This document shows, in pieces, positions 1 to 64,000 of a DNA stretch of 64,000 bases; positions within the stretch are counted from its first letter, which is position 1; each line of letters opens with the position of its first letter. Where the stretch lies: contig JAZQAZ010000047.1 of NCBI GenBank assembly GCA_045545475.1, forward strand, positions 1 through 64,000. The letters run 5' to 3'. This stretch comes from Clostridia bacterium. Its GTDB lineage: Bacteria > Bacillota > Clostridia > CAKSNL01 > HGM11501. The notes under the pieces were generated by a model that was given only the letters and a program-made list of their open reading frames with translations, searched no databases and was not told where the DNA came from. The position numbers and the translations under genes were made by a program.

Positions 1-142
1 ATACAAATCCACATTACTTATTTATATAATATCAATATACAAAACCGTAATCAACCACGGATTTAAAAGGTTGATAGAAAGGAGAAAGGTATATTTGTAA
101 TGACTGTTAGATGAGTCATTTACATTATACCAGGAATAAAAG

Positions 143-769
143 ATGGCTGTTAAAGAATATAAAAAACTTAAATATGTAATTGAATACCCTCATGGCTATG
201 AAGAGGGAAAGCGTTATCCCGTGCTTTTACACATTCACGGAGCAGGTTGCAGAGGAAATGACATAAAAGAAGTGGAAAATCACTTTTTATTAAGGACCTT
301 GAGAAGAAAAAAGGAAAGCCGTTTTATAGTGGTTTCTCCTCAGTGCTATGCTGACACCTGGTTTGAGATTTTTGAGCAGTTACTGGATTTTACTGCGTTC
401 ATAAGAGAAGACAGTTATACCGATAAGGAGCGTTTTTATCTTGCGGGTGCATCCATGGGAGGTTATACCACCTGGCAGTTGGCGATGTCACGCCCTGAAT
501 TTTTTGCAGCAATAGTCCCGGTTTGCGGAGGCGGTATGTGCTGGAATGCCGCAAGACTTAAAAACGTCCCTATTTGGGCACATCACGGTATGCTTGATTC
601 TACCGTAAAGGTGGAGGAAAGTATAAAAATGGTAAATGCCGTAAATTCGGTAGGTGGAAATGCCCGTTTAAGCATATATGAAAATGTTTTGCATAACAGC
701 TGGGAAAACGCATACGATAACGAGGAAGTTTTCACCTGGCTTCTTTCACATAAGAAGGAGCAGAAATGA
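143..769 (+). CDS. alpha/beta hydrolase (predicted peptidase / phospholipase-carboxylesterase family)
   Basis: YPVLLHIHGAG, nucleophile motif GASMGG, HGMLD..V and C-terminal HNSW catalytic His. Confidence 0.85.
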   Translation: MAVKEYKKLKYVIEYPHGYEEGKRYPVLLHIHGAGCRGNDIKEVENHFLLRTLRRKKESRFIVVSPQCYADTWFEIFEQLLDFTAFIREDSYTDKERFYLAGASMGGYTTWQLAMSRPEFFAAIVPVCGGGMCWNAARLKNVPIWAHHGMLDSTVKVEESIKMVNAVNSVGGNARLSIYENVLHNSWENAYDNEEVFTWLLSHKKEQK

Positions 770-1650
770 ATTGTAATATCTGTCCCAGAAACTGCAGTGT
801 CGAAAGAAACGAAGGAAAATTTGGCGTCTGCGGTGTGGGAGAAAAGTTCAAGGTTTCCCGAGCGGCACTTCATATGTGGGAAGAGCCATGTATTTCAGGA
901 GAAACAGGAAGCGGAACAATTTTCTTTTCGGGCTGTAACTTAAAGTGCATCTTTTGTCAAAATAACGACATTTCCCACGAAAAATTCGGAAAAGAGATAA
1001 CCGATGATCGCCTTTTTGATATTATGTTTGAGCTTAAGGAAAAAGGGGCCGCAAATGTAAATTTTGTTACGCCGTCGCATTTTGCAGAAAAGTTAATCCC
1101 CGTAATATCAAGGGCAAAAAAAGAGGGACTTAATATCCCAGTCCTCTATAATTCCGGGGGTTATGAAAAGGTTGAAACCTTAAAAAAGCTTGAAGGCTTA
1201 ATTGATATCTATATGCCCGATTTTAAGTATTGGTCGAAAGCTTTAGCAAAGGAATATTCTGCGGCTGAGGACTATCCCGAGGTCGCAAAGTCTGCCATTG
1301 CTGAAATGGTTCGTCAACAGCCGAAAGTGGTGTTTTCATCCGACGGTATGATGAAAAGGGGCGTTTTGATACGCCATATGATTATGCCGGGATGTCTAAC
1401 TGATTCTGAAAAGGTTATGAAATACTTATATGAAACCTATGGTGACAGCGTATACTTTTCTATAATGAGCCAGTACACGCCCACAAAGGCGGTTTCAAAT
1501 CATCCTCTTTTAAGTCGCAGAGTAACGGAGGGGGAATATGATGCTTTAATTGACTTTTGCTGTGATATGGGAATGGAAAACGCCTTCACACAGGAAGGTG
1601 AAGCCGCAGACGAAAGCTTTATTCCGCCATTTACTTTGGAGGGTGTATAA
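766..1650 (+). CDS. radical SAM protein, PflX-like
   Basis: N-terminal CNICPRNC, HMWEEPCISG, CNLKCIFCQN (CxxxCxxC), DIYMPDFKY; ATGA-type overlap with upstream gene. Confidence 0.85.
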   Translation: MNCNICPRNCSVERNEGKFGVCGVGEKFKVSRAALHMWEEPCISGETGSGTIFFSGCNLKCIFCQNNDISHEKFGKEITDDRLFDIMFELKEKGAANVNFVTPSHFAEKLIPVISRAKKEGLNIPVLYNSGGYEKVETLKKLEGLIDIYMPDFKYWSKALAKEYSAAEDYPEVAKSAIAEMVRQQPKVVFSSDGMMKRGVLIRHMIMPGCLTDSEKVMKYLYETYGDSVYFSIMSQYTPTKAVSNHPLLSRRVTEGEYDALIDFCCDMGMENAFTQEGEAADESFIPPFTLEGV

Positions 1651-1668
1651 TAAAAGGAACTGTAAGTT

Positions 1669-2460
1669 TTACAGTTCCTTTTTTCTGTATTTAAGTGGAG
1701 ATATGCCAAACTCCTTTTTAAAAAGATAGATAAAATAGCTGGTGTCGTTAAATCCCGAATCCAGAGCGACTTCCGTAACGGAAAGGTCGGTCTCCCGTAA
1801 AAGAATCAAAGCATCACGAAGCTTTAAGGAGTTTAAATATGCACGGAGCGTCATACCGCAGTTTGCCTTGAACAGATGACTTATGTGGGATTTACTCCTC
1901 GAAAAGCTGGCGGCAAGAGCTGAAAGGGAAATATTCTTGTGATATTCGGAAAGAAAATTTATTATGCGGTCAAATTCATTGTCGGATTCTGCTTTGTTCT
2001 CATAAATCAAAGTTGTAAGCATATGAGCCAGTGGCGGAATTAAAATGTTTAACTTATCTTCGGGGATTTTGCTTTTTAAGGCAGAGTTCCAAAGAGAGCC
2101 TTCAGCCTTAGTGCCCTCTGACATATAGCCGCTTACACAAATATAACCTACGGCAGAATCTTTTAAAAACAACGGATATATAAATTCTGTAACTCCGGCG
2201 TGGCAGGTTGAAAGAATACTTTCGTTCTTTTTGCATCTTCTTAAAATGTTCTCCTGATTTTTAAGACATAAAGATTGTTTTAATCCCTTTACTTTAAGGC
2301 AATAAGCATTAGTATGAAAGTTCAATGGCTGTATAAAACGGATTAAGGCAGGGGAGAGACGACCGTAAAAGTTTTTGTCGAAATGCAGGGAAAGTAAAAG
2401 TGAGTGTTCTTTCTTGAGATAAGCTATATAATTTTTGACATTATCTATTAAAGTATCCAT
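1669..2460 (-). CDS. AraC family regulator with PocR-like N-terminal sensor
   Basis: CHAGVTEFIYP sensor motif; C-terminal SVTEVALDSGFNDTSYFIYLFKKEFGISPLKYR. Confidence 0.85.
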   Translation of the reverse strand: MDTLIDNVKNYIAYLKKEHSLLLSLHFDKNFYGRLSPALIRFIQPLNFHTNAYCLKVKGLKQSLCLKNQENILRRCKKNESILSTCHAGVTEFIYPLFLKDSAVGYICVSGYMSEGTKAEGSLWNSALKSKIPEDKLNILIPPLAHMLTTLIYENKAESDNEFDRIINFLSEYHKNISLSALAASFSRSKSHISHLFKANCGMTLRAYLNSLKLRDALILLRETDLSVTEVALDSGFNDTSYFIYLFKKEFGISPLKYRKKEL

Positions 2461-2569
2461 AGTTTTGCACTTTCTTTATATTTTTGACTTTTTTTATTAT
2501 AGAATGTTTATTAAAATATAATATAATTATAGCATAAGGGATCTTTATAGTCAAGAAAGGGGTATTTTT

Positions 2570-4345
2570 ATGCTTGATAAAAAAATTATAAATACAGACC
2601 TTTGTGTAATAGGCGGAGGAATGGCTGGCATTGCCGCCGCAATTTCTGCCGCAAGAGAGGGCATAAAGGTTGTCCTTATGCACGAGCGTGCGGTTCTTGG
2701 CGGAAATGCCTCCTCCGAAATTCGTATGTGGATTTGTGGCTCTCAGGGTAAAAATAACCGTGAGACGGGAATTATCGAGGAAATTGCCCTGGAAAACTTA
2801 TACAGAAACCCCACAAAGAGCTATGCCGTGTGGGACACGGTACTTTATGATTTTGTAAAGCGCGAGAAAAACATAACCCTGCTTCTTAACTGTTCCTGTA
2901 TGGATGCTGAAACTGAGGAAGGTACCTTCAAATACGGAAGAACAAAGAAAATTACTTCCGTTACAGGCTGGCAGATGACAACGCAGTGCTTTTATGAGGT
3001 TAAGGCAAAATTTTTCTGTGACTCATCAGGTGACAGCATCTTAGCCCCCTTAACGGGAGCAGAATTCAAAATCGGAAGAGAGGGAAAAGATGAATTTTCC
3101 GAGGATACAGAAAGGGAAGAGGCGGACAATTTCACCATGGGAATGAGTTGCCTTATTCAGGGAAGGGAAACAGATAAAAAGATTGAATATAAGGCTCCCG
3201 AATGTGCAACGCCTCTTACGGAAGAAAACTTCAATCACAGAAACCTTAATATAAAAAGTGACTACGAAAACTACTGGTATTTAGAGCTTGGCGGGGACAA
3301 AAACATCATTTCCGATACAGAAGTGCTTCGTGACGAGCTTATCGGTCTTGCCACAGGTACCTGGGACTACATAAAAAATTCCGGCAAGTTTGATTCAGAA
3401 ACCTGGGAGCTTGACTTTTTAGGATTTCTCCCCGGCAAAAGGGAATCAAGGAGGATGGTGGGAGAAGTAATGATTTCCCAGAGAGATGTCTCGGACGGTG
3501 TTATTTTCCACGATGAGATTGCCTATGGCGGATGGCCTCTTGATGACCATTTCCCGGGAGGCTTTTATCACAAGGGAGCACCCAACACCAACCGTATGAC
3601 GCCTGCACCTTACTCCATACCTTACCGTGCACTTTATTCTAAAAACGTGGAAAATCTTTTCTTTGCAGGAAGAAACATAAGCATGACTCATATGGCAATG
3701 AGCAGTATCCGTGTTATGGCAACTTGTGCACTTTTAGGTGAAGCGGTGGGAAAGGCGGCAAGCTTAGCTGTCAGAAATTCCCTTACACCCCATGGTGTAT
3801 ATGTTGAAAAAATGGGCGAGCTTCAGACTCTTTTGCAAAATGAAGACTCCTTCCTTCCTCACATAAAGCGTAAAATTTCTCCTCTCTGCAAAAATGCCGC
3901 ATTAAGCGGAGATGAGACTTTAAGAAACGGCGAAGACAGAATTCATAAGCTATACGGAGAAAAAACACCATACTTTGTAGAGAAAGGTAAAGATATAAGC
4001 TATCAGTTTAAAGAATCAAAGGTGAGCGAAATACATATCGTATTTGACAGCGATCTGGAAAGATGCACGCTTCCCGGCTCCGAGTGCGAAAGAATACATT
4101 CCACCCGTGCAAATACAAGGCTTGACAGCCCCGTGATGCATATGCCGAAAACACTCTGCCGTGAGTTTAAGCTGATTGGAGAACTTAACGGAGAAAAGAC
4201 AGAACTTTTGCACGTCACCGACAACAGAAAAAGATGTTATCATATAACTCAAGATAGCACTTTCGATTGCCTTACACTTGTCCCTATTGATATATGGGAT
4301 ACTGATGCAGAAGAAATCCCGGTAATTTCATTTGATTTTAAATAA
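2570..4345 (+). CDS. FAD-dependent oxidoreductase (FAD_oxidored family)
   Basis: DLCVIGGGMAGIAAAISAAREG, LGGNASSEIR, KRESRR, PYSIPYRALY, FFAGRNIS. Confidence 0.85.
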   Translation: MLDKKIINTDLCVIGGGMAGIAAAISAAREGIKVVLMHERAVLGGNASSEIRMWICGSQGKNNRETGIIEEIALENLYRNPTKSYAVWDTVLYDFVKREKNITLLLNCSCMDAETEEGTFKYGRTKKITSVTGWQMTTQCFYEVKAKFFCDSSGDSILAPLTGAEFKIGREGKDEFSEDTEREEADNFTMGMSCLIQGRETDKKIEYKAPECATPLTEENFNHRNLNIKSDYENYWYLELGGDKNIISDTEVLRDELIGLATGTWDYIKNSGKFDSETWELDFLGFLPGKRESRRMVGEVMISQRDVSDGVIFHDEIAYGGWPLDDHFPGGFYHKGAPNTNRMTPAPYSIPYRALYSKNVENLFFAGRNISMTHMAMSSIRVMATCALLGEAVGKAASLAVRNSLTPHGVYVEKMGELQTLLQNEDSFLPHIKRKISPLCKNAALSGDETLRNGEDRIHKLYGEKTPYFVEKGKDISYQFKESKVSEIHIVFDSDLERCTLPGSECERIHSTRANTRLDSPVMHMPKTLCREFKLIGELNGEKTELLHVTDNRKRCYHITQDSTFDCLTLVPIDIWDTDAEEIPVISFDFK

Positions 4346-4346
4346 G

Positions 4347-4381
4347 AAAAAAGTTCAGAGCCGCAGGCTCTGAACTTTTTT
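4347..4381. terminator. bidirectional intrinsic terminator
   Basis: AAAAAAGTTCAGAGCC-GCA-GGCTCTGAACTTTTTT between convergent genes. Confidence 0.85.
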
Positions 4382-5732
4382 AGTTTCTTAAAGAATGAAT
4401 TGGTGCGGGGATTCTTCCGCCACGTGCGATAAATTCTTCACTTGATGCTTTGTTCACGCTCATAACGGGGCCGGTACCAAGTAAACCTCCGAATTCCACG
4501 GTGTCACCCACGGCTTTGCCGGGAGCGGGAATGAGTCTTACTGCGGTGGTTTTGTTGTTAATCATACCGATTGCCGCCTCGTCTGCAATAATTGCAGAGA
4601 TTGTGGAAGCGGGAGTGTCTCCCGGGATGCAAATCATATCAAGACCAACGGAGCAAACACAGGTCATGGCTTCAAGCTTTTCCAAGGTTAAAGCACCGCT
4701 TCTTGCTGCGGCAATCATTCCCTCATCTTCACTTACAGGGATAAATGCACCGGATAAACCGCCCACATTGGAGCTTGCCATTACGCCGCCTTTTTTTACG
4801 GCGTCATTTAAAAGGGCAAGGGCGGCGGTGGTTCCGTGAGTACCACATTTTTCAAGTCCCATGGCCTCTAAGATTCTTGCTACACTGTCGCCCACAGCTG
4901 GAGTGGGGGCAAGGGAAAGATCTACGATTCCGAAAGGAGCATTTAAGCGCTTTGAAGCTTCCTTTGCAACGAGCTGACCGATTCGGGTAATCTTGAATGC
5001 GGTTTTCTTTATGGCTTCAGCCACCTTGTCTATGGGTTGACCCTGCATTTTATCAAGCACACACTTTACAACACCGGGGCCGGATACACCGACATTTATT
5101 GCGGTTTCAGGTTCGCTTACACCGTGAAAAGCTCCTGCCATAAAGGGGTTATCCTCAACGGGATTACAGAAAACAACCAGCTTTGCACAACCAAATCCGT
5201 CATTCTTCTCTGTAAGACGTGCGGTTTCCTTTATAATTTCGCCCATTTTCTTTACCGCATCCATATTTATACCTGCCTTTGTGGAGCCGACAGCAACCGA
5301 GGAGCATACAATGTCCGTTGTTGCAAGAGCCTCGGGGATGGATTCAATAAAACGTAAATCTGCGTCGGAAAAGCCTTTCTGCACAAGAGCAGAATAGCCG
5401 CCTAAAAAGTTTACTCCCACATTCTTTGCCGCTTTGTCAAGAGCCTTGGAAAGAGCCAAAGGATCGCCCGAAGCTGAAGCGATTATGGAAATGGGAGTGA
5501 CCGAAATTCTTTTATTTATAATCGGAACACCCAGCTCCTTTTCAATTTCTTCACCGGTTTTCACAAGATTTTCTGCCTTTTTGCAGATTTTGTCATATAC
5601 GTTGTCGGCACAGATTTTAGAGTCACCCGACATACAGTCAAGAAGGGAAATTCCCATTGTGATTGTACGTACGTCAAGATGCTCCTTTTGTATCATTTCC
5701 AATGTTTCGCCGATTTCAAAAGAGGTAAACAT
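4380..5732 (-). CDS. PFL family protein (UPF0210/DUF711)
   Basis: [59 protein letters not shown]; paired with ACT gene as usual. Confidence 0.92.
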
Positions 5733-5744
5733 TATTAGACCTCC

Positions 5745-6014
5745 TTATATTCTGTGCATAGCGGAAAAAAGCTTCTGATTCTGGATGATTATATTAACAC
5801 CAAGCTCTTCTCCCACCTTGTTGAGTCCTTCGTTAAGCTCATCAAAGCTCTTTTCCGAAAGGGATGTGTCAACCATCATAATCATGGTGAAAGTTTCGCC
5901 CATGATAGTCTGGGAAATGTCTAAAATATTAACCTTTGATTCGGCTAAAAATGTACTTACCTTGGCAATGATACCTACGGTGTCCTGACCTACAACTGTT
6001 ACTATTGCTTTCAT
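5745..6014 (-). CDS. ACT domain protein (UPF0237)
   Basis: MKAIVTVVGQDTVGIIAKVS...NILDISQTI...AMHRI. Confidence 0.9.
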   Translation of the reverse strand: MKAIVTVVGQDTVGIIAKVSTFLAESKVNILDISQTIMGETFTMIMMVDTSLSEKSFDELNEGLNKVGEELGVNIIIQNQKLFSAMHRI

Positions 6015-6033
6015 ATATATACCTCACTTTTAA

Positions 6034-6771
6034 TTATTTACTGTTTCTTTGTCTTACCGCTTCGTATAAAAGTATACTTGCGGCGCAGGATGCGTTTAAT
6101 GATTCTGTCTGTCCGAACATGGGAATTGAAACGGAAAAGTCACAGTTTTTAAGAACCAATGGTGCAATGCCATCCCCTTCGTTTCCTATTACTATGGCAA
6201 GAGGGCCTGTCAGGTTACAGCGGTACATATTGTCGCCGCCGCCTGCGGCACCTGCAATCCATAAGCCTTCCTTTTTAAGAGCTTCAATGGTTTTTGTTAT
6301 GTTTGTAACCTTGGCAACAGGAGTGTAGGAAAGAGCACCCGCACTTGATTTTTCAACAACAGCGGAAAGTCCGACAGCTTCGTGTTTTGCGATTATTACA
6401 CCGTGAGCACCTGCGGCATTGGCACTTCTTATTATCGCACCTAAATTGTGGGGATCTGTTATTCTGTCACAGATTACGATAAAAGCATCCTCATTTTTTT
6501 CTTTTGCTATGGCAAGGATTTCATCAACCGAAACATATTCCTTTGCCGCCGCCTTTGCAATTACTCCCTGGTGGTGACCGGTTTCACTCATCTCGTCGAG
6601 CTTTTCGCCTAGAACATATGAAACGGGGATTTTCTTCTCGTTTGCAAGGGCGATTATTCTTGTTAAGGTGGCGTCGCCTTTTTTTACATATATTTTATCG
6701 ATGGCACGACCCGAGCGGAGTGCTTCCGTGACCGGGTTTCTGCCCTCTAAGGTATCCTTGAAATCTTCCAC
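6034..6771 (-). CDS. rlmB: 23S rRNA (G2251-2'-O)-methyltransferase, TrmH/SpoU family
   Basis: EGRNPVTEAL, HQGVIA, DRITDPHNLGAIIRSA, GNEGDG, ESLNAS; GTG start at 6771 after a GGAGG RBS. Confidence 0.9.
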   Translation of the reverse strand: MEDFKDTLEGRNPVTEALRSGRAIDKIYVKKGDATLTRIIALANEKKIPVSYVLGEKLDEMSETGHHQGVIAKAAAKEYVSVDEILAIAKEKNEDAFIVICDRITDPHNLGAIIRSANAAGAHGVIIAKHEAVGLSAVVEKSSAGALSYTPVAKVTNITKTIEALKKEGLWIAGAAGGGDNMYRCNLTGPLAIVIGNEGDGIAPLVLKNCDFSVSIPMFGQTESLNASCAASILLYEAVRQRNSK

Positions 6772-6895
6772 TTTTCCACCTCCGGAATTTAATAGACTAA
6801 TTATAGCACAAAAGTCCTTAAAAATCAACATTTATGCAATAATTTGTTGACAGAAATCTTTTTCACTGATAAAATATAAGTTCAGGAGTGATAAA

Positions 6896-8803
6896 ATGGC
6901 ATTAATAACATTAAAGGGCGGAAGTAAGTATTTCGGAGAGGAATGTCTTTTCGAAAGTCTTGATTTTCATATTGATGAAGGTGAGAGGGTTGGTCTTGTA
7001 GGCGTAAACGGTGCCGGCAAAACCTCTCTTTTTAAGGTGCTTACAGGGGAGATGAGCTTAGATTCTGGAAATCTTTTCATAGCACCGACTCTTAAAATGG
7101 GATATATGCGTCAGAACATCGAATATGATTCTGATAAAACTATATGGGAAGAGGTTATGGCAGAATTTACTTCCCTTCTTGAAATTGAAAAAGAGCTTGA
7201 AGAAATAAGAGTTGAGCTTGAAAAAGAAACCGCAGATACCGAAGGCAGAATAAAAAGACAGGATTACTTAATGCAGTGCTATGAGCGTGAAGGCGGCTTT
7301 GAATATAAAAGTCGTGCAAAGGGTGCTTTAATCGGTCTCGGATTTAAGGAAGCTGATTTTGACAGAAAATTTAAGTCTCTTTCGGGTGGCGAAAAAACAA
7401 GGCTTCTTTTATGCCGTCTGCTCCTTGGAAAATATGATATGCTTCTTCTGGACGAGCCCACAAATCACCTTGATATGTCATCAATCGAATGGCTTGAAGG
7501 ATTTCTTAAAGCCTACAAGGGTTCCTTTATAGTAATTTCCCACGACAGATATTTTCTTGATAAAACAACCAACAAAACTCTCGGTATGAGCCATGGAAAA
7601 ATTACGTCCTATACAGGTTCATATTCCGACTTCATAAAGAAGAAGGATGCCGACGATGCGGCAAAGACAAAAAAATATGAACTTCAGAAAAAAGAGATAA
7701 AACGTCTTGAAGGAATTATAGAACAGCAGAAGCGTTGGGGCAGGGAGAAGAACATAAAAACTGCGGAAAGTAAACAGAAAATGATTGATCGTATCGCAGA
7801 AAGCATGGAAACTCCCGAAGAAGCGGAAAAGGCAATTCGTTTCAGTTTCAACGTAAAAGAGGGCGGAGCCAACGAGGTGCTTACTGCGGAACACGTAAAT
7901 AAAGCCTTTGGTTCAAAAACTCTTTTGTCCGATGCTGAAATGAAAATTATGAAGGGAGAGAGAGTTTTCTTAATCGGAGATAACGGATGCGGAAAAACTA
8001 CTCTTCTTAAAATGATACTAGGCCAGGAAGCGGCAGACTACGGCGTTATAAGAATAGGGAACGGAATATCCATAGGATATTATGAACAGCAGCATATGAG
8101 TCTGGATCCCTATAAAACTGTTTACGATACTCTTTCCGACGCCTATCCCTTTATGGACAGAACGGAAATAAGAAGTGCACTTGCGGCATTTTTGTTCCGA
8201 GGAGAAGACTGCTTCAAGGAAATTTCCTCCCTTTCGGGCGGAGAAAAGGCTAGAGTACTTTTAAGTAAAATAATGCTTTCCGAAGCAAACTTCTTGATTC
8301 TTGACGAGCCTACAAACCATCTGGACATTTTCTCGAAAGAGGCACTTGAAGATGCACTCCGTAGCTACGAAGGAACGATACTCGCCGTTTCACATGACAG
8401 ATATTTTATAAACAGTACGGCAGATAAGATATATAAAATGGAAAACGGACAACTTACCTGCTACAACGGAAACTATGACTATTGCCTGGAAAAGACAAGA
8501 GAACAGAAACTTTCAGGTGCTGCAGCGGAAATAAAAAACGGAGGCCTTGATTATAAAAAACAAAAGGAACTTGCCGCAAGTATAAGGAAAGCGGAGAACC
8601 TTATTTCAAGGACGGAAAAGGAAATAGCCGAATGTGAAGAAAGAATAGATAAAATTACAAACCTCATGTTTTCAGAGGAAGGTAATGACGCCGCTAAAGC
8701 TCTTTTATGGCATAATGAAAAGACAGAGCTTGAAGAAAAACTTATGGAGCTTTACGAAATCTGGGAAAAGGCCGGGGAAGAGCTTTCCGCTCTTAAAAAT
8801 TAA
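6896..8803 (+). CDS. ABC-F family ATPase
   Basis: two ABC cassettes (GVNGAGKT, LSGGEK, LDEPTNHLD twice), no transmembrane segments, C-terminal coiled coil. Confidence 0.92.
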   Translation: MALITLKGGSKYFGEECLFESLDFHIDEGERVGLVGVNGAGKTSLFKVLTGEMSLDSGNLFIAPTLKMGYMRQNIEYDSDKTIWEEVMAEFTSLLEIEKELEEIRVELEKETADTEGRIKRQDYLMQCYEREGGFEYKSRAKGALIGLGFKEADFDRKFKSLSGGEKTRLLLCRLLLGKYDMLLLDEPTNHLDMSSIEWLEGFLKAYKGSFIVISHDRYFLDKTTNKTLGMSHGKITSYTGSYSDFIKKKDADDAAKTKKYELQKKEIKRLEGIIEQQKRWGREKNIKTAESKQKMIDRIAESMETPEEAEKAIRFSFNVKEGGANEVLTAEHVNKAFGSKTLLSDAEMKIMKGERVFLIGDNGCGKTTLLKMILGQEAADYGVIRIGNGISIGYYEQQHMSLDPYKTVYDTLSDAYPFMDRTEIRSALAAFLFRGEDCFKEISSLSGGEKARVLLSKIMLSEANFLILDEPTNHLDIFSKEALEDALRSYEGTILAVSHDRYFINSTADKIYKMENGQLTCYNGNYDYCLEKTREQKLSGAAAEIKNGGLDYKKQKELAASIRKAENLISRTEKEIAECEERIDKITNLMFSEEGNDAAKALLWHNEKTELEEKLMELYEIWEKAGEELSALKN

Positions 8804-8886
8804 TCTTGCAATATGGTAATTTATAGTGTATAATGTAATGATAGAAAATTTCTAAAGAAAACGCTAAAGAAAGTGTGGTAAATATT

Positions 8887-10386
8887 ATGGCAGAAAATAT
8901 TACAAATGCTCCCGAAAAGGAAGTTGACTTAAACGAGCTTATGAAGGTTCGTCGCGAAAAGCTTGCTGCATTGCAGGAAGCAGGATGCGACCCTTTTACA
9001 ATTACAAAGTATGACGTGACACATCACGGTGAAGAAGTAAAGGCAAATTATGATGAGCTTGAAGGCAAGGAGGTTTCCATTGCCGGAAGAATGATGTCAA
9101 AGCGTATTATGGGTAAGGCATCCTTCTGTCACATTCAGGACTTGAAGGGTACAATCCAGGTATACGTTGCCAGAGATGCTGTGGGCGAGGAAGAATATGC
9201 AGCATTCAAGAAGTATGACATCGGCGATATGGTTGGTGTTGTTGGTACAGTATTCAAGACAAAAACTGAAGAAATTTCCATACATGCAACACGCCTTACT
9301 TTACTCACTAAGAGCCTTCGTCCCCTTCCCGAGAAATTCCACGGCCTCACAAATACCGATATGCGTTACCGTCAGAGATATTTAGACCTTGTTATGAATC
9401 CCGAATCAAAGGATACATTCATAAAGCGTTCGAAGATTATAAGCACAATCCGTCGTTTCCTTGACGGACAGGGCTTTATCGAAGTTGAAACTCCCATGCT
9501 TGTTGCAAATGCAGGCGGTGCTGCAGCACGTCCTTTTGAAACACATTTCAATGCACTTAATGAGGACTTCAAGCTTCGTATTTCCCTTGAGCTTTACTTA
9601 AAGAGATTAATCGTAGGCGGCCTTGAAAGAGTTTACGAAATCGGAAGAGTGTTCAGAAACGAAGGTCTTGATACCCGTCACAATCCCGAGTTCACTCTTA
9701 TGGAGCTTTATCAGGCATATACCGATTACCACGGTATGATGGATTTGACAGAAAATCTTTTCCGTCACGTGGCCCAGGAAGTTTTGGGAACAACAAAAAT
9801 TTCCTATAACGGTGTTGAAATGGACCTTGGAAAACCTTTCGAAAGAATCACAATGCTTGATGCTGTAAAGAAGTATTCCGGTGTTGACTTTAACGAAATC
9901 ACCACATTGGAAGAGGCAAGAAAGGCTGCAGACGAACATCACGTTGAATATGAAGAGCGTCACAAGAAGGGCGATATCTTAAACCTCTTCTTTGAAGCTT
10001 TCGTTGAAGAACATCTTATTCAGCCCACATTCGTAATGGATCATCCTATAGAGATTTCTCCTCTTACCAAGAAGAAGCCCGAAAACCCCGACTATGTTGA
10101 GCGTTTTGAGTTCTTTATGAACGGTTGGGAAATGGCAAACGCATATTCCGAGCTTAACGATCCCATAGACCAAAGAGAGCGTTTTGCCGCTCAGGAAGAG
10201 CAGTTTGCAAACGGTGATGAGGAAGCAAACCACACCGACGAGGATTTCTTGAATGCTCTTGAAATCGGTATGCCTCCCACAGGCGGTATCGGATACGGTA
10301 TTGACCGTATGTGTATGCTCTTTACAGATTCTGCCGCAATCAGAGACGTATTGTTCTTCCCAACAATGAAGACTTTGGATAAGTAA
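8887..10386 (+). CDS. lysS: lysine--tRNA ligase (class II)
   Basis: [43 protein letters not shown]. Confidence 0.98.
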
Positions 10387-10552
10387 TAAAACGGGGCCAT
10401 GTGCATCGCGGCCCCATTTTTACACCGTTATCTTTTATAGAGAGAAATACATGTGGCGCAAAATAATATGACGAAAAATACATGGAAATATATCTTTAAT
10501 ATGTTATAATTATTCTATAGCGAACTATGGCTACATTAAAGGGGTGATTTTA

Positions 10553-10681
10553 ATGAAGAAAGTATACGAAGCACCTACAGCAGAACTTGAAATCATTACA
10601 ACTAAAGATATTATCGCTTTAAGCGGAATTGACGAGTCAGTCGATATGAGTAGCTTTGCGATAATCGAAATGGATTTCTAA
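10553..10681 (+). CDS. 42-aa peptide with YxxP leader motif (putative RiPP precursor-like), absent from ORF track
   Basis: MKKVYEAPTAELEIITTKDIIALSGIDESVDMSSFAIIEMDF; GGGGTG RBS, TGnTATAAT at ~10502-10510, hairpin GGAATGG/CCATTCC downstream. Confidence 0.75.
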   Translation: MKKVYEAPTAELEIITTKDIIALSGIDESVDMSSFAIIEMDF

Positions 10682-10826
10682 TATAATTCGGTGCAATTGA
10701 ATTAAATAGGCTAGGAATGGTCAAGGCCATTCCTTGTTTTGGTGCAACCGGATATATAAACGAAAGGCTGTAAGAGGAGTGCTTCTTGCAGCAATAAAAA
10801 AAGTTTTAAAATTTTGAAAAAAAGTC

Positions 10827-10855
10827 TTGACAAATGCCTGGAATGTTGCTATAAT
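10827..10855 (+). promoter_or_regulatory. sigma-A promoter of tRNA-Leu/Gln operon
   Basis: TTGACA-17 bp-TATAAT with A-tract UP element. Confidence 0.85.
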
Positions 10856-10898
10856 ATAATACGTGCTCTGTGAGAGTGACAACTCAATAAAACGGTAT

Positions 10899-10982
10899 GC
10901 GAGAGTGGCGGAACTGGCAGACGCGCACGTTTAAGGGGCGTGTGATTTCATCGTACGGGTTCAATTCCCGTCTCTCGCACCA
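10899..10982 (+). tRNA. tRNA-Leu (anticodon AAG)
   Basis: acceptor GCGAGAG/CTCTCGC, A73, CCA, long variable arm; anticodon stem CACGT/GCGTG, loop TT-AAG-GG. Confidence 0.93.
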
Positions 10983-10988
10983 TTTTTT

Positions 10989-11062
10989 TGCCGAATTGTG
11001 TAATGGTAGCACGGCAGACTCTGACTCTGTTTGTCTGGGTTCAAATCCTAGTTCGGCAACCA
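10989..11062 (+). tRNA. tRNA-Gln (CTG)
   Basis: stem GCAGA/TCTGT, loop CT-CTG-AC, GGTTCAAATCC T-arm, CCA. Confidence 0.95.
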
Positions 11063-11101
11063 AAAAAAGAAGAACCACAAGAAGTGTGGTTCTTCTTTTT
11101 T
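11063..11101 (+). terminator. intrinsic terminator of tRNA operon
   Basis: AAAAAAGAAGAACCACA-AGAAG-TGTGGTTCTTCTTTTTT. Confidence 0.85.
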
Positions 11102-11107
11102 CGCTTT

Positions 11108-11201
11108 CCGAACGAATAAGGATTTGAACGAAGTCATAGGACTTTTCCTTTGAAAAGTCCGAAGGTTTTTCCGAGTAGGAAAAACTCAAATCCTAGTTCG
11201 G
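11108..11201. repeat. tRNA T-arm mirror element, copy 1 (Gln-matched)
   Basis: inverted T-arm copy AGGATTTGAAC (11119-11129), core GAAGTCATAGG plus two hairpins, direct copy TCAAATCCTAGTTCGG (11186-11201 = 11041-11056). Confidence 0.85.
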
Positions 11202-11388
11202 ATTAAGGGCGCTAACCTGAAAATTTTATTATTACACTATAACTATTATCTTTGTACAGTACCCAACGGGTGCTGTTATCTTTTTGTCTGTCAAATGCGG
11301 CGGACAATCCGCATAAAACAGTTGAAATTTCGTATATTCTGTGGTATAATCAATTTTACTGTGATTTATTTACGAAAGGAAGATATAA

Positions 11389-12135
11389 ATGGAAGGTAAA
11401 GTATTGGCAAGAGTGGGAAATCTCACGGTAACAGAAGAGGAAGTTAACGAAATGATAATGTCCTTAATGCAGAGAGGACAGAATCTTAACAACCCCGAAG
11501 GCAGAGCGATGGTTTTGGAGCAGATGATTGCAAACAAGCTGTTTTTACTTGATGCAGGCAAAAATATGTACGAATACAACGCTGAGTTCAAGGCACAGCT
11601 TCAGAAGGTTAAGGAAGATATGCTCATAAGCTTTGCTATGGCAAAGGCTTTAGAGAACGTAAAGCCCGCAACAGAGGATGAAATAAAGGTATTTTACGAA
11701 GAAAATAAGGAACGTTTCGGTAAGGGCGAAAGCGTAAACGCAAGCCACATCTTAGTTGATTCCGAGGATAAGGCAAATGAGATACTTGCAAAAATCAATG
11801 CAGGCGAAATTTCCTTTGAAGATGCAGCAAGAGCGGAAAGCTCCTGCCCCTCAAAGGAAAACGGCGGAAACCTTGGAGAATTTACCAGAGGTCAGATGGT
11901 TAAGGAATTTGACGAAGCGGTATTCGCTATGGAAGTCGGCGAAATCAAGGGTCCCGTTAAAACACAGTTTGGTTTCCACCTTATAAAGCTTTGTGCTAAA
12001 AACGAAGCAAAGACTTATGAATTTGAAGAAATCAAGTCCGAGCTTTCAGATATGGTTACAAAGGAAAAGCAGCAGAAGGCATATCAGAGCAAGATTAATC
12101 AGCTTAAAATCCTTTTCCCTGTGGATAAAATGTAA
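11389..12135 (+). CDS. parvulin-type peptidyl-prolyl isomerase (PrsA-like, no obvious signal peptide)
   Basis: VNASHILV, SSCPSKENGGNLGEFTRGQMVKEFDEAVF, PVKTQFGFHLIK. Confidence 0.9.
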   Translation: MEGKVLARVGNLTVTEEEVNEMIMSLMQRGQNLNNPEGRAMVLEQMIANKLFLLDAGKNMYEYNAEFKAQLQKVKEDMLISFAMAKALENVKPATEDEIKVFYEENKERFGKGESVNASHILVDSEDKANEILAKINAGEISFEDAARAESSCPSKENGGNLGEFTRGQMVKEFDEAVFAMEVGEIKGPVKTQFGFHLIKLCAKNEAKTYEFEEIKSELSDMVTKEKQQKAYQSKINQLKILFPVDKM

Positions 12136-12147
12136 GGAGGCAGAATT

Positions 12148-13059
12148 ATGAGTTCAAATAAAATAGTTCAGGCAGCTGTGGCAAACCACACAATAATCCC
12201 CGCATTCAACATTCCTTATCTTCCCATGGCGGAGGCTGTAATAAAGGCGATTGTTGACGAAAACTCCGTTGCAATGGTTCAGGTTGCCCGTCTTGAATGG
12301 GAAAAGTTTGAATCCGAAAGCCCCGAGGCTGTTGCAAAGGAATACTTCAAATATAAAAAGGACGGATACACCCTTTTACATCTTGACCACGTTCCCGCAA
12401 TCGACGAGGACTTTAAGAAGGTTGACTATATTGATATCATCAAGCGTGCACTTGATTCAGGCTATCAGTCCGTAATGGTTGACGGCTCCCGTCTTCCTCT
12501 TGATGAAAACATTGCAACAACATTAGAGGTTGCAAATCTTGCAAAAACCTACGGTGCGGCTGTCGAGGCTGAGCTTGGCGCAGTATCAGGCCACGAGGGA
12601 AGCGGTATAGGCTTAAGCTATGAAGAGCTTTTTGCTACAAAGAAAGGCTTTACAAAGCCCGAAGAGGCAACACGCTTTGCCAAAGAGTCAGGATGTGACT
12701 GGTTAAGCGTTGCGGCAGGAAGCTTCCACGGTGCAATCGCGGCATCCACAAAGCATCTTAAAAAGCCTAATGCAAGACTTGATATAGACCACATTAAAAC
12801 TCTTTCCGAGGTAACGGGCAAAATGCCCCTGGTACTTCACGGCGGAAGCGGAATTGAGCAGGACTATATCCTCCGCGCTATGGAGTCCGGTATTGCAAAA
12901 ATCAACGTGGGTACGGAAATCCGTCAGCCCTATGAGTTTGCTTTAGAAGAAAAGCCTGGCGATATCGCATATGCTCAGGAAAAGGTTTACGAGCGTACAA
13001 GGTGGGTAATTCACGAATTTTTAAGAACAACCGATAACCACGATAAGCTTGTGAAATAA
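12148..13059 (+). CDS. class II fructose/tagatose-bisphosphate aldolase
   Basis: LHLDH, SVMVDGS, VEAELG, GSFHG, PLVLHGGSG, KINVGT. Confidence 0.9.
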   Translation: MSSNKIVQAAVANHTIIPAFNIPYLPMAEAVIKAIVDENSVAMVQVARLEWEKFESESPEAVAKEYFKYKKDGYTLLHLDHVPAIDEDFKKVDYIDIIKRALDSGYQSVMVDGSRLPLDENIATTLEVANLAKTYGAAVEAELGAVSGHEGSGIGLSYEELFATKKGFTKPEEATRFAKESGCDWLSVAAGSFHGAIAASTKHLKKPNARLDIDHIKTLSEVTGKMPLVLHGGSGIEQDYILRAMESGIAKINVGTEIRQPYEFALEEKPGDIAYAQEKVYERTRWVIHEFLRTTDNHDKLVK

Positions 13060-13156
13060 TAAAAAGGCGATGCATTGCATCGCCTTTTATGTTGCAATAT
13101 GGCTCTGTCGGTGGTATAATTGGTAATGTGGATTCCTTTAAGAAAGGAAGATAAAA

Positions 13157-13873
13157 ATGAAAGTATTGTCAATCGGAAACAGCTTTTCGCAGGATGCACA
13201 AAGATACTTGCATCAGATTGCTTCTTCTGACGGATTTTCTATTGAGGCATACAACCTTTATATTGGCGGATGCCCGCTTTCACGGCATTATCATAATATG
13301 ATAAGTAATGATGCTGCATATTCCCTTGAAATAAACGGAAAATCAACTGGCACTTTTATTTCCGTTAAGGATGCTCTTTTAATAAAAGAGTGGGACGTTA
13401 TAACATTACAGCAGCTAAGCAGTGAAGCTCCCCACTTTGAAACCTATGAGCCCTACTTAACGGAGCTTGCAGGTTTTGTGAGAAAGCTTGTGCCAAGTGC
13501 GAAAATCGCAATCCATCAGACCTGGGCTTATGAAAAGGACAGCGAGCGTCTTATGAAAGAGCTTTCCTATAAAACACCTGACGATATGCTTTCTGACATA
13601 AAGGAGGCATACAAAAAGGCGGCAAAAGCCATAAATGCCGACTTTATAATTCCGTCGGGCGAGGTTTTCGGAAGAATGATAAAAAACGGAATAGAAAAGG
13701 TGCATAGGGATACCTTCCACGCCTCCTTCGGTCTTGGAAGATACGCTCTCGGCCTTACCTGGTACAAAGCTTTAACCGGAAATGATGTGGCTCAAAACAC
13801 CTTTTCAGACTTTGATGAAGAAGTTACCGGGGAAGAAATTGAAATAGCGAAACAATCTGTAGGGGAAGTGTGA
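13157..13873 (+). CDS. SGNH-type hydrolase (DUF4886-like)
   Basis: MKVLSIGNSFS, LYIGGC, WDVITLQQ, HQTWAY, RDTFH. Confidence 0.8.
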   Translation: MKVLSIGNSFSQDAQRYLHQIASSDGFSIEAYNLYIGGCPLSRHYHNMISNDAAYSLEINGKSTGTFISVKDALLIKEWDVITLQQLSSEAPHFETYEPYLTELAGFVRKLVPSAKIAIHQTWAYEKDSERLMKELSYKTPDDMLSDIKEAYKKAAKAINADFIIPSGEVFGRMIKNGIEKVHRDTFHASFGLGRYALGLTWYKALTGNDVAQNTFSDFDEEVTGEEIEIAKQSVGEV

Positions 13874-13875
13874 TT

Positions 13876-16014
13876 ATGTTTGAAAATGCGAAATGGATAA
13901 CATCTGTAAATATTAAAAAGTGGACACATCCTGATCCGAGAAATCCATATCCGGCACCCTATCTGGTAAAGGATTTTGAAATAAAAAGCGGCGTCAAAAG
14001 CGTTATATTAAATGTATCAGGCCTGGGGCAGGCGGCATACTACTTAAACGGTGAAAGAATCCCCGATTCTATCCATCCCACTCAGTGCACGACGTATATA
14101 AAAACCGTAGACTATAATGTTTACGATCTTACAAAGCTTGTAAAGGAAGGCAAAAACCGCTTTGGAGCCATAGTAGGTCACATTTACCTTGCAGACCTTG
14201 AATACGTGATGCGTATGGGAACACCGAGAATGATTGCACAGATGGAAATAGAGTATGAATCGGGCGAAAATGAAACAATATCAAGCGATACATCCTTTAT
14301 GACACATCATTCTCCCACACTTATGACGCTCCGCCGTTGCGGTGAAAGATATGATGCGAAAATGGAGATAAAAGACTGGTCTGAGCCCGGGACATCACTT
14401 GAAGGCTGGGAAAACGCATATATCTGTGCGGGGCCGGGCGGTGCATACAGAAAGAAAATCTGCCCGCCGAAAAGAATTTTTGAGGAAATTGAGGGAAGAG
14501 AAATCGCTCCCGGAGTGTATGACTTCGGAGAAAATCTCTCCGGATGGGTACGCTTTAAGCTATCGGGAAAAAACGAAGAAAAGGTAACCGTGTTTTATTC
14601 GGAATGGCTTACGGATGATAAAAAGCACGCCTCGGACATAGGTCTTCAGGCGGGGACATATCCCGAAATGCTTCACAGAGACGAATATTTCCCGAAAGGG
14701 GAAGACGGAGAGGAGTTTGAACCGCTTTTTACCTTCCACGGCTTCAGATATGTGGAAATTACCGGTGCCAGAGTCGCTTCTGTTGTTGCCTTAAAGGCAC
14801 ATACGGATATTCCGAATGTATCAGCATTTAACTCTGATAATTACATCTTAAACGAAATACATAAATACACCGACCGCTCAATTCTTGCCTGTGCACAGGG
14901 AGCAATGCTTGACTGTCCGCAAAGAGAGCAGAATGAGTGGACGGGAGACGGTATGCTGACAAGCGAAGTTGTTTCCATGCAGTATGACTCCTATGATATG
15001 TTTTACGAATGGATGCTTAATTTCAAGGATGCTCAGACACCGTCGGGTTTTATCCCGGGAATAATCCCCTGCCGCAGTAACTGGCCCTACAGTTTTGCCA
15101 ACGGCCTTGACTGGAGTAGTGCAATAATTCACATTCCCTATTATTCGTATAAGTACAGCGGAAACAGCGACATTGCAGAGATGATGTGGGATAATATGGT
15201 GCTTGCCATGGACTATTTTGCATCAAGGAGCGACAGTCACCTTATGGATTTCGGTGTGGGTGACTGGGTAAGCATTGATGAGCGTTGCCCCGTTGAGATA
15301 ACCGACACGGTATATTACCGCATTGATGCTCTTATGATGGCTGAAATGGCTACGGTGCTGGGAAAGGATGCATCGGTATGGAAGGTTCTTGCAGAAGAAA
15401 TTAAAAAGGATTTCAGAGCTAAATACGTTAAGGACGGAAAACTGGAAAACAGGACATTCACACCTCTTATATGCGCAGCTTACAGCGGAATGATGGAAGA
15501 AAACGAAGTAAAATGGCACATTGATGAGGCGGCAAAAATCGCTATGGAACAGAAAAATGCCGTAAGGTGCGGCGTTCACGGACTTCGTATGATGTTTGAT
15601 GTTTTCGGAAAAGCGGGCTATAACGATTTGATATTTGATATTCTAACCAATACTGAAGAGATGGGCTACGGTAAAATGGTAAAGGACGGCACCACAAGCC
15701 TTCCCGAGCAGTTTGACTATGCAACGGAGAAAAATCCCGGAGGCACGCATACAAGCCGCAATCATCACTTCCTCGGTATGGTTGACGGATGGTTTTACCG
15801 CTTCGTCGCAGGTATCAATTTAGAAGGCTTCGGATGGGACAGCCTTGTTATTTCGCCCTGCAAAGTCGAAGGTATAAAGGCCTTTGATGCAGAGGTGAGA
15901 GGCGTAAAGGTTTCCCTTAAGGAAGGAATTTATAAAATTACATCGCCCTACGATTTTAAGCTTGTTCTCGGAGATAACAGCGGTTTTTACAAGGCAGGAA
16001 GCTACGAATTCTGA
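13876..16014 (+). CDS. alpha-L-rhamnosidase (GH78)
   Basis: YDFGENLSGW, FTFHGFRYVEI, DCPQREQNEWTGD, GDW, SRNHH; start ATG 13876 or GTG 13870-region uncertain. Confidence 0.88.
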   Translation: MFENAKWITSVNIKKWTHPDPRNPYPAPYLVKDFEIKSGVKSVILNVSGLGQAAYYLNGERIPDSIHPTQCTTYIKTVDYNVYDLTKLVKEGKNRFGAIVGHIYLADLEYVMRMGTPRMIAQMEIEYESGENETISSDTSFMTHHSPTLMTLRRCGERYDAKMEIKDWSEPGTSLEGWENAYICAGPGGAYRKKICPPKRIFEEIEGREIAPGVYDFGENLSGWVRFKLSGKNEEKVTVFYSEWLTDDKKHASDIGLQAGTYPEMLHRDEYFPKGEDGEEFEPLFTFHGFRYVEITGARVASVVALKAHTDIPNVSAFNSDNYILNEIHKYTDRSILACAQGAMLDCPQREQNEWTGDGMLTSEVVSMQYDSYDMFYEWMLNFKDAQTPSGFIPGIIPCRSNWPYSFANGLDWSSAIIHIPYYSYKYSGNSDIAEMMWDNMVLAMDYFASRSDSHLMDFGVGDWVSIDERCPVEITDTVYYRIDALMMAEMATVLGKDASVWKVLAEEIKKDFRAKYVKDGKLENRTFTPLICAAYSGMMEENEVKWHIDEAAKIAMEQKNAVRCGVHGLRMMFDVFGKAGYNDLIFDILTNTEEMGYGKMVKDGTTSLPEQFDYATEKNPGGTHTSRNHHFLGMVDGWFYRFVAGINLEGFGWDSLVISPCKVEGIKAFDAEVRGVKVSLKEGIYKITSPYDFKLVLGDNSGFYKAGSYEF

Positions 16015-16015
16015 T

Positions 16016-16049
16016 AAAAAAGCTTCGGACGTTAGTCCGAAGCTTTTTT
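16016..16049. terminator. bidirectional intrinsic terminator
   Basis: AAAAAAGCTTCGGAC-GTTA-GTCCGAAGCTTTTTT between convergent genes. Confidence 0.85.
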
Positions 16050-16058
16050 ATTTAATAA

Positions 16059-18431
16059 TCAAACCACAAAGTCGTTCTTTAAGTTTATTCCTTCTGCACC
16101 GAGTTCTGCCACGATACTTTTTACGATGTCAATAACCTCTTCCTTGGTAAGAGTTCTCTCGGGATGGGAGAAGATAAGTCTTACGGTGATGGATTTGCCA
16201 CTTTCATCAACGTAGGTATCAACAACGCTTACGTCCTTGATAAGGGCGCAGGATGCGTTTTCGATAGCCTTTGCGATTGGCGCGTAGGTTTCTGTGATGA
16301 ATGATAAGTCAATTTCGATTTCGGGGAATCTTGAATTCTCTCTGTAAGCGATGCTTGCATTCTTAACGGATGCAAAGGTCGCCATATCAATCTCTGCATA
16401 AACAATGTTAGCCTTTTTGTCAATCTTCTTTGCGATTGCGGAGTTTACGATGCCGATTTCACCGATTTCCTTACCGCCCATAGAAATTGCATTCAGGTTC
16501 TTTATGTGCTGATAGGAATGTGTTGCTTCCTTCTTTGCGAATGAAAGCTTTTCGTGCTTTAAGTCATCTGCGATAACAGAAAGGATATCACGAAGCTCGA
16601 AGTAGATCTTTTCAAGCTCCTTGGTTTTTGAATAAAGAGTTATGCAAAGCTTCTTATGTTCGTCGCAAAGTCCGTCCTCACGGAAGCCCTCTAAAACTCG
16701 ACCGATTTCAAATACGGAAAAATCAGCATCGAAGCCCACGTTTGACTTAACCTGGCAAAGCTGTGTGGGAACGATGGACTTTCTTATTGTCTTGATGTTG
16801 GGGTTTGTTGCATTGATAAGCTCAACATTCTTTTCGATTTCGATTCCCAAATCCTTGTACTCATCGTAGTATGCCCAGATGTAGGAATGAAGCTCGTGCA
16901 TCGAATAGCGCTTAACCAAAATATCCTTGATTCTGTCCTCGTCGCTCTTTTCAACAGCGGCTCTTACGGGATATAAGGGAACTGCGGCGGTGTTGATATC
17001 AAAGTTGTCATAGCCGTAGATACGGGTGATTTCCTCGATGATGTCAGCCTTCATTGTAACGTCCTTCGTTGCTCTCCAGGAAGGAACGGTAACGGAGTAT
17101 TCGCCGCCCTTTTCAGATACGCCAAAGCCAAGTGCAGTAAGTGTTTCAACGATTGTGCTATCCGGAATGTCAATACCTGTATACTTGTCAACAAATGCCT
17201 TGTTGAAGGAAAGGCTGATTTCATCATACTTTGTTATATATTCGTCTGTAAGTGCGGAAACAACAACTGCCTCGCTATCTATGTCTGTAAGAAGCTTTAC
17301 AAATCTTGCAACTGCAGTAACTGTCATTTCGGGGTCTAAGCTCTTTTCATAGCGCTGGGAAGCATCTGTTCTGTGAGCAAGACGAACGGTTGACTTACGG
17401 ATGGATGCCGCATCGAATGTGGCGGATTCCAAGGTAAGTGTCTTTGTATCTTCCACGATTTCGGAATCAAGTCCGCCCATAATACCTGCGATTGCAACGG
17501 GAGTGTCACCGTTACAGATCATAAGTGTATTTTCGTCAATGTCACGTTCCACACCGTCAAGAGTCAGGAACTTGAAGGGAGATGAGAATCTCTTAACTCT
17601 GATTTTTTCCACCTTACGTGAGTCAAATGCATGCATGGGCTGGCCCATTTCAAGCATAAGATAGTTTGTAAGGTCGGCAAGGAAGTTGATTGCTCTCATT
17701 CCGCAATAGTAAAGACGGATTCTCATATTAACGGGGCTTACGTTTCTTGAAATACCCTCAAACTGAAGGCAGGAGTATCTCTGACATAAGGGGTCTTCAA
17801 TCTTTAAGTCCACCTTTTTAAGGTTTTCATATGCCTTAAGGTCAGCTACGGGAAGAGGCTTAAGCTCACGCTTTGCGATTGCCGCAAACTCACGGGCAAT
17901 TCCGTAGTGTCCCCAGAGGTCGGGGCGATTTGTAAGAGACTTATTGTCAACCTCGAAAATGATGTCTTCAATTTCGTAAACTGACTTAAGGTCTGTACCC
18001 AAAGGGATATCGTCTGTAATTTCCATAATTCCGTCGTTACTGTCGCTTAAGCCAAGCTCCTTTTCGGAACAGCACATACCGTTGGAGGTATAGCCTGCAA
18101 GCTTTCTGGGAGCGATTGTGATGTCACCAACCTGAGCACCTAATTTTGCAAAAGCTGTCTTAAGACCAACTCTTACATTGGGAGCACCGCAGACAACGTC
18201 AACAAGCTCATCCTCGCCGATATCAACCTTTAAAAGGTGAAGCTTCTTTGATTCGGGATGATTTTCAACTGATTTTATTTCTGCACAAACGATGCCGGAA
18301 ATGTCTGCACCCTTATGGAAAATGTCGTTTTCAACCTCTGCTGTGGCAAGAGAGAATTTTGCAATTAAATCCATTTTGTCAAGGCCCGCAAGGTCAACAA
18401 AATCGGAAATCCAGTTCATTGATAAAAACAT
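16059..18431 (-). CDS. pheT: phenylalanine--tRNA ligase beta subunit
   Basis: VVCGAPNV, SNGMCCS, TNRPDLWGHYGIARE, GQPMHAFD, DIIEEITRIYGY; ATG 18431 with AAAGGAG RBS. Confidence 0.95.
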   Translation of the reverse strand: MFLSMNWISDFVDLAGLDKMDLIAKFSLATAEVENDIFHKGADISGIVCAEIKSVENHPESKKLHLLKVDIGEDELVDVVCGAPNVRVGLKTAFAKLGAQVGDITIAPRKLAGYTSNGMCCSEKELGLSDSNDGIMEITDDIPLGTDLKSVYEIEDIIFEVDNKSLTNRPDLWGHYGIAREFAAIAKRELKPLPVADLKAYENLKKVDLKIEDPLCQRYSCLQFEGISRNVSPVNMRIRLYYCGMRAINFLADLTNYLMLEMGQPMHAFDSRKVEKIRVKRFSSPFKFLTLDGVERDIDENTLMICNGDTPVAIAGIMGGLDSEIVEDTKTLTLESATFDAASIRKSTVRLAHRTDASQRYEKSLDPEMTVTAVARFVKLLTDIDSEAVVVSALTDEYITKYDEISLSFNKAFVDKYTGIDIPDSTIVETLTALGFGVSEKGGEYSVTVPSWRATKDVTMKADIIEEITRIYGYDNFDINTAAVPLYPVRAAVEKSDEDRIKDILVKRYSMHELHSYIWAYYDEYKDLGIEIEKNVELINATNPNIKTIRKSIVPTQLCQVKSNVGFDADFSVFEIGRVLEGFREDGLCDEHKKLCITLYSKTKELEKIYFELRDILSVIADDLKHEKLSFAKKEATHSYQHIKNLNAISMGGKEIGEIGIVNSAIAKKIDKKANIVYAEIDMATFASVKNASIAYRENSRFPEIEIDLSFITETYAPIAKAIENASCALIKDVSVVDTYVDESGKSITVRLIFSHPERTLTKEEVIDIVKSIVAELGAEGINLKNDFVV

Positions 18432-18447
18432 ATCTGCCGCTCCTTTC

Positions 18448-19500
18448 TTATTTGTCGTCCGTGAACTGAGAAAGACTCTTAAGAGAGCCTGAGTTAAGGT
18501 CACGGATATCTTTAATGCCGTACTTCATCATTGCAAGACGGGTAAGACCAAGACCGAAGGCAAAGCCTGTGTATTCCTCGGGGTCAATTCCGCCTGCCTT
18601 TAATACCTCGGGATGAATCATACCGCAGGGGCAAAGCTCAAGCCAGCCGCTGTGCTTACAGGAGGGACAGCCTTCGCCGCCGCAGATAAGACAGCTTATG
18701 TCAAGCTCAAATCCGGGTTCTACGAAGGGGAAGAAGCCGGGACGAAGTCTTACCTTTATGTCCTTCTGGAAAACCTCTGAAAGCATGGTCTTCATAAAGA
18801 AGATAAGGTTTGAAATGGAAATGTTTTTGTCAACCATAACGCCTTCCATCTGGAAAAAGGTGTTTTCGTGGCAGGCATCTGTTGCTTCGTTACGGAAGCA
18901 TCTTCCGGGGAAAATAGCCTTGATGGGCTTACCTTCATTGATTAATGCATCCTTGTACTTTTTGTAAATTGCGTTCTGTGCCGCAGAGGTGTGGGACTTA
19001 AGTAACTGACCGTTTTTAAGGTAGTAGGTGTCCTGCATATCTCTTGCGGGATGGTCTTTGGGAATATTTAACGCCTCGAAGCACTCGTAGTCTGTTACAA
19101 TTTCGCTGTAGTCCTCAATTGCAAAGCCCATTGACTTAAATACCTCTTCACACTGTCTCTGTACAAGTGTGATGGGGTGGTATGAGCCTCTCTTAAGCGT
19201 GGGGGGCATTGAAATGTCAAATTCGGGCATTCTAGCAAGCTCTGCTTCAAGCTCCTTTTTCTTAAGTTCCTCTCTCTTTTCTGTAATTTTCTCGTTAACC
19301 TCGTCCTTAAGCACGTTAACCGTCTGTCCGAAAACCTTCTTTTCTTCGGGTGACAGGTTTTTCATTTCCTGCATAAGGCCTGTGATGTAGCCCTTTTTGC
19401 CGGTGTATTCAACACGTAAGTTTTCAAGCTCTTCCATGGTGTTAACCTTGGAAAGCACTTCGGCAAAGGCAAGCTTTAACTCATTTGTTTTATCTGCCAT
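18448..19500 (-). CDS. pheS: phenylalanine--tRNA ligase alpha subunit
   Basis: GSYHP, HPARDMQDTYY, FPFVEPG, CxxC-CxxC insert, GFAFGLG. Confidence 0.96.
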   Translation of the reverse strand: MADKTNELKLAFAEVLSKVNTMEELENLRVEYTGKKGYITGLMQEMKNLSPEEKKVFGQTVNVLKDEVNEKITEKREELKKKELEAELARMPEFDISMPPTLKRGSYHPITLVQRQCEEVFKSMGFAIEDYSEIVTDYECFEALNIPKDHPARDMQDTYYLKNGQLLKSHTSAAQNAIYKKYKDALINEGKPIKAIFPGRCFRNEATDACHENTFFQMEGVMVDKNISISNLIFFMKTMLSEVFQKDIKVRLRPGFFPFVEPGFELDISCLICGGEGCPSCKHSGWLELCPCGMIHPEVLKAGGIDPEEYTGFAFGLGLTRLAMMKYGIKDIRDLNSGSLKSLSQFTDDK

Positions 19501-19534
19501 AATAAAAAATCCTTTCTGTGATTTTGTTTGTAAA

Positions 19535-19826
19535 ATATAAAAAGCCCGTCCCATTATCTGGGACGAGCGTTTGCCCGCGGTACCACCCGGATTCGGAATT
19601 CTGTCATTCTGAGGTGCAGGCGTTTGTAAAACGCCGAAACCCGAAGAATCTCTTATTCCGCTCTTTCGTCATCCATGGCGTGGGATGATGCACCCTGCTT
19701 AATCAAAGCTTTCGCAGGACACTCCAATGCTGAAATTCATATGCTGTTATCTTAAGGCGCTCTCAGCCGGTGACGCCCATTCTCTTAAAGAATCACTCGC
19801 ATACTACTTACACATCTTCATAGTAT
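19535..19826 (-). promoter_or_regulatory. T-box riboswitch (Phe) of pheST
   Basis: AGTAG, AGAGA and GCTGAGA stem I motifs; specifier GAAT-TTC-A (19732-19734); GGGTGGTACCGCG (19576-19588); terminator GCTCGTCCCA..TGGGACGGGC-TTTTT; TTGACA/TATAAT promoter at 19834-19861. Confidence 0.92.
19602..19652 (+). repeat. GTCATTCTGAG...GAAGAATCTC REP-like palindrome inside the T-box
   Basis: ends identical to the copy at 24436-24471. Confidence 0.75.
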
Positions 19827-19949
19827 CTACATTATTATATCAGCTTTTTTTGATTTGTCAAGTGGGAAAAGTATGGTAATAAAAAAATATAATAGTTATT
19901 TATGACAAGTATGTTTTTAAGGTTATAAAAAACTGATAAAAGCCGGGTA

Positions 19950-20381
19950 TTATCTTCCCCAGCTTTTATCAGTTACCTTTTCTAAAACCATATTAAGTAC
20001 AGTTTCACGGTCTCCTGCTGTTGCCAGTTGGCGAGCAAGGTTGGCTGTTTCTCTTAAGTCTGCGTCTCTGTCGTTAGAAAAAGAGTCCAGTGCGTTTTTT
20101 GCAAGAAAGTGAGGTTTAGTTGGATGAGATTCTGCTAAGGCATAACATATAGCCGCACGTTCTTTAGTATTTGAAAAACCAAGCCCTGTTCTTTCGTTTG
20201 AATGGAAATCCATAATTCGCATTTGAAACCACCAACCTAATTCATACTGTGCATCTGGGTCATCCTGATATGAACGCCTTACTAAATCCTTGTACTTTTC
20301 TATTTTTTTGTTATCACTTTTCTTTCGCAAAATAAAAAATGCTACGATGATCGCTAGAAGTAAAAATGCTAAAACTGACAT
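19950..20381 (-). CDS. hypothetical membrane-anchored protein with a Sel1-like helical repeat
   Basis: N-terminal TM, then DDPDAQYELG...A..CY..A; GGAG RBS; AT-rich context. Confidence 0.65.
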   Translation of the reverse strand: MSVLAFLLLAIIVAFFILRKKSDNKKIEKYKDLVRRSYQDDPDAQYELGWWFQMRIMDFHSNERTGLGFSNTKERAAICYALAESHPTKPHFLAKNALDSFSNDRDADLRETANLARQLATAGDRETVLNMVLEKVTDKSWGR

Positions 20382-20432
20382 ACTTTCATCTCCTGTTAAT
20401 ATTTAATTGTTGAATTTTATTGGTTGTATTTA

Positions 20433-20564
20433 TTATTTATGATATATGCATGATTTTGGGCTATTGATGCTGACCGATTTTTCATAAAGAGAGCAGGATC
20501 GGCATCCGCACATATATACTCCGCCTTTCTTCATTAACCAACTACAATTTTCGCAACATTTCAT
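20433..20564 (-). CDS. 43-aa cysteine-rich peptide, absent from ORF track
   Basis: MKCCENCSWLMKKGGVYMCGCRSCSLYEKSVSINSPKSCIYHK (7 Cys), AAGGAAGTG RBS. Confidence 0.6.
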   Translation of the reverse strand: MKCCENCSWLMKKGGVYMCGCRSCSLYEKSVSINSPKSCIYHK

Positions 20565-20721
20565 AAATATTCACTTCCTTTTGTTCATTTTCATATATCT
20601 TAGCATAAAAAAAGATAACTGTCAATAGAAAATAAAGATTTTAGTTAATATTTTAAGATTATGTTTTCTGTTAAAAGGCTATGCTTAATGATACAATAAA
20701 ATAAAGGTAGGTGTTAATGTT

Positions 20722-21060
20722 TTGAATTATGAATTATTAGGAAAACACATAAGAGAACAGCGGAAAATAAAAAAATACACATTGGAACAACTGGCGGAAA
20801 AGCTAGATGTTTCGGTTACCTTTATTGGGCAGATTGAGAGAGCAAAGGGTATTCCTTCACTTGAAACTTTAGTAAAAATTGCGAATGCTCTTGAAACTTC
20901 GATAGATGGTCTGATGTTTGGAGATTTAAATGCGAAATCGGGAAACGACTATTTTATGGAGAAAATTGCAGAATTGACAGAAGATTTCACATCCAAAGAA
21001 AAAGAATTGTTACTTAAACAAATTGAGATAACGAACGGATTCAGAAACAATGCTAAATAG
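20722..21060 (+). CDS. XRE-family HTH transcriptional regulator
   Basis: LGKHIREQR..YTLEQLAEKLDVS..FIGQIERA...PSLETLVKIANAL. Confidence 0.9.
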   Translation: MNYELLGKHIREQRKIKKYTLEQLAEKLDVSVTFIGQIERAKGIPSLETLVKIANALETSIDGLMFGDLNAKSGNDYFMEKIAELTEDFTSKEKELLLKQIEITNGFRNNAK

Positions 21061-21136
21061 GGCATTGTTTTTTTCTTAAATAAACTATTGTAATGTGAAT
21101 AAAAATCTGCTAAAATAAATCTATTGGAGGAATTTT

Positions 21137-21790
21137 ATGTTTAAGTATGTTCTTTTTGACCTTGACGGAACCTTGACCGATTCTGCGAGGGGGATTAAAA
21201 ACTGCATAATATATTCCTGTGAGAAAATGGGACTTATCGTGCCTGATGATAAAGTGCTTGATACCTTTTTGGGTCCACCGTTATCTGAAAAATATGCCGA
21301 GGTTTTTTCCTTAAGTAAGGAGGAGGCAGAGCGTGCGGTTGACATTTACCGCGAAAGGTTTGCACCCATCGGCCTTTTTGAAAACGATGTATACGACGGC
21401 GTTTTTGAAATGCTTAAAAGTCTTAAAGATGCGGGATGCATCCTTGGTGTTGCCACAAGCAAGCCCGAAATTTATGCAAATAAAATACTTGATCACTTTG
21501 ATCTGACAAAGTATTTTGACGTATTGGTGGGAAGCGACTTAAAGGGCGGAAAGCATGACAAAACCGACGTTTTGAAAGAAGCACTTTTAAAGATGAATCC
21601 AAAAGAAAAAGCCGTTATGGTTGGAGACCGTTGCTTTGATATAGAAAGCGCACACATTCTTGGGACATATTCTCTTGCCGTTACCTACGGCTACGGAACA
21701 ATAAAGGAAATCGAAGAAAGCAAGCCCGATTTTATGGCGGAAAGTCCGTCTGAAGTTGCGGACATAATTCTTGGAAAGAGGGATTTTTAA
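21137..21790 (+). CDS. HAD-family phosphatase
   Basis: FDLDGTLTDS, VATSKP, MVGDR..D. Confidence 0.9.
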   Translation: MFKYVLFDLDGTLTDSARGIKNCIIYSCEKMGLIVPDDKVLDTFLGPPLSEKYAEVFSLSKEEAERAVDIYRERFAPIGLFENDVYDGVFEMLKSLKDAGCILGVATSKPEIYANKILDHFDLTKYFDVLVGSDLKGGKHDKTDVLKEALLKMNPKEKAVMVGDRCFDIESAHILGTYSLAVTYGYGTIKEIEESKPDFMAESPSEVADIILGKRDF

Positions 21791-22257
21791 TGGAAGGCTT
21801 TAACATACAGCGTGTTGAAAAAATAACCGGCTGCTGCGTGGTTAATTTAACGGGGATAGAAAACAAAGTCGGAACGGCTTACAAAATTTTTTCTGCTCTT
21901 GCAAAGGAAGAAATAAATGTCATAATAATACTTCAGAGCGTTAATGCCATAAGCACCAAGGCAAACGTTGGCTTTGTCATAGATGAATACGATGCAGAAA
22001 AAACTGAAGAAATTCTTAAGGCTTCGGACATAGGTGGAAGGCTTGAAATAAAAAGAGACATTTCACTTCTTTCCGTTGCAGGTGTGGGACTTTACCATAA
22101 CCCCGACATTTCAGCTAAAATTTTCGAGGTTTTATACGACAGAGGAATTGACATTCATCTGATTTCCCGCGGAGAAATGAAAATCCTTGCGGCGATAGAT
22201 TCAGACAGAATCGATGAAGCATATAAGGCTGTTTCAAAGGGACTTGAAAGCCTGTGA
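21790..22257 (+). CDS. stand-alone tandem ACT protein resembling the aspartokinase regulatory region
   Basis: GTAYKIFSALAKEEINV, LSVAGVGL..NPDISAKIFEVL...IDIHLIS.GEMKI. Confidence 0.75.
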   Translation: MEGFNIQRVEKITGCCVVNLTGIENKVGTAYKIFSALAKEEINVIIILQSVNAISTKANVGFVIDEYDAEKTEEILKASDIGGRLEIKRDISLLSVAGVGLYHNPDISAKIFEVLYDRGIDIHLISRGEMKILAAIDSDRIDEAYKAVSKGLESL

Positions 22258-22263
22258 TTTGTT

Positions 22264-22770
22264 ATGGAGGCTTTATCAAATCGTAAACCGACAAGGCTAA
22301 AAGGGTATGATTACAGTATGCCGGGAGCATATTTTGTTACGGTATGCACGAAAAACAAGAAATGTATATTGGGTAAAATCGTAGGGGACGGCGATTTCGA
22401 CGTCCCGAAAATGAATTTAACAAAATGCGGCACTGTTATAGAGAAACACTTGAATTTAATGAATGAAAAATATAATCATATAAAAATTAACAGTTATGTA
22501 ATTATGCCTAATCATATTCATTTAATCTTAAATATTTCAGATTTTGTTGGCGGTGCGTCGGAAACCGCCGCACCCTACAATAATGAAATCTCAAAATTTA
22601 TATCTCTGTTAAAGCGGTATTCTAACAGAGAATGTAGCGAAAATCTTTTTCAGCGGTCATTTCACGACCATATAATACGCAATGAAAACGATTATCTTAA
22701 AATATCGGAATATATAGAAACCAATGTTTTGAAATGGAAACAGGATTGCTTTTACGACGGCACTCATTAA
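22264..22770 (+). mobile_element. REP-associated tyrosine transposase (RAYT/TnpA-REP, HUH Y1 nuclease)
   Basis: RKPTRLKGYDYS..GAYFVTVCT, YVIMPNHIH (HUH), FQRSFHDHIIR, catalytic EYIETN. Confidence 0.9.
22381..22578. repeat. inverted pair of GTAG-type REPs inside the RAYT gene
   Basis: GTAG-GGGACGGCG-ATTT-CGACGTCCC-G (22381-22407) and, on minus strand, GTAG-GGTGCGGCGG-TTT-CCGACGCACC-G (22551-22578). Confidence 0.85.
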
Positions 22771-22840
22771 GAGTGCTGTCGTTTTTTATGCACTACGGAA
22801 ATAAAACTGAGCAAGGCGTATTTACTAAATGAATTGGAAT

Positions 22841-23236
22841 TTATTTAATCCACCATTCGGGAGTAATTTCACCGAGCTTTATGGTTTTACCGGCAGAGTA
22901 ATCAAGCATAATTTCTACATCATAATAATTTCCTGCCATAAGTTGAACCATAAGTTCCCGACAAGCACCGCAGGGAGCGCCGTTAGAACCGTCGGGCAAA
23001 ATACAAAGAACTTTGTCAATTTCATGTTCTCCGTTGGTAATCATATTAAAAATGGCATTTCTTTCTGCACAAATGCCCAATGTTGAACAAGTATCTATGC
23101 AAACACCTGTATATATCTTTCCTGATTTTGAACATACTGCAGCGGATACTTCTCCGCAGGTGACATATTCCGAAATTCTCCGCTCATTTAATACGGCTTT
23201 TGCGGCGTCATACATTTCACTCCAAATTTTTTCCAT
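22841..23236 (-). CDS. cytidine deaminase family protein
   Basis: ICAERNA and PCGACRE zinc motifs; ATG 23236 with AGGAG RBS. Confidence 0.88.
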   Translation of the reverse strand: MEKIWSEMYDAAKAVLNERRISEYVTCGEVSAAVCSKSGKIYTGVCIDTCSTLGICAERNAIFNMITNGEHEIDKVLCILPDGSNGAPCGACRELMVQLMAGNYYDVEIMLDYSAGKTIKLGEITPEWWIK

Positions 23237-23326
23237 AAGTAATCTCCTATCGTTAAATTCTTTCCATATTATAGCATACTTTTTATTAGTTGTCATCTTT
23301 TTTATATAGGAGACAGAGACTTTTTA

Positions 23327-23372
23327 TTGACAAAGAAATGTGATTATGCTATAATTAATGCAACCGATTGCA
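23327..23372 (+). promoter_or_regulatory. sigma-A promoter with overlapping LacI-type operator
   Basis: TTGACA-17-TATAAT then palindrome TGCAACCGATTGCA (23359-23372). Confidence 0.8.
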
Positions 23373-23399
23373 CGAAGCTTTGGGAAAGGAGAAAAAGGT

Positions 23400-24428
23400 A
23401 TGGCTGAAGTTACAATTTACACCATTGCAAAAGAGCTTAATATGACGCCTTCCATGGTAAGCCGTGCTTTTAATCCGGCAGGGAAGATAAACGAGGAAAA
23501 GCGAAAGCTGGTTTTAGAAACTGCAAAGAAATATAACTTTTCGCCCAACCGCTTTGCATCCCGCTTATCAATGAAGCCCATAAAAATCGGCATATTCATA
23601 CGAAGCCGATACAAGGTTAACTTAGACAGAATGATTATCGGCATAGAAAACGCCTATGAAAAGCTTAAGGACTATAAAATAAGCTATGAGGTTGTGGTGA
23701 GAAATCCCCTTACAGACCCGAGTCTTGACTATGAAGAAGAGTTATTGAAATTCAAGGACTGTGACGGCGTTTTAGTTGCGGGCTTAAGCTTTGATAAATA
23801 CACAAATGCACTGGCTAAGCTTCATGAAGTGAATAAAAATCTGGTGCAGGTTCAGTCGGTAAACGAAAACGTAGGATATCTATTTGCATCCAAACATTCG
23901 GAAGAGGTATCATCGTGTCTGGCGGCAGAATTCTTATATAATTCTCTTCGCAAAAGCAAGCGTAAAAACGTGCTTCTTTTTACCGGCGATACAAAAAACA
24001 CACAGCACGTAATTGCCGAGAAGTTTTTTAAGGAAGCGGCATCATCATACGGCATAAATGTGGTTGAAAGCATATCAATGATGGATAACGAAGAATATTT
24101 CGGTAAAATCCTTCCTGCCGTAATGGGAAAGCACAAAGGCACACTTGACGGAATTTATATAACAAGCGGTTTTTCAAAGCCTTTATGTAGCTATCTTTCA
24201 GAAAATCCTTCGGACATTTCCCTTGTAACCTTTGATATACACGAGGATATAAAGGAATATCTTTCAAGGGGGATAGTTTCTGCGGCGATCAATCAGAATG
24301 TGGCACTTCAGATGCAAAACGCCTTTGAAAGCCTGGCACATTACATAATTTCGGAAGAGGAAATTCCGAAAATACTCTACACCGATATTGACCTGGTATT
24401 AAAAAGTAATATGCATCAATTTGAATAG
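23400..24428 (+). CDS. LacI family transcriptional regulator
   Basis: VTIYTIAKELNMTPSMVSRAFN HTH, FSPNRFASRL hinge, sugar-binding C-terminal domain. Confidence 0.9.
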   Translation: MAEVTIYTIAKELNMTPSMVSRAFNPAGKINEEKRKLVLETAKKYNFSPNRFASRLSMKPIKIGIFIRSRYKVNLDRMIIGIENAYEKLKDYKISYEVVVRNPLTDPSLDYEEELLKFKDCDGVLVAGLSFDKYTNALAKLHEVNKNLVQVQSVNENVGYLFASKHSEEVSSCLAAEFLYNSLRKSKRKNVLLFTGDTKNTQHVIAEKFFKEAASSYGINVVESISMMDNEEYFGKILPAVMGKHKGTLDGIYITSGFSKPLCSYLSENPSDISLVTFDIHEDIKEYLSRGIVSAAINQNVALQMQNAFESLAHYIISEEEIPKILYTDIDLVLKSNMHQFE

Positions 24429-24435
24429 AAAAGGG

Positions 24436-24471
24436 TGTCATTCTGAGCAAGCGAAGCGAGCGAAGAATCTC
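24436..24471 (+). repeat. GTCATTCTGAG...GAAGAATCTC REP-like palindrome
   Basis: TGTCATTCTGAGCAAGCGAAGCGAGCGAAGAATCTC, intergenic, followed by hairpin CTGTCCGT/ACGGACAG. Confidence 0.75.
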
Positions 24472-24523
24472 TGTCCGTCTACGGACAGCAACTATTCAGC
24501 CTAACAATATTTTTACCCATAAA

Positions 24524-24537
24524 TGCAACCGATTGCA
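24524..24537. promoter_or_regulatory. second LacI-type operator
   Basis: TGCAACCGATTGCA identical to 23359-23372, upstream of the aldolase operon. Confidence 0.8.
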
Positions 24538-24572
24538 TTAAATATAGAATGTAATTAAAAGGAGATATAAAA

Positions 24573-25337
24573 ATGAACAAGTATGAAAGACTTTCAGAGA
24601 AACTTAAAAACAGAGAAAAGGTAATAGGCACGACAATGGCAATGTTTCGCTGCCCTTTTATTTTAGAAAAGATGAACAGAGACGACCTTGATTTCATCCT
24701 TTTTGACGGAGAACACGGCGTTTTTGACGTTCAGAGCTCCATTGAAATGTTTCAGGTCTGCCGTCTTATGGGGCTTCCCGTATTCCTTCGTGCCCAGGAT
24801 GCGGAATATCACTTGATTGCAAAGGCAATCGATATGGGAGCGGACGGAATTATGCTTCCCAGAACCGAGAGCTTAGAGCAGCTTCGCACCGCAGTTGACG
24901 CTCTTTTATTCGCTCCCGACGGAAGAAAGGGTATGGGCGGTCACGGACAGATGCGCCCCGGAGAAAAGTATGACGATTTCAGGAAAACCCGTTTCTTAAT
25001 GCCTCAGATTGAATCCCCCAAGGGAATTGAGCTTCTTCCCAAAATGCTGGAAGAGTATGGCGAATACATAAGTGCAGTAATGATAGGCCCTTATGACCTT
25101 TCCGTAATGGTGGGAACGCCCTGCGATATAAAAAGCGATATTATGATTGAGTCCATTCAGAAAATATTTGACATCAGTAATTCCTACTCTAAGTCCTGCG
25201 GAATCTTCTGCGATGATGAAGTGCTTGCACAGAAATACCGTGATATGGGCTGTAATGTACTTTGGACAGCGACAGACAAGGACTTTTTCCTTCGTGGCTA
25301 TAACGAGGAAATGGCAGTGCTCACCAAAATAAAATAA
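24573..25337 (+). CDS. HpcH/HpaI aldolase family protein
   Basis: LFDGEHG, DMGADGIMLP, PQIES, IGPYDLS. Confidence 0.88.
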   Translation: MNKYERLSEKLKNREKVIGTTMAMFRCPFILEKMNRDDLDFILFDGEHGVFDVQSSIEMFQVCRLMGLPVFLRAQDAEYHLIAKAIDMGADGIMLPRTESLEQLRTAVDALLFAPDGRKGMGGHGQMRPGEKYDDFRKTRFLMPQIESPKGIELLPKMLEEYGEYISAVMIGPYDLSVMVGTPCDIKSDIMIESIQKIFDISNSYSKSCGIFCDDEVLAQKYRDMGCNVLWTATDKDFFLRGYNEEMAVLTKIK

Positions 25338-25354
25338 CACTTTCGGAGGGAAAT

Positions 25355-26356
25355 ATGAAATATTCTAAAATAAAAGGGCTTTCAAAGGAAATATCAAGGC
25401 TTGTCTTCGGAACGGCAACTCCCGCACTTTTTGCGGCGGTGGCTGACGGTGCAGGCAAAAAGGAAACTGATGAAGCCTTCAGCCTTCTTGATGATATGTA
25501 TGCTCTTGGCATAAACGCATTTGACTGTGCGGCACACTACGGCGAAGTGATACTGGGCCGCTGGATGGAAGAACGTGGCATAAGGGAACACTGTGTTGTT
25601 CTTACAAAGGGTGCACACCCCAATAAATACAGACAGCGTGTAAACGATTTTGATATTCTGTCCGATGCCAACGACTCCCTTTGCAAGCTTAAAACAGATT
25701 GCATTGATATTTATATGCTTCACAGGGATAATAAAGCCACGCCCGTAAGCGAAATTATAAATGCCTTAAACCGCCTTTATGACGAAGGCAAAATCAAAAC
25801 CTTCGGTGGCTCCAACTGGACTCACGAAAGAATCGAAGAAGCCAACGAATATGCATATAAGCACAATCTTTTAGGCTTTACATCCTCAAGCCCCAACTTC
25901 GGGTTAGCAGAGCAGATAGCCGATCCCTGGAGATGCGATGCGGCATTCGGTGACGGATGCATAACCATATCGGGACCCGAAAATAAGGAGGCAAGGCGCT
26001 GGCACAAGGAAAAGAATATGCCTGTATTTGCATATTCAAGCCTTGCGAGAGGATTTTTCTCGGGTGCATTTAAAAGCGAAAACCCCGAAGATGCGAAAAA
26101 GGTTATGGATGAGCCGGGAATAATCGGCTATTTCTCCGATAACAATTTGGAGCGCTTAAGACGCTGTGAGATACTTGCTGAGAAGAAGGGCTTAAAGGTT
26201 CCGCAGATTGCAATGGCGTGGATTTACAATCAGGATTTTCCAGTGTTTGCACTTTCAAGCCCGCAGAATAAGGCCCAGGCAGAGGAAAATATAAAGGCAA
26301 TGGAAGTAACACTAACAAAAGAAGAGGTTTTATGGCTTAATCTTGAGGAGGAGTAA
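25355..26356 (+). CDS. aldo/keto reductase
   Basis: FDCAAHYG, LTKG, IDIYMLHRD, GGSNW, YSSLARG. Confidence 0.9.
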   Translation: MKYSKIKGLSKEISRLVFGTATPALFAAVADGAGKKETDEAFSLLDDMYALGINAFDCAAHYGEVILGRWMEERGIREHCVVLTKGAHPNKYRQRVNDFDILSDANDSLCKLKTDCIDIYMLHRDNKATPVSEIINALNRLYDEGKIKTFGGSNWTHERIEEANEYAYKHNLLGFTSSSPNFGLAEQIADPWRCDAAFGDGCITISGPENKEARRWHKEKNMPVFAYSSLARGFFSGAFKSENPEDAKKVMDEPGIIGYFSDNNLERLRRCEILAEKKGLKVPQIAMAWIYNQDFPVFALSSPQNKAQAEENIKAMEVTLTKEEVLWLNLEEE

Positions 26357-26358
26357 GT

Positions 26359-28260
26359 ATGATTCCACGTTTCAGCTTAAAATACGGCGATGTTTTTTAC
26401 AGTTCGGAAAGCTTAGATGCAAAAAATACGAAAAGCGGTCTTTTATACACCTTGCCGGATGGCGTAAAGGTAACTCTTAAGGCAAAGGAATACAGCGAGT
26501 TTGACGCCGTTGAATGGGTGCTTTGTTTTGAAAACACATCCTTAGAAAACTCAGAAATACTTTCTGAAATTTCCGATTGCGACGTGCTCCTTCCGCTTGA
26601 TATACCGCCCGAAACCAAGCCTGGCTATATGCCGAAGGACGGCTCCCTTTGCGTAATCAGTATGAAGGGTATGGTTGACGGAAGCAACTACTGGAAAAAG
26701 GATGCCTTAAGTGCATCTGAGTTTGAGTTTACCCCCGAATGGCTTGAAAAAGGGCAGAGGAAAAAGAGCTTTGCGAATTTCGGTGCCCGTTCAAGCGATA
26801 CCTTTATGCCCTTTTTTGACGTGACAGCAAAGGGAAAGGGTTATATATGTGCTATAGGATGGAGCGGCGGATGGTCTGCAAGCTTTGAGCGGACAGAGGG
26901 CGGATGCCTGATGAAATCGGGACTTTCCGATGCGGAGTTTTACTTAAAACCGGGAGAGAAAATAAGAACCACTTCCGTCCTTATAATGAAGTATGATGAT
27001 GCGGATGAAAAGCACAATAAGTTCCGCACCCTCATAAGAGAGCATTTTTCGCATAAAAACGAAGGAAGGACGGCAAGAGACGGTCTTATGGCTTTTGAGC
27101 TCTGGGGCGGACTTCCGACAGATGAGATGAAAAAGAGGATAGGAGAGCTTAAGGAGTGCGGCATCAAATTTGAGGAAATATGGATTGATGCGGGTTGGTA
27201 CGGAAACTGCACCAACTGCACAGACACCTTCAGCGGGGACTGGGGCACAAAAACAGGGGACTGGTTTGTGAATGAAAACGTCCATCCGGGAAAGCTTTCC
27301 GATGTGGCAGAATGTGCCCGTGATGCTAATATGAATCTTATGCTCTGGATTGAAGCGGAGCGTGCGGTAAAGGGAACTGAAATTTATAAAGAGCATCCCG
27401 AATGGTTTATGGATGATGGACGTGGCGGAATGCACAAAGTTCTCAGACTCGGAAACGAGGAAGCATACAACTACATAAAGGAAACCATCTGCCACTATAT
27501 AAAAGAGCTTAAGCTTTCCTGCTACCGACAGGACTCCAATGTGCCGCTTTCCGATTACTTTAGTAACAACGACGAAGAGGGAAGGCGCGGAATCACGGAA
27601 ATCACCCATATTACAAAGCTTTATGAGCTGTGGGACTATCTGCTTTCTGAATTTTCTGGACTTATTATCGATAACTGTGCATCGGGGGGAAGAAGGATTG
27701 ACATTGAAACCTTAAAGCGGTCAATCCCATTCTTCAGAAGTGACTACCAGTGTAACTTCAACGAAAATTCAGAGGTGCTTCAGGCACACAACGCAAATAT
27801 CTCCTGCTATATTCCCTATAACGGCTGTACTTCAAAAACCAAAAACGATGACTATGCCATAAGAAGCTCCTATTCCGCAAGCTGGGGCGGGGCATATTAC
27901 AATGCAATTTTCCAGGATATGACTGAGGAGGACTTTATCTGGGCAAAAAAGATTTCGGATGAATATTTGAGAATCAGAAAATACTTTCCGAAAGACTTTT
28001 ATAACCACGGCTCCGTCAGGTTTGATGATACCTCCTGGGCAATTTTCCAGTATCACGATAAGGAGTCGGACAGCGGAATAGTGCTGGCATTCAGAAGGGA
28101 AAAATCACCCTTTGATACGGCAAATATCTCTCTTAAAGGAGTAAAGGGTGAGTATACTTTTGAAAACTTAAACGACGGAACAAAATTTAATGGAAGTGCC
28201 GAAATGAAAATTACCCTGCCGGATAAAAGAAGCAGCGTGATTTTTGAATACAGGAAATAA
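26359..28260 (+). CDS. alpha-galactosidase-like glycoside hydrolase (GH36)
   Basis: WIDAGWY, LWIEAER, YRQDSN, IDNCASGGRRIDIE, RSD. Confidence 0.85.
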   Translation: MIPRFSLKYGDVFYSSESLDAKNTKSGLLYTLPDGVKVTLKAKEYSEFDAVEWVLCFENTSLENSEILSEISDCDVLLPLDIPPETKPGYMPKDGSLCVISMKGMVDGSNYWKKDALSASEFEFTPEWLEKGQRKKSFANFGARSSDTFMPFFDVTAKGKGYICAIGWSGGWSASFERTEGGCLMKSGLSDAEFYLKPGEKIRTTSVLIMKYDDADEKHNKFRTLIREHFSHKNEGRTARDGLMAFELWGGLPTDEMKKRIGELKECGIKFEEIWIDAGWYGNCTNCTDTFSGDWGTKTGDWFVNENVHPGKLSDVAECARDANMNLMLWIEAERAVKGTEIYKEHPEWFMDDGRGGMHKVLRLGNEEAYNYIKETICHYIKELKLSCYRQDSNVPLSDYFSNNDEEGRRGITEITHITKLYELWDYLLSEFSGLIIDNCASGGRRIDIETLKRSIPFFRSDYQCNFNENSEVLQAHNANISCYIPYNGCTSKTKNDDYAIRSSYSASWGGAYYNAIFQDMTEEDFIWAKKISDEYLRIRKYFPKDFYNHGSVRFDDTSWAIFQYHDKESDSGIVLAFRREKSPFDTANISLKGVKGEYTFENLNDGTKFNGSAEMKITLPDKRSSVIFEYRK

Positions 28261-28351
28261 AAAAATGGCTGAAGCTTCAGCCATTTTTTTATTGAACAGA
28301 AAGCTGTTTTATGATAAAATAAAATCAGAAAAGAAAAAGGAGGCATTAGTT

Positions 28352-29833
28352 TTGAGAAAATACATAGGCTACATTCCCGCTATGTTGTTTGCACTGTACT
28401 ATATAACCATGAGTATGGGCGGAAGCATAGTTTCATTCACCCCAGTTCTTTTATGGCTTTTGTGCTTCTGGGCGTCGGCGTTTTTCATTCATAAAGGCTT
28501 TTTCTGGGGAGCTGCCTTTGGAATACTGCCCGCCCTTCATATGATTTTCATGGGGCTTAAGGAATCCGGGCAGGTTATGGATATAGAAATTCCCCTAGGG
28601 ATAATACTCATTCTTTTTTATCTTGGACTTGGGATTTTTCTTTGGTTTAAGCGAAATACTCTGGAAAGAGCCGGAAATAAAGAGGTTCTTATTTTAATGC
28701 TTAAAATGGCTTTATCAGCATTTTCTGTATTTTTGTGCCTTTATGCAGGAATTTTATCTTCGATAATACTTTCCTTTGAAGGCATAAATTCCAATATAGC
28801 GTTTATTTCCGCATTCGTTTTGCCTACACTGCTTTTTCCTTTAATATGGCTTAAGAAAAGGAAAAAGTTTATAATTGTATGGCTCATTTTTGCCCTTGTT
28901 TACGCTATCATCCTGGGTATAAACTACGGGATGATAAAGTATGACGAAAAAATTACGATAAATACTTCGCCCAATATCAATGTACACGAGTATCTGCCCT
29001 TTAAGGAAGATTCAAAAATCGTAAAATACAGAAGCGAAACTTTGCAATTTACAGAAAACCTTCCGAAAATAGACGGAGCAGCGGCGCTTTTCCCCGTATA
29101 CTCGGCTTTTGTAAATGCAACATATCCTGAAACAACGGAGCTTGATTACGGCACCTTTGAATATAACAATACCCCGGTTGGCTACAGACTTTTAGCCGAG
29201 AGACAGACTGATATTTTCATCGGAGTATACCCGTCAGAGGAGCAGAAGGCCTATGCAAATGAGCAGGGCACAACCTTTAAGTACACACCCATAGGAAGCG
29301 AAGCCTTTGTCTTCTTTGTGCATAAGGATAACCCCATTGAAAGCCTGACAACGGAAGAAATTAAAGGGATTTATTCCGGTAAAATAACAAACTGGAAGGA
29401 AGTGGGCGGTAAAAACGAAGAAATTTTTGCATACCAGCGAAATGAAGGAAGCGGAAGCCAGAGCATGTTAAAGCGTTTTATGGGTGATACTCCCATAATG
29501 GAGCCACCCACAGAGCTTCGTAACGACTTTATGGCAGGAATTATCGAAGAGGTTGCCGATTACAGAAGCAAGTCGGGCTCCATCGGCTTTTCATTCAGAT
29601 ACTATGTTGAAGGAATTATTAAAAATCCCGATATCAAAATGATTGCCGTTGACGGCACCATCCCCACAACAGAAAACATCAAAAACGGAACATACCCCAT
29701 AGTTACACCCATTTATGCGGTGACCTACGAGGAGCAGACAAACGAAAATGTTGATAAGCTTCTTCTTTGGATTTTATCCGGCGAGGGGCAGAAAATAATT
29801 GAAGAAACCGGCTATGTCGGAATAGCGGAATAA
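28352..29833 (+). CDS. multi-TM membrane protein fused to a PstS-like substrate-binding domain
   Basis: TTG start after GGAGG; ~7 hydrophobic segments, then IDGAAALFP, AFVFFVHKDNP, ITNWKEVGG, QRNEGSGSQ. Confidence 0.8.
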   Translation: MRKYIGYIPAMLFALYYITMSMGGSIVSFTPVLLWLLCFWASAFFIHKGFFWGAAFGILPALHMIFMGLKESGQVMDIEIPLGIILILFYLGLGIFLWFKRNTLERAGNKEVLILMLKMALSAFSVFLCLYAGILSSIILSFEGINSNIAFISAFVLPTLLFPLIWLKKRKKFIIVWLIFALVYAIILGINYGMIKYDEKITINTSPNINVHEYLPFKEDSKIVKYRSETLQFTENLPKIDGAAALFPVYSAFVNATYPETTELDYGTFEYNNTPVGYRLLAERQTDIFIGVYPSEEQKAYANEQGTTFKYTPIGSEAFVFFVHKDNPIESLTTEEIKGIYSGKITNWKEVGGKNEEIFAYQRNEGSGSQSMLKRFMGDTPIMEPPTELRNDFMAGIIEEVADYRSKSGSIGFSFRYYVEGIIKNPDIKMIAVDGTIPTTENIKNGTYPIVTPIYAVTYEEQTNENVDKLLLWILSGEGQKIIEETGYVGIAE

Positions 29834-29872
29834 CAAAAAATCCTTGAGCATCAGCTCAAGGATTTTTTGGGT

Positions 29873-30036
29873 GTGCATATATAAATTTTTCTTTGTTGAA
29901 AAATTTATAAAATAAGCGATTCGTATATAGAAACCGGAGGGCGAAAAAATGCTTATTTGCATTTTTCATTGGCACAACCTCCGCTTCAACGTTTCGGTAG
30001 TGCATATATAAATTTTTCTTTGTTGAAAAATTTATA
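29873..30036. repeat. 37-bp palindromic direct repeat flanking a 90-bp structured spacer
   Basis: GTGCATATATAAATTTTTCTTTGTTGAAAAATTTATA at 29873-29909 and 30000-30036. Confidence 0.9.
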
Positions 30037-30856
30037 TATAAAAATCATGATTACCTATGCTCTTATAAAACGTTCTGTTTTTTATTATCCAGGAACTTTC
30101 CGCTTTTCTGGGATTTAAGAAAAACAGGCTTTTTCCTGCGGTATTTTCTCCGGAAAGAGCCTTCTTTGCGGCGGAAATACTTTTGTAGGAAGGGGTTTTG
30201 TAAATACTTCCGTTTAACACCGGCTCAAACTGGACTCCGCCCTTTTTGTCGAAAATTACACCGTAAATGGTATTCGGGAAATGCTTTGATGCAACTCGGT
30301 TAAGTACCACATTTCCCACGGCGACAAGCCCTCCTTCAGGTTCGCCGTCAGCTTCCGCATGGATGATTTTGGAAAGCCAGTAAACCTCATCCTGATTGTA
30401 TGTGGTATCACGGAGAGAGGAAGGGACTTTTATACCGTCTTTTTCAATTAAAACTCTGTAATACTCATCATCCCAGGAAACTTCGGAATTGTAATTCTCC
30501 GAAACAAAGCGTACGGGAACGAAAATTCTTCCGTCCCGGATATAGCTTTTCACAACCTGTTTTTTTCCGTTTACATAGCAAAGATTATCGTCAGGCAAAA
30601 AGCGTAAGGAGGTGTAATCATCCTCTATGAGAGCAAAGCGGGAATCATCGTCCCAAAAACAGGAAAGCCCCAAAGACTCGCTTACAGCACGTATTGGAAC
30701 ATATACGGAGCCTGTTTTTATAAAAGGTTTAGAGTCGGTATAAATCTTTGTGCCGTTTACTTCAATGTCAATAATCATACTTTCTGCATTTATGCTTTGT
30801 CCTGTGGGAAGAAGGGCGAAAAAAACAAAAAGTAAAAAAATGTATAAAAATTTCAC
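30032..30856 (-). CDS. SleB-like cell wall hydrolase with copper-amine-oxidase N-terminal domain
   Basis: YVPIRAVSE/FVPVRFVSE repeats, LSKIIHAEA.GE, VGNVVLNRV..FPNTI, IGNHDFY; GTG start with AGGAGG RBS. Confidence 0.9.
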   Translation of the reverse strand: MKFLYIFLLFVFFALLPTGQSINAESMIIDIEVNGTKIYTDSKPFIKTGSVYVPIRAVSESLGLSCFWDDDSRFALIEDDYTSLRFLPDDNLCYVNGKKQVVKSYIRDGRIFVPVRFVSENYNSEVSWDDEYYRVLIEKDGIKVPSSLRDTTYNQDEVYWLSKIIHAEADGEPEGGLVAVGNVVLNRVASKHFPNTIYGVIFDKKGGVQFEPVLNGSIYKTPSYKSISAAKKALSGENTAGKSLFFLNPRKAESSWIIKNRTFYKSIGNHDFYI

Positions 30857-30958
30857 GCTAATCCTCCTTTCGTACATTTTTCGACATAAAAAAGTCACGC
30901 TCCTATATTAGCAAAAGGAACGTGACTTTTCAATGCAAAATATATGGTATAAAAGTAA

Positions 30959-31666
30959 TTATATGGCACTTCCGCCGTCAACCGTCAGAATCTGCCCGGT
31001 TATGAAAGAAGAGCTTTCAGTGGAAAGAAAATAAACACTTTCAGCCACTTCTTTTGGGGTACCTCCACGCATTAAGGGGGTTTCTGAAAAGAAGGCTTCT
31101 TTATCTTCCTCGGTTAAAACACTGTTCATTTTCGTGTCAATAAAGCCGGGAGCAACTGCATTTACACGGATATTTGAGGGTCCGTATTCCTTGGCGAGTG
31201 CTTTTGTAAGGCCAATAACCCCTGCCTTTGCCGCAGAGTATACGCTTTCCATGGAAGCACCGGTGATGCCCCATATAGATGATATGTTTACGATTGCTCC
31301 GGATTGACTTTTAACCATATAAGAAAGTGCTTCACGGCATGCATAAAAGGTGCCGTATAAATCAATTTTCATGATGCGGTCAAACTCTTCATCGGAAACA
31401 TCTGTGGCTAAATTGCTCTTTGCAATTCCCGCATTATTTATAAGAATGTCACAGCCTTTTGTTTTTGCAAAGGCTTCTTTTACGGAAGCGGAATCGGAGA
31501 CGTCCACTTTTATGGGAGTTATGCCCGGCATTTTATTTTTCATGGCAAAAATTTCATCCTCGGAAGAAAAATACCCTGCATATACAAGGAAACCGTTATG
31601 GTAAAATTTCTCAGTTATTGCCTTGCCGATACCGCCGGATGCACCTGTAATAAAAACTTTCTTCAT
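30959..31666 (-). CDS. SDR oxidoreductase, FabG/YmfI-like
   Basis: TGASGGIG, NNAG, NISSIWG, YSAAK, VAPGFIDT. Confidence 0.9.
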   Translation of the reverse strand: MKKVFITGASGGIGKAITEKFYHNGFLVYAGYFSSEDEIFAMKNKMPGITPIKVDVSDSASVKEAFAKTKGCDILINNAGIAKSNLATDVSDEEFDRIMKIDLYGTFYACREALSYMVKSQSGAIVNISSIWGITGASMESVYSAAKAGVIGLTKALAKEYGPSNIRVNAVAPGFIDTKMNSVLTEEDKEAFFSETPLMRGGTPKEVAESVYFLSTESSSFITGQILTVDGGSAI

Positions 31667-31722
31667 ACAATCACCTTTGTAAGAAAAGGGCTTGTGAAAT
31701 CACAAACCCTTTATTAATTTAA

Positions 31723-33135
31723 TTAAAATGCAAGTCTCTCTTCAATGTAGGACTTAACCTGATCAATGGGAATACGGATCTGCTCCATTGTGTCACGGTC
31801 ACGAAGTGTTACGCAGTTATCTGCGGGAGTGTTTTCGTCACCAACAGTCTGGAAGTCAACTGTGATGCAGAAGGGGGTACCGATTTCGTCCTGTCTTCTG
31901 TAACGCTTACCGATGGAACCTGCTTCGTCATATTCGCACATAAAGTACTTGGAAAGTTCGGAATAAACTTCTTCAGCCTTTTCGGAAAGCTTCTTTGAAA
32001 GAGGTAAAACTGCTGCCTTGATGGGAGCAAGAGCGGGGTGGAAGTGAAGAACTGTTCTTACGTCACCCTCTGCAATTTCTTCTTCATCATAAGCTTCAAC
32101 CAAGAAGGCAAGAACAACACGGTCTGCACCCAAGGAAGGCTCAACAACGTAAGGAGTGTATTTTTCGTTTGTTATGGGATCCATGTAAGTAAGCTCTTCG
32201 CCTGAGTGATTGGTGTGCTGAGTTAAGTCGAAGTCTGTTCTGTCAGCAATACCCCAAAGTTCGCCCCAACCGAAGGGGAACATAAACTCGATGTCTGTTG
32301 TAGCTTTGGAATAGTGAGAAAGTTCTTCAGGGCTGTGATCACGGAACTTTAAGCTCTCTTCGCGAACGCCGAGGGAGTAAAGCCAGTTCTTGCAGTAATC
32401 TTTCCAGTACATAAACCAGTCAAGGTCTGTTCCGGGAGCACAGAAGAACTCAAGTTCCATCTGCTCAAACTCTCTGGTACGGAAAGTAAAGTTACCGGGA
32501 GTGATTTCGTTACGGAAGGACTTACCTATCTGTGCGATACCGAAGGGAACCTTACGTCTTGTGGTTCTCTGTACGTTCTTGAAGTTTACGAAAATACCCT
32601 GAGCAGTTTCGGGACGAAGGTAAATTTCGTTCTTTGCATCTTCTGTTACACCCTGGAAGGTCTTGAACATAAGATTGAACTTACGGATATCTGTGAAATT
32701 GTGAGCTCCGCAGTCGGGGCAGGCAATGTTGTTTTCGCGGATGAATTCAAGCATTTTTTCGTTGCTCCAACCGTCAACTACTATTGATTCGCCCTTTTCG
32801 TGGCAGAAGTCTTCAATTAACTTATCTGCTCTGAAACGGGATTTGCATTCCTTACAGTCCATGAGGGGGTCGGAGAAACCGCCAACGTGACCGGATGCAA
32901 CCCAAACCTGGGGATTCATAAGTATTGCGGCGTCAAGTCCCACATTGTACTTTGACTCCTGCACGAATTTTTTCCACCATGCTCTTTTAACGTTGTTCTT
33001 AAGCTCAACTCCTAAAGGACCGTAATCCCAGGTGTTTGAAAGACCGCCGTATATTTCGGAACCGGAATATACAAATCCTCTGCCCTTACAGAGAGCAACA
33101 ACCTTTTCCATGGTTTTCTGTTCATTTTTCATCAT
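31723..33135 (-). CDS. glyQS: glycine--tRNA ligase (alpha2 type)
   Basis: [60 protein letters not shown]. Confidence 0.97.
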
Positions 33136-33331
33136 AATAAAAACATTCCTTTCACTTTTGCCGCCGGATTGCGGCAATCGCATATTCTTTTGGTATGTAA
33201 ATTACCAATAACATTATTTTAACAAAATAAGAAGATTTGTCAAGTAATAACCTTGATTTTTATAAATTTGTGTGATATAATATATCATTATATATAAATA
33301 AATGTAAAATTTTGAAAGCGAGGTATGCAAA

Positions 33332-34066
33332 ATGTCTGTTCGTTCAAGAAGACAGATAGTTTTTTCGTTCTTTATCGTTGCTCTGGTGGTAGCGGTCATT
33401 GCCGGTGCGGCAGGATATGCAACAGGGTACGGGGTTGAGTCAGAAAAAAGAATTAAGCTGATGGAAGAAAATAAATTGCTTACAGAAAAAAATGCGGAAC
33501 TTTCAGCGATAGAAATTGACATGGAAGAAAAAAATGCCCTCGCTGCCGAGAATGAAGAACTGAAAGCGGAAATTGAAGCAATCAAAGCTGAAAAGACAGC
33601 ACTTGAAGAAAAGGTTACGGAGCTTGAAGGAACTCTTTCCGATACACAGGAAACTCTCAGCGAAACGGAATCTGCACTCAGTGATGCTGAAGCGGAAGCT
33701 AGCGAAGGAGAAAATGGGCCTCAGTCGAAATTCATGGATAAGCTTACGAAGTGGTTTATAATAGGAATTGTAGGCGTGCTTGTGATAATGGGAGTGATGA
33801 TGCTTCTTGTTCCCAAAAACAGCAAAAAGTACGACAGTGATGAGGAAGATGAAGATGATGAGGAAACAGGAGAAGAGTCTTCTGATGTTCCTTTGGCAAG
33901 GGGAGATGCAAAGAAGGAAGAGCCTTTTATGCTGAAAGACGAAGAGGATGTTCAGACCGAAATTGTTTTCCCCGAAGAAAATAAACAAGAAGAAAACAAA
34001 GAATATTCCGTTCCGGATTCTTTAGAGGAACTCATGCGTGAAAGCATAAAGAGGAATGAACAATGA
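33332..34066 (+). CDS. hypothetical membrane protein: TM, coiled coil, TM, acidic tail
   Basis: ORF with GAGGT RBS; heptad E/K/L-rich region between two hydrophobic segments. Confidence 0.7.
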   Translation: MSVRSRRQIVFSFFIVALVVAVIAGAAGYATGYGVESEKRIKLMEENKLLTEKNAELSAIEIDMEEKNALAAENEELKAEIEAIKAEKTALEEKVTELEGTLSDTQETLSETESALSDAEAEASEGENGPQSKFMDKLTKWFIIGIVGVLVIMGVMMLLVPKNSKKYDSDEEDEDDEETGEESSDVPLARGDAKKEEPFMLKDEEDVQTEIVFPEENKQEENKEYSVPDSLEELMRESIKRNEQ

Positions 34067-34239
34067 CAGAAAGAATAATATCAACCGTTCTCTTTTTAAT
34101 AGGCGGTGTCGTCTGCTACGGAGCGGGAAAAATAGCACCCCTTATCTTTAAGGATAAAGTAACGGATGAAAAAATACTTAACGTAAAAATTGCAGGATAT
34201 ATAGTGGTTTTGATTGCACTTTTTATCCTGTTCGTGTAG
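34063..34239 (+). CDS. 58-aa two-TM small protein, absent from ORF track
   Basis: MTERIISTVLFLIGGVVCYGAGKIAPLIFKDKVTDEKILNVKIAGYIVVLIALFILFV; ATGA overlap with upstream stop, ends just before valS RBS. Confidence 0.75.
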   Translation: MTERIISTVLFLIGGVVCYGAGKIAPLIFKDKVTDEKILNVKIAGYIVVLIALFILFV

Positions 34240-34254
34240 AAAGGACATAAGGAA

Positions 34255-36948
34255 ATGATAGAACTTGAAAAAAATTATAACCCGGCCAAGTCCGAGGAAA
34301 AGCTTTATAAAAGATGGGAGGAAAGAGGCTATTTCCACGCAGAAGCAGACCCCGATAAAAAGCCTTATACAATAGTTATTCCTCCTCCCAACGTAACAGG
34401 TCAGCTTCATATGGGTCACGCTTTTGACGAAACACTTCAGGATATACTTATCCGTTTTAAGAGAATGCAGGGTTACTCTGCACTCTGGGTTCCGGGAACA
34501 GACCATGCAGGTATTGCAACACAGATAAAGGTCGAGGCTGAGCTTCGCACAAAAGAAGGTCTTACAAGATATGATCTCGGAAGAGAAAAATTCCTTGAGA
34601 GAGTATGGGACTGGAAAGAAAAATACGGAAGCCGTATTATAAGCCAGCTTAAGAAAATCGGATGCTCTTGCGACTGGGACAGAGAACGCTTCACAATGGA
34701 TGAAGGTTGCTCCAAAGCAGTAAGAGAGGTTTTTGTAAACCTTTATAATAAGGCACTTATATACAGAGGCCCCAGAATCATCAACTGGTGCCCCAACTGT
34801 ATCACAGCTCTTTCAAACGAAGAAGTTGAACATGCTGAGCATGCAGGAAATTTCTGGCACATAAAGTATCAGATAAAGGGCACGGAAGACTATGTTGTTA
34901 TAGCAACTACAAGACCTGAAACCCTTTTCGGTGATACTGCCGTTGCGGTAAACCCCGAGGATGAAAGATATAAAGACATCGTAGGAAAGACGCTTCTTCT
35001 TCCTCTTACCGACAGAGAAATTCCCGTTATTGCCGATGAATATGTTGACAAGGAGTTCGGAACAGGCTGTGTTAAGATTACACCTGCCCACGACCCCAAC
35101 GACTTTGAAGTAGGAAAACGTCACGACCTTGAAATCATAAAGGTTATGAACGACGATGCCACAATGAACTCATATGCAGGAAAATATGAGGGAATGGACC
35201 GTTATGAATGCCGTAAGGCTATGATAAAAGACCTTACCGATATGGGTCTTCTTGTAAAGACTGAAGAGCATTCTCATAACGTAGGTCAGTGCTACCGCTG
35301 CGGAACAACAATCGAGCCAATCGTATCCGATCAGTGGTTTGTTAAGATGCAGCCCCTTGCAGAAGCAGCTATCAAAGCTGTAGACAGCAAGGAAACAGAA
35401 TTCGTTCCGGACCGTTTTTCAAAGACGTATATGAACTGGATGGAAAACGTATACGACTGGTGTATTTCACGTCAGCTCTGGTGGGGACACAGAATTCCTG
35501 CATTTTATTGTGATTCCTGCGGCGAAATGACAGTATCCAAAGAAGACATCACGGTATGTCCCAAGTGCGGAAAGCCCGTACGCCAGGAGGAGGACGTTCT
35601 TGATACATGGTTTTCTTCTGCACTCTGGCCCTTCTCAACACTTGGCTGGCCCGAAAAGACAAAGGATCTTGATTATTTCTATCCCACAAGCACGCTTGTA
35701 ACAGGCTATGACATTATCTTCTTCTGGGTATCCAGAATGATATTCTCCGCCTGTGAGCATACAGGAAAAGCACCCTTCAAGCACGTATTTATCCACGGCT
35801 TGGTTCGTGACGGTAACGGCGAAAAAATGTCAAAATCAAAAGGAAACGGCGTTGACCCCCTTCAGATTATTGATATGTATGGTGCCGATGCACTCCGATT
35901 CACTCTTGTAACAGGTGTTGCACCCGGTAACGATATGAGATTCCCCGTAACCTATGATCCCCCGGTTGAAAAGGGTAAAAACCCCAATCCTGAGGTAAAC
36001 AAGATTGTAGGAGCTCCCGGAGTTGAGGCAAGCCGTAACTTTGCAAACAAGCTTTGGAACGCAGCACGTTTCGTTCTTATGAATCTCGAAACAGATGACT
36101 ACACACTTCCTGCAGAGGACGAGCTTTGTGCAGAGGATAAATGGATTGTAAGCCGCCTTAACACTCTTATCGGCGAAGTTACAAGAAGTCTTGAAAAGTT
36201 TGACATCGGTATTGCTATTTCTGCAATTTACAGCTTCGTATGGGACTGGTACTGTGACTGGTATATTGAACTTGTAAAGCCGAGACTTTACAATAAGGAT
36301 AATCCCACTAAGCTTGCCGCACAGAGAACCCTTGCTTATGTATTAATTAATGCGTTAAAGCTTTTACATCCTGTTATGCCATTCGTAACAGAAGAAATTT
36401 ACACCGCACTTTACGGTGAGGATGAAAGCATTATGGTATCTAAATGGCCCGAATATTCCGATAAGCTCACCTTCAGCGAAGACTTTGCCGAGACCGAGCT
36501 TGTTATAGGTGCAATTCGTGCTGCAAGAAACCTTCGTACTGAAATGAATGTTCCTCCTTCAAAGAAGGCTAAGCTTATCATAGTTTCAGAAAACGATGTG
36601 CCTTTCAGAAAGGGACAGGCGTTCTTTGAGAAGCTTGCATCTGCCTCTGAGGTTGAGTATTTAAATAACGAAGACGGTATTTCCGGTAACACAGTAAGTC
36701 AGGTAACAGAGGGTGCTAAGATTATCATTCCTCTTGACGAGCTTGTTGACAGAGAAAAGGAACTTGAACGCTTAAACGGCGAAAAAGAAAGACTTCTTTC
36801 CGAAATTGCCCGTGTTGAAAAACTTCTTTCTAATCAGGGCTATATCGCAAAGGCTCCCGCCGCTTTGGTTGAAAAAGAAAGAGCGAAGGGTGAAAGCTTT
36901 AAGAAGATGCTCATAGACGTTGAAGAGAGCATAAAGAAATATCAGTAA
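34255..36948 (+). CDS. valS: valine--tRNA ligase
   Basis: [38 protein letters not shown]-terminal coiled coil. Confidence 0.98.
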
Positions 36949-36999
36949 TAAAAATCGGGCTTTCACAAGAAAGCCCGATTTTTGAAAGGATTTGTAATT

Positions 37000-38226
37000 A
37001 TGGATAAAAACGAGGCACTTTCTTTCATTCACGGCACACTTAAATTCGGCTCTGTTTTAGGGCTTTCTTCCATAAAAAATCTTATGGAATACCTTGGTAA
37101 TCCGCAAAAGGGAATGAAATTCATCCATGTTGCAGGCACAAACGGCAAGGGCTCGGTATGCTCCATGCTTTCAGAAATGCTTATAAGTGCAGGATATAAT
37201 ACGGGGCTTTATACATCGCCCGCCCTTGTAAACTTCAACGAAAGAATCCGCCTTAACGGAAAAGAAATTTCGGATTTAGACCTTGCATTTTGCACCGAAA
37301 AGGTAAAAGAAGCCTGCAGAAAAATGGAAGAGGGAGGCATGTCGCATCCAACCGAATTTGAAATAGTAACAGCCATTGCCTTTTTATATTATAAAATGAA
37401 AAAGGCTGACATTGTGGTGCTTGAGGTTGGAATGGGCGGAAGGCTGGATGCCACTAATATCATTGAAAATCCTCTTGTTACGGTAATTACTTCCATAAGT
37501 CTGGACCATACGGATAGATTGGGAAGCACAATTTCTGAAATTGCAGGAGAAAAATGCGGAATAATAAAAAAAGGTGCCGTAACCGTTACAAGTGCTTATC
37601 AGAATCCGGAAGCACTCTCCGTCATAGAAAAAACAGCGGAAAATTTAATCGTTGCAAAAAAACCGCAGCTTAAGAATGAAACCTTATCGGGACTAACATT
37701 TGACTATGCGAATATGGAAAATCTCTTTTTGTCACTTACGGGAATCCATCAGCTTGAGAATGCTTCAATTGCGATAGCTGTTGCAAAGGTGATAGGGCTT
37801 TTTGATGAGGATATAAGAAATGGTCTTAAAAATGTAACTCATCCTGCCAGAATGGAAGTGATAAGGGAAAATCCTCCTGTAATACTTGACGGAGCACATA
37901 ACCCTTCCGCAATGGGGCATCTTAAAGAAAACGTGAGAAAATTCCTTAAAGGCTATAAAAGAAATCTTATCATCGGAATGCTTCGTGACAAAGATTATGA
38001 AGAGTGTGCATCTTTAATAGGAGGCGAATTTGACAGAATAATAACCGTTGACGTGCCGGGAAGCCGTGCACTTCCGAAGGAGGAACTTGCCGAAGTTTTG
38101 AAAAAATACTGCAATGATGTAACGTCCATGCCGTTATCTGAGGCGGTTTCAGAAATAAACGAAAAGGAAGCCTTTGTAATTGCAGGCTCCCTTTACATGG
38201 CAGGGGAATTTAAGAAACTTTTATAA
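37000..38226 (+). CDS. folC: folylpolyglutamate/dihydrofolate synthase
   Basis: HVAGTNGKGS, LEVGMGGRLDATN, LDGAHN, GSLY; usual position after valS. Confidence 0.93.
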   Translation: MDKNEALSFIHGTLKFGSVLGLSSIKNLMEYLGNPQKGMKFIHVAGTNGKGSVCSMLSEMLISAGYNTGLYTSPALVNFNERIRLNGKEISDLDLAFCTEKVKEACRKMEEGGMSHPTEFEIVTAIAFLYYKMKKADIVVLEVGMGGRLDATNIIENPLVTVITSISLDHTDRLGSTISEIAGEKCGIIKKGAVTVTSAYQNPEALSVIEKTAENLIVAKKPQLKNETLSGLTFDYANMENLFLSLTGIHQLENASIAIAVAKVIGLFDEDIRNGLKNVTHPARMEVIRENPPVILDGAHNPSAMGHLKENVRKFLKGYKRNLIIGMLRDKDYEECASLIGGEFDRIITVDVPGSRALPKEELAEVLKKYCNDVTSMPLSEAVSEINEKEAFVIAGSLYMAGEFKKLL

Positions 38227-39498
38227 TCATTCTATATCATAAAGAGCGTTTATAATTGTGAAAAGGGTAGGAAAGGAATTCATCAGGTTCCATATTCCTA
38301 TGCCTGAAAGTCCTTTTTCCGATACAAGGTCAAGCTTTGCAAGTATGCTTCTTGCGTCTTCAAACCAAACCTCATGGTTTCTGCCTGAAGAATCTGTATA
38401 ATTAAAATATGGGGATGCGGAAGTCTCGTTGAAACGTATGGGAACGCCATAGCGTCTGGCAATATTTATTGCGGCAACGTTTGATATTGCTCTTGCACGG
38501 CTTTCGCCTGACACATAGGGAAGAGTCCAGTCGTAGCCGTAGTTGGGAACTCCCATCCATATTTTGTTTTGCGGAATTTCTGAAAGGGCGTAGTTAACCA
38601 CCTCCCGGACACGGTTTATGGGTGCAACAGCTAAAGGCGGACCGTAGGTATATCCCCATTCATAGGTCATTAAAAAAACCTTATTGGCATTATAGCCGAG
38701 TAAGCGATAGTCATGTCCTTCGTATAAAACTCCCGCCTGATCGGCTCTTGTTTTCGGGGCGACAGCAACGACGGTTATTTTATCAGGATTGAAAATGCCT
38801 GAAAGCTCTCCTAAAAGATTTGCATATGCCGATGCGTTTCTGCCGTATATATATTCAAAGTCCATGTCCACTCCGTCATAGGAGAGGTTTGCTGCCGTGG
38901 CAGAAATTTCTTTCAAAAGAGCATTTTTTGAACTGATGCTGTTCAATATAGCATCGGAAGCTTCCGAGGAAAAACCACCAGACGGAGAGAGGGTGGAAAC
39001 GGAAAGCAGAGTTTTGACTTTGGCACTTTCGGCAGAAGCTATCAAATCGGAGTCATCAATTGAAATTAAACTGCCGTCGCCTGTTGCTTCATAGGTAAAT
39101 GGCGTTAAATAGGTAAGATATGCAAGTGCATAATTTAATGTGTCTTTCGAAATGGAAGGATAGGCATATCCGTTTACGGAAAGGCGGCCTCTTTTTTTAT
39201 CAGTAAAGGATATTACGAGATTTTTTCCCACCGGAAGATATTCTGAACCGATTAAGGAAGGATTGTTTCTGAGTAGCTCCTTTTCCGTGATGCCAAATGA
39301 GCGGCTGACCGAATATAAACTGTCACCTTCCCTTACGGTATACTCTTTTTCCGGAGTCAATATTATAAGGCTTTGTCCTTCGGTAATCATATAAGGCGGC
39401 ATAATGCCGTTTTGCTCTGCTAAAAAAAGATAGTTTATACCGTATGTATTGGCGATTGAGTAAAGGCTTTCGCCCCGGGATACAGTGTGGATAATCAA
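38227..39498 (-). CDS. LysM x2 + GH18 spore glycosyl hydrolase (YdhD/YaaH-like)
   Basis: two LysM motifs, DGVDMDFEY, MTYEWGY, YGYDW, VWFEDARS; probable TTG start. Confidence 0.9.
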   Translation of the reverse strand: MIIHTVSRGESLYSIANTYGINYLFLAEQNGIMPPYMITEGQSLIILTPEKEYTVREGDSLYSVSRSFGITEKELLRNNPSLIGSEYLPVGKNLVISFTDKKRGRLSVNGYAYPSISKDTLNYALAYLTYLTPFTYEATGDGSLISIDDSDLIASAESAKVKTLLSVSTLSPSGGFSSEASDAILNSISSKNALLKEISATAANLSYDGVDMDFEYIYGRNASAYANLLGELSGIFNPDKITVVAVAPKTRADQAGVLYEGHDYRLLGYNANKVFLMTYEWGYTYGPPLAVAPINRVREVVNYALSEIPQNKIWMGVPNYGYDWTLPYVSGESRARAISNVAAINIARRYGVPIRFNETSASPYFNYTDSSGRNHEVWFEDARSILAKLDLVSEKGLSGIGIWNLMNSFPTLFTIINALYDIE

Positions 39499-39571
39499 GC
39501 TGGCACATCCTTTATATAAAATTAGCTTAAAGTCATGGTATAAAACCATTTTATGAGAAAGGGGAATTTAA

Positions 39572-40270
39572 GTGACTGTGTTTTTTGAAAAACCGCTTCT
39601 GCCGGACGCAGATGCTAACATTTACATAACTTCGGCAGATATTGAAAATGCCGTAAAACCCTTTTTTTCTCCTTTGCTTGACGAGGCTATAAGAAAACAT
39701 TCAGATCTTACGATCTGTCATCTTGGCGGAAAAAGATTTGTAACAGCTTTGGGTACGGGTGAATATTATAAAAAGAAGATACCGAATGCCGAAATCATTG
39801 AAGGAATAACTGAAGTCAAAAGTCCTTATCCGCATGATGCGGCATACTGTGCGGCGGTTTTCGGAAAGTTTGCCGTGGCAAACGAAAAAGTTACGGATCC
39901 GTATCTTCTTTCAATATTAAAGGAAGAGTTTACATTTGTAAATGTCTCTCAGGGATATGCTAAATGTAATATATGCCCTATAAGGGAAAACGCGGTAATC
40001 ACCGAAGATGAGGGGATTTATAGGAAACTGTCTGATTATGTGGATGTTCTTTTAATAAAAAAAGGAAATATTTCCCTTCCGCCATATGAATACGGATTTT
40101 TTGGCGGAAGTACCGGCATGATAGGAAAGGATAAGCTTTTTGTTAACGGAAATATAAAAACTCTTGAAGATGCGGATAAAATTTACACTTTTTTAGAAAA
40201 ATACTCTGTAACGGCAATTGAAAGAGAAGGAAAAATTTCAGATATGGGATCAGTAATAGCCATCATGTAG
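39572..40270 (+). CDS. conserved hypothetical protein (DUF6873-like)
   Basis: HSDL, YPHDAAY, VSQGYAKC, ITEDEG, YGFFGG, DMGS. Confidence 0.65.
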   Translation: MTVFFEKPLLPDADANIYITSADIENAVKPFFSPLLDEAIRKHSDLTICHLGGKRFVTALGTGEYYKKKIPNAEIIEGITEVKSPYPHDAAYCAAVFGKFAVANEKVTDPYLLSILKEEFTFVNVSQGYAKCNICPIRENAVITEDEGIYRKLSDYVDVLLIKKGNISLPPYEYGFFGGSTGMIGKDKLFVNGNIKTLEDADKIYTFLEKYSVTAIEREGKISDMGSVIAIM

Positions 40271-40291
40271 GCTTAAGAAAGGAAGTTTTTC

Positions 40292-40972
40292 TTGGCACTT
40301 AGAATAATCAATCTTCCAAAAGGTGCAAAAAGTGTATTAAAGGATATAATAAAAAGCGACGGAACAGTAAGAAACAAGAGTGAAGCCATTTTTGTACTTT
40401 CGGATTATCTTATTTTATCGGAGGAGCCTTCAGCTGTATATGATATAGCGGAGTTTGTGGCCGGAAATGAGGCAGGAATTTCAGGAAAAATTGCAAAGCG
40501 TGCTTTTTCGATAATGGCAGAGGATAAGGATTTCTCTCTTATCGAAAGAAGAAAGGCAATTATGGAAAGCCTGGCAGAATGTGCAAATGAAACTGAAGAA
40601 CTGAACTTTGAAGGCTTTTTAACTTTCCGTACGGAAAAATACATCCGTCTTTTATACGGGGCGGTGTATAAGGCGGCAGAGGAAGTTTTTTTAGAGCGGG
40701 AATATAAGGAATTGACAGGTCTTTTAAGGGAGTCTGTAAGAGAAACAAGATCTCTTGTCAAAGAAGCACATATCTACGGATGCTTTATTTTTGACGAAAA
40801 CGGAAAAGAAATAACGGCAGAAAAGGGCCTCTATTTAGTAAAGCCTGACAGAATGTTTGAAAGGCTTTTAATTCTTGCCCCTGAAAGAATATATATCCAT
40901 TATCCGCCGGATGCGGAGATGCTTTCGGCGATAGAGGAAGTTTTCGGTCCTAACGTAATTTATATAAACTAA
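40292..40972 (+). CDS. YtxC-like putative sporulation protein
   Basis: LNFEGFLTFR, EREYKEL..LL, LAPERIYIH, IEEVFG. Confidence 0.7.
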   Translation: MALRIINLPKGAKSVLKDIIKSDGTVRNKSEAIFVLSDYLILSEEPSAVYDIAEFVAGNEAGISGKIAKRAFSIMAEDKDFSLIERRKAIMESLAECANETEELNFEGFLTFRTEKYIRLLYGAVYKAAEEVFLEREYKELTGLLRESVRETRSLVKEAHIYGCFIFDENGKEITAEKGLYLVKPDRMFERLLILAPERIYIHYPPDAEMLSAIEEVFGPNVIYIN

Positions 40973-40987
40973 GGAAAAGGTGAAGTT

Positions 40988-42583
40988 ATGAAAACAGTGC
41001 TTTGTGCCGTAAATTCGGCGTATATCCATAAAAATCTTGCGGTGTTAAAGCTTTCGAAATATATTGGAGATAAGGTCAAAGTCAGGGAATTTAACGTGAA
41101 TTCTCCAAGGGATGTTATATATAATGAACTTTTAACGGAAAAAGCGGAAGTTTATTGCTTTTCCACTTACATATGGAATATTGAATGTATAAAAGCAATA
41201 GCTGAAAGACTTAAAAAGGCAACCGGAGCAGTAATTGTTTTTGGCGGACCCGAAGCAGGAGGAGACGCAGAGGGGCTTATACAAAGTTTCCCTTATATTG
41301 ATTATGTGATAAAGGGTGAGGGCGAGCTTGCCTTAGAACATCTTCTTGCTGTGCTTGAAAAGGGCGAAAAGCCAACTCTTCCCGGAATATATGATAAAAC
41401 CGGTGGAAGCGGAATAGCCCCTGCCTTGGAAGACGTACCTTTTTCATACGATGAAGCTGACATTTCAGTTAATGCAGGAAAGATCTTTTATTATGAAAGT
41501 TCCAGAGGCTGCTTTAACAAGTGTGCATACTGTGTATCGGGAAATGAAGATGTATGCCTTTATGATGAAGAAAAAGTAAAGGCAGAGCTTTCTCACATGG
41601 CATCGTTTAATCTTCCTTTAATAAAGCTTGTGGACAGAAGCTTTAATGCCTACGGAAAAAGAAGTGAAAGAATGCTTCGATTTTTATCGGAGGAAACGGG
41701 AGATACTTGCTTTCATCTGGAGGTTGCCCCTGACCTCTTTAATGAAGAAATGCTTGATATTATAAAAAATGCAAAAAAAGGAAAATTTCAGTTCGAAGCA
41801 GGAATTCAGTCATTAAATGAAGATACTTTATCGGCCATAGGAAGAATATGTAATAATGAAAAAGCACTTTCCAATCTAAAAAAAATAATATCTTACGGGA
41901 ATGTAAATGTTCACACAGATATTATTGCAGGACTTCCTATGGAAGATATGGAAAGCTTTATAAAAACTTTTAACGGTGTTTATGCCCTTAAGGCAAAAAG
42001 GATGGACGTTGGCTTTCTTAAGGTGCTTAAAGGAACTGTTATGGAAGAAATTGCCGAAAATTACGGTATTGTTTATGAAAGCGTACCGCCATATGAGGTA
42101 GTAAAAACGGATGCAATGACAGCGTTTGACTTATCTGAAATAAAAAAAGCACACCTTGCCTTAGATAGGATTTATAACAGCGGAGCTTTCAAAAACACCG
42201 TTTCGTCCCTTGAAAAAAATTACAATTCTTTCTTTGAAATGTATAAAACATTGGGTGGTATAATAGAGGAAGGAATGAGCCTGTCAAAAGTATTTTCAGT
42301 GCTTCTTTATAATTTTCCGCATCTTAAAAAAACGCTCATTATGGACTTTATGCTGTCGGGTGAAAAGAGAGTGCCGCACGGATTTGACAATATTTATATA
42401 GATAAGTTTTCCGAAAAGTGCATTTCGTTTCTGGCGGAAAACTGTGAAAGATACTTTCCCCATCTTTCACACCTTCATCCCGGTGCGGCTTTTAAGAAGC
42501 TTAAGTTTTATGCTTTTGCAGAAGGCATCTTTGTATCGGACAGAGAAGGTCAAAAAGTATTTGATATAACGGGCGAAATGTGA
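40988..42583 (+). CDS. B12-binding radical SAM protein
   Basis: YIHKNLA, FSTYIWN, GGPEA, YYESSRGCFNKCAYC, DIIAGLP. Confidence 0.88.
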   Translation: MKTVLCAVNSAYIHKNLAVLKLSKYIGDKVKVREFNVNSPRDVIYNELLTEKAEVYCFSTYIWNIECIKAIAERLKKATGAVIVFGGPEAGGDAEGLIQSFPYIDYVIKGEGELALEHLLAVLEKGEKPTLPGIYDKTGGSGIAPALEDVPFSYDEADISVNAGKIFYYESSRGCFNKCAYCVSGNEDVCLYDEEKVKAELSHMASFNLPLIKLVDRSFNAYGKRSERMLRFLSEETGDTCFHLEVAPDLFNEEMLDIIKNAKKGKFQFEAGIQSLNEDTLSAIGRICNNEKALSNLKKIISYGNVNVHTDIIAGLPMEDMESFIKTFNGVYALKAKRMDVGFLKVLKGTVMEEIAENYGIVYESVPPYEVVKTDAMTAFDLSEIKKAHLALDRIYNSGAFKNTVSSLEKNYNSFFEMYKTLGGIIEEGMSLSKVFSVLLYNFPHLKKTLIMDFMLSGEKRVPHGFDNIYIDKFSEKCISFLAENCERYFPHLSHLHPGAAFKKLKFYAFAEGIFVSDREGQKVFDITGEM

Positions 42584-42656
42584 GAAATTTATAAAGCTTA
42601 ATAAAAGTGCACGACGGCAAGTTTGCCGTTGGGCACTTTTTAGTTAGATGCATATT

Positions 42657-45548
<2,892 letters not shown>

Positions 45549-45656
45549 TTAATAATAATTTCCTTGAATTTTCCGATATAAATTATAAAAAGTATTAAAT
45601 TTTAGTTGATTTTATCTCGCTTTTAATATAATATAAAATAAAGGGGGCGTTGGATT

Positions 45657-46466
45657 ATGCATTATGATAATGAACCGCTTTTCAGGATAAGAAGAGATAA
45701 AGGCGTATACAGAATGCCTGAGCCGCATTTTCATGCTTACCACGAGCTGTATTTTTTAATCAGCGGAAAAACAAAATATTTTGTAAACGGCGAAATATTT
45801 ATGCTTTCGCCGGGGGATCTTATTTTTATTCCGAAGGGTGATTTTCATCAGACAAATTATCCTGATCCCGATAACATTGAACGTGTAACGATAGTTTTTA
45901 ATGATGAATTTTCGGGGGAGCAGTTTAAGTCTTATGTCGATATACTTTCCGCACACAAATATTTCAGAATCCCGAAAGACCGTATAAATTTATTTCACGG
46001 TCTTATAAGACAGATAGAAGCTGAAGAGTCAAATAAAGAGAAGGATTATATTAATATGGAAAAATTCTATCTCGGTCAGCTTTTAATTATGATTTTAAGA
46101 TACAGAGAAAAAGAGCAGACTGTAAAATTAAGCTATTCCTGTCAATTGGCACAGGATGCCGCAAAATATATAAATGCAAATTATAATAAGGAACTTACAT
46201 TGGAGTCTATGGCTGAAAAATATTCTGTAAATGCCGACTATTTTTCGAAAATTTTCAAAAAAGCAACCGGCGTGGGATTTTCAAAATATTTAAATGCAAC
46301 CCGTTTATCTGCGGCACAGGAGATGCTTGCAACAACAACTGCGAGCATAACGGATGTTGCGCTTGAATGCGGATTCAATGACAGCAACTATTTCATTCAG
46401 GTGTTTAAGAAAGTTCACGGTATGACACCGAAAAAATATTCGATGCAGTTTCGCCTAAAAAAATAA
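45657..46466 (+). CDS. AraC family regulator with cupin sensor
   Basis: HFHAYHELYF, SITDVALECGFNDSNYF..VFKK..GMTP; divergent from GH2. Confidence 0.9.
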   Translation: MHYDNEPLFRIRRDKGVYRMPEPHFHAYHELYFLISGKTKYFVNGEIFMLSPGDLIFIPKGDFHQTNYPDPDNIERVTIVFNDEFSGEQFKSYVDILSAHKYFRIPKDRINLFHGLIRQIEAEESNKEKDYINMEKFYLGQLLIMILRYREKEQTVKLSYSCQLAQDAAKYINANYNKELTLESMAEKYSVNADYFSKIFKKATGVGFSKYLNATRLSAAQEMLATTTASITDVALECGFNDSNYFIQVFKKVHGMTPKKYSMQFRLKK

Positions 46467-46544
46467 ATTGCTAAATTTTACATGATTAAAAAAGCCTCCT
46501 TTCGCACAAATTATTACTGTACAACGAAGCAGGAGGTGAAAAAC

Positions 46545-46736
46545 ATGACAAGAAATAAGAAGCTTGTACCTGAAGCAAAGGCTGCTCTTGATAAGTTCAA
46601 GATGGAATGTGCTTCTGAGGTTGGCGTAAACCTTAAGAACGGTTACAACGGCGATCTTACCGCTAAGGAAAACGGCAGCGTAGGCGGACAGATGGTTAAG
46701 AAGATGATTAAGTCCTACGAAGAAAACATGAAATAA
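46545..46736 (+). CDS. alpha/beta-type small acid-soluble spore protein
   Basis: VPEAKAALDKFKMECASEVGV, GSVGGQMVKKMI; AGGAGGTG RBS; terminator 46766-46790. Confidence 0.95.
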   Translation: MTRNKKLVPEAKAALDKFKMECASEVGVNLKNGYNGDLTAKENGSVGGQMVKKMIKSYEENMK

Positions 46737-46860
46737 GAATCTTCGTAAAATTTTTCATGAAAAATAAACGGTTGCGAAAGCAACCGTTTGTTTTTTGTTG
46801 ACGAAAGGTTATCTGAGTGGTAAAATAAAAAAAGAATATAACTCCTGTGGAGGTGGCACT

Positions 46861-48378
46861 ATGTATGATTTAATTATAAAAAACGGAAATATAGCAGACG
46901 GAAGCGGAAAGGCATCTTATGTAAGTGATATAGCAATATCGGATGGTGTGATAGTCTGCATTTCAGAAAATATAAAAGGCGAAAGCAAAGAGGCAATCGA
47001 CGCATCTGGACTTACCGTAACACCGGGATTTATCGATTCTCACAGCCATTCGGATTATGCGGTTTTTGATTATCCCGATATGATTGAAAAAGTTGAGCAG
47101 GGAATAACCACATCAATCGGCGGTCAGTGCGGAATGACTTTAGCTCCGAACGGAGTAAAGGGCGACAAACTTGAAACTTTCGGCACTATGGTAAACGCCG
47201 CAAAGGATATTCCTCTTGGCTCAAACCTTAAAAACTTTGTGGGACACAGTGCTTTAAGAATAACTGCCATGGGATATGAAAACAGAAGACCGACATCCTC
47301 CGAGCTTGAAACAATGAAGGTATATTTAAGAGAGGCTATGGAAAACGGAGCATTGGGACTTTCCTACGGCCTTATCTATACGCCGAGCTGTTATGCCGAA
47401 ACCGATGAGCTTATTTCTCTTGCTAAGGTAGTAAAAGAATATGACGGACTCCTTAGTGCCCATATAAGAAACGAGGGCTTTGAATTTATAGAGGCGGTGG
47501 AAGAATTTTTAACCGTAATTAAAGAAACAGGCGTAAAGGCGGTATTTTCCCACCACAAGAGTATGTATAAGCCTAACTGGGGTAAGGTTAATAAGTCCCT
47601 TGAAATGATTAAGGCTGCTACCCGGGAAGGCTATGACATATACATGGATGTTTATCCCTATGAGGCATCAAGCACAAGCCTTGCGGCAACGGTAATTGCC
47701 AAAGAATTCCGTGCACTTGACAATAAGGGTATTGCAAAAATGCTCAAGGACAAAGTTATGCAGGACAGAATAAAAGATGCATATATAAAAAGAAACGGTG
47801 ACAGTCTTTCAAATCTTTTGCTTGTTGAATGTCCCGCTTTTTCGGAATATGAAGGAATGAGAATTGACGAAATAGCAAAGCTTTTGGGAAAAGATGACTT
47901 TGAAGCTGCTTTTGATATTTTAATCGGCTCAAATGCCAATGCCAATATTTGCAATTTTAGTATGAGCGAAGATGATATTGAAACGGTGCTTAAATATGAA
48001 AGAGCTATGATATGCACTGACTCTTCCGTGGCAAAGGATGCTAAAACCTATCACCCGAGATTAAAGGCATCCTTTCCGAGATTTTTTGGGAAATACGTCA
48101 GAGAGCGACGGGTTGTTACTCTTGAAGAAGCGGTGAGAAAATGCACTTTTATGCCTGCTTTGGTTTACGGACTTGAAAATAAGGGTAAAATTGAAGCAGG
48201 GTTTGATGCAGATATATGTATTTTCGATGCGGAAAAAATTATTGATAAATCAAGTTATGTAAACTGCACCCAGCGATGCGAGGGACTCAAGTTTGTAATC
48301 ATAGGCGGAGAAGTTGTGGCAGAAAATGCAGTTTATAACGGAAAGAAAAGGGGACGCTTTATTCTTCATAAAAGATAA
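46861..48378 (+). CDS. N-acyl-D-amino-acid deacylase (amidohydrolase)
   Basis: PGFIDSHSHSD, QGITT...GQCG, HIRNE, SHHK, DVYPY, HPR. Confidence 0.88.
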   Translation: MYDLIIKNGNIADGSGKASYVSDIAISDGVIVCISENIKGESKEAIDASGLTVTPGFIDSHSHSDYAVFDYPDMIEKVEQGITTSIGGQCGMTLAPNGVKGDKLETFGTMVNAAKDIPLGSNLKNFVGHSALRITAMGYENRRPTSSELETMKVYLREAMENGALGLSYGLIYTPSCYAETDELISLAKVVKEYDGLLSAHIRNEGFEFIEAVEEFLTVIKETGVKAVFSHHKSMYKPNWGKVNKSLEMIKAATREGYDIYMDVYPYEASSTSLAATVIAKEFRALDNKGIAKMLKDKVMQDRIKDAYIKRNGDSLSNLLLVECPAFSEYEGMRIDEIAKLLGKDDFEAAFDILIGSNANANICNFSMSEDDIETVLKYERAMICTDSSVAKDAKTYHPRLKASFPRFFGKYVRERRVVTLEEAVRKCTFMPALVYGLENKGKIEAGFDADICIFDAEKIIDKSSYVNCTQRCEGLKFVIIGGEVVAENAVYNGKKRGRFILHKR

Positions 48379-48415
48379 TAAAAAGCTCTCAAGGCAACGC
48401 CTTGAGAGCTTTTTA

Positions 48416-49195
48416 TTATTTCAAGTAGTCCTTTAAGAAGTTTACGCTTGATTCCAAGCTTCTTAAAGCGTTTCCGCCTGCAAAGTTTGCATCCTGCTCA
48501 ATGATATAGTGAGAAACTCCTATTTCCTCGGCGGTCTTTAATATTCCTTCCCAGTAAAGGGTACCGTTTCCGACTTCGGTCATTGTGGCAAGAAACTTTC
48601 CGCCTTCGTTTCTGAGCATCATATCCTTTAAGTGGAGAATGTCGATTCTTCCGGCAAGTTTTTCCATCCAGTGACGGACATCGCCGCCGCCTGCCGCAAC
48701 CCAGCAGGTATCAAGCACGAAGCTTGTTGTCTCGGGATCAAGCCCTTCGTAGAGGTAGTCCATTAAAGTTCTTGTGCCGTCAATTCTCAGAAATTCAAAA
48801 TGATGGTTGTGATATGTAAGTTTATAGCCGTCCTTAGCATATTCTTTTGCAGCTGTGTTAAATTCCTTTATGAAGGAAAGTAAGTTTTCCTTGTTTTCCC
48901 TTGCAGGACCGGGCATTGCACCGATACCGATGTTTTTAGTACCCCAAAAATCATGAATCTTTTTTGTTTCTTCGGGGTTATTCAAAATTGCATTATAGTC
49001 ATAATGGCTTCCTATTACCTGCATATCATATTTTTTGCAGAGATTTCCCAGCAGTTCATAGGAGAAGGGCATGCCTGCTGTATGAAGCTCTTTTATTCCC
49101 ATTTCGTGAAGCTTTTTGAATGTGAGGTCAACATAGTCGTCACCCATAAAGAAATCTCTTACGGTGTATAACTGTAAACCGAGCTTTGTAAACAT
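48416..49195 (-). CDS. sugar phosphate isomerase/epimerase (TIM barrel)
   Basis: GLQLYTVR, YHNHHFEF, LDTCW, LHLKD, IIEQD. Confidence 0.88.
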   Translation of the reverse strand: MFTKLGLQLYTVRDFFMGDDYVDLTFKKLHEMGIKELHTAGMPFSYELLGNLCKKYDMQVIGSHYDYNAILNNPEETKKIHDFWGTKNIGIGAMPGPARENKENLLSFIKEFNTAAKEYAKDGYKLTYHNHHFEFLRIDGTRTLMDYLYEGLDPETTSFVLDTCWVAAGGGDVRHWMEKLAGRIDILHLKDMMLRNEGGKFLATMTEVGNGTLYWEGILKTAEEIGVSHYIIEQDANFAGGNALRSLESSVNFLKDYLK

Positions 49196-49334
49196 ATAAT
49201 CACTCCTTTTTAATGCTGTTTTAATTATAAAGCCTTTTTTTAGATTTTGCAAGATATTAATTTGCATATTGAATTTTTTTTGTTTTGGTTATATAATAAT
49301 ATAGATATATTATAATGAAAGAAGTTGGTTATTT

Positions 49335-50138
49335 ATGGCATTTAATCCTCCATGGAGAAATACATTCCCTCCACATAAAATTTTCGGCAACTTATATTTC
49401 TGCGGATCAAGAATTGCATCAAGCCACGTTGTTGATACGGGCGAGGGGCTTATTATGTTTGATACAGGTTACGGCTTTTGTTTATATCAGTTAATTGACG
49501 GGATGTACCGCCTGGGGCTTAATCCGTACGATATTAAATATATTTTCCACACTCACGGACATATCGACCATTTCGGAGGAACAAAAGCCCTGGTTGAAAT
49601 GTCGGGTGCAAAAACCGTAATCGGAGCAAAAGATGCTGATGCGGCAACGGGTGCACGTGACCTTTCCTATGCAAGAGAGCTGGATATGGAATATAACGAA
49701 AAGTTTACTCCCGATATTTTACTTAATGATGGTGATGAAATAACTCTTGGTAATACAACGGTAAAGGCAATGGCAACTCCCGGTCATACGGAGGGAGCAA
49801 TGAGCTATTTCTTTAATGTGACAGACGGGGTTGAAACTTACCGTGCAGGTCTTCAGGGCGGTATGGGAATGAACACATTGAGAAAAGAATATCTTGAAAA
49901 ATTCGGAATTCCTCTTTCAATCCGCGAGGATTATATAAAGGGAATGGACAGAATAAAGGCAGAACACGTTGACCTTCATATAGGTAATCATATGGGCGAT
50001 AATCACGCTCCCGAAAAATATGAAAAGCTTATGGCGGGAGACAAATATGCATTCATAAATCCTGATGACTGGGCAATTTCAATGGAAGAAGGCAAAAAAC
50101 GATTATACGATTTAATTGAAAAGGAAGAAGCAAAATGA
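49335..50138 (+). CDS. metallo-beta-lactamase-fold hydrolase resembling subclass B3
   Basis: PPHKIFGNLYFCG, THGHIDHFGG, TPGHTEG, DLHIGNH; no signal peptide. Confidence 0.8.
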   Translation: MAFNPPWRNTFPPHKIFGNLYFCGSRIASSHVVDTGEGLIMFDTGYGFCLYQLIDGMYRLGLNPYDIKYIFHTHGHIDHFGGTKALVEMSGAKTVIGAKDADAATGARDLSYARELDMEYNEKFTPDILLNDGDEITLGNTTVKAMATPGHTEGAMSYFFNVTDGVETYRAGLQGGMGMNTLRKEYLEKFGIPLSIREDYIKGMDRIKAEHVDLHIGNHMGDNHAPEKYEKLMAGDKYAFINPDDWAISMEEGKKRLYDLIEKEEAK

Positions 50139-51484
50139 CATATTCTGAATATTTATTAAAAATAAAGGATAAAAACGTCGGTTTTCTCGGCATAGGCAGA
50201 AGCAATATGCCCCTTATAAGAATGCTTGTAAAGGAAGGTGTTTCCGTAACCGTACGTGACGGAAAGGAGTCCGGAAGCTTTGGCGATATGGAAAATGAGC
50301 TTTTAAGTCTCGGTGTTAACGTGATAACCGGCGAGGACTATCTTAAAAACCTTGCCGTTCATGATGTAATTTACAAGACTCCCGGTATAAGAGGAGATAA
50401 ACCCGAAATTCTGGAAGCCGTTTCCCTCGGCACTATTCTTACAAGCGAAATGGAACTTTTCTTTGAGCTTTGCCCCTGCAAAATTTTTGCAGTAACAGGC
50501 TCTGACGGAAAGACCACCACGACTACTCTTATATATAAAATTTTGACTCAGGCGGGATACACATGTCATCTTGGAGGAAATATAGGAAGACCTTTAATCG
50601 GAGACATTGAAAAAATAAAACCGAATGATTTTGCGGTGGTGGAGCTTTCCAGTTTCCAGCTGTTTAATATGAAAAAGTCCGCAGACGTTGCGGTTATTAC
50701 AAATATTTCGGAAAATCATCTGGACTGGCACAAGGATTATGAAGAATATATTGATGCAAAGAAAAACGTATTTATTCATCAGGAAACAGATGATCTTGTG
50801 GTTTTGAATGAAGATAATTTCTACACAAGAGAAATGAAGGATGACAAGGACGGAAATGTGAAAACATTTTCTCTTACAACCGATGCAGATGTATGCCTGA
50901 AGGACGGATTTATTTATTCCGACGGCATCAGGATAATGAAAGCATCGGATATTAAAATCCCCGGTATTCATAATGTGGCAAACTATATGGCGGCAATTGC
51001 AGCAACCCATTTTTATGTTTCTCCCGAAGATATTGTGAATGTGGCGACGACCTTTGGCGGAGTGATGCACAGAAATGAGCTTGTTCGTGAAGTGGAAGGT
51101 GTTTCCTATTACAACGATTCTATTGCATCAAGTCCCACCAGAGCAATGGCGACATTGTCCTCCTTCGATGAAAAGGTAATTCTTATTGCCGGTGGCCGCA
51201 ATAAAGGGCTTAATTACCAGCCACTTGGCCCTGTGATTGCTGAAAAAGTCAAGCACCTTGTTTTGGTTGGAGAAACCAGCGATGATATAGAGGCGGCGGC
51301 AAAAAATGCAGGATTTTATTCAATCGAAAAAACTACAGATTTTGCTGAAGCTGTTATGATGGCAAAGAGAGCGGCAAAGCCGGGGGACAAGGTGGTGCTT
51401 TCGCCTGCGTCCACGAGCTTTGATAAGTTCCGTGATTTTGAAGAGCGCGGAAATACTTTCAAGGAAATAGTTAATTCGCTTTGA
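50135..51484 (+). CDS. murD: UDP-MurNAc-L-Ala--D-glutamate ligase
   Basis: VTGSDGKTTTT, GGNIG, ELSSFQL, NHLDWH, YYNDS, LSPASTSFD. Confidence 0.95.
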   Translation: MTYSEYLLKIKDKNVGFLGIGRSNMPLIRMLVKEGVSVTVRDGKESGSFGDMENELLSLGVNVITGEDYLKNLAVHDVIYKTPGIRGDKPEILEAVSLGTILTSEMELFFELCPCKIFAVTGSDGKTTTTTLIYKILTQAGYTCHLGGNIGRPLIGDIEKIKPNDFAVVELSSFQLFNMKKSADVAVITNISENHLDWHKDYEEYIDAKKNVFIHQETDDLVVLNEDNFYTREMKDDKDGNVKTFSLTTDADVCLKDGFIYSDGIRIMKASDIKIPGIHNVANYMAAIAATHFYVSPEDIVNVATTFGGVMHRNELVREVEGVSYYNDSIASSPTRAMATLSSFDEKVILIAGGRNKGLNYQPLGPVIAEKVKHLVLVGETSDDIEAAAKNAGFYSIEKTTDFAEAVMMAKRAAKPGDKVVLSPASTSFDKFRDFEERGNTFKEIVNSL

Positions 51485-51493
51485 GGTGAGAAA

Positions 51494-52498
51494 ATGGATT
51501 TGCTCAGAAAGCTTACAAGTGTCCGAGGCGTATCGGGGCATGAAAGTGCGGCAGGAGAGGTGTTTAAAGAGCTTTTATCTAAATACACCAAAGATATAAA
51601 AACCGATGCTTTGGGAAATATAACAGGAAAAATCTCCTCCGGAATTAAAAACGCAAAAAAACTTTTAATAGAGGCTCACATTGACGAACTGGGACTTATG
51701 ATAACAGGGGTAGAAGAACGCGGATTTTTGACCTTTACACCCATCGGAGGAACAGATATGAAAATTCTTCCGGGATGTGAGGTTACCGTTCACGGGAAAA
51801 AGGATATTTACGGCGTTATTGGTGCAAAGCCTCCACATCTTATAAAAGACGGAGAAGATAAGGGGCTTAACATAGATATTATGGCAATTGATACTGGGAT
51901 TTTCGACATAAAGGATTTTGTTTCCGTGGGGGATATTGCAACCTATAATGCAGGGTTTACACCTCTTTCCGGAGACTATGCGGCAGACCGTGCATTTGAC
52001 GACAGAGCGGGACTTGCTGTGTTGCTTAAGGCGTTGTCGATGATTGAAAAGCCTAAAATGGATGTATATGTGTCAGCTACTGTGGGAGAGGAACTTGGAA
52101 CACGTGGGGCAAGGTGTGTCGCATGGAATGTGAATCCCGATTATTCAATTTCTGTGGATGTAACGTTCGGAACTTCCGAAGGAAGCAGCGAGCAGAGCTT
52201 TGAGCTTTCAAAAGGACCTACGATTTGCATCAGTCCCAGCTTGTCCTTGGATTTTACGAAACAGCTTATGAAGCTTGCAGGGGAAAAGGAAATTTTATAT
52301 CAGACAGAAACCGAAGGGGGAAATACCGGCACTAACGCCTGGGCGGTGGCAAAAAATGCCGATAACTGCCGATGTGCCTTGGTCTCTATACCCATAAGAT
52401 ATATGCACTCGACCTGTGAAGTGATAAATATAAAGGACATAGAAAGTGCTGCAAAATTAATTGCTGCATTCTGCGAGGAGGGCGAGCTTGATGCTTAA
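51494..52498 (+). CDS. M42 family metallopeptidase (1 of 3)
   Basis: AHIDELG, FDDRAG, GEELG, RYMHS. Confidence 0.9.
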   Translation: MDLLRKLTSVRGVSGHESAAGEVFKELLSKYTKDIKTDALGNITGKISSGIKNAKKLLIEAHIDELGLMITGVEERGFLTFTPIGGTDMKILPGCEVTVHGKKDIYGVIGAKPPHLIKDGEDKGLNIDIMAIDTGIFDIKDFVSVGDIATYNAGFTPLSGDYAADRAFDDRAGLAVLLKALSMIEKPKMDVYVSATVGEELGTRGARCVAWNVNPDYSISVDVTFGTSEGSSEQSFELSKGPTICISPSLSLDFTKQLMKLAGEKEILYQTETEGGNTGTNAWAVAKNADNCRCALVSIPIRYMHSTCEVINIKDIESAAKLIAAFCEEGELDA

Positions 52499-53498
52499 AT
52501 TACTTACTGAAACAGACGGAGTATCAGGTTTCTGCTCGCCCATCAGAAAAGTGATACTGGACAACATTCCTGCAGGCGAAGTAACGGTTGATGCCCTGGG
52601 TAACATCATCGTATATAAAAAAGGAAAGTCTCAGGGAAAAAAGGTAATGTACTGTGCCCATATGGATGAGGTGGGCTTTATGGTTACCGGTATAACTGAT
52701 AAAGGATATATAAAATTCACAAGCTGCGGAGGAATCGACCCGCGTGTTATTGTTTCAAAGCGTGTGAGAATTGGTGAAAACAAGATTCCCGGCGTTATTG
52801 CGACAAAGGCTGTGCATTTGCAAAATGCCGATGAACGAAAAAAAGCAGCTGAAGAGAAAGGCCTTTCTGTAGATATTGGAGCATCCGATAAAGAGGAGGC
52901 AGAAAAGCTTGTGGCAATAGGAGACTATATTGCCTTTGATACAGACTTTTCGTACTTTGGCGATGACTCTATGAAGGGCAAGGCGTTGGATGACAGAGTC
53001 GGATGTGCCTGCCTTCTTAAAATGCTGGAAAAAGACTATCCTTATGATTTTTACGGCGTTTTTTCCACCTGCGAGGAAATAGGCGGAATCGGTGCAAGAG
53101 CGGCGGCTTCAAAAATAAGGCCGGATATGGCACTTGTTCTGGAAGGGACAACGGCATCAGATGTTTACGGATGCGAGGAAAGGGATTTTGTTACAAAACT
53201 CGGAAACGGCGTATGTATCCCTGTTCGTGACAGAAGCATGATAGCGAATCGCAAAATGGTGGAATTTTTGAAAAAATGTGCCTTTGAAGCAAATGTGAAA
53301 TGGCAATATAAATATGCGGCGACAGGCGGTACAGACGGTGGAGCAATTCATATAACCGGAGAAGGCATACCAACAGCGATATTGGCACTTCCATGCCGAT
53401 ATATTCATTCACCGGTCAGTGTGGCAAGCGTCAGCGACTACGAGGCGATGGTGAAACTTTCCGTAACTTTTGCGGAGAGAGCAATGGAAATATTATAA
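52491..53498 (+). CDS. M42 family metallopeptidase (2 of 3)
   Basis: AHMDEVG, LDDRVG, CEEIG, GGTDG, RYIHS. Confidence 0.9.
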   Translation: MLKLLTETDGVSGFCSPIRKVILDNIPAGEVTVDALGNIIVYKKGKSQGKKVMYCAHMDEVGFMVTGITDKGYIKFTSCGGIDPRVIVSKRVRIGENKIPGVIATKAVHLQNADERKKAAEEKGLSVDIGASDKEEAEKLVAIGDYIAFDTDFSYFGDDSMKGKALDDRVGCACLLKMLEKDYPYDFYGVFSTCEEIGGIGARAAASKIRPDMALVLEGTTASDVYGCEERDFVTKLGNGVCIPVRDRSMIANRKMVEFLKKCAFEANVKWQYKYAATGGTDGGAIHITGEGIPTAILALPCRYIHSPVSVASVSDYEAMVKLSVTFAERAMEIL

Positions 53499-53513
53499 TG
53501 GGAGGAACTTTTT

Positions 53514-54488
53514 ATGGAGCTACTTAAAAAACTTTGCGAAGCCTTTGGCCCTTCGGGATGCGAAACTGAAATTTCGGCCGTTATCGAAGAGGAGATGAGG
53601 CCTTATGCAGACGAAATATATTCTGATAACTTAGGAAACCTTATTTGCCATAAAAAGGGCACCGGTAAAAAGATAATGTATGCCGCTCATATGGACGAAA
53701 TAGGACTTATGGTCACGTTTATTGAAAAGACCGGTTACCTTCGCTGTGCACAAATCGGATACCTTCCGCCACATCTTTCGCTAAACCGTTTTGTAAAGTT
53801 TGAAAACGGCACTGTTGGAGTTGTGGCATATGAAAAGGAACATGAGGCAAATCTCCGTCAGGAAAAAGTGTTTATAGATATCGGAGCGAAGTCAAGAGAA
53901 GAAGCAGAAGAAAAGGTTTCTGTGGGTGATACCTGTAGCTTAATGTCTCACTTTACCGTAATGGGTGATAAGGTTTCGTCAAAAACTCTTGATAACAGAG
54001 CGTCATGCTATGCATTAATCCGTGCGGCAAAGGAAATTAAAACAGATAATGACATTTATTATGTATTTACAACCCAGGAGGAGGTAGGCCTTCGGGGAGC
54101 CGGCCCTGCTGCATTTAAAATAGAACCAGATTATGCGATATGTATTGATGTGACAATGAATGGGGATACTCCGGAATGCAACAAAAATTCCCTGCGTCTT
54201 GGTGGTGGTACGGCAATTAAGGTTATGGATCACTCAGTAATTACGGGGATTGAAGTAAGGAATAAGTTGATTTCACTTGCTAAAGAAAATGGTATAGCCT
54301 ATCAGATGGAAGTAATAACCGGGGGAGGAACAGATGCCGGAGCGATACATACCGTAAAGGGTGGTGTATTAACGGGAGCTGTTTCGATTCCCATGAGATA
54401 CATTCATTCGGCAACGGAAATGGCTGACAAAGGCGATATCGAAAATACGGTGAAGCTTATAACGGCTTTTGCCGAAACAACACTATAA
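53514..54488 (+). CDS. M42 family metallopeptidase (3 of 3)
   Basis: AHMDEIG, LDNRAS, QEEVG, GGTDAG, RYIHS. Confidence 0.9.
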   Translation: MELLKKLCEAFGPSGCETEISAVIEEEMRPYADEIYSDNLGNLICHKKGTGKKIMYAAHMDEIGLMVTFIEKTGYLRCAQIGYLPPHLSLNRFVKFENGTVGVVAYEKEHEANLRQEKVFIDIGAKSREEAEEKVSVGDTCSLMSHFTVMGDKVSSKTLDNRASCYALIRAAKEIKTDNDIYYVFTTQEEVGLRGAGPAAFKIEPDYAICIDVTMNGDTPECNKNSLRLGGGTAIKVMDHSVITGIEVRNKLISLAKENGIAYQMEVITGGGTDAGAIHTVKGGVLTGAVSIPMRYIHSATEMADKGDIENTVKLITAFAETTL

Positions 54489-54506
54489 ACGTAAAGGAGA
54501 AATACA

Positions 54507-55388
54507 ATGGATTATGTAGCACGTGCCATTACGATGGATGGTTTTGTGAGGATATATGCGGCAAACACCACAGAGCTTGTAAATGAAGCTGCGAAAATTC
54601 ACGGATGCAGTGCAACTGCGGCAGCTGCTCTTGGAAGAACACTCACTGCAACAGCAATAATTGGTGCAATGATAAAGGATGAAGATACTTCTGTTACTGT
54701 TCAGGTAGACGGTGGAGGCTCAATTGGCAAAATATGCACGGTTACAGACGGAAGTGCTTTTGTAAGAGGGTATTGCACCAACCCCATGGCGGATCTTCCT
54801 ACAAAGGCAAACGGCCATCTTGATGTGGGCGGAATTGTGGGAACAGACGGATATCTCGGTATAATAAAGGACTATGGAATGAAGGAACCTTATGTGGGAC
54901 ATGTGGAACTTGTATCGGGAGAAATTGCCGAGGATTTTACAAAATATTTCGCAGAGAGTGAGCAGACACCCTCTGCCGTAGGTCTTGGTGTACTTGTTGA
55001 TAAAGATTTGTCAATAAAAAGTGCCGGAGGATATATAATACAGCTCCTCCCCGGTGCGACAGATGAACATATTGAGGACATCGAAAAGTCACTTAAAGCA
55101 TTCGGAAGCGTTACGGAGGCAATAGAAAAGGGAATGACCCCGGAAGAGATAGCTGAAAGTCTTATGAGTGACCACAGCATGTTTTTTTATGACAACGTGG
55201 AAACCGGATATTTTTGCCCATGCTCTGAAGAAAGAATGGAAAGAGCATTAATTGCCATAGGGAAGAAGGACCTCAAAGAAATAATAGATACCGATGGGCA
55301 TGCTGAACTTAAATGTCATTTTTGCAGACGTAACTTTGACTTTTCAAAGGAGCAGCTTCTTGAAATATTAAATAAAGCACAACAGTAA
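54507..55388 (+). CDS. hslO: Hsp33 redox-regulated chaperone
   Basis: ALGRTLT, SGEIAEDF..YFAESEQTPS, CPCS...CHFC zinc site. Confidence 0.95.
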   Translation: MDYVARAITMDGFVRIYAANTTELVNEAAKIHGCSATAAAALGRTLTATAIIGAMIKDEDTSVTVQVDGGGSIGKICTVTDGSAFVRGYCTNPMADLPTKANGHLDVGGIVGTDGYLGIIKDYGMKEPYVGHVELVSGEIAEDFTKYFAESEQTPSAVGLGVLVDKDLSIKSAGGYIIQLLPGATDEHIEDIEKSLKAFGSVTEAIEKGMTPEEIAESLMSDHSMFFYDNVETGYFCPCSEERMERALIAIGKKDLKEIIDTDGHAELKCHFCRRNFDFSKEQLLEILNKAQQ

Positions 55389-55451
55389 TTTTTTGCCGGA
55401 TTTGACAGAAACTTGAAAAACAGGTATTATGTAAATCAAGAGGTGATTTGT

Positions 55452-56540
55452 ATGAAAAAAATACTTACCTTTATCGGAGCGTTTACTTTGACTTTTATGA
55501 TGTTTGTTTTACCTTCGGAAGCGATAAGGATAACAAACAGTCCTGTATCTATGACAATGGCTGCAGAAAGCGGAGAAGTGGTATTTACCATAAACGACGT
55601 GGAGATATATCCTTCGCTGTATTATGCTGAAGGCGGAAGTTGTGCAAAGAAGCTTGAAATATGGATAACCGAAAACCGTATTGCGGAAAACCCCGAGTTT
55701 TTAATCTATTGTTACGATAAGGACGGCAATCATATAGATTCAGAGTATATCACGATGAAATATGATAACAGATATTCTCAGTATTGCGGATGCGTTTATG
55801 CCGATGTAAACACTGCCAGCGTTGAAATTCAGCCTGCAAAGCCGGGAAGCTGGTTTAATTCTTATTATTATTGCCGCTATGAAGGAATATCTGCAGATGA
55901 CGGCAGAAAACTTACTGTGCTTGACTTGCTTGTTCCCGATTACGAAGCTGTAGGATGGCACGGTGATGTTAATCTTTACGCACTTGACGGAAGAGAGCTT
56001 AAGGTTGCGTACTGCGATGTGGCCGCCTACAAAGCTGTGGGGTGGTATGAATGGGAAGATATCAAGATGATAGAATTCAGAGACTACTTCAGTAAGGGAA
56101 TTAACGACTGGGATTATGAATGTATACTTGAAAAAGTGGATACATTAAAAACTCTCATTAAAAATCCGTCTTATTTGCAGGAGTTGTCGGACGCTCAGTG
56201 CAAAGCTATGGATAAGTGGAGAGTGGAGCTTAATGCTCCGATGGCCCTGGTTGACTATCATGTTTTGTATAATGAGAAGGACGGCAAAGAATATCTGGCC
56301 ATTGAACTTCGTAATGTTTCCTACGGAACGATTTTATCATACAAAGCCGGATTCGTATGCCACGATAACGCAGGGACTATGATAAGAGAAGAAAATATAT
56401 ATTCTTCTGAAAGTACCGAACTTAATCCCGGAGAAAAGAAGATATTTTATTTTCAGTTGGATAATTACAATACGGATTATATCAGCAATTTTACCGTCAG
56501 AAGTGTCGTATTTAGTGACGGAACTTCCTGGAACGGTTAA
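55452..56540 (+). CDS. hypothetical exported protein with short internal repeat
   Basis: signal peptide MKKILTF..EA; two A.DGR.L.V...V..Y.AVGW repeats; GGAGG RBS. Confidence 0.7.
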   Translation: MKKILTFIGAFTLTFMMFVLPSEAIRITNSPVSMTMAAESGEVVFTINDVEIYPSLYYAEGGSCAKKLEIWITENRIAENPEFLIYCYDKDGNHIDSEYITMKYDNRYSQYCGCVYADVNTASVEIQPAKPGSWFNSYYYCRYEGISADDGRKLTVLDLLVPDYEAVGWHGDVNLYALDGRELKVAYCDVAAYKAVGWYEWEDIKMIEFRDYFSKGINDWDYECILEKVDTLKTLIKNPSYLQELSDAQCKAMDKWRVELNAPMALVDYHVLYNEKDGKEYLAIELRNVSYGTILSYKAGFVCHDNAGTMIREENIYSSESTELNPGEKKIFYFQLDNYNTDYISNFTVRSVVFSDGTSWNG

Positions 56541-56620
56541 AAATACAGGTGCGGTTTTTCCGTACCTGTATTTTGAAAAAATGCTATGATAGAATTTTTA
56601 TAAAAAACTTAAAAAAATGC

Positions 56621-56753
56621 TTGACAAAAGTGTGGGCATGTGTTATTATATTCAAGCACACCAAGTGGTTACAGAGGCGAAAAACTTAATAAAAAACTTT
56701 TTTCAAAAAAATGAAAAAAAGTTCTTGACAAACGGTTCTGATTATGGTATAAT
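56621..56753 (+). promoter_or_regulatory. tandem sigma-A promoters of the tRNA operon
   Basis: TTGACA(56621)-17-TATTAT and TTGACA(56725)-17-TATAAT, each with A-tracts upstream. Confidence 0.85.
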
Positions 56754-56777
56754 AAATTCTGTTGTTGAAAAAGAAAT

Positions 56778-56853
56778 GGGAGCATAGCTCAGTTGGGAGA
56801 GCATCTGCCTTACAAGCAGAGGGTCATAGGTTCGAGCCCTATTGTTCCCACCA
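56778..56853 (+). tRNA. tRNA-Val (TAC)
   Basis: TCTGC-CTTACAA-GCAGA, 76 nt, CCA. Confidence 0.96.
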
Positions 56854-56860
56854 TTTTTTT

Positions 56861-56937
56861 GGCCTGGTAGTTCAGCTGGTTAGAACGCTAGCCTGTCACG
56901 CTAGAGGTCGTGGGTTCGAGTCCCATCCAGGTCGCCA
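56861..56937 (+). tRNA. tRNA-Asp (GTC)
   Basis: CTAGC-CTGTCAC-GCTAG, G73, CCA. Confidence 0.96.
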
Positions 56938-56942
56938 TTTTT

Positions 56943-57018
56943 GCCTCTGTAGCTCAGTTGGTAGAGCAAAGGACTGAAAATCCTTGTGTCACTGGTTCGA
57001 TTCCAGTCGGAGGCACCA
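56943..57018 (+). tRNA. tRNA-Phe (GAA)
   Basis: AAGGA-CTGAAAA-TCCTT, CCA. Confidence 0.96.
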
Positions 57019-57025
57019 GGTAAAT

Positions 57026-57100
57026 GCGGGAGTGGCTCAGTGGTAGAGCGTCACCTTGCCAAGGTGAACGTCGCGAGTTCGAATCTCGTCTTCCGCTCCA
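57026..57100 (+). tRNA. tRNA-Gly (GCC)
   Basis: TCACC-TTGCCAA-GGTGA, U73, CCA. Confidence 0.96.
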
Positions 57101-57148
57101 AAAACACAAAGGAGACGCGTCAGATTTGGTGCGTCGCTTTTGTTATAA

Positions 57149-57222
57149 GGCGCCATGGCCAAGTGGTAAGGCAAAGGTCTGCAACACCTATATCCCCAGT
57201 TCGAGTCTGGGTGGCGCCTCCA
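57149..57222 (+). tRNA. tRNA-Cys (GCA)
   Basis: GGCGCCA/TGGCGCC acceptor, AGGT-CTGCAAC-ACCT, U73, CCA. Confidence 0.95.
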
Positions 57223-57223
57223 G

Positions 57224-57256
57224 AAAAAAGACTTGTCAGTTGACAAGTCTTTTTTT
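57224..57256 (+). terminator. intrinsic terminator of tRNA operon
   Basis: AAAAAAGACTTGTCA-GT-TGACAAGTCTTTTTTT. Confidence 0.85.
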
Positions 57257-57432
57257 AATGAAATTTGCCTGCGTCAAGTGAAATACGCTACGCGTATGAA
57301 ATATTGCTTCGCAATGTGAAATATGCCTTGCGGCATATGAAAAGGCAAATTTTATTTCACATTTTTCTGTAAGAAAAATATTTCATAATCCGTAGGGTTA
57401 TTTCATATCAACGAAGTTGATATTTCATTAAA
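57254..57432. repeat. symmetric 'feather' hairpin array with 11-bp terminal inverted repeats
   Basis: TTTAATGAAAT...ATTTCATTAAA ends; five TGAAAW then four ATTTCA linkers separated by short hairpins. Confidence 0.9.
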
Positions 57433-57434
57433 TA

Positions 57435-57463
57435 TTTACATATTGCTAATTCTATGTTAGAAT
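57435..57463 (+). promoter_or_regulatory. probable sigma-A promoter of four-helix-bundle gene
   Basis: TTTACA-17-TAGAAT with extended TG. Confidence 0.65.
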
Positions 57464-57483
57464 GTTAGCAGAGGTGTTTAGTT

Positions 57484-57831
57484 ATGAAGGAAAACAAACT
57501 TATAGATTTATCTACGGATTTAGCAGTTAAAATTATAAAACTCTGTGAAACGATAAAAGGACATTATTCACTTGTAAATCAGTTAGAAAGAAGTTCTACA
57601 TCAATCGGGGCAAACATTCACGAAGCTAACTATGCTCACGGAAAGAACGATTTTATTGCAAAATTACAGATTGCTTTGAAAGAATGTTATGAAACAGAAT
57701 ATTGGCTCGAGCTTTTTGTAAAGTCAGAAATTTTAGATAGAGAAACTGCGAAAAATTTATATAATCAATGTGGTACAATTCGAAAAATGTTGATTTCTTC
57801 AATCAACACTGCAAAAAAGAACAGTAATTAG
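57484..57831 (+). CDS. four-helix bundle protein (23S rRNA IVS protein / Avd-like family)
   Basis: NQLERSSTSIGANIHEA, DFIAKLQIALKECYETEYWLEL; GAGGTG RBS. Confidence 0.92.
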   Translation: MKENKLIDLSTDLAVKIIKLCETIKGHYSLVNQLERSSTSIGANIHEANYAHGKNDFIAKLQIALKECYETEYWLELFVKSEILDRETAKNLYNQCGTIRKMLISSINTAKKNSN

Positions 57832-57851
57832 AGCTGGCATCTAAACCATTC

Positions 57852-57868
57852 GGCGCCGTCCAGAAAAA
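57852..57868 (+). repeat. degenerate duplicate of tRNA-Cys 3' end (att-like)
   Basis: GGCGCCGTCCAGAAAAA vs GGCGCCTCCAGAAAAA at 57213-57228 (one inserted G). Confidence 0.65.
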
Positions 57869-57872
57869 CAAG

Positions 57873-57970
57873 CACCATAAAACAGACTCGAACGAAGTCA
57901 TAGGAAAAAATGCGGAGCATTTTGACGTAGTTTTTCAAAACTGCGTTTTGAAAAATCGAGTCTGGGTGGC
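57873..57970. repeat. tRNA T-arm mirror element, copy 2 (Cys-matched)
   Basis: inverted CAGACTCGAAC (57883-57893), core GAAGTCATAGG plus two hairpins, direct TCGAGTCTGGGTGGC (57956-57970 = 57201-57215). Confidence 0.85.
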
Positions 57971-58248
57971 AAACATCGCAAGGACTAAAAAGTCTGCTAT
58001 AAAGTCATAGGCAAAAATGTAAAGCATTTTGCCGGAGGTCAGTGGTTTGGTCAGGAAAATAAATAATGCGGGCATACAGAGAAGAGGTAGCATGATAGAG
58101 CACATCTTTCTGCGAAAGCAGAACTTTTGTTTTTAGAAGGTTGTATATAGAAAATCGTTTTACAATAAATATTTTGCTTGTATCTATTTACTTTGATACT
58201 TAGGTGTGATATACTTGGAGAAAATAATATGATAAAGGGGATAAACAT

Positions 58249-58920
58249 ATGAAAAAAGCATTATTGATATTTATGATCAGTATCAGTTTGACTTTGACAG
58301 GCTGTTCGAACGTCTCTATTGTAGATAAGGATGTAGAAAAAGAATATATCCTTAATTCTGACACTGAAGTTATTACTGAAGTCGATCTGTCTAAATTGAA
58401 CGATACTGAACTTAAATATGCTTATGAGGAAATTTTCGCAAGACACGGTAAGATATATACCGATACAAATTACGAGAAGTACTTTAACTCTAAAGATTGG
58501 TATGTTCCGAATCCCTCCTATGATGAAGATGATTTGTCTGAACTGGAGAAGGAAAATTCTGAATATATAAACGCCTATATCTTATCTAAAAAAACTGAAG
58601 ACAATGGTGACTCAGAAAATAACGCTTCTAAATTTGATGAAGATTATTTCTTTGCAAATTATTCGGATGACAATACATATATTATACCTGACAGTAGTGT
58701 GAGAAAATTGACGGTAAGCGAACTTTATAGCTATTCGTCAAGCGCTTTGGCTCTTATCCGTAATGAAATTTATGCTAGAAACGGATATATCTTTACAAAG
58801 CAGAAATACAGTGACTATTTTAACTCAAAAAGGTGGTATTCGCCAAATCCGTATTTTAATGAAAGTTGGCTAAGCAGTACTGAGAAATATAATATACAAC
58901 TTATAAAGAGTCTGGAATAG
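58249..58920 (+). CDS. lipoprotein with two YARHG domains
   Basis: lipobox LTGC; EEIFARHG..YFNSKDWY and RNEIYARNG..YFNSKRWY. Confidence 0.88.
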   Translation: MKKALLIFMISISLTLTGCSNVSIVDKDVEKEYILNSDTEVITEVDLSKLNDTELKYAYEEIFARHGKIYTDTNYEKYFNSKDWYVPNPSYDEDDLSELEKENSEYINAYILSKKTEDNGDSENNASKFDEDYFFANYSDDNTYIIPDSSVRKLTVSELYSYSSSALALIRNEIYARNGYIFTKQKYSDYFNSKRWYSPNPYFNESWLSSTEKYNIQLIKSLE

Positions 58921-58924
58921 AATT

Positions 58925-59803
58925 ATGAATTTACAAGAACAAAGAAGATTGAGAAAAAAACAACGGACCAAAATTATGGTTTTGGTGATTTTGGCATTGA
59001 TTACCGGATTTGTTGCCGGGGTGTGTTGTACAATTGCATTTACTGATAAGTATTCGATTATAATAACAAAACCTAATGAAGAAAAAATAAAGCCGGAGTC
59101 TGACGAACCGAAAACCGAAAGTGAGTTTTCGGGAGAGGTTGAGACTGAAGAAATTGAAGACAAAAAAATTTTTGCAAAAGCTAAAATAATTGCAATTGAT
59201 GCAGGACATCAGAAAAACGGGAATTTTTCACAGGAGCCTATAGCTCCCGGGGCTACACAAACCAAAGCTAAGACTTCGGGAGGAACTACCGGAGTCGCTA
59301 CAAAAATCCCCGAATATCAGGTGAATTTAGAAGTGGCTCTTTTGCTTGAGGAAGAATTGATATCAAGGGGATATGAAGTGATTATGATTCGAAGAAGCAA
59401 TGACGTCGATATAAGTAACTCTCAAAGAGCCATGGTAGCGAATGATGCAAATGCAGATGCCTTTATTCGTATACATTGCAACGGAGCCGAAAACAGCAAT
59501 GCTAAAGGAGCACTTACACTGTGTCAGACTTCGGAAAATCCTTATTGCGGAAATTTATATGATCAGAGTCGTTCTTTGTCTGAATTTGTGGTTGACGGAT
59601 TGTGCGAAGAGACCGGGGCTGCCAACCTGGGAGTTACAGAGACGGATACTATGAGCGGCATTAATTGGTGCCAAGTTCCCGTTACAATTGTTGAAATGGG
59701 ATTTATGACTAATTACGAAGAAGATATACTTCTTTGTGATACTTCTTATCAGAAGAAGCTTGCGATTGGAATAGCTAATGGAATTGATGATTTCTTTGCT
59801 TAG
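58925..59803 (+). CDS. membrane-anchored N-acetylmuramoyl-L-alanine amidase (Amidase_3)
   Basis: IAIDAGH, EYQVNL, IRIHCN, PVTIVEMGFMTN. Confidence 0.9.
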   Translation: MNLQEQRRLRKKQRTKIMVLVILALITGFVAGVCCTIAFTDKYSIIITKPNEEKIKPESDEPKTESEFSGEVETEEIEDKKIFAKAKIIAIDAGHQKNGNFSQEPIAPGATQTKAKTSGGTTGVATKIPEYQVNLEVALLLEEELISRGYEVIMIRRSNDVDISNSQRAMVANDANADAFIRIHCNGAENSNAKGALTLCQTSENPYCGNLYDQSRSLSEFVVDGLCEETGAANLGVTETDTMSGINWCQVPVTIVEMGFMTNYEEDILLCDTSYQKKLAIGIANGIDDFFA

Positions 59804-60007
59804 TAGAAAGAATCGCTGTTGTGAAGTAGCAAAATATAAGTAGTTACATGGTGGTTTTGGTATATGCTTTTGCTTGCTAAATTCATTTAGAAGGACTTTT
59901 CATCTTAACGCATTTCCTTTCCCGCCTGCAAAACACAATAGTATAATTGAAAGTGGCATACCTAAGAGTATAATACTTACATACATTTTGAAAGCGGATG
60001 ATTTTTT

Positions 60008-61300
60008 ATGAAAAAGATGCTGGCACGCTACCCAAAGGGAAACCCGAGACGTAAGTGGAAGCAGGATAATTTCGTGCTTTCTGTTACAAATGCCTCGCTC
60101 ATGGGACTGGAATACGGAAGCGAGTCCGATTTGGAAAAGGCGAGACGTGGCATGAAAACTGCAAAAGAAGCAGGCTTTAATATGGTTGAACTTCTCTGGG
60201 CAAGTCCTGTTATGGGTATGGAATCGGTTAAAATGGCAGAGCAGATTTCCATGCCCCTCATATATCAGAATATGCTTCGCTTCGGTGGAATGGGATACAG
60301 AAAAGAGAAAAATATAAAGCCGGAAGATAACGACCTTGAAGGCGTAATAAAAGATACAGCACCCTGGAAATCGGTTGTCGGTCTTTGCGTTTATGATGAG
60401 CCGCTTGACACCGAACAGCGTGAGTTAGCCAGAAAGCTTATTGACCGTATGGAGGAAATCTGTCCCGAAAAGCTTCCCTTCGCCTGCACGGATGCGGGAA
60501 AAATTGACGAAATGGCTGATGAAGTTGATCCCGCACAGCTATCCTTTGACCAGTATGCCTTTGGCGGCTGGGCAGGAGGCGGTATGGACAGGGAAAATCA
60601 GATGGACAGATGTCTTGGATACTGGGATAAAATGGAGATTGCAAAAAATGCGGCAAAACGCATTGATGCACCATTCTGGTTTTACTATCAGGGACACGAG
60701 CTTTCCTATAATCCCGTTTATGACGATTATTCATTTGCTGCATCCCGTATGATGGCAAACGCCGCACTTCTTTACGGTGCAAAGGGCGTATCCTGCTATA
60801 ATGAATTTGACGGTGCGTTTAATCCGGAAAACGGAGGACACGGCATTTATTTTGATGAGCAGCTTAAGCTTAATCATGAAATTGCAGCTCTCGGAAATAC
60901 GCTTATGGCACTTAGGTGCGAGAGGGTTATTCACGACGAAAGCCTTAAAACAGAAAATGCGAAGGTTCACTTTGCGACCATGGAGGAAAGCAAGCTCTTA
61001 AAAGGAAAACTTCCCAAACGAATTTCTATTTCCGAATTTTCGGATGATTACGGAAACGATTACCTTATGGTATTAAACCGCGATTACAAATATGACAGGC
61101 GATATGTCCTTGACTTAAAGGAAGAAAGACGCGTATGGCGTGTAAGCAATACTGACGGAGAACAGCATCTTGCCTTTGAAGGAGGTAAAAATAAGATAAT
61201 GGGAACCCTTACACCGGGAAGTATTGCTCTCTACCGTTTGCAGAAGTTGGAAGAAGAGCCTTATGCGATAGAGTATTATCTTGATAAAGGAACATTTTAG
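60008..61300 (+). CDS. hypothetical protein, possible clan-A glycoside hydrolase fold
   Basis: KEAGFN, YDEP, LSFDQY, PFWFYYQ, ALLYGAKG motifs; function not assignable. Confidence 0.55.
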   Translation: MKKMLARYPKGNPRRKWKQDNFVLSVTNASLMGLEYGSESDLEKARRGMKTAKEAGFNMVELLWASPVMGMESVKMAEQISMPLIYQNMLRFGGMGYRKEKNIKPEDNDLEGVIKDTAPWKSVVGLCVYDEPLDTEQRELARKLIDRMEEICPEKLPFACTDAGKIDEMADEVDPAQLSFDQYAFGGWAGGGMDRENQMDRCLGYWDKMEIAKNAAKRIDAPFWFYYQGHELSYNPVYDDYSFAASRMMANAALLYGAKGVSCYNEFDGAFNPENGGHGIYFDEQLKLNHEIAALGNTLMALRCERVIHDESLKTENAKVHFATMEESKLLKGKLPKRISISEFSDDYGNDYLMVLNRDYKYDRRYVLDLKEERRVWRVSNTDGEQHLAFEGGKNKIMGTLTPGSIALYRLQKLEEEPYAIEYYLDKGTF

Positions 61301-61370
61301 ACTTTAATTATTTACCTTTTATTTACAAATTCGCGTTGACAAACTTAAAGTAAAGTGATAAAATAAAAAC

Positions 61371-61496
61371 ATAAGGGAGTAGTCGGCACGGTATGTGCGA
61401 TGAAGTCAACACCTTGTAAATCTGTATATAACAGATTTTCTGGTTTCATCTTAAATGACAAGACTTATCTTAAAAGGATGGGTCTTGTCTTTTTTT
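61371..61496 (+). promoter_or_regulatory. yybP-ykoY (Mn2+) riboswitch with terminator
   Basis: TAAGGGAGTAG...GATGAAGTCAACA...CTGGTTTCATC...CAAGACTTA; overlapping terminator GACAAGACTTATC..GATGGGTCTTGTC-T7; TTGACA-17-TAAAAT promoter at 61336-61364. Confidence 0.85.
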
Positions 61497-61568
61497 AATT
61501 TAAAATACCTTGCGGATGCATAAAGTATTCTGCGGGGAGAAATATAATTTCAGAAGGGAGATTTTCAA

Positions 61569-64000
61569 ATGAAGCATTTTTGTCAGGCAAAGGAATCGGT
61601 TATGGAATTTTTCAAAACCGATGAAAAGACGGGACTGAGTGAAGAAAGAGCAGAAAAACTTAAGGAAGAGTATGGTCTCAACAAATTAAAGGAAAAGAAA
61701 AAGAAAACAACAATGGAGCGTTTTCTTGACCAGTTCAAGGATGCAATGATACTTATTTTGATTGCTGCCGCAATTGTTTCATTCGTTGTAATTTGTGTCG
61801 AAAAAAACTGGGGAGAGCTTTTCGAGCCGGCACTTATCGTATTGATTGTTATCTTAAATGCGGTTATGGGCGTGTACCAAGAGGGTAAGGCAGAAAAGGC
61901 ACTAGATGCACTTAAGAGTATGTCTGCACCCCACGCAAGAGTAATCCGTGGCGGCGAAGAAAAAATCATTGATGCAAAGGACCTTGTGCCCGGGGATATA
62001 ATCCGCCTTGAAGCGGGAGATTTTGTGCCTGCGGATGCAAGACTTCTTCACAGTGCAGGCTTAAAATCGGAAGAATCCGCTCTCACAGGAGAATCTGTTC
62101 CTTCGGAAAAGGATTATCTTGCAGAGGTTGGGGAAGATGCTCCCATTGGCGACAGATTAAATATGGTTTATTCCGGATGCAGCATTACTTACGGAACAGC
62201 GACTGCTGTTGTTACCGCAACTGGTATGGATACCGAAATGGGGATGATTGCAAATCTTCTTGATAACGAAGATGAGGGACAGACTCCGCTTCAGCAAAAA
62301 CTTGCCCAGCTCGGTAAATATCTTGGAATTATGGCACTTGCAGCTTGTGCAATCATATTTTTTGTGGGGCTTACAAACGGAATAGCAGTACTTGAAATCT
62401 TTATGACTGCGGTTTCTCTTGCTGTATCGGCAATTCCTGAGGGACTTCCTGCCATTGTTACCATTGTGCTTTCAATCGGAGTACAGCGTATGGTAAAGAA
62501 AAATGCTCTTATCCGTAAGCTTCCTGCGGTTGAAACATTGGGCGGAGCATCTGTTATATGTTCGGATAAAACTGGAACGCTTACACAAAACCGTATGACT
62601 CTTACAAAGGCATATGTGGACGGCTTTTCTGAGACGGAAGGCATAAGCACTAACAACACCGAAGCGGTAAGAAAGCTTCTTATGTTAGGGGCACTTTGCT
62701 GTGACGGATCGGTTGTATTTGATGGTGATGAAGAAAAGCATATCGGCGACCCTACAGAAACTGCCATCGTTCTTGCGGCACATAAAAACGGTATGCCGAA
62801 GGAAAAAATTAATGAAAAGTTTCCTCGTCTTGCTGAAATTCCCTTTGACTCCGACAGAAAACTTATGTCAACCGTAAATCTCATGGACGGCAGAAAGATA
62901 GTAATCGTAAAGGGTGCCTTTGATATGATGGCAGAAAGGTGCGTAAAGGGAAATCTCAAAGCGGCGAAAAACTTCACAGAAGCTATGAGCAAAGACGCTT
63001 TAAGAGTTTTGGCAATAGGATATAAGGAAATTGACGAAGTACCCGAAAATCCCACATCCGAAGCTCTTGAAAACGGACTTACATTTATGGGACTCGTAGG
63101 TATGATTGACCCACCGAGACCCGAAGCGAAGGATGCGGTGGCACTGTGTAGAAGAGCCGGAATCAAGCCGGTTATGATTACAGGAGACCACGTTGTTACT
63201 GCCTCCGCAATCGCAAAAGAGCTTGGAATTCTTTCGGAGGGCGACAAGGCGATTACAGGAAGCGAACTTGACGCAATGACCGACAGAGAGCTGGATGAGC
63301 AGGTTGAAAACATTTCGGTTTATGCAAGAGTATCTCCCGAAAATAAAATAAGAATAGTTAAGGCGTGGCAGAGAAAAGATAAGGTTGTATCAATGACAGG
63401 TGATGGAGTAAACGATGCTCCTGCCCTTAAAGCTGCCGACATCGGCTGTGCTATGGGTATTACAGGCACAGATGTTGCAAAGGGTGCATCGGATATGACT
63501 CTCACGGACGATAACTTTGCAACCATAGTTGATGCTGTGAGAGAGGGCAGAGGCATTTACGAAAACATCAAAAAGGTTGTCGGATTTTTACTTGGGACCA
63601 ATATCGGCGAGGTAATAACCGTGTTTATGGCAATGCTTTTGTGGCATAAAACACCCCTTCTTTCTATGCAGTTACTTTGGATAAACCTTGTTACAGACTC
63701 ACTTCCCGCTATTGCTCTCGGGATGGAGGCTGTTGAAAGCGACGTAATGGATAAAGCACCCAAGCCGAAAAACGAAGGTATCTTTGCTGGCGGTCTTGGC
63801 ATCCGTGTGATACTTCAAGGTATTATGTTTGCAGTTCTTACCCTTTTCGGATTTAAGATGGGAGAAAATGTGACAGGAACATTGGAAGGCGGCCAGACAA
63901 TGGCGTTTATGATACTTGCCCTTTCCCAGGTTGTTCAGAGCTTTAATATGAGGAGTGAACATTCTCTCTTTAATATCGGAATGTTTTCAAATAAAAAGTT
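61569..64000 (+). CDS. P-type (P2A) cation-transporting ATPase, YoaB-like; 3' end outside window
   Basis: read from ATG 61569: MKHFCQAKES..., ESALTGES, AIPEGL, ICSDKTGTLT, GDPTE, MITGD, MTGDGVNDAPAL; absent from ORF track because no stop codon is reached. Confidence 0.93.
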   Translation, partial: MKHFCQAKESVMEFFKTDEKTGLSEERAEKLKEEYGLNKLKEKKKKTTMERFLDQFKDAMILILIAAAIVSFVVICVEKNWGELFEPALIVLIVILNAVMGVYQEGKAEKALDALKSMSAPHARVIRGGEEKIIDAKDLVPGDIIRLEAGDFVPADARLLHSAGLKSEESALTGESVPSEKDYLAEVGEDAPIGDRLNMVYSGCSITYGTATAVVTATGMDTEMGMIANLLDNEDEGQTPLQQKLAQLGKYLGIMALAACAIIFFVGLTNGIAVLEIFMTAVSLAVSAIPEGLPAIVTIVLSIGVQRMVKKNALIRKLPAVETLGGASVICSDKTGTLTQNRMTLTKAYVDGFSETEGISTNNTEAVRKLLMLGALCCDGSVVFDGDEEKHIGDPTETAIVLAAHKNGMPKEKINEKFPRLAEIPFDSDRKLMSTVNLMDGRKIVIVKGAFDMMAERCVKGNLKAAKNFTEAMSKDALRVLAIGYKEIDEVPENPTSEALENGLTFMGLVGMIDPPRPEAKDAVALCRRAGIKPVMITGDHVVTASAIAKELGILSEGDKAITGSELDAMTDRELDEQVENISVYARVSPENKIRIVKAWQRKDKVVSMTGDGVNDAPALKAADIGCAMGITGTDVAKGASDMTLTDDNFATIVDAVREGRGIYENIKKVVGFLLGTNIGEVITVFMAMLLWHKTPLLSMQLLWINLVTDSLPAIALGMEAVESDVMDKAPKPKNEGIFAGGLGIRVILQGIMFAVLTLFGFKMGENVTGTLEGGQTMAFMILALSQVVQSFNMRSEHSLFNIGMFSNKK

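What the first reader, a model, noticed from the sequence alone, without database searches (positions are those of the whole stretch)
11108..11201. tRNA T-arm 'mirror' element: a conserved core whose arms match the neighbouring tRNA (Gln copy)
Seen: after the tRNA-Gln terminator come CCGAAC..AGGATTTGAAC (reverse complement of the Gln T-arm and 3' end), then GAAGTCATA, hairpin GGACTTTTC/GAAAAGTCC, GAAG, hairpin GTTTTTCC/GGAAAAAC, then a 16-nt direct copy of the Gln 3' end. The same layout recurs 47 kb away with Cys-specific arms. In both, the inverted arm stops at G53 and the direct arm starts at T55 of the T-loop. Established: ordinary att scars give only a direct duplicate. Inference: a site-specific mechanism keyed on the T-loop builds a fold-back three-way junction, as a non-autonomous element, an integrase decoy or an anti-tRNA RNA. 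I do not recognise it as a described family.
Basis: partly seen in the sequence, partly recalled or inferred. Interest (0 to 1): 0.85.

Follow-up and report, generated by a model that had tools for sequence, protein, structure and literature searches.

The report
Miniature mirror-armed elements beside tRNA genes
The flagged stretch is one copy of a family of tiny non-coding insertions found next to many tRNA genes in one genus of gut bacteria; each carries a folded core closed by an inverted and a direct copy of its own tRNA's tail, which makes it an unusual kind of site-specific mobile DNA.

Summary
Window 11108-11201 reads: reverse complement of tRNA-Gln positions 70-65 and 63-53, GAAGTCATA, hairpin, GAAG, hairpin, then a 16-nt direct copy of positions 55-70. 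The tRNA-Cys copy lies at 57883-57970.

The layout is much wider than two copies:
- 8 of 35 tRNA genes in this genome carry 13 such units downstream; controls give 0 to 0.9.
- There are at least three unrelated core types.
- A covariance model of this core finds 50 copies in 8 of 14 related genomes, all in one genus, and none in 107 other genera sampled.
- 27 of 30 copies examined follow a same-strand tRNA, and 21 of those 27 match it 11/11 in the inverted arm, across ten isoacceptors.
- Both hairpins covary: 17 of 26 pairs carry compensatory changes.

Related genomes hold empty sites and clean insertions of about 140 bp bounded by 20-22-nt repeats of the tRNA 3' end. A metagenome contig holds an empty allele.

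No Rfam family matches, and five literature searches found no description.

Best reading (about 0.5): non-autonomous miniature integrative elements that recombine in the tRNA T-loop and act through a folded single strand. The enzyme, the strand and the nucleic acid are unknown.

The parts
10989..11062 (+). tRNA-Gln(ctg), the target or anchor gene. Its positions 53-76 supply the sequence of both arms.
   Evidence: ARAGORN; Rfam tRNA, 60.7 bits.
11063..11101 (+). A-tract, hairpin and T-tract terminator immediately after the tRNA. From 11069 it belongs to the 187-bp insert, and it differs from the ancestral terminator.
   Evidence: Sequence. Relatives carry other terminators here, while the ancestral one sits at 11256. 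The X1 contig joins 11068 to 11256.
11108..11129 (+). Inverted arm: CCGAAC (reverse complement of positions 70-65), a 5-nt filler gaata, then AGGATTTGAAC (reverse complement of positions 63-53).
   Evidence: 11/11 match to the tRNA T-arm. It forms helix P1 of the model.
11130..11185 (+). Type A core: GAAGTCATA, hairpin 1 (11139-11160), GAAG, hairpin 2 (11165-11185).
   Evidence: Fold. Covariance model R2, 81.1 bits. Compensatory changes in 7 of 9 and 6 of 8 pairs of the two hairpins.
11186..11201 (+). Direct arm: TCAAATCCTAGTTCGG, identical to tRNA-Gln positions 55-70. It pairs with the inverted arm.
11202..11255 (+). Tail of the insert (ATTAAGGGCGCTAACCTG... AT-rich). It is conserved in G001 and belongs to the 187-bp presence/absence segment 11069-11255.
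   Evidence: Contig joint 11068->11256 in DNA run X1.
11256..11285 (+). Ancestral terminator of tRNA-Gln (ACAGTACCCAACGGGTGCTGT plus a T-run). In G005 it follows the tRNA directly.
   Evidence: Terminator scan; locus comparison.
57149..57222 (+). tRNA-Cys(gca), anchor of the second copy.
57276..57430 (.). Inverted pair of Gut-1 RNA motifs (57276-57348 on the + strand, 57349-57430 on the - strand). This is cargo between tRNA-Cys and the mirror unit.
   Evidence: Rfam RF01706, 66.3 and 50.3 bits against a gathering score of 50.
57484..57831 (+). 115-aa ORF, a 23S rRNA-intervening-sequence protein (four-helix bundle). This is cargo.
   Evidence: Pfam PF05635, E 4.2e-27.
57836..57882 (+). GGCATCTAAACCATTCGG motif, then GGCGCC (57852-57857, reverse complement of tRNA-Cys positions 72-67), then the remnant of a terminator. 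This is the degenerate outer part of the inverted arm.
   Evidence: The G005:C137 relative keeps the complete hairpin.
57883..57970 (+). Cys mirror unit: CAGACTCGAAC (reverse complement of positions 63-53), GAAGTCATAGG, hairpin, GACGTAG, hairpin, then TCGAGTCTGGGTGGC (positions 55-69).
   Evidence: R2, 64.8 bits; arm match 11 inverted and 15 direct; fold.
57990..58048 (+). Armless partial unit (AAAGTCATAGG, hairpin, CCGGAGG).
   Evidence: Sequence. The hit with model R1 is weak: 12.2 bits, E 0.85.

Best explanation
The flagged stretch is one copy of a genus-specific family of non-coding, non-autonomous insertion modules of about 140-210 bp. They occupy the 3' flank of tRNA genes.

A module consists of five parts:
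- a replacement terminator placed right after the tRNA
- a short AT-rich spacer
- an inverted copy of the tRNA T-loop and 3' T-stem (positions 63-53, sometimes extending into the acceptor)
- a structured core, here GAAC-(TTG/GAA)GTCRTAGG, hairpin, CCGAAG, hairpin
- a direct copy of the tRNA 3' end starting in the T-loop

Inferred mechanism. The module enters by site-specific recombination whose crossover lies in the T-loop of the tRNA gene. The module supplies the new 3' end and terminator. The displaced native 3' end stays behind as the direct arm. Repeated events stack modules into arrays and trap cargo.

The inverted arm pairs with the direct arm and closes the core into a three-way junction. 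Both hairpins are kept by compensatory changes, so the element probably has to fold as a single strand, DNA or RNA, to be mobilised or kept.

The recombinase acts in trans and is not identified. Xer-like tyrosine recombinases are present in every genome searched.

Shown: the anatomy, the arm matching, the covariation, and the presence/absence alleles with 20-22-nt repeats.
Inferred: recombination as the mechanism, the single-stranded form, and the enzyme.
For: 1. Insertion footprints. G011 has tRNA-Gln followed directly by terminator X. G004 has tRNA-Gln, a new terminator, spacer, inverted arm and core, then a full 22-nt repeat of positions 55-76, then terminator X. At tRNA-Arg(ccg), G009 and G011 are empty. 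G007 and G008 carry a 142-bp insert ending in a 20-nt repeat of positions 57-76, followed by the terminator that G009 has directly after the tRNA. In DNA run X1 one contig joins window 11068 to 11256 and skips the 187-bp insert.

2. tRNA linkage and arm matching. Of 30 model hits examined, 27 have a same-strand upstream tRNA, and 21 of them sit 47-63 nt from its end. The inverted arm matches 11/11 in 21 of those 27. Ten isoacceptors are involved, plus Ser-gct in G000. All 6 model hits in G000 follow a tRNA 3' end.

3. Genome-wide signal against controls: 8 of 35 tRNAs carry 13 units downstream, 0 upstream, and a mean of 0.86 with permuted arms.

4. Structure under selection. On 11 sequences 96.3% of cells are paired and 17 of 26 pairs carry compensatory changes. 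None of 500 shuffles reaches this, and slid controls give 30-63%. At the Arg-ccg locus the 11-nt inverted arm is invariant in all 7 unit-bearing genomes. Direct-arm positions 55-68 are invariant in the 6 of them that keep a full unit (G001 retains only TCGCATCGG). The spacer and hairpin sequences differ throughout.

5. Tandem arrays mix core types, and cargo sits between units: a 6.5-kb island with an SLH-domain protein and no integrase in G009, and the Gut-1 pair with the PF05635 gene at tRNA-Cys here.

6. There is no ORF inside the units, and no integrase lies between the tRNA and the unit.
Against: 1. No cognate recombinase, autonomous parent element or excised circle was found. PF00589 recombinases occur in all 14 genomes, including those without type A units, so they do not discriminate.

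2. An ordinary double-stranded attP does not need an inverted copy of the core or covarying hairpins. The one classical integrase island in this genome, at tRNA-Lys(ttt), shows no inverted arm at either junction read, though no explicit arm search was run there.

3. At the flagged Gln locus the 187-bp presence/absence segment is not bounded by tRNA repeats. The direct arm stops at position 70 and is followed by 54 nt that belong to the element. In G005 and G002 the same unit sits at a different point, downstream of the ancestral terminator. This locus is therefore a rearranged mosaic, not a clean integration product.

4. One core subtype occurs at four isoacceptors with arms matched to each: Leu-tag, Thr-cgt, Pro-cgg and Trp. 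A simple integrase model does not explain how the inverted arm is retargeted. Two copies do carry 2-3 mismatches.

5. Expression was not tested, so an RNA function cannot be excluded.
Confidence: 0.5

Rival explanations
1. Fold-back recombination site. The inverted arm, core and direct arm together form the recombination substrate as folded single-stranded DNA, as integron attC sites and the CTX phage attP(+) do. The arm pairing rebuilds a duplex copy of the tRNA gene's positions 55-63(-70). The T-loop of the tRNA gene plays the role of attI, and the 3' flank of a tRNA gene is a cassette platform.
For: - Conserved structure with variable sequence and compensatory changes.
- Arrays of units of different core types with cargo between them, and a 6.5-kb cargo island bracketed by two identical units.
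- The paired arms are sequence-identical to the target duplex.
- Hairpin 2 abuts the direct arm with a 0-1-nt gap, which allows coaxial stacking.
- Many loops are C-GNA-G: CGAAG 7, CGGAG 4 and CGCAG 3 of 77 loops, with CCGAAG 7 and CCGCAG 3 in addition. From memory, these are exceptionally stable in DNA.
- Only Xer-family recombinases need to be supplied in trans.
Against: - The RYYYAAC/GTTRRRY boxes of attC are absent, and the AAC/GTT polarity within the stem is the opposite of attC (sequence).
- The two recombinases scanned score far below the integron-integrase cut-offs: 58.5 and 54.8 bits against 265.
- No single-stranded intermediate was observed.
- G:T against A:C counts favour one strand only in hairpin 2 (17 to 2), and those counts are not independent.
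- GNRA and UUCG loops, typical of RNA, also occur.
Confidence: 0.2
2. Small RNA genes or cis-acting RNA elements. Each unit is transcribed from an AT-rich -10-like spacer or by read-through from the tRNA. The RNA consists of a three-way junction followed by a genuine tRNA 3' end, CCA and a terminator. It works as RNA, for example as a decoy for tRNA 3'-end enzymes, a processing signal or an insulator. Its mobility is secondary.
For: - Covariation, with GNRA and UUCG loops.
- A terminator follows many units, and a full 55-76 copy with CCA occurs in several.
- The spacer carries TGG followed by AT-rich -10-like strings 6-9 nt upstream of the inverted arm.
- A related array of hairpins joined by CGAAG sits behind a consensus promoter in a prophage-like region at C40:9229.
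Against: - The promoter scan finds no promoter for the unit on either strand at the Gln locus.
- The direct arm is truncated at position 68-71 in many conserved copies, so those RNAs would have no CCA end.
- Unit presence varies between close relatives.
- RNA contigs of one metatranscriptome covered only the tRNAs. This is not evidence either way.
Confidence: 0.15
3. REP/RAYT-type or IS200/IS605-type hairpin elements. The hairpins preceded by (G/A)TAGG are REP-like sites handled as single-stranded DNA by a Y1 HUH transposase.
For: - GTAGG or ATAGG immediately 5' of hairpin 1 resembles the GTAG head of REPs (the REP head is described in PMC3733652, of which I saw only the search listing and abstract).
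- A 169-aa Y1_Tnp-like protein is encoded at G000:C30:129615-130124, and similar genes occur in several relatives.
- A partial Y1_Tnp hit lies about 500 nt downstream of a unit at a contig end, G005:C104.
Against: - Only 6 copies occur in G000, all at tRNA genes, not hundreds dispersed through the genome.
- The head is not conserved as GTAG; many copies have ATAGG, AAAGG, CGAGG or CCAGG.
- Y1 transposition makes no 20-22-nt repeats.
- Y1_Tnp was not detected in G003 and G009, which carry units.
- The gene at C30 is not flanked by such hairpins.
Confidence: 0.08
4. Not mobile. The mirror is a by-product of replication template switching at the terminator hairpin or of self-primed (snap-back) copying of the tRNA 3' end. 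The arms are kept alike by gene conversion with the tRNA gene.
For: - In G006 the whole 3' end is mirrored around the terminator: reverse complement of positions 76-64, then attgaa, then reverse complement of positions 63-53.
- The terminators are A-tract/T-tract palindromes that often extend to CCA/TGG.
- Invariant arms next to variable flanks would also fit gene conversion.
Against: - The acceptor zone is mirrored clearly only in G006 Arg (13/13), the Gln lineage (9/13, level with the maximum reached by the shuffled controls) and Cys. Over 22 loci the mean is 6.9 of 13 against 5.5 for shuffled controls.
- The same conserved core recurs at eleven different isoacceptors, and three core families share the layout. 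Local replication errors cannot produce that.
- Reverse transcriptase was detected in only 4 of 14 genomes.
Confidence: 0.05

Closest known systems
Cis-mobilizable elements (CIMEs) and other integrase-less islets left by site-specific accretion at tRNA genes. The concept is recalled. PMC5704250 and PMC7563491 were seen only as search listings and abstract starts.
   Same: - They are flanked by direct repeats of the tRNA 3' end.
- They carry no integrase of their own.
- They form tandem accretion arrays.
- Cargo is trapped between repeats.
   Different: - These units are 10-100 times smaller, at about 140 bp.
- They carry a conserved, covarying three-way-junction core and an inverted copy of the att sequence.
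- The same core serves eleven isoacceptors.
- No parent ICE or IME with the same ends was found.
T-loop class of tRNA integration sites used by tyrosine integrases (Williams 2002, Nucleic Acids Research; recalled, not read here).
   Same: The repeat begins inside the T-loop, at position 55 or 57, and runs to the 3' end. The tRNA is restored by sequence that the element brings in.
   Different: The sequence to the left of the repeat does not resemble the 5' T-stem half-site. The symmetry is supplied by a distant inverted arm instead.
Integron attC sites and the folded attP(+) of CTX phage. Both are single-stranded fold-back recombination sites (recalled).
   Same: - An imperfect palindrome whose structure, not sequence, is conserved.
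- A branched central part.
- Cassette-like arrays next to a fixed chromosomal site.
   Different: - The target is a tRNA gene, not attI or dif.
- There are no R/L boxes.
- The repeat is 20-22 nt, not 6.
- No integron integrase was detected among the two recombinases scanned.
REP/BIME elements with their RAYT transposase (PMC3733652, abstract seen; the rest recalled).
   Same: A short hairpin preceded by a (G/A)TAG-like head. A Y1-type gene is present in the genome.
   Different: Copy number is low, linkage to tRNA genes is strict, the arms are tRNA-specific, and there are long direct repeats.

Membership tests
CIME-like miniature integrative element at a tRNA att site | Bounded by direct repeats identical to the tRNA 3' end, with empty-site alleles in relatives. 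| tested here: met
   G004 against G011 at tRNA-Gln has a 22-nt repeat. G007 and G008 against G009 at tRNA-Arg have a 20-nt repeat. The flagged Gln copy itself has only a 16-nt arm, and its indel boundaries are not repeats.
CIME-like miniature integrative element at a tRNA att site | No recombinase gene inside the element. | tested here: met
   The units are 67-90 nt and the modules about 140-210 bp, with no ORF. The cargo islands hold no PF00589 domain.
CIME-like miniature integrative element at a tRNA att site | A related autonomous element (ICE, IME or phage) with the same att ends and a cognate integrase. | tested here: not met
   No integrase lies beside any unit examined. The classical island at tRNA-Lys uses an anticodon-loop site and a different arm architecture. 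No match was found in viral contigs. The search was limited to exact-motif scans.
CIME-like miniature integrative element at a tRNA att site | Excision to a circle and re-integration. | not testable with these tools
   Only assembled contigs of public runs were available.
Integron attC site | R''/R' boxes RYYYAAC ... GTTRRRY at the outer end of the stem. | tested here: not met
   The GAAC of the inverted arm lies at the inner end of the stem, and the direct arm starts at TC, not GTT.
Integron attC site | An integron integrase (IntI) in the genome. | tested here: inconclusive
   Two of the five PF00589 genes of G000 were scanned. They score 58.5 and 54.8 bits against a 265-bit cut-off for integrase_gron. 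The other three were not scanned.
REP / RAYT | High-copy dispersed 20-40-nt palindromes with a conserved GTAG or CGTC head. | tested here: not met
   There are 6 copies in G000, all next to a tRNA. The head varies: GTAGG, ATAGG, AAAGG, CGAGG and others.
REP / RAYT | A RAYT gene flanked by its REPs. | tested here: not met
   The Y1_Tnp-like gene at C30:129615-130124 has no such hairpins beside it.
IS110 bridge-RNA element | A DEDD recombinase (PF01548) encoded beside the RNA. | tested here: not met
   0 of 14 genomes have PF01548.
Any Rfam 15 family, including hammerhead, twister and other small ribozymes and Gut-1 | A score at or above the family's gathering threshold. | tested here: not met
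   Nothing reaches gathering on the unit. The best sub-threshold matches are 27.7 bits or less against gathering scores of 56-99. Nothing was found on the other core types.
tRNA-primed or self-primed retroelement | A reverse transcriptase in the genomes that carry the units. | tested here: not met
   PF00078 occurs in 4 of 14 genomes. It was not detected in G001, G003, G006 and G009, which carry units. The genomes are 87-97% complete.

The most novel reading that the evidence does not exclude
The units are attC-like, single-strand-folded recombination sites, and the 3' flank of a tRNA gene is an integron-like cassette platform. The T-loop acts as the fixed attachment point. The inverted arm works as a built-in, retargetable copy of the target, rebuilding the target duplex or guiding the choice of tRNA. 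A host Xer-type recombinase stacks non-coding and coding cassettes there, including Gut-1/PF05635 modules and surface-protein islands. This would be a new class of target-templated site-specific recombination outside integrons and dif.
Probability: 0.17. Interest if true: 0.88.

Novelty: new variant of a known kind. Interest (0 to 1): 0.62.

Why it matters
tRNA genes are the classic landing sites for genomic islands, but the known players are integrase-bearing elements and their inert scars.

This genus shows a population of tiny structured insertions that stay matched to eleven different tRNAs. They are kept by compensatory evolution, and they bracket cargo. If the fold-back form is the substrate, site-specific recombination at tRNA genes can be specified by the element's own nucleic acid instead of by protein-DNA contacts alone. 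That would bear on how islands assemble and on programmable integration.

The finding also gives a genomic context to two orphan items, the Gut-1 RNA motif and the 23S-rRNA-IVS proteins. Here both sit together in the same tRNA flanks.

Tried and rejected
Searches that led nowhere:
Nearly all were chance matches in coding DNA. Only L119 (the same contig as G005:C137) was real.
- A loose regular expression for the core in G000 gave 35 matches, 33 of them coding-region noise and 2 of them real or related sites (C20:14236 and C40:59377).
- The viral contigs pattern scan gave 10 loci, all coding-like chance matches.
- Two metagenome-contig scans gave 0 matches.
- The genome contigs structured pattern gave 29 loci. 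Five of them, in two Clostridia MAGs, are real; the other 24 are chance.

Mechanisms considered and rejected:
- IS110 bridge RNA: no PF01548 in any of the 14 genomes.
- Hammerhead or other ribozymes: the junction sequences do not fit the hammerhead core as I recall it, and no Rfam ribozyme matches.
- IS200/IS605-type insertion: it does not explain the 20-22-nt repeats.
- Run-off snap-back copying as a general origin: the acceptor zone is mirrored only in a few lineages.
- The multi-copy 277-aa tyrosine recombinase of G008, which lies 580 nt downstream of tRNA-Gln there: the other six copies examined have no tRNA nearby.

Tests without a verdict:
- RNA run X15, held as contigs, covered only the tRNAs and had no cover on the unit. 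No conclusion on expression can be drawn.
- Type C units did not fold better than shuffles: z -0.34.
- Five literature searches found no description of such elements. All results were seen only as listings and abstract starts. No paper was read, and supplements are closed.
Full report
**1. What is at the coordinates.**

tRNA-Leu(aag) lies at 10899-10982 and tRNA-Gln(ctg) at 10989-11062. They are followed by an A-tract, hairpin and T-tract terminator at 11063-11101. After that the sequence runs as follows:
- CCGAAC-gaata-AGGATTTGAAC at 11108-11129, the reverse complement of tRNA-Gln positions 70-65 and 63-53
- GAAGTCATA
- a 9-bp hairpin at 11139-11160
- GAAG
- an 8-bp hairpin at 11165-11185
- TCAAATCCTAGTTCGG at 11186-11201, identical to positions 55-70

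The second copy lies 46.8 kb away. Its core is preceded by CAGACTCGAAC, the reverse complement of tRNA-Cys positions 63-53. It is followed by TCGAGTCTGGGTGGC, positions 55-69, at 57883-57970.

The Gln unit folds as a three-way junction on either strand with z about -5. The Cys unit folds with z -2.5 to -3.1.

**2. It is not a two-copy oddity.**

I ran ARAGORN on the laid genome and searched downstream of each of the 35 tRNA genes for copies of its own 3' end. The same layout is common: tRNA, terminator, spacer, inverted T-arm, structured core, direct copy of the 3' end, and often another terminator.

With strict criteria (at most 1 mismatch in each arm), 8 of 35 tRNAs carry 13 units downstream. 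None carries one upstream. Permuting arms among tRNAs gives a mean of 0.86 and a maximum of 3.

There are at least three unrelated cores:
- Type A is the one flagged. It occurs at Gln, Cys, Arg-ccg, Leu-tag, Ser-gct and the displaced tRNA-Lys(ttt) end on C25, which are the six model hits. Reduced copies that model R2 does not detect lie at Thr-cgt and a Met gene.
- Type B occurs at Leu-caa in three tandem copies, and at Leu-tag.
- Type C occurs at Trp and Ser-gct.

Arrays mix the types. In all types the inverted arm ends at the complement of position 53, or 51 in type B. The direct arm starts at position 55 in type A, 59 in type B and 54-58 in type C.

A type B unit folds with the two arms closing a multi-branch structure, z -3.8. 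A type C unit does not fold better than shuffles.

**3. A model of type A and its distribution.**

I built a covariance model from four relatives and rebuilt it from 11 hits. The model has three helices. On those 11 sequences:
- 96.3% of cells are paired.
- 17 of 26 pairs have compensatory changes.
- None of 500 shuffles reaches this.
- Slid controls pair at 30-63%.

The alignment was fitted to the model, so these figures lean towards it.

The model finds 6 copies in G000. It finds 50 copies in 8 of the 14 genomes that make up the whole order held here, all in one genus. In a sample of 151 genomes of the class, hits came only from that genus: 3 genomes, and 1 of 108 genera.

An exact structured pattern over 185,579 species genomes gave 29 loci. 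Five are real, in two uncultured Clostridia MAGs of animal gut. Viral contigs gave only chance hits. JGI metagenome contigs gave none.

Rfam has no match at gathering or relaxed thresholds.

**4.

Of the 30 hits fetched as loci:
- 27 have a same-strand tRNA upstream.
- 21 of those sit 47-63 nt from its end, which is just a terminator and a spacer.
- The other six sit 149-661 nt away, behind another unit or cargo.

The inverted arm matches the tRNA at 11 of 11 positions in 21 of the 27, at 8-10 in five, and at 5 in one (a second tandem unit). The direct arm matches over 9-22 nt. Ten isoacceptors are involved, and Ser-gct in G000 makes eleven.

Of the three loci without a called tRNA, two show a tRNA-Lys 3' end 50 nt upstream. 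The third is a duplicate unit 6.5 kb from tRNA-Cys in G009. An island encoding an SLH-domain surface protein, with no integrase, lies between the two units.

**5. Evidence that these are insertions.**

At the Leu-Gln locus, G007, G008, G009 and G011 have no unit.
- G011 has tRNA-Gln followed by a terminator.
- G004 has tRNA-Gln, another terminator, spacer, inverted arm and core, then a complete 22-nt repeat of positions 55-76, and only then the G011-type terminator.

At tRNA-Arg(ccg), G009 and G011 are empty. G007 and G008 carry a 142-bp insert with a different core and a 20-nt repeat of positions 57-76 in front of the ancestral terminator. G006 has three tandem units.

In a bovine-gut DNA run, one contig joins window 11068 to 11256 with TA in between and skips 187 bp. 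Another run holds the alternative arrangement seen in G005 and G002.

These are the footprints of site-specific insertion at the tRNA 3' end with a crossover in the T-loop.

The flagged Gln copy itself is not a clean case:
- Its direct arm stops at position 70.
- 54 further bases belong to the insert.
- The same unit sits at another point in G005 and G002.

**6. What argues for a folded single strand.**

At the Arg-ccg locus the hairpin sequences differ between genomes but stay paired. The 11-nt inverted arm is invariant in all seven unit-bearing genomes. Direct-arm positions 55-68 are invariant in the six of them that keep a full unit; G001 retains only TCGCATCGG. The neighbouring spacer and downstream flank diverge.

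A double-stranded protein-binding site would not show compensatory changes.

Which strand folds, and whether it folds as DNA or RNA, is open:
- G:T against A:C counts are 4 to 5 in the arm helix, 5 to 5 in hairpin 1 and 17 to 2 in hairpin 2. The last figure favours the tRNA-sense strand but rests on related copies.
- Loops are often C-GNA-G, which from memory are very stable in DNA. GNRA loops and one UUCG loop also occur.

**7. Enzymes.**

- PF00589 recombinases occur in all 14 genomes. The two scanned in G000 are Xer-like and fall below every curated cut-off.
- IS110-type recombinases are absent from all 14.
- Reverse transcriptase occurs in 4 of 14.
- Y1 HUH proteins occur in 9 of 14 at E <= 0.001, and in 8 above the cut-off. 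One is a 169-aa RAYT-like gene in G000 that is not flanked by such hairpins.

None of these tracks the distribution of the units.

The one classical island in G000 has an integrase next to tRNA-Lys(ttt) on contig C40. Its other end is a partial tRNA-Lys starting in the anticodon loop, on contig C25. Neither junction, as read, shows an inverted arm, though I ran no explicit arm search there. Type A units lie beyond the displaced tRNA end.

**8. Reading.**

The best-supported account is a family of miniature, non-autonomous integrative modules. They use the tRNA T-loop as their crossover site, bring a replacement 3' end and terminator, and leave the native 3' end as the direct arm. They need a folded single-stranded form in which the inverted arm pairs with the direct arm.

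I put this at about 0.5.

A sharper version makes the fold-back the recombination substrate, in the manner of attC or CTX phage, and makes the tRNA flank a cassette platform. I put that at about 0.2.

RNA function, REP/RAYT-type handling and replication artefacts are the remaining rivals.

Three things stay unexplained:
- how the inverted arm is retargeted when one core subtype serves four isoacceptors
- which enzyme acts
- why the spacer keeps an AATG(A/T)A-like motif just before the inverted arm

**9. Limits.**

- All relatives are incomplete MAGs of one genus, and kin are not independent.
- Only contigs of public runs could be laid.
- Papers were seen only as listings and abstracts, and their supplements are closed.
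- The comparisons with CIMEs, attC, CTX phage, the T-loop integrase class and GNA loops rest on recalled knowledge.

Noticed in passing
window 57276-57430 and 57484-57831; G000:C48:43049-43660; L137 359-535 (G000:C4); G000:C9:1820-2000: Inverted pairs of the orphan Gut-1 RNA motif (RF01706) begin right after tRNA terminators. At two loci (tRNA-Cys and tRNA-Tyr) they form the leader of a PF05635 (23S rRNA IVS protein) gene. Two of the 4 PF05635 genes of G000 lie directly downstream of tRNA clusters, and one in G013 lies 220 nt after tRNA-Gln.
   Followed up: partly
window 57836-57853; G000:C3:988, C9:1820(-), C42:2475: The 18-nt motif GGCATCTAAACCATTCGG, usually followed by CTCTTCCAAA and a terminator, occurs 4 times in G000. 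It also occurs in G003 and G005, always at the distal end of inserts in tRNA flanks. Its function is unknown.
   Followed up: partly
G000:C42:479-2900 (L138): About 2 kb downstream of tRNA-Ser(gga), beyond an AraC-like gene and a creatininase-like gene, lies a direct tRNA fragment (positions 49-59). A 62-nt insert sits inside its T-loop, flanked by a GAA duplication, and positions 57-76 follow. There is no inverted arm.
   Followed up: no
G000:C40:9060-9300 (- strand; L135): A consensus promoter is followed by an array of hairpins joined by (G/C)CGAAG, including AGTCATAGG, and by a terminator. It lies upstream of a phage-like gene and is not at a tRNA. It is related in style to the type A core but only weakly matched: 16.9 bits with model R1.
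   Followed up: partly
G000:C40:22425-23264 and G000:C25:10560-10700: A classical tyrosine-integrase island sits in tRNA-Lys(ttt). The integrase and GTGGTAC repeats lie beside the intact tRNA on C40. A partial tRNA-Lys starting in the anticodon loop lies on C25, followed by two type A units.
   Followed up: partly
G008 (L206-L212): A 277-aa tyrosine recombinase (MFITEEKI...) is present in at least seven near-identical copies in different contexts. This suggests a small recombinase-borne mobile element. One copy lies 580 nt after tRNA-Gln.
   Followed up: partly
G000:C2:90400-91186 (L136); C20:13960-14150: Type B units contain the reverse complement of positions 63-51, then taaga, then a direct copy of positions 51-55 that changes with the tRNA (GGGTT at Leu-caa, AGGTT at Leu-tag). 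The core follows, and then positions 59-76. The core therefore sits inside the T-loop of a partial tRNA copy.
   Followed up: partly
G000:C30:129615-130124: A 169-aa Y1 HUH (RAYT-like) gene scores weakly on PF01797 (25.7 bits). Similar 166-179-aa genes occur in several relatives.
   Followed up: partly

Follow-up and report, generated by a model that had tools for sequence, protein, structure and literature searches.

A Gut-1 array and a four-helix-bundle gene behind tRNA-Cys: a probable member of an integrase-less, IVS-like cassette family in Clostridia

To our knowledge, no function has been assigned to PF05635, the 23S-rRNA-IVS-protein family, which is large, has been studied since the IVS work of 1993 and has been solved twice by structural genomics. 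The DGR accessory protein Avd shares the four-helix-bundle fold and forms a five-subunit ring. The best-described elements that carry a PF05635 gene are the ORF-bearing IVS of 23S rRNA genes. In Coxiella burnetii, where the IVS is located in 23S helix 45, tandem heptamers precede the S23p ORF and RNase III cuts the IVS out; according to the accessible part of that report, the IVS protein is apparently not made in vivo (PMC4990558). A motif conserved in the PF05635/TIGR02436 family, R-x3-S-x3-N-x2-E, is given in the available part of Zhang & Ye (2014), and a review, as far as its accessible text goes, treats PF05635 as Avd-like (PMC10053308). DGR targets, as described in the available portion of another study, need a DNA hairpin or cruciform in which the stem sequence is free and the loop reads 5'-GRNA (PMC3240598). 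Finally, Gut-1 was published among the likely noncoding RNAs as a single-stranded 77-nt motif of three hairpins separated by UGAAAU, "from human gut only", and the part of that paper within reach states neither a function nor a partner for it (Weinberg et al. 2010, PMC2864571). Rfam classes Gut-1 as "Gene; sRNA". No publication linking Gut-1 to tRNAs or to PF05635 was found in the literature searched, which lacks many subscription journals; free-text comments on Gut-1 in Additional file 1 of the 2010 paper by Weinberg et al. may bear on this point. Gut-1 and PF05635 were each known separately; what appears to be new here is the linkage of array, four-helix-bundle (4HB) gene and tRNA ends.

The window that we analyzed, i.e. 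the whole stretch of 64,000 nucleotides from a Clostridia bacterium (contig JAZQAZ010000047.1), contains a Val-Asp-Phe-Gly-Cys tRNA cluster whose final gene, tRNA-Cys(GCA), is the docking target of a short cassette; the first base of the cassette lies directly 3' of CCA (Table 1). We put at roughly 0.6 the probability that the segment 57223-57851 is one cargo-less copy of a widespread integrase-less cassette of gut Clostridia that resembles the ORF-bearing 23S IVS. The family itself is, in our judgment, a real integrase-less, IVS-like cassette family. The original prediction had described an integrase-free segment consisting of a terminator, an array, a promoter and a four-helix-bundle gene between two copies of the tRNA end. 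These contents were all recovered at 57224-57831, and the 4HB gene is the sole ORF of at least 60 aa between the repeats, so that no integrase is encoded inside the cassette.

Table 1. Coordinates of the tRNA-Cys locus, the cassette and the elements behind it.
Feature	Position	Strand	Basis or remark
tRNA-Cys(GCA)	57149-57222	+	ARAGORN; Rfam tRNA 61.4 bits
Left direct-repeat copy: GGCGCCTCCA of the tRNA + GAAAAA trailer	57213-57228	+	
Cassette left end: GAAAAAAG + hairpin + CTTTTTTT	57223-57257		two-way intrinsic-terminator-like hairpin
Array, whole	57258-57432		two inverted Gut-1 copies
Array forward arm: (G/A)TGAAAT heptamers alternating with private short hairpins	57258-57348	+	RF01706 match 57276-57348
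Array reverse arm: hairpins alternating with ATTTCA(C/T)	57349-57432	-	RF01706 on the minus strand
Sigma-70-type promoter-like site TTTACA-17-TAGAAT	57435-57463	+	consensus scan, pattern match only
Ribosome-binding site AGAGGTG of the 4HB gene	57470-57476	+	
4HB gene, 115 aa	57484-57831	+	PF05635/TIGR02436, 23S-rRNA-IVS-protein family
Right-end motif GGCATCTAAACCATTC	57836-57851	+	common to nearest relatives L088 and L092 and solo array C9 of the same genome
Right copy of the tRNA-Cys 3' end: GGCGCCGTCCA + GAAAAACAAGCACC	57852-57876	+	
"Mirror element": T-arm reverse complement CAGACTCGAAC, GAAGTCATAGG, two hairpins, direct T-arm/acceptor piece TCGAGTCTGGGTGGC	57883-57970	+	

Six congeners match the tRNA cluster at 95-98% identity as far as about 57228, where the match stops in five of them. 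Behind the cluster lies an A-tract/T-tract hairpin (57224-57255) with a perfect 15-bp stem, the 15-nt arms being 100% complementary. In relatives, GAAAA(A)G-hairpin-CTTTTTTCA is likewise located directly 3' of CCA, and cassette-free congeners have terminators of other sequence behind tRNA-Cys; the terminator-like hairpin thus belongs to the cassette. The promoter-like site fits the consensus at 10 of 12 positions, has a TG ahead of the -10 and lies 6 nt past the last heptamer. As for the right end, GCATCTA is found within 130 nt of the 4HB stop in only 2 of 81 loci; because of this, we regard the GCATCTA right end as a subclade feature and rejected it as a general right end.

The array corresponds to an RNA family already in the databases. 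Rfam Gut-1 (RF01706) matches 57276-57348 on the plus strand with 66.3 bits and 57349-57430 on the minus strand with 50.3 bits, both matches reaching the curated gathering cut-off of 50 bits and spanning model positions 1-77 of 77. For the array, therefore, the claim of an undescribed system does not stand. Compared with the Rfam entry, however, Gut-1 makes up only one half here: the complete element has two-fold symmetry, measures about 175 nt, and lies behind a tRNA and ahead of a 4HB gene. It is built of four (G/A)TGAAAT heptamers, with a short hairpin of different sequence after each, and then of four hairpins each followed by ATTTCA(C/T); the first forward unit, AATGAAATTTGCCT, is able to pair with AGGCAAATTTTATT at 57343-57356. 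The 181-nt stretch containing the array folds into a long hairpin, with z-scores of -5.8 as RNA and -7.3 as DNA, and in the minimum-energy folds the arms pair heptamer to heptamer. Both the Gut-1 scores and these z-scores are well beyond what chance would give.

Analysis of the array units across loci by script showed that there are four forward heptamers in 61 of 77 loci and four reverse ones in 60 of 77. The heptamer is constant and the spacers are diverse, with 112 distinct sequences among 222 forward spacers and 142 among 222 reverse ones. The spacing of the heptamers ranges from 16 to 28 nt, which makes a simple operator phased along double-stranded DNA unlikely. The stems of 385 hairpins comprise 2157 pairs, namely 2140 Watson-Crick pairs, no G:T, 9 A:C and 8 others. 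The loops are strongly strand-asymmetric, TNC on the TGAAAT strand being GNA or GNRA on the opposite strand. When loci are compared by eye, changes in the first hairpin are accompanied by changes in the closing stem of the forward arm (TTTGCC/GGCAAA, AAATCC/GGATTT, TTCGCC/GGCGAA and others). Given the two-fold symmetry of the unit, the absence of wobble pairs from its stems and a promoter position that differs between clades, the label "sRNA gene" is probably misleading. Assembled contigs of four metatranscriptome runs contained mostly tRNA genes of many organisms; two bovine runs yielded a few low-depth pieces over the 4HB ORF and none over the array, an absence that assembled contigs cannot establish.

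The protein encoded downstream of the array belongs to the family named in the original prediction, that of the 23S rRNA IVS proteins. It matches PF05635 with an E-value of 4e-27 (94.9 bits, cut-off 33.8; profile positions 2-105 of 106) and TIGR02436 with 2e-30 (105.1 bits, cut-off 24). It also matches PDB entry 2RLD (E 1.7e-23), and the family profile matches 2GSC (E 5e-26); each of these entries has five chains, and by analogy the window protein is predicted to be a homopentamer of four-helix bundles. The conserved motif of the family is present as R36, S40, N44 and E47, and Q33, S40, N44, E47 and E70 are invariant in 23 diverse members. Brackets of short repeats occur in distant members of the family: 16 of 28 distant PF05635 genes are flanked by an upstream 6-mer repeat and its downstream reverse complement, versus 52 of 756 mismatched controls, and one of the bracketed loci lies inside a 23S rRNA gene.

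Several lines of evidence connect the array with the gene. Close relatives of the window protein are encoded in at least 546 stretches of collections that hold one genome per species, and we studied 80 loci whose proteins are 77-97% identical to it. The records of the MAGs encoding these proteins name several different families. Chains of TGAAA and/or TTTCA occur within 400 nt upstream of the gene in 77 of the 80 loci, both arms were found in 67, and chains elsewhere in only 9. Furthermore, Rfam Gut-1 was present upstream of the gene in all 19 loci tested. Within the taxonomic family of the window's genome, 12 of 24 PF05635 hits have Rfam Gut-1 on their 5' side, and 8 more have the same architecture with a different heptamer. 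A motif-agnostic scan of the whole 2.74-Mb genome detected only 8 mirror arrays, one of which lies directly 5' of each of the four PF05635 genes. In a sample of the class, PF05635 was found in 25 of 29 Gut-1-positive versus 26 of 121 Gut-1-negative genomes. Array and gene thus constitute a conserved two-part unit, as had been proposed; the parts also occur separately, namely as four solo, gene-less arrays in the same genome and in 4 of 29 Gut-1-positive genomes without a PF05635 match. On C20, this genome also has a GTTATA/ATATCAC-type array without a 4HB gene of that clade.

The relatives also reveal where the cassettes dock. A same-strand tRNA ends upstream of the gene in 59 of the 80 loci, comprising 15 tRNA identities, so that both the arrays and the tRNAs expected near homologues were recovered. 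When the window is included, 51 of 60 tRNA ends lie 230-279 nt before the ATG. The junction is CCA|GAAAA, and in 8 cases of longer distance a mirror element ending in a copy of a tRNA 3' end intervenes. Hence, cassettes of the GTGAAAT type are located exactly after the CCA of many tRNA identities, or after the tRNA-3'-like ends of mirror elements, and 6 of 8 Gut-1 loci of the window's genome lie behind a tRNA. Among relatives with GCTAAAT-type arrays, only 2 of 77 lie behind a tRNA. The location at tRNA ends that had been predicted is therefore borne out for many tRNA identities, and it belongs to the GTGAAAT clade only. The empty sites that had been called for exist: the tRNA-Cys site contains neither array nor gene in two congeners, G004 and G011, and a third, G002, lacks the array that the window's genome has behind tRNA-Trp. 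It should be noted that the regions behind tRNA-Cys and tRNA-Trp are replaced wholesale between congeners, that in G010 the tRNA-Cys site is occupied by other genes over about 4.4 kb, and that a comparison of five congeners at tRNA-Lys and tRNA-Trp yielded no clean pair of an empty and a filled site sharing the same flanks.

At the window locus, the sequence GGCGCCTCCAGAAAAA (57213-57228), which comprises the tRNA-Cys 3' end and its trailer, is repeated at 57852-57868 as GGCGCCGTCCAGAAAAA, where a single G has been added, as had been noted for a distance of about 640 bp; apart from this one indel, the two copies agree (16 of 17 nt). When the final 25 nt of the tRNA were aligned locally with the 500 nt behind the gene, the score was 15, which none of 100 shuffles reached. 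A second, exact 15-nt copy, of the tRNA T-arm/acceptor sequence TCGAGTCTGGGTGGC (57201-57215), is present at 57956-57970. When compared with L069, GAAAAACAAGCACC resembles the left half of the terminator behind tRNA-Cys in congener G007, and the stretch 57852-57876 may be a relic of the tRNA end as it was before the insertion. The mirror element that follows has a counterpart behind tRNA-Gln (about 11108-11200), and in G004 and G011 it adjoins the tRNA-Cys terminator. The order tRNA-Cys, terminator, mirror element in these congeners agrees with the earlier suggestion that removal of the segment would bring the mirror element close behind the tRNA, and the mirror element thus predates the cassette and is no part of it. 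Neither the mirror element nor the 3' elements behind the cargo genes of relatives had an Rfam match at E <= 0.01.

A flanking copy of the tRNA end did not turn out to be a hallmark of the family. An ungapped search with the last 16 nt of the tRNA, allowing up to 3 mismatches, found a copy in 0 of 59 loci, local alignment scored at least 10 in only 3 of 60, and exact copies of tRNA suffixes up to 1.5 kb downstream were no commoner than mismatched controls. On these grounds we rejected target-site duplication as a family feature; nor did a circle junction or a recombinase come to light.

The window cassette carries no cargo. Its relatives often have a translationally coupled, highly variable cargo gene behind the 4HB gene; in 37 of 80 loci, the 4HB stop codon and the following start codon overlap (ATGA). 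According to Pfam, 70 downstream ORFs of relatives include GNAT, NUDIX and MazG proteins and DUFs, 35 of the 70 have no Pfam family, and none belongs to a recombinase family. Tandem, stacked cassettes also occur.

The type of heptamer tracks the clade of the 4HB protein. Besides GTGAAAT, we observed GTGATAT, GCTAAAT, AATGATG, TCGATAT and others, and since the heptamer varies beyond that of Gut-1, the Rfam family covers only part of a larger class. With a single paralogue of the same genome (C18) as query, we retrieved relatives that have GCTAAAT arrays in 73 of 77 cases and GTGAAAT arrays in none; the downstream control gave 0 of 77. The promoter lies behind the array in the window and ahead of it in the GCTAAAT clade, where the array is located between an extended -10 and the ribosome-binding site, i.e. 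inside the 5' leader. A heptamer that changes with the protein clade would fit a cognate pair. On the other hand, linked descent alone could be a sufficient cause of this co-variation, because array and gene are neighbours and kin share both.

How might such an element work? In single-stranded DNA or RNA, the arms would pair heptamer to heptamer, forming a ladder of 7-bp helices from which the private hairpins would be extruded; the active form might be RNA, single-stranded DNA or a cruciform. This ladder may be the counterpart of the continuous heptamer-repeat stem that brackets other 4HB genes, including those of IVS. A five-subunit 4HB ring, as in the solved homologues, could recognise its own heptamer ladder. 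As a first consequence, the 4HB protein might control its own promoter or leader: in the window the array borders on the -35, and in the GCTAAAT clade it is part of the 5' leader. The protein-ladder complex might also keep and spread the element. We tentatively propose, while judging it less probable than not, that array and 4HB ring would constitute the docking/recombination module of a recombinase-less gene-cassette system of gut Clostridia, in which the ring would read its heptamer ladder in extruded DNA and guide a host enzyme that would insert the cassette behind any tRNA CCA, or behind the tRNA-like end of an earlier cassette, giving promoter-bearing stacks with exchangeable cargo.

Some of the same observations could be read without any mobile element. 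The array would then be an autoregulatory operator or leader of a small operon of 4HB gene and cargo, and the tRNA flanks would be recombination hot spots: the cassettes would be found behind tRNAs because islets accumulate there that were brought in by homologous exchange, with the conserved tRNA genes as anchors. The adjacency of array and promoter, and the leader position in the GCTAAAT clade, are as expected from an operator; the ATGA overlaps in 37 of 80 loci are operon-like; and this explanation also accommodates the wholesale differences behind tRNA-Cys and tRNA-Trp between congeners, the limited occurrence of tRNA-end duplications and the rarity of tRNAs (2 of 77) ahead of GCTAAAT-type cassettes. 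We nevertheless consider it unlikely, since an exchange anchored in one tRNA cannot spread over 15 identities with a base-exact CCA|GAAAA, the solo arrays that lie behind other tRNAs have no 4HB gene to regulate, MAGs labelled as several families encode proteins that are 77-97% identical, and cassettes exist in tandem. That the segment is instead the remainder of an integrase-borne island at tRNA-Cys, with an attL/attR pair and most of the island lost, is very improbable. In its favour, integration classically takes place at tRNA 3' ends, the segment has a copy of the tRNA 3' end on either side in direct orientation, another piece of the tRNA is found downstream (57956-57970), and the genes of G010 occupy the same site. 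However, the segment is intact, at least 77 other genomes have it as a conserved unit behind 15 other tRNA identities, no integrase adjoins the cassette or the loci of its relatives, the 70 downstream ORFs include no recombinase, and copies of the tRNA end are not general.

The two remaining explanations separate the array from the 4HB gene. If the arrays were REP/BIME-like repeats that owe their mobility to a RAYT-type Y1 (HUH) transposase of the host, the specificity factor would not be the 4HB protein, whose gene would instead be a passenger or a partner derived from the host. Several Y1_Tnp-like paralogues are encoded in the genome, including one within the window (22276-22758); a relative of this protein (E <= 1e-10) occurs in 16 of 29 Gut-1-positive versus 11 of 122 Gut-1-negative genomes of the class sample, figures that are uncorrected for kinship and for richness in mobile elements. 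Among 27 relatives outside the genome's own family, 3 of 4 Gut-1-positive genomes and 0 of 23 others have a Y1 relative, and the strong strand asymmetry of the loops would agree with a protein that recognises a single DNA strand. A classical RAYT gene has its REPs on either side, yet none of the 5 Y1-like genes examined in this genome has an array within 350 nt. Moreover, 13 of 29 Gut-1-positive genomes have no match, G029 combines 21 Y1 matches with a single Gut-1 hit, and the tracking of 4HB clades by the heptamer would be left unexplained; we therefore hold a Y1-driven origin to be decidedly unlikely. It is scarcely credible that Gut-1 is a free-standing gene for a trans-acting small RNA unrelated to the neighbouring 4HB gene. 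The Rfam classification and its listing as a likely noncoding RNA (Weinberg et al. 2010, PMC2864571) point that way, as does the RNA-like design of the forward arm, whose closing stem covaries, by eye, with the first hairpin. The motif, however, is always an inverted pair, and therefore half antisense to any one transcript; the array lies here behind a terminator and before the next promoter; the complete lack of G:T among the 2157 stem pairs is unusual for RNA selected on structure alone; and the linkage to 4HB genes is tight.

If the docking-module proposal is true, its logic would explain how IVS enter 23S rRNA genes and what PF05635 proteins do. Two orphan families, Gut-1 (catalogued since 2010) and PF05635, become candidate physical partners, and the different heptamers of different protein clades provide a natural specificity panel. 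The cassette also links tRNA-docked elements to the 30-year-old question of how IVS spread without a recombinase. With at least 546 relatives, many of which have a coupled, variable small gene, the system may be a real route by which accessory genes vary among uncultured Clostridia of gut and rumen.

Comparison with other known systems places the cassette as follows. The loops of the array, GNA or GNRA on one strand, are like those of DGR target hairpins. However, neither the window protein nor the family profile matched Avd at E <= 0.01, and among the ORFs within 55000-60500 there is no reverse transcriptase, or template/variable repeat, beside the 4HB gene. The single RVT_1 match of the genome lies on another contig and is, by eye, retron-like in its motifs; a DGR link was rejected, this sole reverse transcriptase being retron-like and distant. 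The arrays share with REP/BIME elements their occurrence in multi-copy intergenic clusters, the short hairpins of alternating orientation, a conserved head and a position behind genes or terminators, and, as in REP/RAYT systems, Y1-like genes co-occur with them at the genome level. They differ in that only the heptamer is conserved and not the hairpin sequences, that the arrays are associated with a 4HB gene and with tRNA ends, and that the Y1-like genes have no flanking arrays. The likeness to integron cassettes and CALINs, drawn from cargo content and stacking only, consists in small, diverse and mostly unknown cargo, stacking, and structured sites of variable sequence. Unlike in integrons, no IntI, attI or attC is apparent, a promoter and a conserved leader gene come with every cassette, and the platform is a tRNA 3' end. 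Also close are the ORF-bearing 23S IVS of Leptospira and Coxiella, with which the cassette shares the protein family, a site in a stable-RNA operon, short heptamer repeats by the ORF, complementary arms able to form a long stem and the lack of a recombinase. In contrast to these IVS, the window cassette lies behind tRNA-Cys and not within an rRNA helix, both of its arms are upstream of the ORF instead of bracketing it, its heptamers are interrupted by private hairpins, and a coupled cargo gene is often present in the family. Furthermore, the cassette has its own terminator and promoter and, therefore, need not be cut from the transcript of its host.

Our analysis gives good support to a family of cassettes in which a mirror-image hairpin array is paired with a gene for a four-helix-bundle (4HB) protein. 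For the copy in the window (57223-57851), the original prediction was that the tRNA-Cys 3' end recurs with one extra base, and that only a terminator, the array, a promoter and the 4HB gene lie between the two tRNA ends; since the parts behind tRNA-Cys stand in this order, the observation was right on all points. The repeat of the tRNA-Cys end exceeds chance: the local alignment of the tRNA end with the 500 nt downstream scored higher than any of 100 shuffles. Two strong promoter-like sites precede the tRNA cluster, and this copy of the cassette carries no coupled cargo gene.

Features of the window, of the 2.74-Mb assembly to which it belongs (own genome) and of related loci
Feature	Position	Strand	Details
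tRNA cluster Val-Asp-Phe-Gly-Cys	window 56778-57222	+	
Terminator-like hairpin and T-run	window 57114-57135		between tRNA-Gly and tRNA-Cys, within the cluster
First element behind the tRNA-Cys CCA	window 57224-57255		GAAAAAAG, perfect 15-bp hairpin, T-run
Array	window 57258-57432		175 nt
Promoter-like site	window 57435-57463		TTTACA-17-TAGAAT
115-aa ORF	window 57484-57831		preceded by a ribosome-binding site
Segment between the ORF and the second tRNA-Cys 3' end			GGCATCTAAACCATTC
Copy of the tRNA-Cys 3' end	window 57852-57868		GGCGCCGTCCAGAAAAA, one extra base
Mirror element behind tRNA-Cys	window 57883-57970		
Second, partial mirror-element core	window 57987-58037		75% identical, including AAGTCATAGG; 107 nt after the first
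Mirror element behind tRNA-Gln	window 11108-11200		
Mirror element behind tRNA-Trp	own genome C4, L006 ~1285-1468		
Y1_Tnp-like (HUH) ORF	window 22276-22758	+	~160 aa; the genome has about six such paralogues
Sole RVT_1 match	own genome C10:141866-142417 (L197)		
Array of the same build	own genome C20:73841-74078 (L007)		heptamers GTTATAT/ATATCAC
4HB paralogue	own genome C18		heptamers GCTAAAT/ATTTAGC
4HB paralogue	own genome C24		heptamers AATGATG/CATCAT
Three identical Gut-1 pairs in tandem	congener G011, C10:49518-50156 (L021, L037)		230-bp period; no tRNA called in the locus
Second cassette of locus L093	L093 2404-3337		C-terminally truncated 4HB ORF overlapping the start of a GSxGRGE...SDID-motif ORF

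The array had been proposed as part of an undescribed system, but it is already catalogued: it consists of two copies, one per strand, of the Gut-1 RNA motif (Rfam RF01706; 66.3 and 50.3 bits, cut-off 50), each with three hairpins and UGAAAU between them. The Gut-1 passage in Weinberg et al. (2010, PMC2864571) presents it as a probable noncoding RNA, "from human gut only", without function, and our literature search found no paper connecting Gut-1 with tRNAs or with PF05635. The 115-aa ORF is a clear member of the latter family (23S rRNA intervening-sequence protein; E 4e-27) and matches TIGR02436 (four-helix-bundle protein; E 2e-30). The closest relative with a solved structure is 2RLD (E 1.7e-23), and a profile built from 23 diverse members also recovers 2GSC (XCC0516); each of the two entries contains five chains. 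Q33, S40, N44, E47 and E70 do not vary among diverse family members, and R36 hardly does. Avd, the accessory protein of diversity-generating retroelements (DGRs), gave no sequence match at E <= 0.01, and the label "Avd-like", applied to PF05635 in a passage of PMC10053308, therefore rests on fold and literature. PMC3936711 and a figure legend of PMC10910872 note genes of PF05635 within CRISPR-cas loci or close to them.

Searching one genome per species yielded at least 546 stretches in which a relative of the protein is encoded; linkage was analyzed in the best 80 of these (77-97% identical; about 3.3 kb per locus), all from gut and rumen Clostridia metagenome-assembled genomes labelled in their records as Oscillospiraceae, Acutalibacteraceae, Ruminococcus, Faecousia and other taxa. 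Chains of TGAAA and/or TTTCA with 15-30 nt spacing lie within 400 nt upstream of the gene in 77 of the 80 loci, both arms being found in 67, whereas chains elsewhere in the locus occur in only nine. Rfam places Gut-1 in front of the 4HB gene in all 19 loci scanned. In the own genome, Rfam reports Gut-1 at eight loci and PF05635 is found at four places. A motif-agnostic scan of the entire 2.74 Mb, for any 6-mer chained at least three times and followed within 160 nt by its reverse complement chained at least three times, returned only eight arrays: four are solo, and each of the four 4HB genes has one immediately 5' of it. The view of array and gene as a two-part unit holds for the relatives, and is qualified by these solo arrays. 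In a class sample of 151 genomes (at least 90% complete), PF05635 occurs in 25/29 Gut-1-positive versus 26/121 Gut-1-negative genomes, counts that are uncorrected for kinship.

The correspondence between heptamer and protein is also well supported. The C18 and C24 paralogues have the same upstream architecture with different heptamers, further types (ATATCAC, TCGATAT, ATATCGC, ACTTCAC) occur in congeners, and heptamer types track clades on a tree of 22 family proteins (support 97/97 for GTGAAAT, 100/99 for ATATCAC). In the reciprocal test with the best 80 relatives of the C18 paralogue (80-97% identical), the 77 having 300 nt of upstream sequence showed a GCTAAAT mirror array in 73 cases, no array in four and a GTGAAAT array in none, and the 300 nt behind the gene, taken as control, gave 0/77. 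The heptamer does not vary within the GTGAAAT clade, where the hairpins between heptamers are highly diverse (112/222 forward and 142/222 reverse spacers distinct). This is how a cognate protein-site pair would look, although linked descent alone could produce the pattern. The GTTATAT/ATATCAC array on C20 has a counterpart of the same build behind tRNA-Cys in a congener (G010, L068), and none of the 4HB genes of the own genome belongs to the matching clade.

The full array is predicted to fold into one long hairpin, with TGAAAT units paired to ATTTCA units, as RNA (z -5.8) and as DNA (z -7.3). The 385 inter-heptamer hairpins contain 2140 Watson-Crick pairs, no G:T, nine A:C and eight other pairs; the element is two-fold symmetric, and the promoter lies 3' of the array in the window and 5' of it in the GCTAAAT clade. 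The absence of G:T pairs, the symmetry and the clade-dependent promoter position argue against selection on one RNA alone. The loops, which are TTC, TAC or TGC on the TGAAAT strand and GAA, GTA or GCA (GNA and GNRA types) on the opposite strand, are strongly strand-asymmetric, and this, together with covariation in the closing stem of the forward arm, points to one strand. The heptamer spacing of 16-28 nt argues for hairpin extrusion rather than for a flat, phased operator in double-stranded DNA; extruded hairpins would bring four 7-bp heptamer helices together. According to PMC3240598, DGR targets require a hairpin or cruciform of DNA in which the stem sequence is unconstrained and the loop is 5'-GRNA, and the likeness of the array loops to these targets may provide a lead.

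Docking behind tRNAs is base-exact and, for this cassette family, well supported. Upstream tRNAs are common: a same-strand tRNA ends upstream in 59/80 relatives' loci, with 15 identities (Met, Ser, Thr, Lys, Arg, Tyr, Leu, Ala, Gly, Trp, Val, Asn, Pro, Gln and Glu), and in the own genome a tRNA (Tyr, Arg, Lys, Cys, Trp, Leu) stands just ahead of six of the eight Gut-1 loci. The tRNA end stands 230-279 nt before the ATG in 51/60 loci, window included, and the junction reads CCA, directly GAAAA(A)G, a hairpin, CTTTTTTCA and the first heptamer. At eight loci with longer distances, an intervening mirror element terminates in a tRNA 3'-end copy with CCA, directly after which the cassette begins, and at least 11 loci without an ARAGORN tRNA call nonetheless read CCA followed by GAAAA. 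Only 2/77 loci of the GCTAAAT clade lie behind tRNAs, and docking is thus a property of the GTGAAAT type and not of 4HB cassettes at large.

The tRNA cluster is 95-98% identical across six congeners, in five of which the match is lost no more than a few bases from the CCA of tRNA-Cys. Empty sites were found in congeners: in G004 and G011 a different terminator and then the mirror element follow tRNA-Cys, which are empty sites as regards the cassette and present the very arrangement that removal of the segment had been expected to produce. Unrelated genes follow in G007 and G009, and in G010 the match continues through the same terminator type into a GTTATA-type array, after which other genes extend over about 4.4 kb. 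In the window, GAAAAACAAGCACC after the second copy of the tRNA end resembles the left half of the terminator after tRNA-Cys in G007, and positions 57852-57876 may be a relic of an old tRNA end. At tRNA-Trp, neither the mirror element nor the Gut-1 pair of the own genome is present in the congener G002, and the common downstream sequence restarts no more than about 20 nt past the last ATTTCA. The flanking repeat proved local to the window: as a family feature it is ruled out by the ungapped search (0/59 loci), by local alignment (score of at least 10 in 3/60 loci) and by exact tRNA-suffix copies up to 1.5 kb downstream, which are as frequent as in mismatched controls.

The mirror elements behind tRNA-Gln, tRNA-Cys and tRNA-Trp each contain the T-arm of their own tRNA as reverse complement, two hairpins and, in direct orientation, a copy of the T-arm/acceptor 3' strand that extends through to CCA in those of G011 and C4. 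The Gln and Cys elements share a conserved GAAGTCATAGG, and no mirror element matched Rfam at E <= 1. Gut-1 cassettes dock after a mirror-element CCA as after a real tRNA.

Conservation among the relatives ends at the 4HB stop codon. The next same-strand ORF begins in an ATGA overlap with this stop in 37/80 loci, and within -19 to +8 of it in 52/80. The 70 downstream ORFs are small and highly varied (GNAT 5, AAA_18 kinase-like 3, NUDIX, MazG, pyrophosphatase and DUF4279 2 each, many single families, and 35 without a Pfam family). Behind the cargo come recurrent 3' elements and a terminator, with a further Gut-1 array in 6/19 loci; one locus has a solo element and then a full one (L088), and another reads tRNA-Arg, Gut-1, 4HB, DUF4279, 3' element, Gut-1 of GTGATAT type, truncated 4HB and a nucleotidyltransferase-like ORF (L093), the last looking by eye like a minimal nucleotidyltransferase. 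Type A 3' elements, two direct repeats of about 18 nt each (...TTTGGTCGTTCTT...), stand behind cargo genes in L093, L094, L096, L112, L136, L142 and L148, and type B elements, of about 150 nt and structured in appearance (...CATGGAGCAGCACCCCGGAAGATAGCGG...GGGTATCACAA), in L113, L116, L120, L121, L129, L131, L134, L143 and L155. Both types recur behind cargo genes in cassettes that are unrelated; an AAAAAG-terminator comes next, often with a new array after it, and neither type matched an Rfam family.

There is no integrase inside the window's cassette, and none was seen among the 70 downstream ORFs of the relatives. The sole reverse transcriptase of the own genome (318 aa) is retron-like by its motifs and lies far from the cassette. 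Y1 (HUH) transposase-like genes are a weak lead as candidate enzyme: relatives of the paralogue on contig C30 occur in 16/29 Gut-1-positive versus 11/122 negative genomes, 13 of the 29 positive genomes have none, and none of the five Y1-like genes examined in the own genome is flanked by arrays. Overall, the original prediction was right in outline and its observation real, but the array was already catalogued and the flanking repeat is local, not general. Binding of the array by the 4HB protein, mobility of the cassette and its function are what we infer.

A resemblance to the intervening sequences (IVSs) of 23S rRNA may place this family in context. In a phylum-wide sample, a 6-mer repeated upstream, with its reverse complement repeated downstream, was found at 16/28 PF05635 genes versus 52/756 mismatched controls; the repeats bracketing these distant genes mostly consist of tandem heptamers, and a 23S rRNA gene harbours one of the loci. 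In the account of the Coxiella IVS in PMC4990558, tandem GACAGAT heptamers stand ahead of the S23p ORF, with a 28-bp terminal stem and excision by RNase III, and an older idea is cited there that the IVS ORF serves mobility. By analogy, the Gut-1 type can be read as an IVS-like heptamer-repeat stem with private hairpins interposed, relocated wholly upstream of the gene.

Follow-up and report, generated by a model that had tools for sequence, protein, structure and literature searches.

In the window (the whole 64,000-nt stretch of DNA analysed), a cluster of tRNA genes is followed on the same strand by an array of short direct and inverted repeats, and then by a small gene of the PF05635 family. 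The features considered here, including the hairpins (T1 and H0 to H6) and the longer-range helix (P1) discussed below, are:

56725-56753, plus strand: promoter of the tRNA operon (TTGACA-17-TATAAT with TG; 12 of 12 consensus matches)
56778-57222, plus strand: tRNA-Val, Asp, Phe, Gly and Cys cluster 5' of the element, tRNA-Cys ending at 57222
57224-57255, no strand assigned: hairpin T1, 14-bp stem flanked by an A-run and a T-run, resembling a two-way intrinsic terminator
57254-57432, plus strand (that of the tRNAs and the downstream gene): the whole composite element, or "feather"
57257-57270, plus strand: 5' strand of P1 (AATGAAATTTGCCT), a 14-nt pair, 93%, covarying in 73 homologues
57263-57279, plus strand: H0, a weakened local hairpin whose 5' arm can alternatively pair with the centre (P1)
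57276-57348, plus strand: left arm, matching Rfam Gut-1 (66.3 bits; cut-off 50)
57283-57297, 57301-57317 and 57321-57338: left-arm hairpins H1, H2 and H3, spaced by GAA inside RTGAAAT heptamers
57343-57356, plus strand: 3' strand of P1, at the centre (AGGCAAATTTTATT), an inverted-repeat pair with covariation in 73 homologues
57349-57430, minus strand according to Rfam: right arm, matching Gut-1 (50.3 bits; cut-off 50)
57361-57379, 57385-57401 and 57405-57423: right-arm hairpins H4, H5 and H6, spaced by ATTTCAY heptamers
57435-57463, plus strand: promoter of the PF05635 gene (TTTACA-17-TAGAAT with TG), starting 6 nt past the last linker
57484-57831, plus strand: gene for a 115-aa four-helix-bundle protein (PF05635, Pfam E 4.2e-27; TIGR02436, E 2.2e-30)

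The element contains five plus four heptamer linkers, spaced by hairpins. TGAAAT or TGAAAA starts at 57259, 57279, 57297, 57317 and 57338, and ATTTCA at 57354, 57380, 57400 and 57422; the ends are 11-nt arms (57254-57264 and 57422-57432) with 100% complementarity. The initial annotation had given these positions, the inverted repeats and five hairpins, all of which are present in the sequence; the H5 site (57385-57401, ATAATCC-GTA-GGGTTAT) is a further one. TGAAAW occurs 257 times on the two strands of the 64-kb window, or about 0.7 times per 179 bp, and the Poisson chance of the nine found in the 179-bp array is about 1e-7 by our own estimate. Folded as DNA, as the annotation had proposed, both strands do far better than shuffled sequences (plus strand, -37.2 kcal/mol, z -7.66, none of 200 shuffles as good; minus strand, -35.3 kcal/mol, z -6.54). 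The array is far from a chance assembly, and its hairpins are real and conserved.

The annotation also placed the array after the tRNA terminator and before the next promoter, and doubted on this basis that it was a 5' untranslated region. The placement is correct, with tRNA-Cys ending at 57222, the T1 hairpin at 57224-57255, and the next promoter at 57435-57463; because this promoter is conserved and lies in between, the 5' UTR of the PF05635 gene does not include the element. T1 was not listed by the terminator scan, probably because its 14-bp stem includes the A- and T-runs and the T-run was counted into the stem. A T1-like hairpin is found directly 5' of every parsed copy of the element. 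At the other end, the last linker abuts the -35 region of the next promoter. The -10 box comes 9, 23, 26 or 29 nt after the last linker, four spacing classes without helical phasing. Elsewhere in the neighborhood, 15 nt of the tRNA-Cys T-arm recur at 57956-57970, and at another copy of the element in this genome (G000:C4), 19 nt of the tRNA-Trp 3' end are repeated ahead of the element.

A two-armed unit within the Gut-1 family

By covariance-model scoring, the array belongs to an already described family, Rfam Gut-1 (RF01706). Both arms score above the curated gathering cut-off of 50 bits, and all three stems and the UGAAAU/GAA linkers appear in the model alignment. The array is therefore not new as a kind, and the novelty that the annotation had made dependent on the lack of a described Rfam or MITE family is lost. 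In the available text of Weinberg et al. (2010; PMC2864571), Gut-1 is a "human gut only", non-cis-regulatory motif of unknown role. The likeness lies in three short hairpins with UGAAAU linkers, in gut Clostridia-type sequence. The Rfam model, however, has 77 positions and a single arm, while the unit in the window is about 175 nt long with two mirror arms, H0 as a fourth hairpin on the left, and P1; the model also misses further linker types and the fixed position, with a putative tRNA terminator on one side and a PF05635 gene on the other. What is new relative to Rfam is thus the two-armed unit of about 175 nt, P1, the loop polarity, the position at tRNA terminators, and the linkage to PF05635 genes. 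The Rfam model covers one half of the unit and probably gives the other the wrong strand.

There are 14 Rfam Gut-1 matches in this genome and 108 in 17 of 41 relatives; of 21 adjacent pairs of matches, 18 are convergent. With six Rfam matches left out of the parsing, 57 full-length copies share one architecture, with fixed arm order and 4+3 hairpins. The family unit is about 165-185 nt long, the left arm having 4-5 linkers and 3-4 hairpins and the right arm four linkers and three hairpins, and the linkers of the two arms are reverse complements of each other (GTGAAAT left, ATTTCAC right). Other left/right pairs are complementary in the same way: GTGATAT/ATATCAC, GCGATAT/ATATCGC, GTGAAGT/ACTTCAC, GCTAAAT/ATTTAGC, and AATGATG/CATCAT. 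This genome has nine element loci detected by HMM and two more of other linker types, the copies differing in most stems yet keeping their pairing. Elements follow tRNA terminators at 5 of its 23 tRNA clusters and at 62 of 80 related loci, behind at least 15 tRNA identities and with unrelated downstream flanks. Only the window copy and, in part, the one at G000:C4 have the 11-bp terminal inverted repeat, the others having just GAAAT/ATTTC pairs at their ends. GCATCTA was considered as a conserved 3' boundary motif and rejected: it follows several gene-less copies but only one of 80 gene-bearing cassettes.

The hairpins are kept in homologues by compensatory changes, as the annotation would require. 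RNAalifold applied to 73 homologues returned P1 and H4-H6, with compensatory changes in 22 of 27 pairs and without a linker spine. In these (H4-H6 and P1), 97.3% of cells are paired, compared to 76.0% after shuffling (0 of 500 shuffles as high) and at most 56.5% with slid partners. The MAFFT alignment used (A2) holds 72 of the 73 distinct full-length elements, with L113 left out, plus the window element, from a source set of 80 loci; an earlier one of mixed linker types (A1) had lost register at its 5' end and was excluded from the counts. H1-H3 were not resolved in the MAFFT alignment and were parsed between linkers instead; among the 112 distinct hairpins obtained, inner pairs were Watson-Crick in 511 cases and of another kind in 14, and 28 inter-linker segments were rejected by the parser. 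This covariation is evidence of a folded single strand, not of a protein partner.

P1 is a helix of 10-16 bp between the 5' end and the centre, formed in competition with local hairpin H0. A canonical set of 38 copies was obtained from the 57 by removing 17 truncated or atypical ones by hand and then identical sequences; when the search was limited to the 5' end and the centre, 37 of the 38 proved to have a P1 of 8-16 bp, in at least nine sequence versions. In every linker type the H0 5' arm has two complements, its own 3' arm and the centre, and an intact H0 is seen at G000:C4 (ATTTGCC-TAT-GGCAAGT). Folds forced to contain P1 or H0 are within 3 kcal/mol of each other in 14 of 35 copies. The initial annotation had suggested that the linkers could pair into a spine with side branches, and the evidence on this is mixed: unconstrained RNA folds of the 38 copies give linker-to-linker pairing in 26 and P1 in 11, but RNAalifold gives P1 and no spine. 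The spine is just one of two competing folds. Covariation in the spine register is not decisive, the right linkers being nearly uniform and the left variants GTTATAT and GTGGTAT mostly uncompensated; in GTGATAT-type copies, too, variants of the left linker are not compensated on the right.

The loop polarity that the annotation described holds across the family. In the window copy, the left-arm loops are TAC, TTC, and TTGC and the right-arm loops GTA, GTA, and GAA; family-wide, the left arm has TTC, TGC, TCC, TAC, TTAC, and TTGC (UNC) and the right arm GAA, GCA, AAA, GTAA, and GTA (GNA/GNRA). Mini-hairpins of the C-GAA-G type are unusually stable in DNA, and C-GAA-G and GC-GAA-GC loops are frequent in the family; typical RNA features are also present, in the form of GNRA tetraloops and tandem G-A pairs. 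Inner stems of the right arm have 15 G:U against 2 A:C pairs when read on the plus strand (20 G:U cells against one A:C in A2). Wobble pairs are few within left-arm stems, mostly next to the linker, and are 10 A:C against one G:U on the plus strand. At the linker-adjacent pair, the ratio of G:U to A:C is 73:0 in the left arm and 84:0 in the right arm read on its own strand; the terminal pair of P1 is G:U on the plus strand in 40 of 73 elements and G-C in the other 33. The inner G:U pairs and GNA loops of the right arm fit the plus strand better than the minus strand assigned by Rfam, while the UNC loops and inner wobbles of the left arm are more in keeping with the minus strand, so the strand signals for RNA versus single-stranded DNA or a cruciform conflict. 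The metatranscriptome material consists of contigs from four runs with small shares of the stretch; those of at least 90% likeness extend over 57202-57363 at low depth and do not show strand, ends, or organism. Their summed depths were 55, 29, and 19 for X1, 3.5-6 for X2, and 1-10 for X3, with X2 alone reaching 57471.

Linkage to PF05635 genes and comparison with known systems

An element lies just upstream, and on the same strand, of 78 of the 80 close relatives of the PF05635 gene (from 80 species genomes), and precedes all four PF05635 genes of this genome. Seen from the elements, 12 of 57 have a PF05635 gene within about 60 nt downstream and 45 have none adjacent; it is in one large subfamily that the element directly precedes the gene's promoter. 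Linker and protein sequence diverge together: identity to the protein in the window is 74-97% where the linker is GTGAAAT, 66% for ATGAAATC, 58% for GCTAAAT, 54% for AATGATG, and 52% for GTGATAT. Plain co-inheritance of the cassette would also give this pattern. Among 41 relatives, PF05635 is present in 15 of the 17 genomes with Gut-1 and 5 of the 24 without; among 27 single-genome families, these figures are 4 of 4 and 5 of 23. The Gut-1-positive genomes in which no PF05635 gene was found are G003 (75% complete) and G013 (94% complete), and PF05635 occurs without Gut-1 in five genomes. For the GTTATAT/ATATCAC-type element at C20:73842-73988, no PF05635 gene of the matching clade was found in this genome's 95%-complete assembly. 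Of 24 PF05635 loci from other Bacillota families, 11 carry plain heptamer repeats upstream, their best lag being 7 nt. Two PF05635 ORFs lie within 23S rRNA (L173, L174) and one within an RNase P RNA gene (L178). The annotation had also considered an iterated protein-binding site, and the tight gene linkage lends this putative role circumstantial support.

Several known systems resemble parts of this arrangement. TRAP is a ring-shaped RNA-binding protein that reads spaced GAG/UAG triplets; it is a working analogy only, for identical short words at regular spacing read by one oligomer, and membership is not claimed. The repeats of the array, unlike those of TRAP targets, are heptamers spaced by hairpins of 13-19 nt. 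The REP/BIME sequences of enterobacteria are multi-copy hairpins located after genes, often as inverted pairs, with proposed effects on transcripts or DNA topology. REP copies are near-identical within a genome and have a RAYT transposase as partner, whereas in the present family it is the linkers that are conserved, with stems that differ and covary, and the partner is PF05635. The Avd protein of diversity-generating retroelements (DGRs) belongs to the four-helix-bundle family and is a small basic oligomer acting on structured nucleic acid beside its own gene. In the available text of a DGR review (PMC10053308), PF05635 is treated as Avd-like. No reverse transcriptase was found near the PF05635 genes, the genome's sole RVT_1 match (G000:C10:141866-142417) being far from all four, and no template/variable repeat pair was seen.

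Coxiella burnetii's 23S rRNA intervening sequence (IVS), which carries an S23p (PF05635) ORF, shares with the window the protein family, upstream heptamer repeats, and location in a stable-RNA unit; in the part of the source consulted, three to four GACAGAT repeats precede the ORF and complementary flanks fold into a stem (PMC4990558). The cassette in the window differs in following tRNA-Cys and a putative terminator rather than lying inside an RNA gene or helix, in its heptamers, which are mirrored and spaced by hairpins, and in a gene with its own promoter. In the literature searched, which did not extend to the additional files of the 2010 paper, no paper linking Gut-1 to PF05635 or to tRNA operons was found.

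Possible roles of the array

The reading tentatively favored here is that the heptamers are presented single-stranded as putative binding sites for the PF05635 four-helix-bundle protein, and that element and gene form a cassette; we hold this with somewhat less than even confidence. The single-stranded form would be either RNA made by read-through, starting at the strong tRNA promoter, or DNA extruded locally, with the hairpins serving as rigid spacers between heptamers and the P1/H0 alternative determining which heptamers stand exposed. The protein that would recognize them is probably an oligomeric ring like its relatives; the entry for its closest solved relative, 2rld, has five chains. Element and gene would then make a self-contained cassette lodging in stable-RNA transcription units, and gene-less copies of the element would be served in trans.

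If the arms were two independent, convergent small RNAs, the left transcribed rightwards and a degenerate right arm leftwards, no link to the protein would be needed. The Rfam matches on opposite strands fit this, as do the A-U or G:U pair next to the linker in every hairpin and the grading of Gut-1 as certainly RNA in the available text of Weinberg et al. (PMC2864571). Left-arm-only arrays in one other family (G039) end in their own one-way intrinsic terminator, like plain small RNA genes, and the copy at G009:C18 has a TTGCCA-17-TATAAT promoter just upstream. On the other hand, no promoter-like site was found on the minus strand for the right arm and the centre is without a terminator, P1 joins the 5' end to the centre, the right arm has its G:U excess and GNA/GNRA loops on the plus strand, and the fixed arm order with 4+3 hairpins in 57 copies indicates one unit, all of which makes the idea rather improbable. 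A single plus-strand RNA, whether from read-through of the tRNA terminator or its own promoter, could switch between a closed fold (P1 and free hairpins) and a zipped "feather" (H0 and linker:linker helices), acting in cis as a processing site, 3'-end protector, or insulator that separates the very strong tRNA promoter from the gene beyond. The double complementarity of the H0 5' arm, the near-equal energies and mixed outcomes of the folds, and the G:U or G-C terminal pair of P1 are in its favor, as is the placement after tRNA terminators; in Coxiella, according to the available text, RNase III excises PF05635 elements from 23S rRNA (PMC4990558). We nevertheless regard it as unlikely, since the left-arm loops and wobbles favor the minus strand, the left-linker variants of GTGATAT-type copies go uncompensated, and an insulator needs no linker types that change in concert.

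A device acting as DNA, as the annotation had suggested, in which the palindromes or the whole dyad extrude under supercoiling, with the GNA hairpins of each arm on different strands, and form a scaffold or operator beside the next promoter, would account for GNA/GNRA loops on the top strand at right and the bottom strand at left throughout the family, for the frequent C-GAA-G and GC-GAA-GC loops and the strong folding of both DNA strands, and for the last linker abutting the -35 region. The strong G:U versus A:C asymmetry would be unexpected if both strands extruded together, however, and the GNRA tetraloops and tandem G-A pairs are features of RNA; nor is there helical phasing to the promoter, and cruciform extrusion is poor for stems of 5-9 bp. 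This too seems quite improbable. Very doubtful indeed is a decaying, functionless MITE- or REP-like mobile repeat targeting tRNA-gene terminators. The multiple copies in this genome, the variety of tRNAs upstream and of flanks downstream, a tandem triplication with a 230-nt period at G011:C10, and the 11-bp terminal inverted repeat of the window copy are what such an element might show, but the copies are not near-identical, compensatory changes keep every stem, the terminal inverted repeats are unconserved beyond 5 nt, and no transposase linked to the element was found in the loci read. There is also no target duplication rule: integration by duplication of the tRNA 3' end was considered and dropped because just 2 of 62 related loci have such a repeat.

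Taking up again the reading of the heptamers as binding sites, it is possible, though we would not call it probable, that it extends beyond this family. Putatively, non-DGR PF05635 proteins would bind heptamer arrays sequence-specifically, and their cassettes would colonise tRNA 3' flanks, 23S rRNA helices, and RNase P RNA. Gut-1 would be one lineage's hairpin-spaced, two-armed array, and each paralogue would have co-evolved with its own heptamer word, so that several orthogonal pairs share one genome.

To our knowledge, Gut-1 has been an orphan motif since 2009-2010, and the orphan status of non-DGR PF05635 proteins goes back to the first descriptions of 23S intervening sequences. The half-unit Rfam model and its strand assignment matter for the annotation of gut Oscillospirales genomes. 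The fixed cassette of tRNA operon, array, and PF05635 gene suggests a testable partner for the array. With Gut-1 and PF05635 physically coupled, the heptamer word changing along with the protein, and heptamers at other PF05635 loci, two "function unknown" entries become one simple binding experiment.

A two-armed element of the Gut-1 family

The array at 57254–57432 lies directly after the hairpin 3′ of tRNA-Cys, with the next promoter beyond it (TTTACA-17-TAGAAT, the −35 box 6 nt past the array end). On re-reading of the sequence, all coordinates given for the array in the initial annotation were correct. The left half has five TGAAAW words on its top strand, and the right half has four on its bottom strand; these nine compare with ~0.7 per 179 bp for the 64-kb window (257, both strands). 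Short palindromes form the spacers between them, and a perfect 11-nt inverted repeat closes the ends. Both strands, folded as DNA, score far better than shuffles (z −7.66 and −6.54). Nearby, a terminator-like hairpin with a T-run (57114–57135) separates tRNA-Gly from tRNA-Cys within the tRNA cluster, and the region is preceded by three consecutive paralogous ORFs (51494–54488; 334, 345, and 324 aa), alike N-terminally and peptidase-like as judged by eye.

By the refuting condition set in the initial annotation, a match to a described Rfam family, the claim that the array is a new kind fails. An Rfam scan identified Gut-1 (RF01706) in the left arm at 57276–57348 (+, 66.3 bits) and in the right arm at 57349–57430 (−, 50.3 bits), the curated cut-off being 50 bits. 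Gut-1 is one of 104 motifs in Weinberg et al., 2010 (PMC2864571), where its row in Table 1 reads “RNA: Y, cis-regulatory: n, switch: n, human gut only”. The array is a member of this family with conserved folding, and its full unit extends beyond the Rfam model. There are 14 Gut-1 matches in the window's own genome (G000) and 108 in relatives, spread over 17 of 41 genomes; 18 of 21 adjacent pairs are convergent, always with a strong arm beside a weaker one. Parsing gave 57 full-length copies of ~165–185 nt on a single plan: first a strong hairpin, in most copies the tRNA terminator, next CA(A/G)Y and the left hairpins H0 to H3 with heptamer linkers between them, then a centre, followed by the right hairpins H4 to H6 parted by the reverse-complement heptamer. 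Linker types vary between copies, even inside one genome, and left and right words always match. They include GTGAAAT/ATTTCAC, GTGATAT/ATATCAC, GCGATAT/ATATCGC, GTGAAGT/ACTTCAC, and ATGAAATC/GATTTCAT, with two further types in the own genome:

Two-armed elements with further linker types (C18 and C24 are contigs)
G000:C18, about 1700–1915: GCTAAAT/ATTTAGC linkers
G000:C24, about 61990–62200 (−): AATGATG/CATCAT linkers

Other arrangements were also seen. In one relative (L017/L033, G011:C10:49518–50156) the whole two-armed element occurs three times in tandem with a 230-nt period, and a portion of the terminator hairpin goes with each copy. A genome in another family of the class (G039) has arrays made of the left arm alone (L020, L036, L072), with GTGATAT linkers and ending in a one-way intrinsic terminator of their own; these resemble independent small RNA genes. 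In a genome from the same genus as the window, locus L025 (G004:C21) carries at 2881–3072 (+) the 5′ portion of an OLE RNA (163.5 bits, cut by the locus end), with a Gut-1 element ~1.3 kb away.

Folding and strand

The 5′ arm of H0, together with the sequence preceding it, is complementary to the centre of the element. The resulting helix, P1, was found with 8–16 bp in 37 of the 38 canonical copies and comes in nine or more sequence versions; the search was limited to the 5′ end and centre of each copy. Covariation, put forward earlier as a check, bears the fold out: across 73 homologues (alignment A2), P1 and H4–H6 are kept by two-sided changes. RNAalifold on this alignment gives P1, H4, H5, and H6, with such changes in 22 of 27 pairs, and 97.3% of cells paired vs 76.0% when shuffled (0 of 500 shuffles as high) and at most 56.5% with slid partners. 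The 5′ arm of H0 has an alternative partner in the local hairpin H0; energies of forced P1 and forced H0 are at most 3 kcal/mol apart in 14 of 35 copies. Free RNA folds of 38 copies contain P1 in 11 and left-linker:right-linker pairing, the linker spine initially suggested, in 26. Fine covariation does not back this spine, the right linkers being almost uniform and left-linker variants mostly uncompensated.

The strand signals conflict. When each arm is read towards the centre, as in Rfam, the linker-adjacent pair is A-U or G:U at every linker (G:U to A:C 73:0 in the left arm, 84:0 in the right arm on its own strand). An outward reading of the arms is favored by the plus strand of the right arm, with 15 G:U vs 2 A:C in its inner stems and 20 G:U cells vs 1 A:C in A2. 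The left arm on the plus strand has 1 G:U vs 10 A:C, mostly at pair three, which adjoins the conserved A of the linker. It is mainly the linker that makes Rfam call the right arm on the minus strand. Loops are sharply split by arm throughout the family (left: TTC 24, TGC 13, TCC 8, TAC 7, TTAC 7, TTGC 7; right: GAA 26, GCA 11, AAA 9, GTAA 8, GTA 6), and the GNA polarity first described for this array is therefore a true family trait. GNA-loop hairpins are very stable in DNA; GNRA tetraloops and tandem G-A pairs are typical RNA features.

PF05635 genes and their heptamers

The gene 3′ of the window's element encodes a four-helix-bundle protein (PF05635 / TIGR02436), and element and gene form a cassette behind tRNA operons. 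Searching one genome for each species gave 80 close relatives of the protein (77–97% identity). They come from Oscillospiraceae, Acutalibacteraceae, Ruminococcus, and unclassified Clostridia MAGs, most of them of ruminant-gut origin. At 78 of the 80 loci an element HMM detects a copy immediately 5′ of the gene in the same orientation; one other locus has too little upstream sequence for it. A plus-strand tRNA (15 identities) is upstream at 62 of 80, with a median of 265 nt from tRNA end to PF05635 start codon. Between element and gene there is always a −10 box, often with TG; sequences 3′ of the stop codon are unrelated among loci. Linker words diverge together with the protein.

In the own genome the element is found within 120 nt after 5 of 23 tRNA clusters and ahead of all four PF05635 genes, two of them preceded by the C18 and C24 elements, whose linker types Rfam Gut-1 missed; the sole reverse transcriptase lies elsewhere, not near the PF05635 genes. 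Only 12 of 57 elements adjoin a PF05635 gene. Among 41 relatives, PF05635 is present in 15 of 17 Gut-1 genomes vs 5 of 24 others; with families sampled once (27), it is in 4 of 4 with Gut-1 vs 5 of 23 without (hypergeometric estimate 0.007). Significance is overstated by all such counts over relatives, kin not being independent.

Several elements are followed by the motif GGCATCTAAACCATTCGG (window 57837–57854; G000:C3:989, C9:1819(−), C42:2476), which also repeats ahead of terminators, and other copies by the related TGCATCTATTTTGTAGC; such a motif is missing 3′ of 79 of the 80 cassettes that carry the gene. At 57956–57970, ~735 nt downstream of the tRNA-Cys gene, 15 nt of the tRNA-Cys T-arm recur. 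At G000:C4:20507–20525, 19 nt of the tRNA-Trp 3′ end are repeated exactly, together with a second terminator, ~200 nt after the intact tRNA and just before another element. These copies hint at past rearrangement at the 3′ ends of tRNAs.

Of 121 Bacillota genomes scanned, 28 had PF05635 matches, 60 in all, and upstream regions were examined for 24 of the 60. Repeats of 7 nt occur in runs there: 7 is the best lag at 11 of the 24 loci, and self-identity is at least 0.85 in 7 of 24 vs 3 of 120 random windows from the same loci. Forward and reverse-complement runs occur together at several loci (G058, G114, G141). Two of the examined genes are inside 23S rRNA, one inside an RNase P RNA gene, and one behind a tRNA.

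PF05635 loci with heptamer repeats
L173 and L174 (G104:C45, G120:C1): PF05635 ORF in a 23S rRNA gene, GGTTAGA-like heptamer repeats in front
L178 (G092:C1:402344–405661), Rfam match 1229–2003 (−): PF05635 ORF, preceded by 7-nt repeats, inside an RNase P RNA gene
L170 (G145:C4:254092–257394): 7-nt repeats continue unbroken for at least 380 nt, up to the PF05635 gene start

The L173 and L174 inserts, from two other Bacillota families, are intervening sequences of the classic kind. The L178 insert looks like one in RNase P RNA, where the class-A match spans 775 nt vs the model's 367. The L170 words are GACAGGA, GATAGGA, GCTAGGA, and GTCAGGA, and G055 has these words in a shorter stretch. The 23S intervening sequence described for Coxiella, which is excised by RNase III, likewise has heptamer repeats upstream of its ORF, three to four GACAGAT ahead of S23p (PMC4990558). 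PF05635 has been classed as Avd-like (PMC10053308). The nearest solved relative of the window's protein, 2rld, has five chains in the deposited entry.

Possible roles of the heptamers

Known analogies for the array are the REP palindromes and TRAP; Avd is a pentamer. A reading in which the heptamers are bound by protein overlaps in part with four rivals. One RNA from the plus strand that acts in cis and adopts two folds, to be set beside the closeness of P1 and H0 in energy and the divided strand signals, is unlikely. Two convergent small RNAs, as the convergent Gut-1 pairs might be read, are a still more doubtful account given the plus-strand G:U excess of the right arm, and much the same applies to a scaffold or operator extruded at the DNA level, with the strong DNA folds on one side and the G:U pairs on the other. 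That the element is merely a mobile repeat without function is very improbable beside its compensated helices, tandem copies notwithstanding.

The reading we lean towards, tentatively, is that the heptamers are binding words of the PF05635 protein. The protein would recognize them when the element is in a single-stranded form, with the hairpins acting as spacers, and the P1/H0 alternative would set their exposure.

Follow-up and report, generated by a model that had tools for sequence, protein, structure and literature searches.

Why should a short stretch of DNA behind a tRNA-Cys gene carry two copies of T-arm sequence from that gene, one inverted and one direct, on either side of a pair of hairpins? 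The question arises in the window analysed here, the first 64 kb of contig C47 from a 2.74-Mb genome with 41% GC (G000). The tRNA-Cys(GCA) gene (57149-57222, plus strand; ARAGORN; Rfam RF00005, 61.4 bits) is the last of a five-tRNA operon, and both arm sequences of the element at 57883-57970, hereafter the Cys element, derive from it. Our preferred answer, to which we give a probability of about 0.55, is that the Cys element is a non-autonomous insertion cassette for the T-loop/3' end of tRNA genes, with a core that acts as a folded single strand.

Architecture and fold of the Cys element

The left arm of the Cys element (invT, CAGACTCGAAC, 57883-57893, plus strand) is an 11-nt exact reverse complement of the tRNA-Cys segment GTTCGAGTCTG, covering in that orientation G53, the T-loop and the initial 3 nt of the 3' T-stem. 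The right arm (dirT, TCGAGTCTGGGTGGC, 57956-57970, plus strand) is a 15-nt exact direct copy of tRNA-Cys positions 57201-57215 and runs from T55 through acceptor base 4; in the genome G011 dirT is longer, with 20 nt kept and CCA reached. Between the arms lies a 62-nt core, likewise read on the plus strand. It begins with an unpaired junction, GAAGTCATA (57894-57902; consensus TTGTCRTA or GAAGTCATA in the family alignment), followed by hairpin 1 with a C-GGA-G triloop (57903-57926, delimited by the covariation and fold analyses), a second junction, GTAG (57927-57930; GAAG, AAAG, GGAG or GTAG in the family alignment), and hairpin 2 with 11 perfect base pairs (57931-57955), which was located by inverted-repeat search and corresponds to helix 3 of the family, with 98% of its cells paired. 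A sister copy lies behind tRNA-Gln(CTG) at 11108-11201 on the plus strand (invT 11119-11129, core 11130-11185, dirT 11186-11201); it shares the layout of the Cys element, differs from it in stem sequence and has an additional outer 6-bp helix, CCGAAC/GTTCGG. A preliminary description of this DNA had proposed the T-arm mirror matched to tRNA-Cys and core lengths of 62 nt (Cys) against 56 nt (Gln). Both proposals hold, and every string that it quoted for the Cys mirror element was found in place.

Folded as single-stranded DNA, a 99-nt segment with the Cys element gave -23 kcal/mol (z = -6.7), a value equalled by 0 of 200 shuffled sequences. Pairing of invT with dirT forms helix 1, which closes a three-way junction over hairpins 1 and 2. 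In an alignment of 33 distinct sequences, pairing holds in 95.1% of cells and both partners vary in 21 of the 26 pairs, figures that flatter the structure to some extent, the alignment being model-fitted and the sequences kin. None of 500 shuffles attained any of these measures, and shifting the partner column by one to three positions left at most 62.5% of cells paired. The three helices therefore covary, in agreement with the earlier suggestion that a common layout with differing stem sequences reflects selection on structure. Two unpaired stretches are conserved: AC followed by TTGTCRTA (or GAAGTCATA) before hairpin 1, and the tetranucleotide GAAG, AAAG, GGAG or GTAG before hairpin 2. The latter is GNAG or AAAG in 32 of the 33 distinct copies when the alignment is read by eye, and is mostly not GTAG.

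An exact 10-mer, AAGTCATAGG, occurs three times in the window (11131, 57895 and 58002), against about 0.12 chance occurrences calculated for 128 kb; with one mismatch permitted there is no excess over chance in the window (4 against 3.4 expected). The third occurrence belongs to what had been described as a third core without tRNA arms. GNAG indeed follows hairpin 1 in all three cores, as GAAG (Gln), GTAG (Cys) and GGAG (third), and the third has no recognisable arms. The sequence at 57987-58037 (plus strand) comprises junction 1, hairpin 1 and GGAG, lacks hairpin 2, and in the region of 58002-58037 matches the left half of the Cys element at 75% identity over 51 nt. Its fold is weak (z = -1.7; 16 of 200 shuffles equally good), and it fails as a full member of the family, the refined covariance model described below not recovering it at E<=1. 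It is better read as a partial and decayed tandem copy of the Cys element than as an armless member; comparable decayed copies lie at array ends behind Leu-tag, Thr and Ser tRNAs and at the Cys locus of G004.

A dispersed family within one genus

A covariance model (R1) was built from three near-identical Gln copies taken from three genomes, with the Cys copy left out. R1 recovered the Cys element at 35.2 bits (E = 1.1e-7) and, run with filters off on the 64-kb window, returned only the Gln and Cys sites at E<=1e-4. The refined model, R2, scores the Cys element at 53.2 bits and finds six strong copies in its own genome, five directly after tRNA genes and one after a tRNA-Lys 3' fragment. At E<=1e-3 it gives 47 matches in 8 of the 12 genomes of the genus, which belongs to the gut Clostridia. 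There were zero matches in the two other genera of the family (the order comprises the same 14 genomes as the family) and, in a class-wide sample searched with stricter filters, zero in 146 genomes outside the genus. The prediction of a dispersed element family with arms tied to the neighbouring tRNAs is thus supported, and the proposed test, in which genomes are scanned with a covariance model and tRNA distances and arms are tabulated, came out positive.

At least three core types have this layout in common. Type A includes the Cys and Gln copies; six genomes hold 6-9 type A copies each, and G007 and G011 hold two each. Type B, with a core of about 130 nt, occurs at Leu-caa and Leu-tag, type C at Trp and Ser, and other core types were seen at Met (contig C40) and in G008. 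Rfam returned no match on the Cys element at gathering score or at E<=5, and none on the sister loci. A T-box or other riboswitch was considered and rejected, there being no Rfam match and the downstream genes being unrelated.

Linkage to tRNA genes and matching of the arms

We examined 42 copies together with their flanks. A tRNA gene lies upstream on the same strand in 37 of them, at 46-62 nt in 30 cases and at 148-660 nt in seven, the latter being second units or copies with intervening cargo. Of the five copies without a tRNA gene, three lie no more than 300 nt from the end of a contig; another is the distal member of a 6.5-kb duplication, and the last is of Lys type. Among the 29 best matches having a tRNA, 28 have a left arm that is its exact reverse complement over 8 nt or more, and all 29 have a right arm that copies it directly and without mismatch over 9 nt or more. 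Fourteen tRNA species serve as partners: Gln-ctg, Leu-caa, Leu-tag, Thr-cgt, Arg-ccg, Arg-cct, Pro-cgg, Ser-gct, Trp, Cys, Lys-ttt, Glu-ttc, Glu-ctc and Met. A model-free test, in which inverted and direct copies of at least 9 nt from the last 36 nt of each tRNA were sought within 1.5 kb, gave the same picture in the genome of the window, with both copies downstream for 11 of 35 tRNAs and both upstream for 0 of 35. One of the 11, tRNA-Asp, merely re-detects the Cys gene and its element; each of the remaining ten tRNAs is the last or sole gene of its operon.

The composition of the arms is constant, the left arm consisting of three variable T-stem bases and the complement of G53 and the T-loop, and the right arm beginning at T55 in nearly all copies. 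The base preceding the right arm is never T (C in 21, G in 7 and A in 5), and together with the start at T55 this implies that identity with the tRNA breaks between T54 and T55. In the cassette reading the arms would confer specificity for the tRNA, and as they are largely the near-universal T-loop with only three variable stem bases, re-targeting from one tRNA to another would be cheap.

Since the T-arm is itself an inverted repeat and the units are local and tandem, one may ask whether these copies could have arisen during replication, with no mobile element involved, from local duplication or from template switching at the quasi-palindrome of the T-arm. We consider this extremely improbable. 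The same core with a near-identical hairpin 2 is found at different loci, behind Leu-tag, Leu-caa, Thr-cgt and Pro-cgg, and as a close variant behind Trp, a distribution that argues against local origin and implies that the cores are young relative to the tRNAs they accompany, with the arms re-matched. In addition, the left arm of the Gln copy has AGG, complementary to the 3' stem, where the 5' stem has GGG, and loop inversion within a T-arm copy is thereby excluded.

Units, tandem arrays and insertion

The core module measures about 75-95 nt and is gene-less; a full unit, with its terminator and a copy of the tRNA end, measures about 140-210 nt. The order within a unit is tRNA 3' end, its own terminator, spacer, left arm, core and right arm. 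Units are stacked in tandem at several loci, with three at Leu-caa, three at Ser-gct (the last truncated), two and a bare core at Leu-tag, three at the tRNA-Lys 3' fragment on contig C25 and three at Arg-ccg of G004. Comparison of relatives reveals presence and absence at the same site. In G006 the site is empty, a terminator and a Gut-1-like comb coming straight after tRNA-Gln; in G009 the same place has a further 145 nt together with an exact 22-nt repeat, TCAAATCCTAGTTCGGCAACCA, extending from T55 to CCA. What separates a filled site from an empty one is a clean insertion accompanied by duplication of 22 nt of the tRNA 3' end, the two features that characterise an att-type event being present, a direct repeat of the tRNA 3' end and an empty site in a relative. 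The tRNA-Gln sites of G005, G008 and G013 are also empty and have other DNA downstream. At tRNA-Leu(caa), G000 and G003 share an identical terminator, a spacer with two base differences and the same invT, after which G000 has a type B core and G003 a type A core.

These comparisons suggest a mechanism in which units would be inserted at the T-loop/3' end of an operon-terminal tRNA gene. Site-specific insertion would duplicate the tRNA 3' end, and newer units and cargo would land beside the tRNA. The core would serve as a single-strand recognition fold, more probably in lagging-strand-template DNA than in RNA, on which a recombinase or transposase encoded elsewhere may work.

The closest described relatives in layout are the att duplications and tandem accretions at tRNA genes. 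As far as the available text of the tycheposon preprint goes (10.1101/2020.12.28.424599), tycheposons likewise have an insert flanked by a direct repeat of the tRNA 3' end, leave the tRNA intact and stack units at it. Members lacking a recombinase exist, and the recombinase-less cis-mobilizable elements (CIMEs) are comparable. In the same text the tycheposon integrases are tRNA-specific, whereas here one core family serves 14 tRNA species; and unlike tycheposons our units are 140-210 nt long, gene-less, and equipped with an inverted T-arm copy and a covarying three-way-junction core. The elements could accordingly be taken for ordinary att-site scars: classical islands or phages with an integrase would have entered at the T-loop and later been deleted, with attL/attR and a small amount of element DNA left behind, and with hairpins that are incidental or terminators. 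Direct repeats of the tRNA 3' end and tandem accretion are the hallmark of such events in that preprint, the genome has integrases beside tRNA-Lys and tRNA-Ser and a serine recombinase beside tRNA-Pro, and the tRNA-Lys 3' fragment on C25 is probably an attR of this kind. Unrelated scars, however, would not have one covarying core common to 14 tRNA species and 8 genomes, nor would they have a T-arm copy in inverted orientation at a constant distance. The units examined contained no integrase fragment, and the tycheposon text nowhere uses the word hairpin. We therefore judge a scar origin distinctly unlikely. A MITE of a DDE transposon was rejected, the arms varying with the neighbouring tRNA and the duplication being 22 nt long and ending at CCA.

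The Cys locus in related genomes

In G004 and G011 the mirror element lies 49 nt past tRNA-Cys; the distance of 660 nt in G000 exists because a later insertion parted the two. This cargo (57223-57851, plus strand, 629 nt; absent in G004 and G011) carries its own terminator (57224-57255), two Gut-1 motifs placed back to back (57276-57348 on the plus and 57349-57430 on the minus strand; Rfam RF01706, 66.3 and 50.3 bits) and an ORF for an Avd-like four-helix-bundle protein (57484-57831; PF05635, 94.9 bits). It is bounded on one side by the end of tRNA-Cys and on the other by GGCGCCGTCCAGAAAAA (57852-57868, plus strand), a relic of the former tRNA-Cys 3' end and trailer displaced by the cargo insertion, as recognised from the direct repeat TCCAGAAAAA at 57219-57228 and 57859-57868. 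In G010 a diverged copy of the relic precedes a complete terminator, AAAAACAAGCACCCGAAAGGGTGCTTGTTTTT plus GACGGCACACC, which is retained between the relic and the element. In G000 only the left half of the unit terminator and the spacer remain (57863-57882, plus strand), 31 nt of the terminator having been deleted between two CACC repeats. The outer CACC arm of the preliminary description (57873-57876) is consequently doubtful: in G000 it sits at the junction of this deletion, and its GGTG partner is absent in G004.

Other genomes hold other DNA at the Cys locus. G010 has a 4.5-kb block at the same position, with genes for a GH28 enzyme, a TIM-barrel protein and an AraC regulator, and in G011 the insert measures 6.4 kb, encodes an SLH surface protein and is enclosed by two 152-nt repeats, each of which comprises terminator, element and 3' end. 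A recombinase is absent from the 0.6-, 4.5- and 6.4-kb cargos and from every unit examined. In G007 the terminator of the G000/G010 Cys unit stands directly behind tRNA-Cys and the mirror is absent, an arrangement that speaks against part of the proposed mechanism, as it is easier to reconcile with insertion past a native terminator than with a crossover at the T-loop in which the unit supplies the terminator.

DNA or RNA as the acting form

The loops of the hairpins bear on the nature of the folded strand. Among 64 hairpin loops there are 13 C-GNA-G, 11 C-GNNA-G, 8 ambiguous CCGAAG and 2 of the complementary type. For perfect 7-bp hairpins in the whole genome the corresponding counts are 17 of 1184 (C-GNA-G) and 35 of 1222 (C-GNNA-G), and for those followed by a T-run, which are terminator-like, 1 of 219 and 16 of 196. 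All 11 C-GNNA-G loops of terminators are GNRA, against 4 of 11 in the mirror elements, where the other 7 are GNYA. Considering that GNRA is the RNA rule, this hints that the mirror loops rather fit the DNA GNA/GNNA rule; GCGNAGC and GCGNNAGC are extraordinarily stable DNA mini-hairpins according to the excerpts available of two reports (PMC13037366, PMC3201870). GC skew is positive across the entire window, which places the hairpin strand on the lagging-strand template, exposed in replication, a placement that is not independent of tRNA orientation. Two observations cut against a clean strand call, namely the only mildly asymmetric mismatches (22 G-T against 10 A-C overall) and the GNA-type loop of hairpin 2 in the Cys copy, which lies on the minus strand.

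The same data have to be weighed for a small functional RNA, for instance a mimic of, or antisense to, the tRNA 3' half, expressed by terminator read-through or, at Cys, within the 3' UTR of the Avd-like gene. Covariation and the orientation on the tRNA strand are what such an RNA would show, helix 3 (hairpin 2) conserves T-G wobble (13 T-G against 0 A-C cells), and the outer helix of the Gln copy repeats five bases of the acceptor 5' strand. An Avd-like gene promoter at 57435-57463 and a terminator at 58108-58123 bracket the Cys element, which, judged from these predicted signals, would be transcribed as part of the Avd-like gene 3' UTR. Against an RNA role, Rfam gave no match, most units are preceded by a terminator, no promoter-like site is listed in 57766-58186, and the core is kept while the CCA end and part of the acceptor are gone in most copies. 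The loops follow the DNA and not the RNA rule, and copies appear and disappear between close genomes. We find an RNA function highly unlikely.

Public runs were searched as contigs only, each holding at most 0.41 of the sampled words. The RNA contigs covered tRNAs and not the Gln element, which carries no weight as to its transcription, and within this coverage the contigs yielded no circle junction or excision product. A go-back joint (X1, 11295 to 11119) was considered as a circle and rejected, as it corresponds to the G010-type allele.

Candidate enzymes

The genome encodes five tyrosine recombinases, two Xer-like and three in the islands beside tRNA-Lys and tRNA-Ser, and nine serine recombinases. 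None of the five tyrosine recombinases is an integron integrase, the best TIGR02249 score being 58.5 against a cut-off of 265 bits in a genome that is 95% complete. The serine recombinase beside tRNA-Pro belongs to an ordinary island in which the 5' part of the tRNA is duplicated and no mirror unit is present. The sole reverse transcriptase of the genome, of retron type, has no link to the elements. An IS110-type bridge-RNA element was also rejected, the DEDD recombinase domain PF01548 having 0 matches in the genome.

Integron attC sites and the attP(+) site of CTX phage are recombination sites that act as folded single strands, forming an imperfect hairpin of variable sequence and conserved structure. 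They resemble the present elements in several respects: they are 60-140 nt long, their closing stem reproduces the target-site duplex, and attC sites form cassette-like arrays in which some cassettes are empty or carry promoterless cargo. The attC core sites are R'' RYYYAAC and R' GTTRRRY. The left arms here end in TTGAAC or TCGAAC, in which a G takes the place of a required Y, and the right arms start with TCAA or TCGA and without GT, so that an attC site was rejected. Unlike in integrons, a tRNA gene serves as platform instead of attI or dif, and the fold is a three-way junction, not a stem of R and L boxes. With IntI absent and the core-site consensus unmatched, an integron reading was discarded.

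Could the elements be moved instead by Y1 HUH enzymes of RAYT or IS200/IS605 type, as REP-like sequences acting on the lagging-strand template? Hairpins with an NNAG foot would then be bound as single-stranded DNA, and invT would be an extended guide pairing with the target T-loop region and with the element's own right end. The excerpts available of PMC3479197 and PMC3116915 describe REP/REPIN sequences with RAYT, and IS200/IS605 ends, as short extragenic hairpins with a 5'-foot tetranucleotide ending in AG; in the former, E. coli REPs have GTAG at the 5' foot of the hairpin, and A3 and G4 set the cleavage site. The likeness of GNAG to a REP foot had been pointed out earlier and stands as a resemblance rather than as proof of homology, with A and G at positions 3-4 before hairpin 2 in 32 of 33 distinct copies. 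An intact HUH/Y protein is encoded at C30:129615-130121 (PF01797, 25.7 bits, cut-off 23), the genome has six paralogous RAYT-like Y1 HUH matches, one of them in the window at 22276-22758, and each of the six genomes with 6-9 type A copies has RAYT-like genes. The DNA mini-hairpin type of the loops and the lagging-strand template position of the hairpin strand also agree with such an enzyme, and single-stranded DNA is the likely form in both systems.

Several findings weaken this proposal, which on balance we consider unlikely. The only NCBIfam match of the C30 protein, REP_Tyr_transpos, scores 68.7 bits, under the cut-off of 80, and no element flanks the RAYT-like genes at C30:129615 or at 22276-22758 of the window. 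No RAYT-like gene turned up in G007 or G011, two genomes with elements; G008, conversely, has such genes together with other mirror core types and no type A. Their co-occurrence was not accepted as proof, being imperfect and confounded by kinship among the genomes. HUH insertion proceeds with no target duplication, and the element would consequently have to carry the 22-nt repeat itself. Finally, REPs are known in hundreds of dispersed copies that are not bound to tRNA genes, whereas there are 6-9 copies per genome here, linked to tRNAs and with arms matched to the target.

The cassette reading could also take a rather less probable form, which we put forward tentatively, as a re-targetable, guide-like insertion of single-stranded DNA. 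The core would recruit a host enzyme, Y1 HUH or Xer-like, and an arm pairing with the T-loop and T-stem would select the tRNA, with integron-like arrays behind many tRNA genes as the outcome, composed of terminators, small modules and cargo that lacks a recombinase.

Relation to described elements and wider occurrence

The elements lack the defining features of att, attC and REP/IS200 systems alike, and in our literature search we found no published description of these tRNA-side elements. One candidate for a prior description, PMC5217627, concerns, in the part available, an unrelated palindrome behind Methanopyrus tRNA genes. The family looks like an undescribed kind of tiny insertion cassette. 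Transfer RNA genes are classic landing sites of islands and phages, each case being explained by a tRNA-specific integrase; here one small non-coding core serves at least 14 tRNAs, with arms that track the target and no enzyme gene aboard. If the units are mobile, they would represent an unrecognised and very compact way of aiming DNA insertion at the conserved ends of RNA genes, would explain part of the fine-scale variation behind the tRNA genes of gut bacteria (terminator swaps, cassettes, Gut-1 and Avd-like cargo), and would offer a defined 80-nt substrate for identifying the enzyme.

Members were also sought in a contig collection of 596 Gb. A scan with the exact 14-mer GAACTTGTCATAGG returned 120 loci and no true member; two flagged loci were GC-rich coding-like sequence, and a 14-mer is too short for 596 Gb. 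The gapped pattern GAACTTGTCRTAGG N14-32 CCGAAG returned 118 loci, of which three were false positives with arms pairing by chance and four (L204, L234, L289 and L291) are true members, each behind its matching tRNA.

Modules and a deletion behind tRNA-Cys

The Gut-1/Avd-like module directly behind tRNA-Cys (window 57223-57868) is bounded by GGCGCC(G)TCCAGAAAAA repeats and is itself an insertion, placed at the extreme 3' end of the tRNA gene. Related Gut-1 modules were located in the source genome at C4:20546-20700, C48:43114-43646, C48:~54568 and C9:1854-1939 (contig:positions), and tRNA-Trp, tRNA-Tyr, tRNA-Arg-cct and tRNA-Lys-ctt each have such a module directly downstream. Many of the Gut-1 hairpins carry C-GNA-G triloops on both strands, which hints at a role at the DNA level.

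Beside the Cys mirror element a stretch of 31 nt bounded by two CACC repeats has been deleted in the source genome, and with it the 3' half of the terminator, whereas the allele of G010, a genome of the same genus, retains the terminator (window 57863-57882 versus positions 850-905 of that allele, L312). In a further genome of the genus, G011, two 152-nt repeats, each made up of the terminator, the mirror element and the tRNA-Cys 3' end, bound a 6.4-kb block that encodes a 1434-aa SLH/VWA surface protein (L171, G011:C10:49000-58000), and beyond this block lie three tandem units of 230 nt with Gut-1-like hairpins.

Mirror-type units with other cores

Two further, larger cores, type B of about 130 nt and type C of about 150 nt, share the inverted-arm/direct-arm layout and stand behind tRNA-Leu-caa, Leu-tag, Trp and Ser-gct in the source genome (C2:90400-91190, C20:13960-14160, C4:20350-20530 and C40:59100-59260). 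The C-type copies have GCCGCCGGTGGCGGATGAAG in common, and Rfam gave no match for either core type at these loci. In G008, also of this genus, the covariance model of type A found no type A unit; mirror-type units are present at two loci (L326 and L351), namely a divergent A-like unit behind tRNA-Arg-ccg, with a 20-nt direct copy reaching CCA, and two units of a different core type behind tRNA-Lys-ctt, whose arms span the T-stem/acceptor junction.

Recombinase and RAYT-like genes

On contig C25 of the source genome (9900-10640), three type A units stand in tandem after a 3' fragment of tRNA-Lys(ttt) whose sequence starts within the anticodon arm, and on contig C40 (22425-23264) a tyrosine integrase gene adjoins an intact tRNA-Lys. 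These two sites are probably the attR and attL of a single island divided between the contigs. At the locus C6:3075-5060 a large serine recombinase is encoded by an open frame of 574 codons, which converges on tRNA-Pro(cgg), and a partial copy of the 5' part of the tRNA lies about 100 nt past this site; the locus is an ordinary island at tRNA-Pro.

No repeats were found flanking the intact RAYT-like Y1 HUH genes at window 22276-22758 (+ strand) and C30:129615-130121; the source genome holds six paralogous matches to this family, two of them broken.
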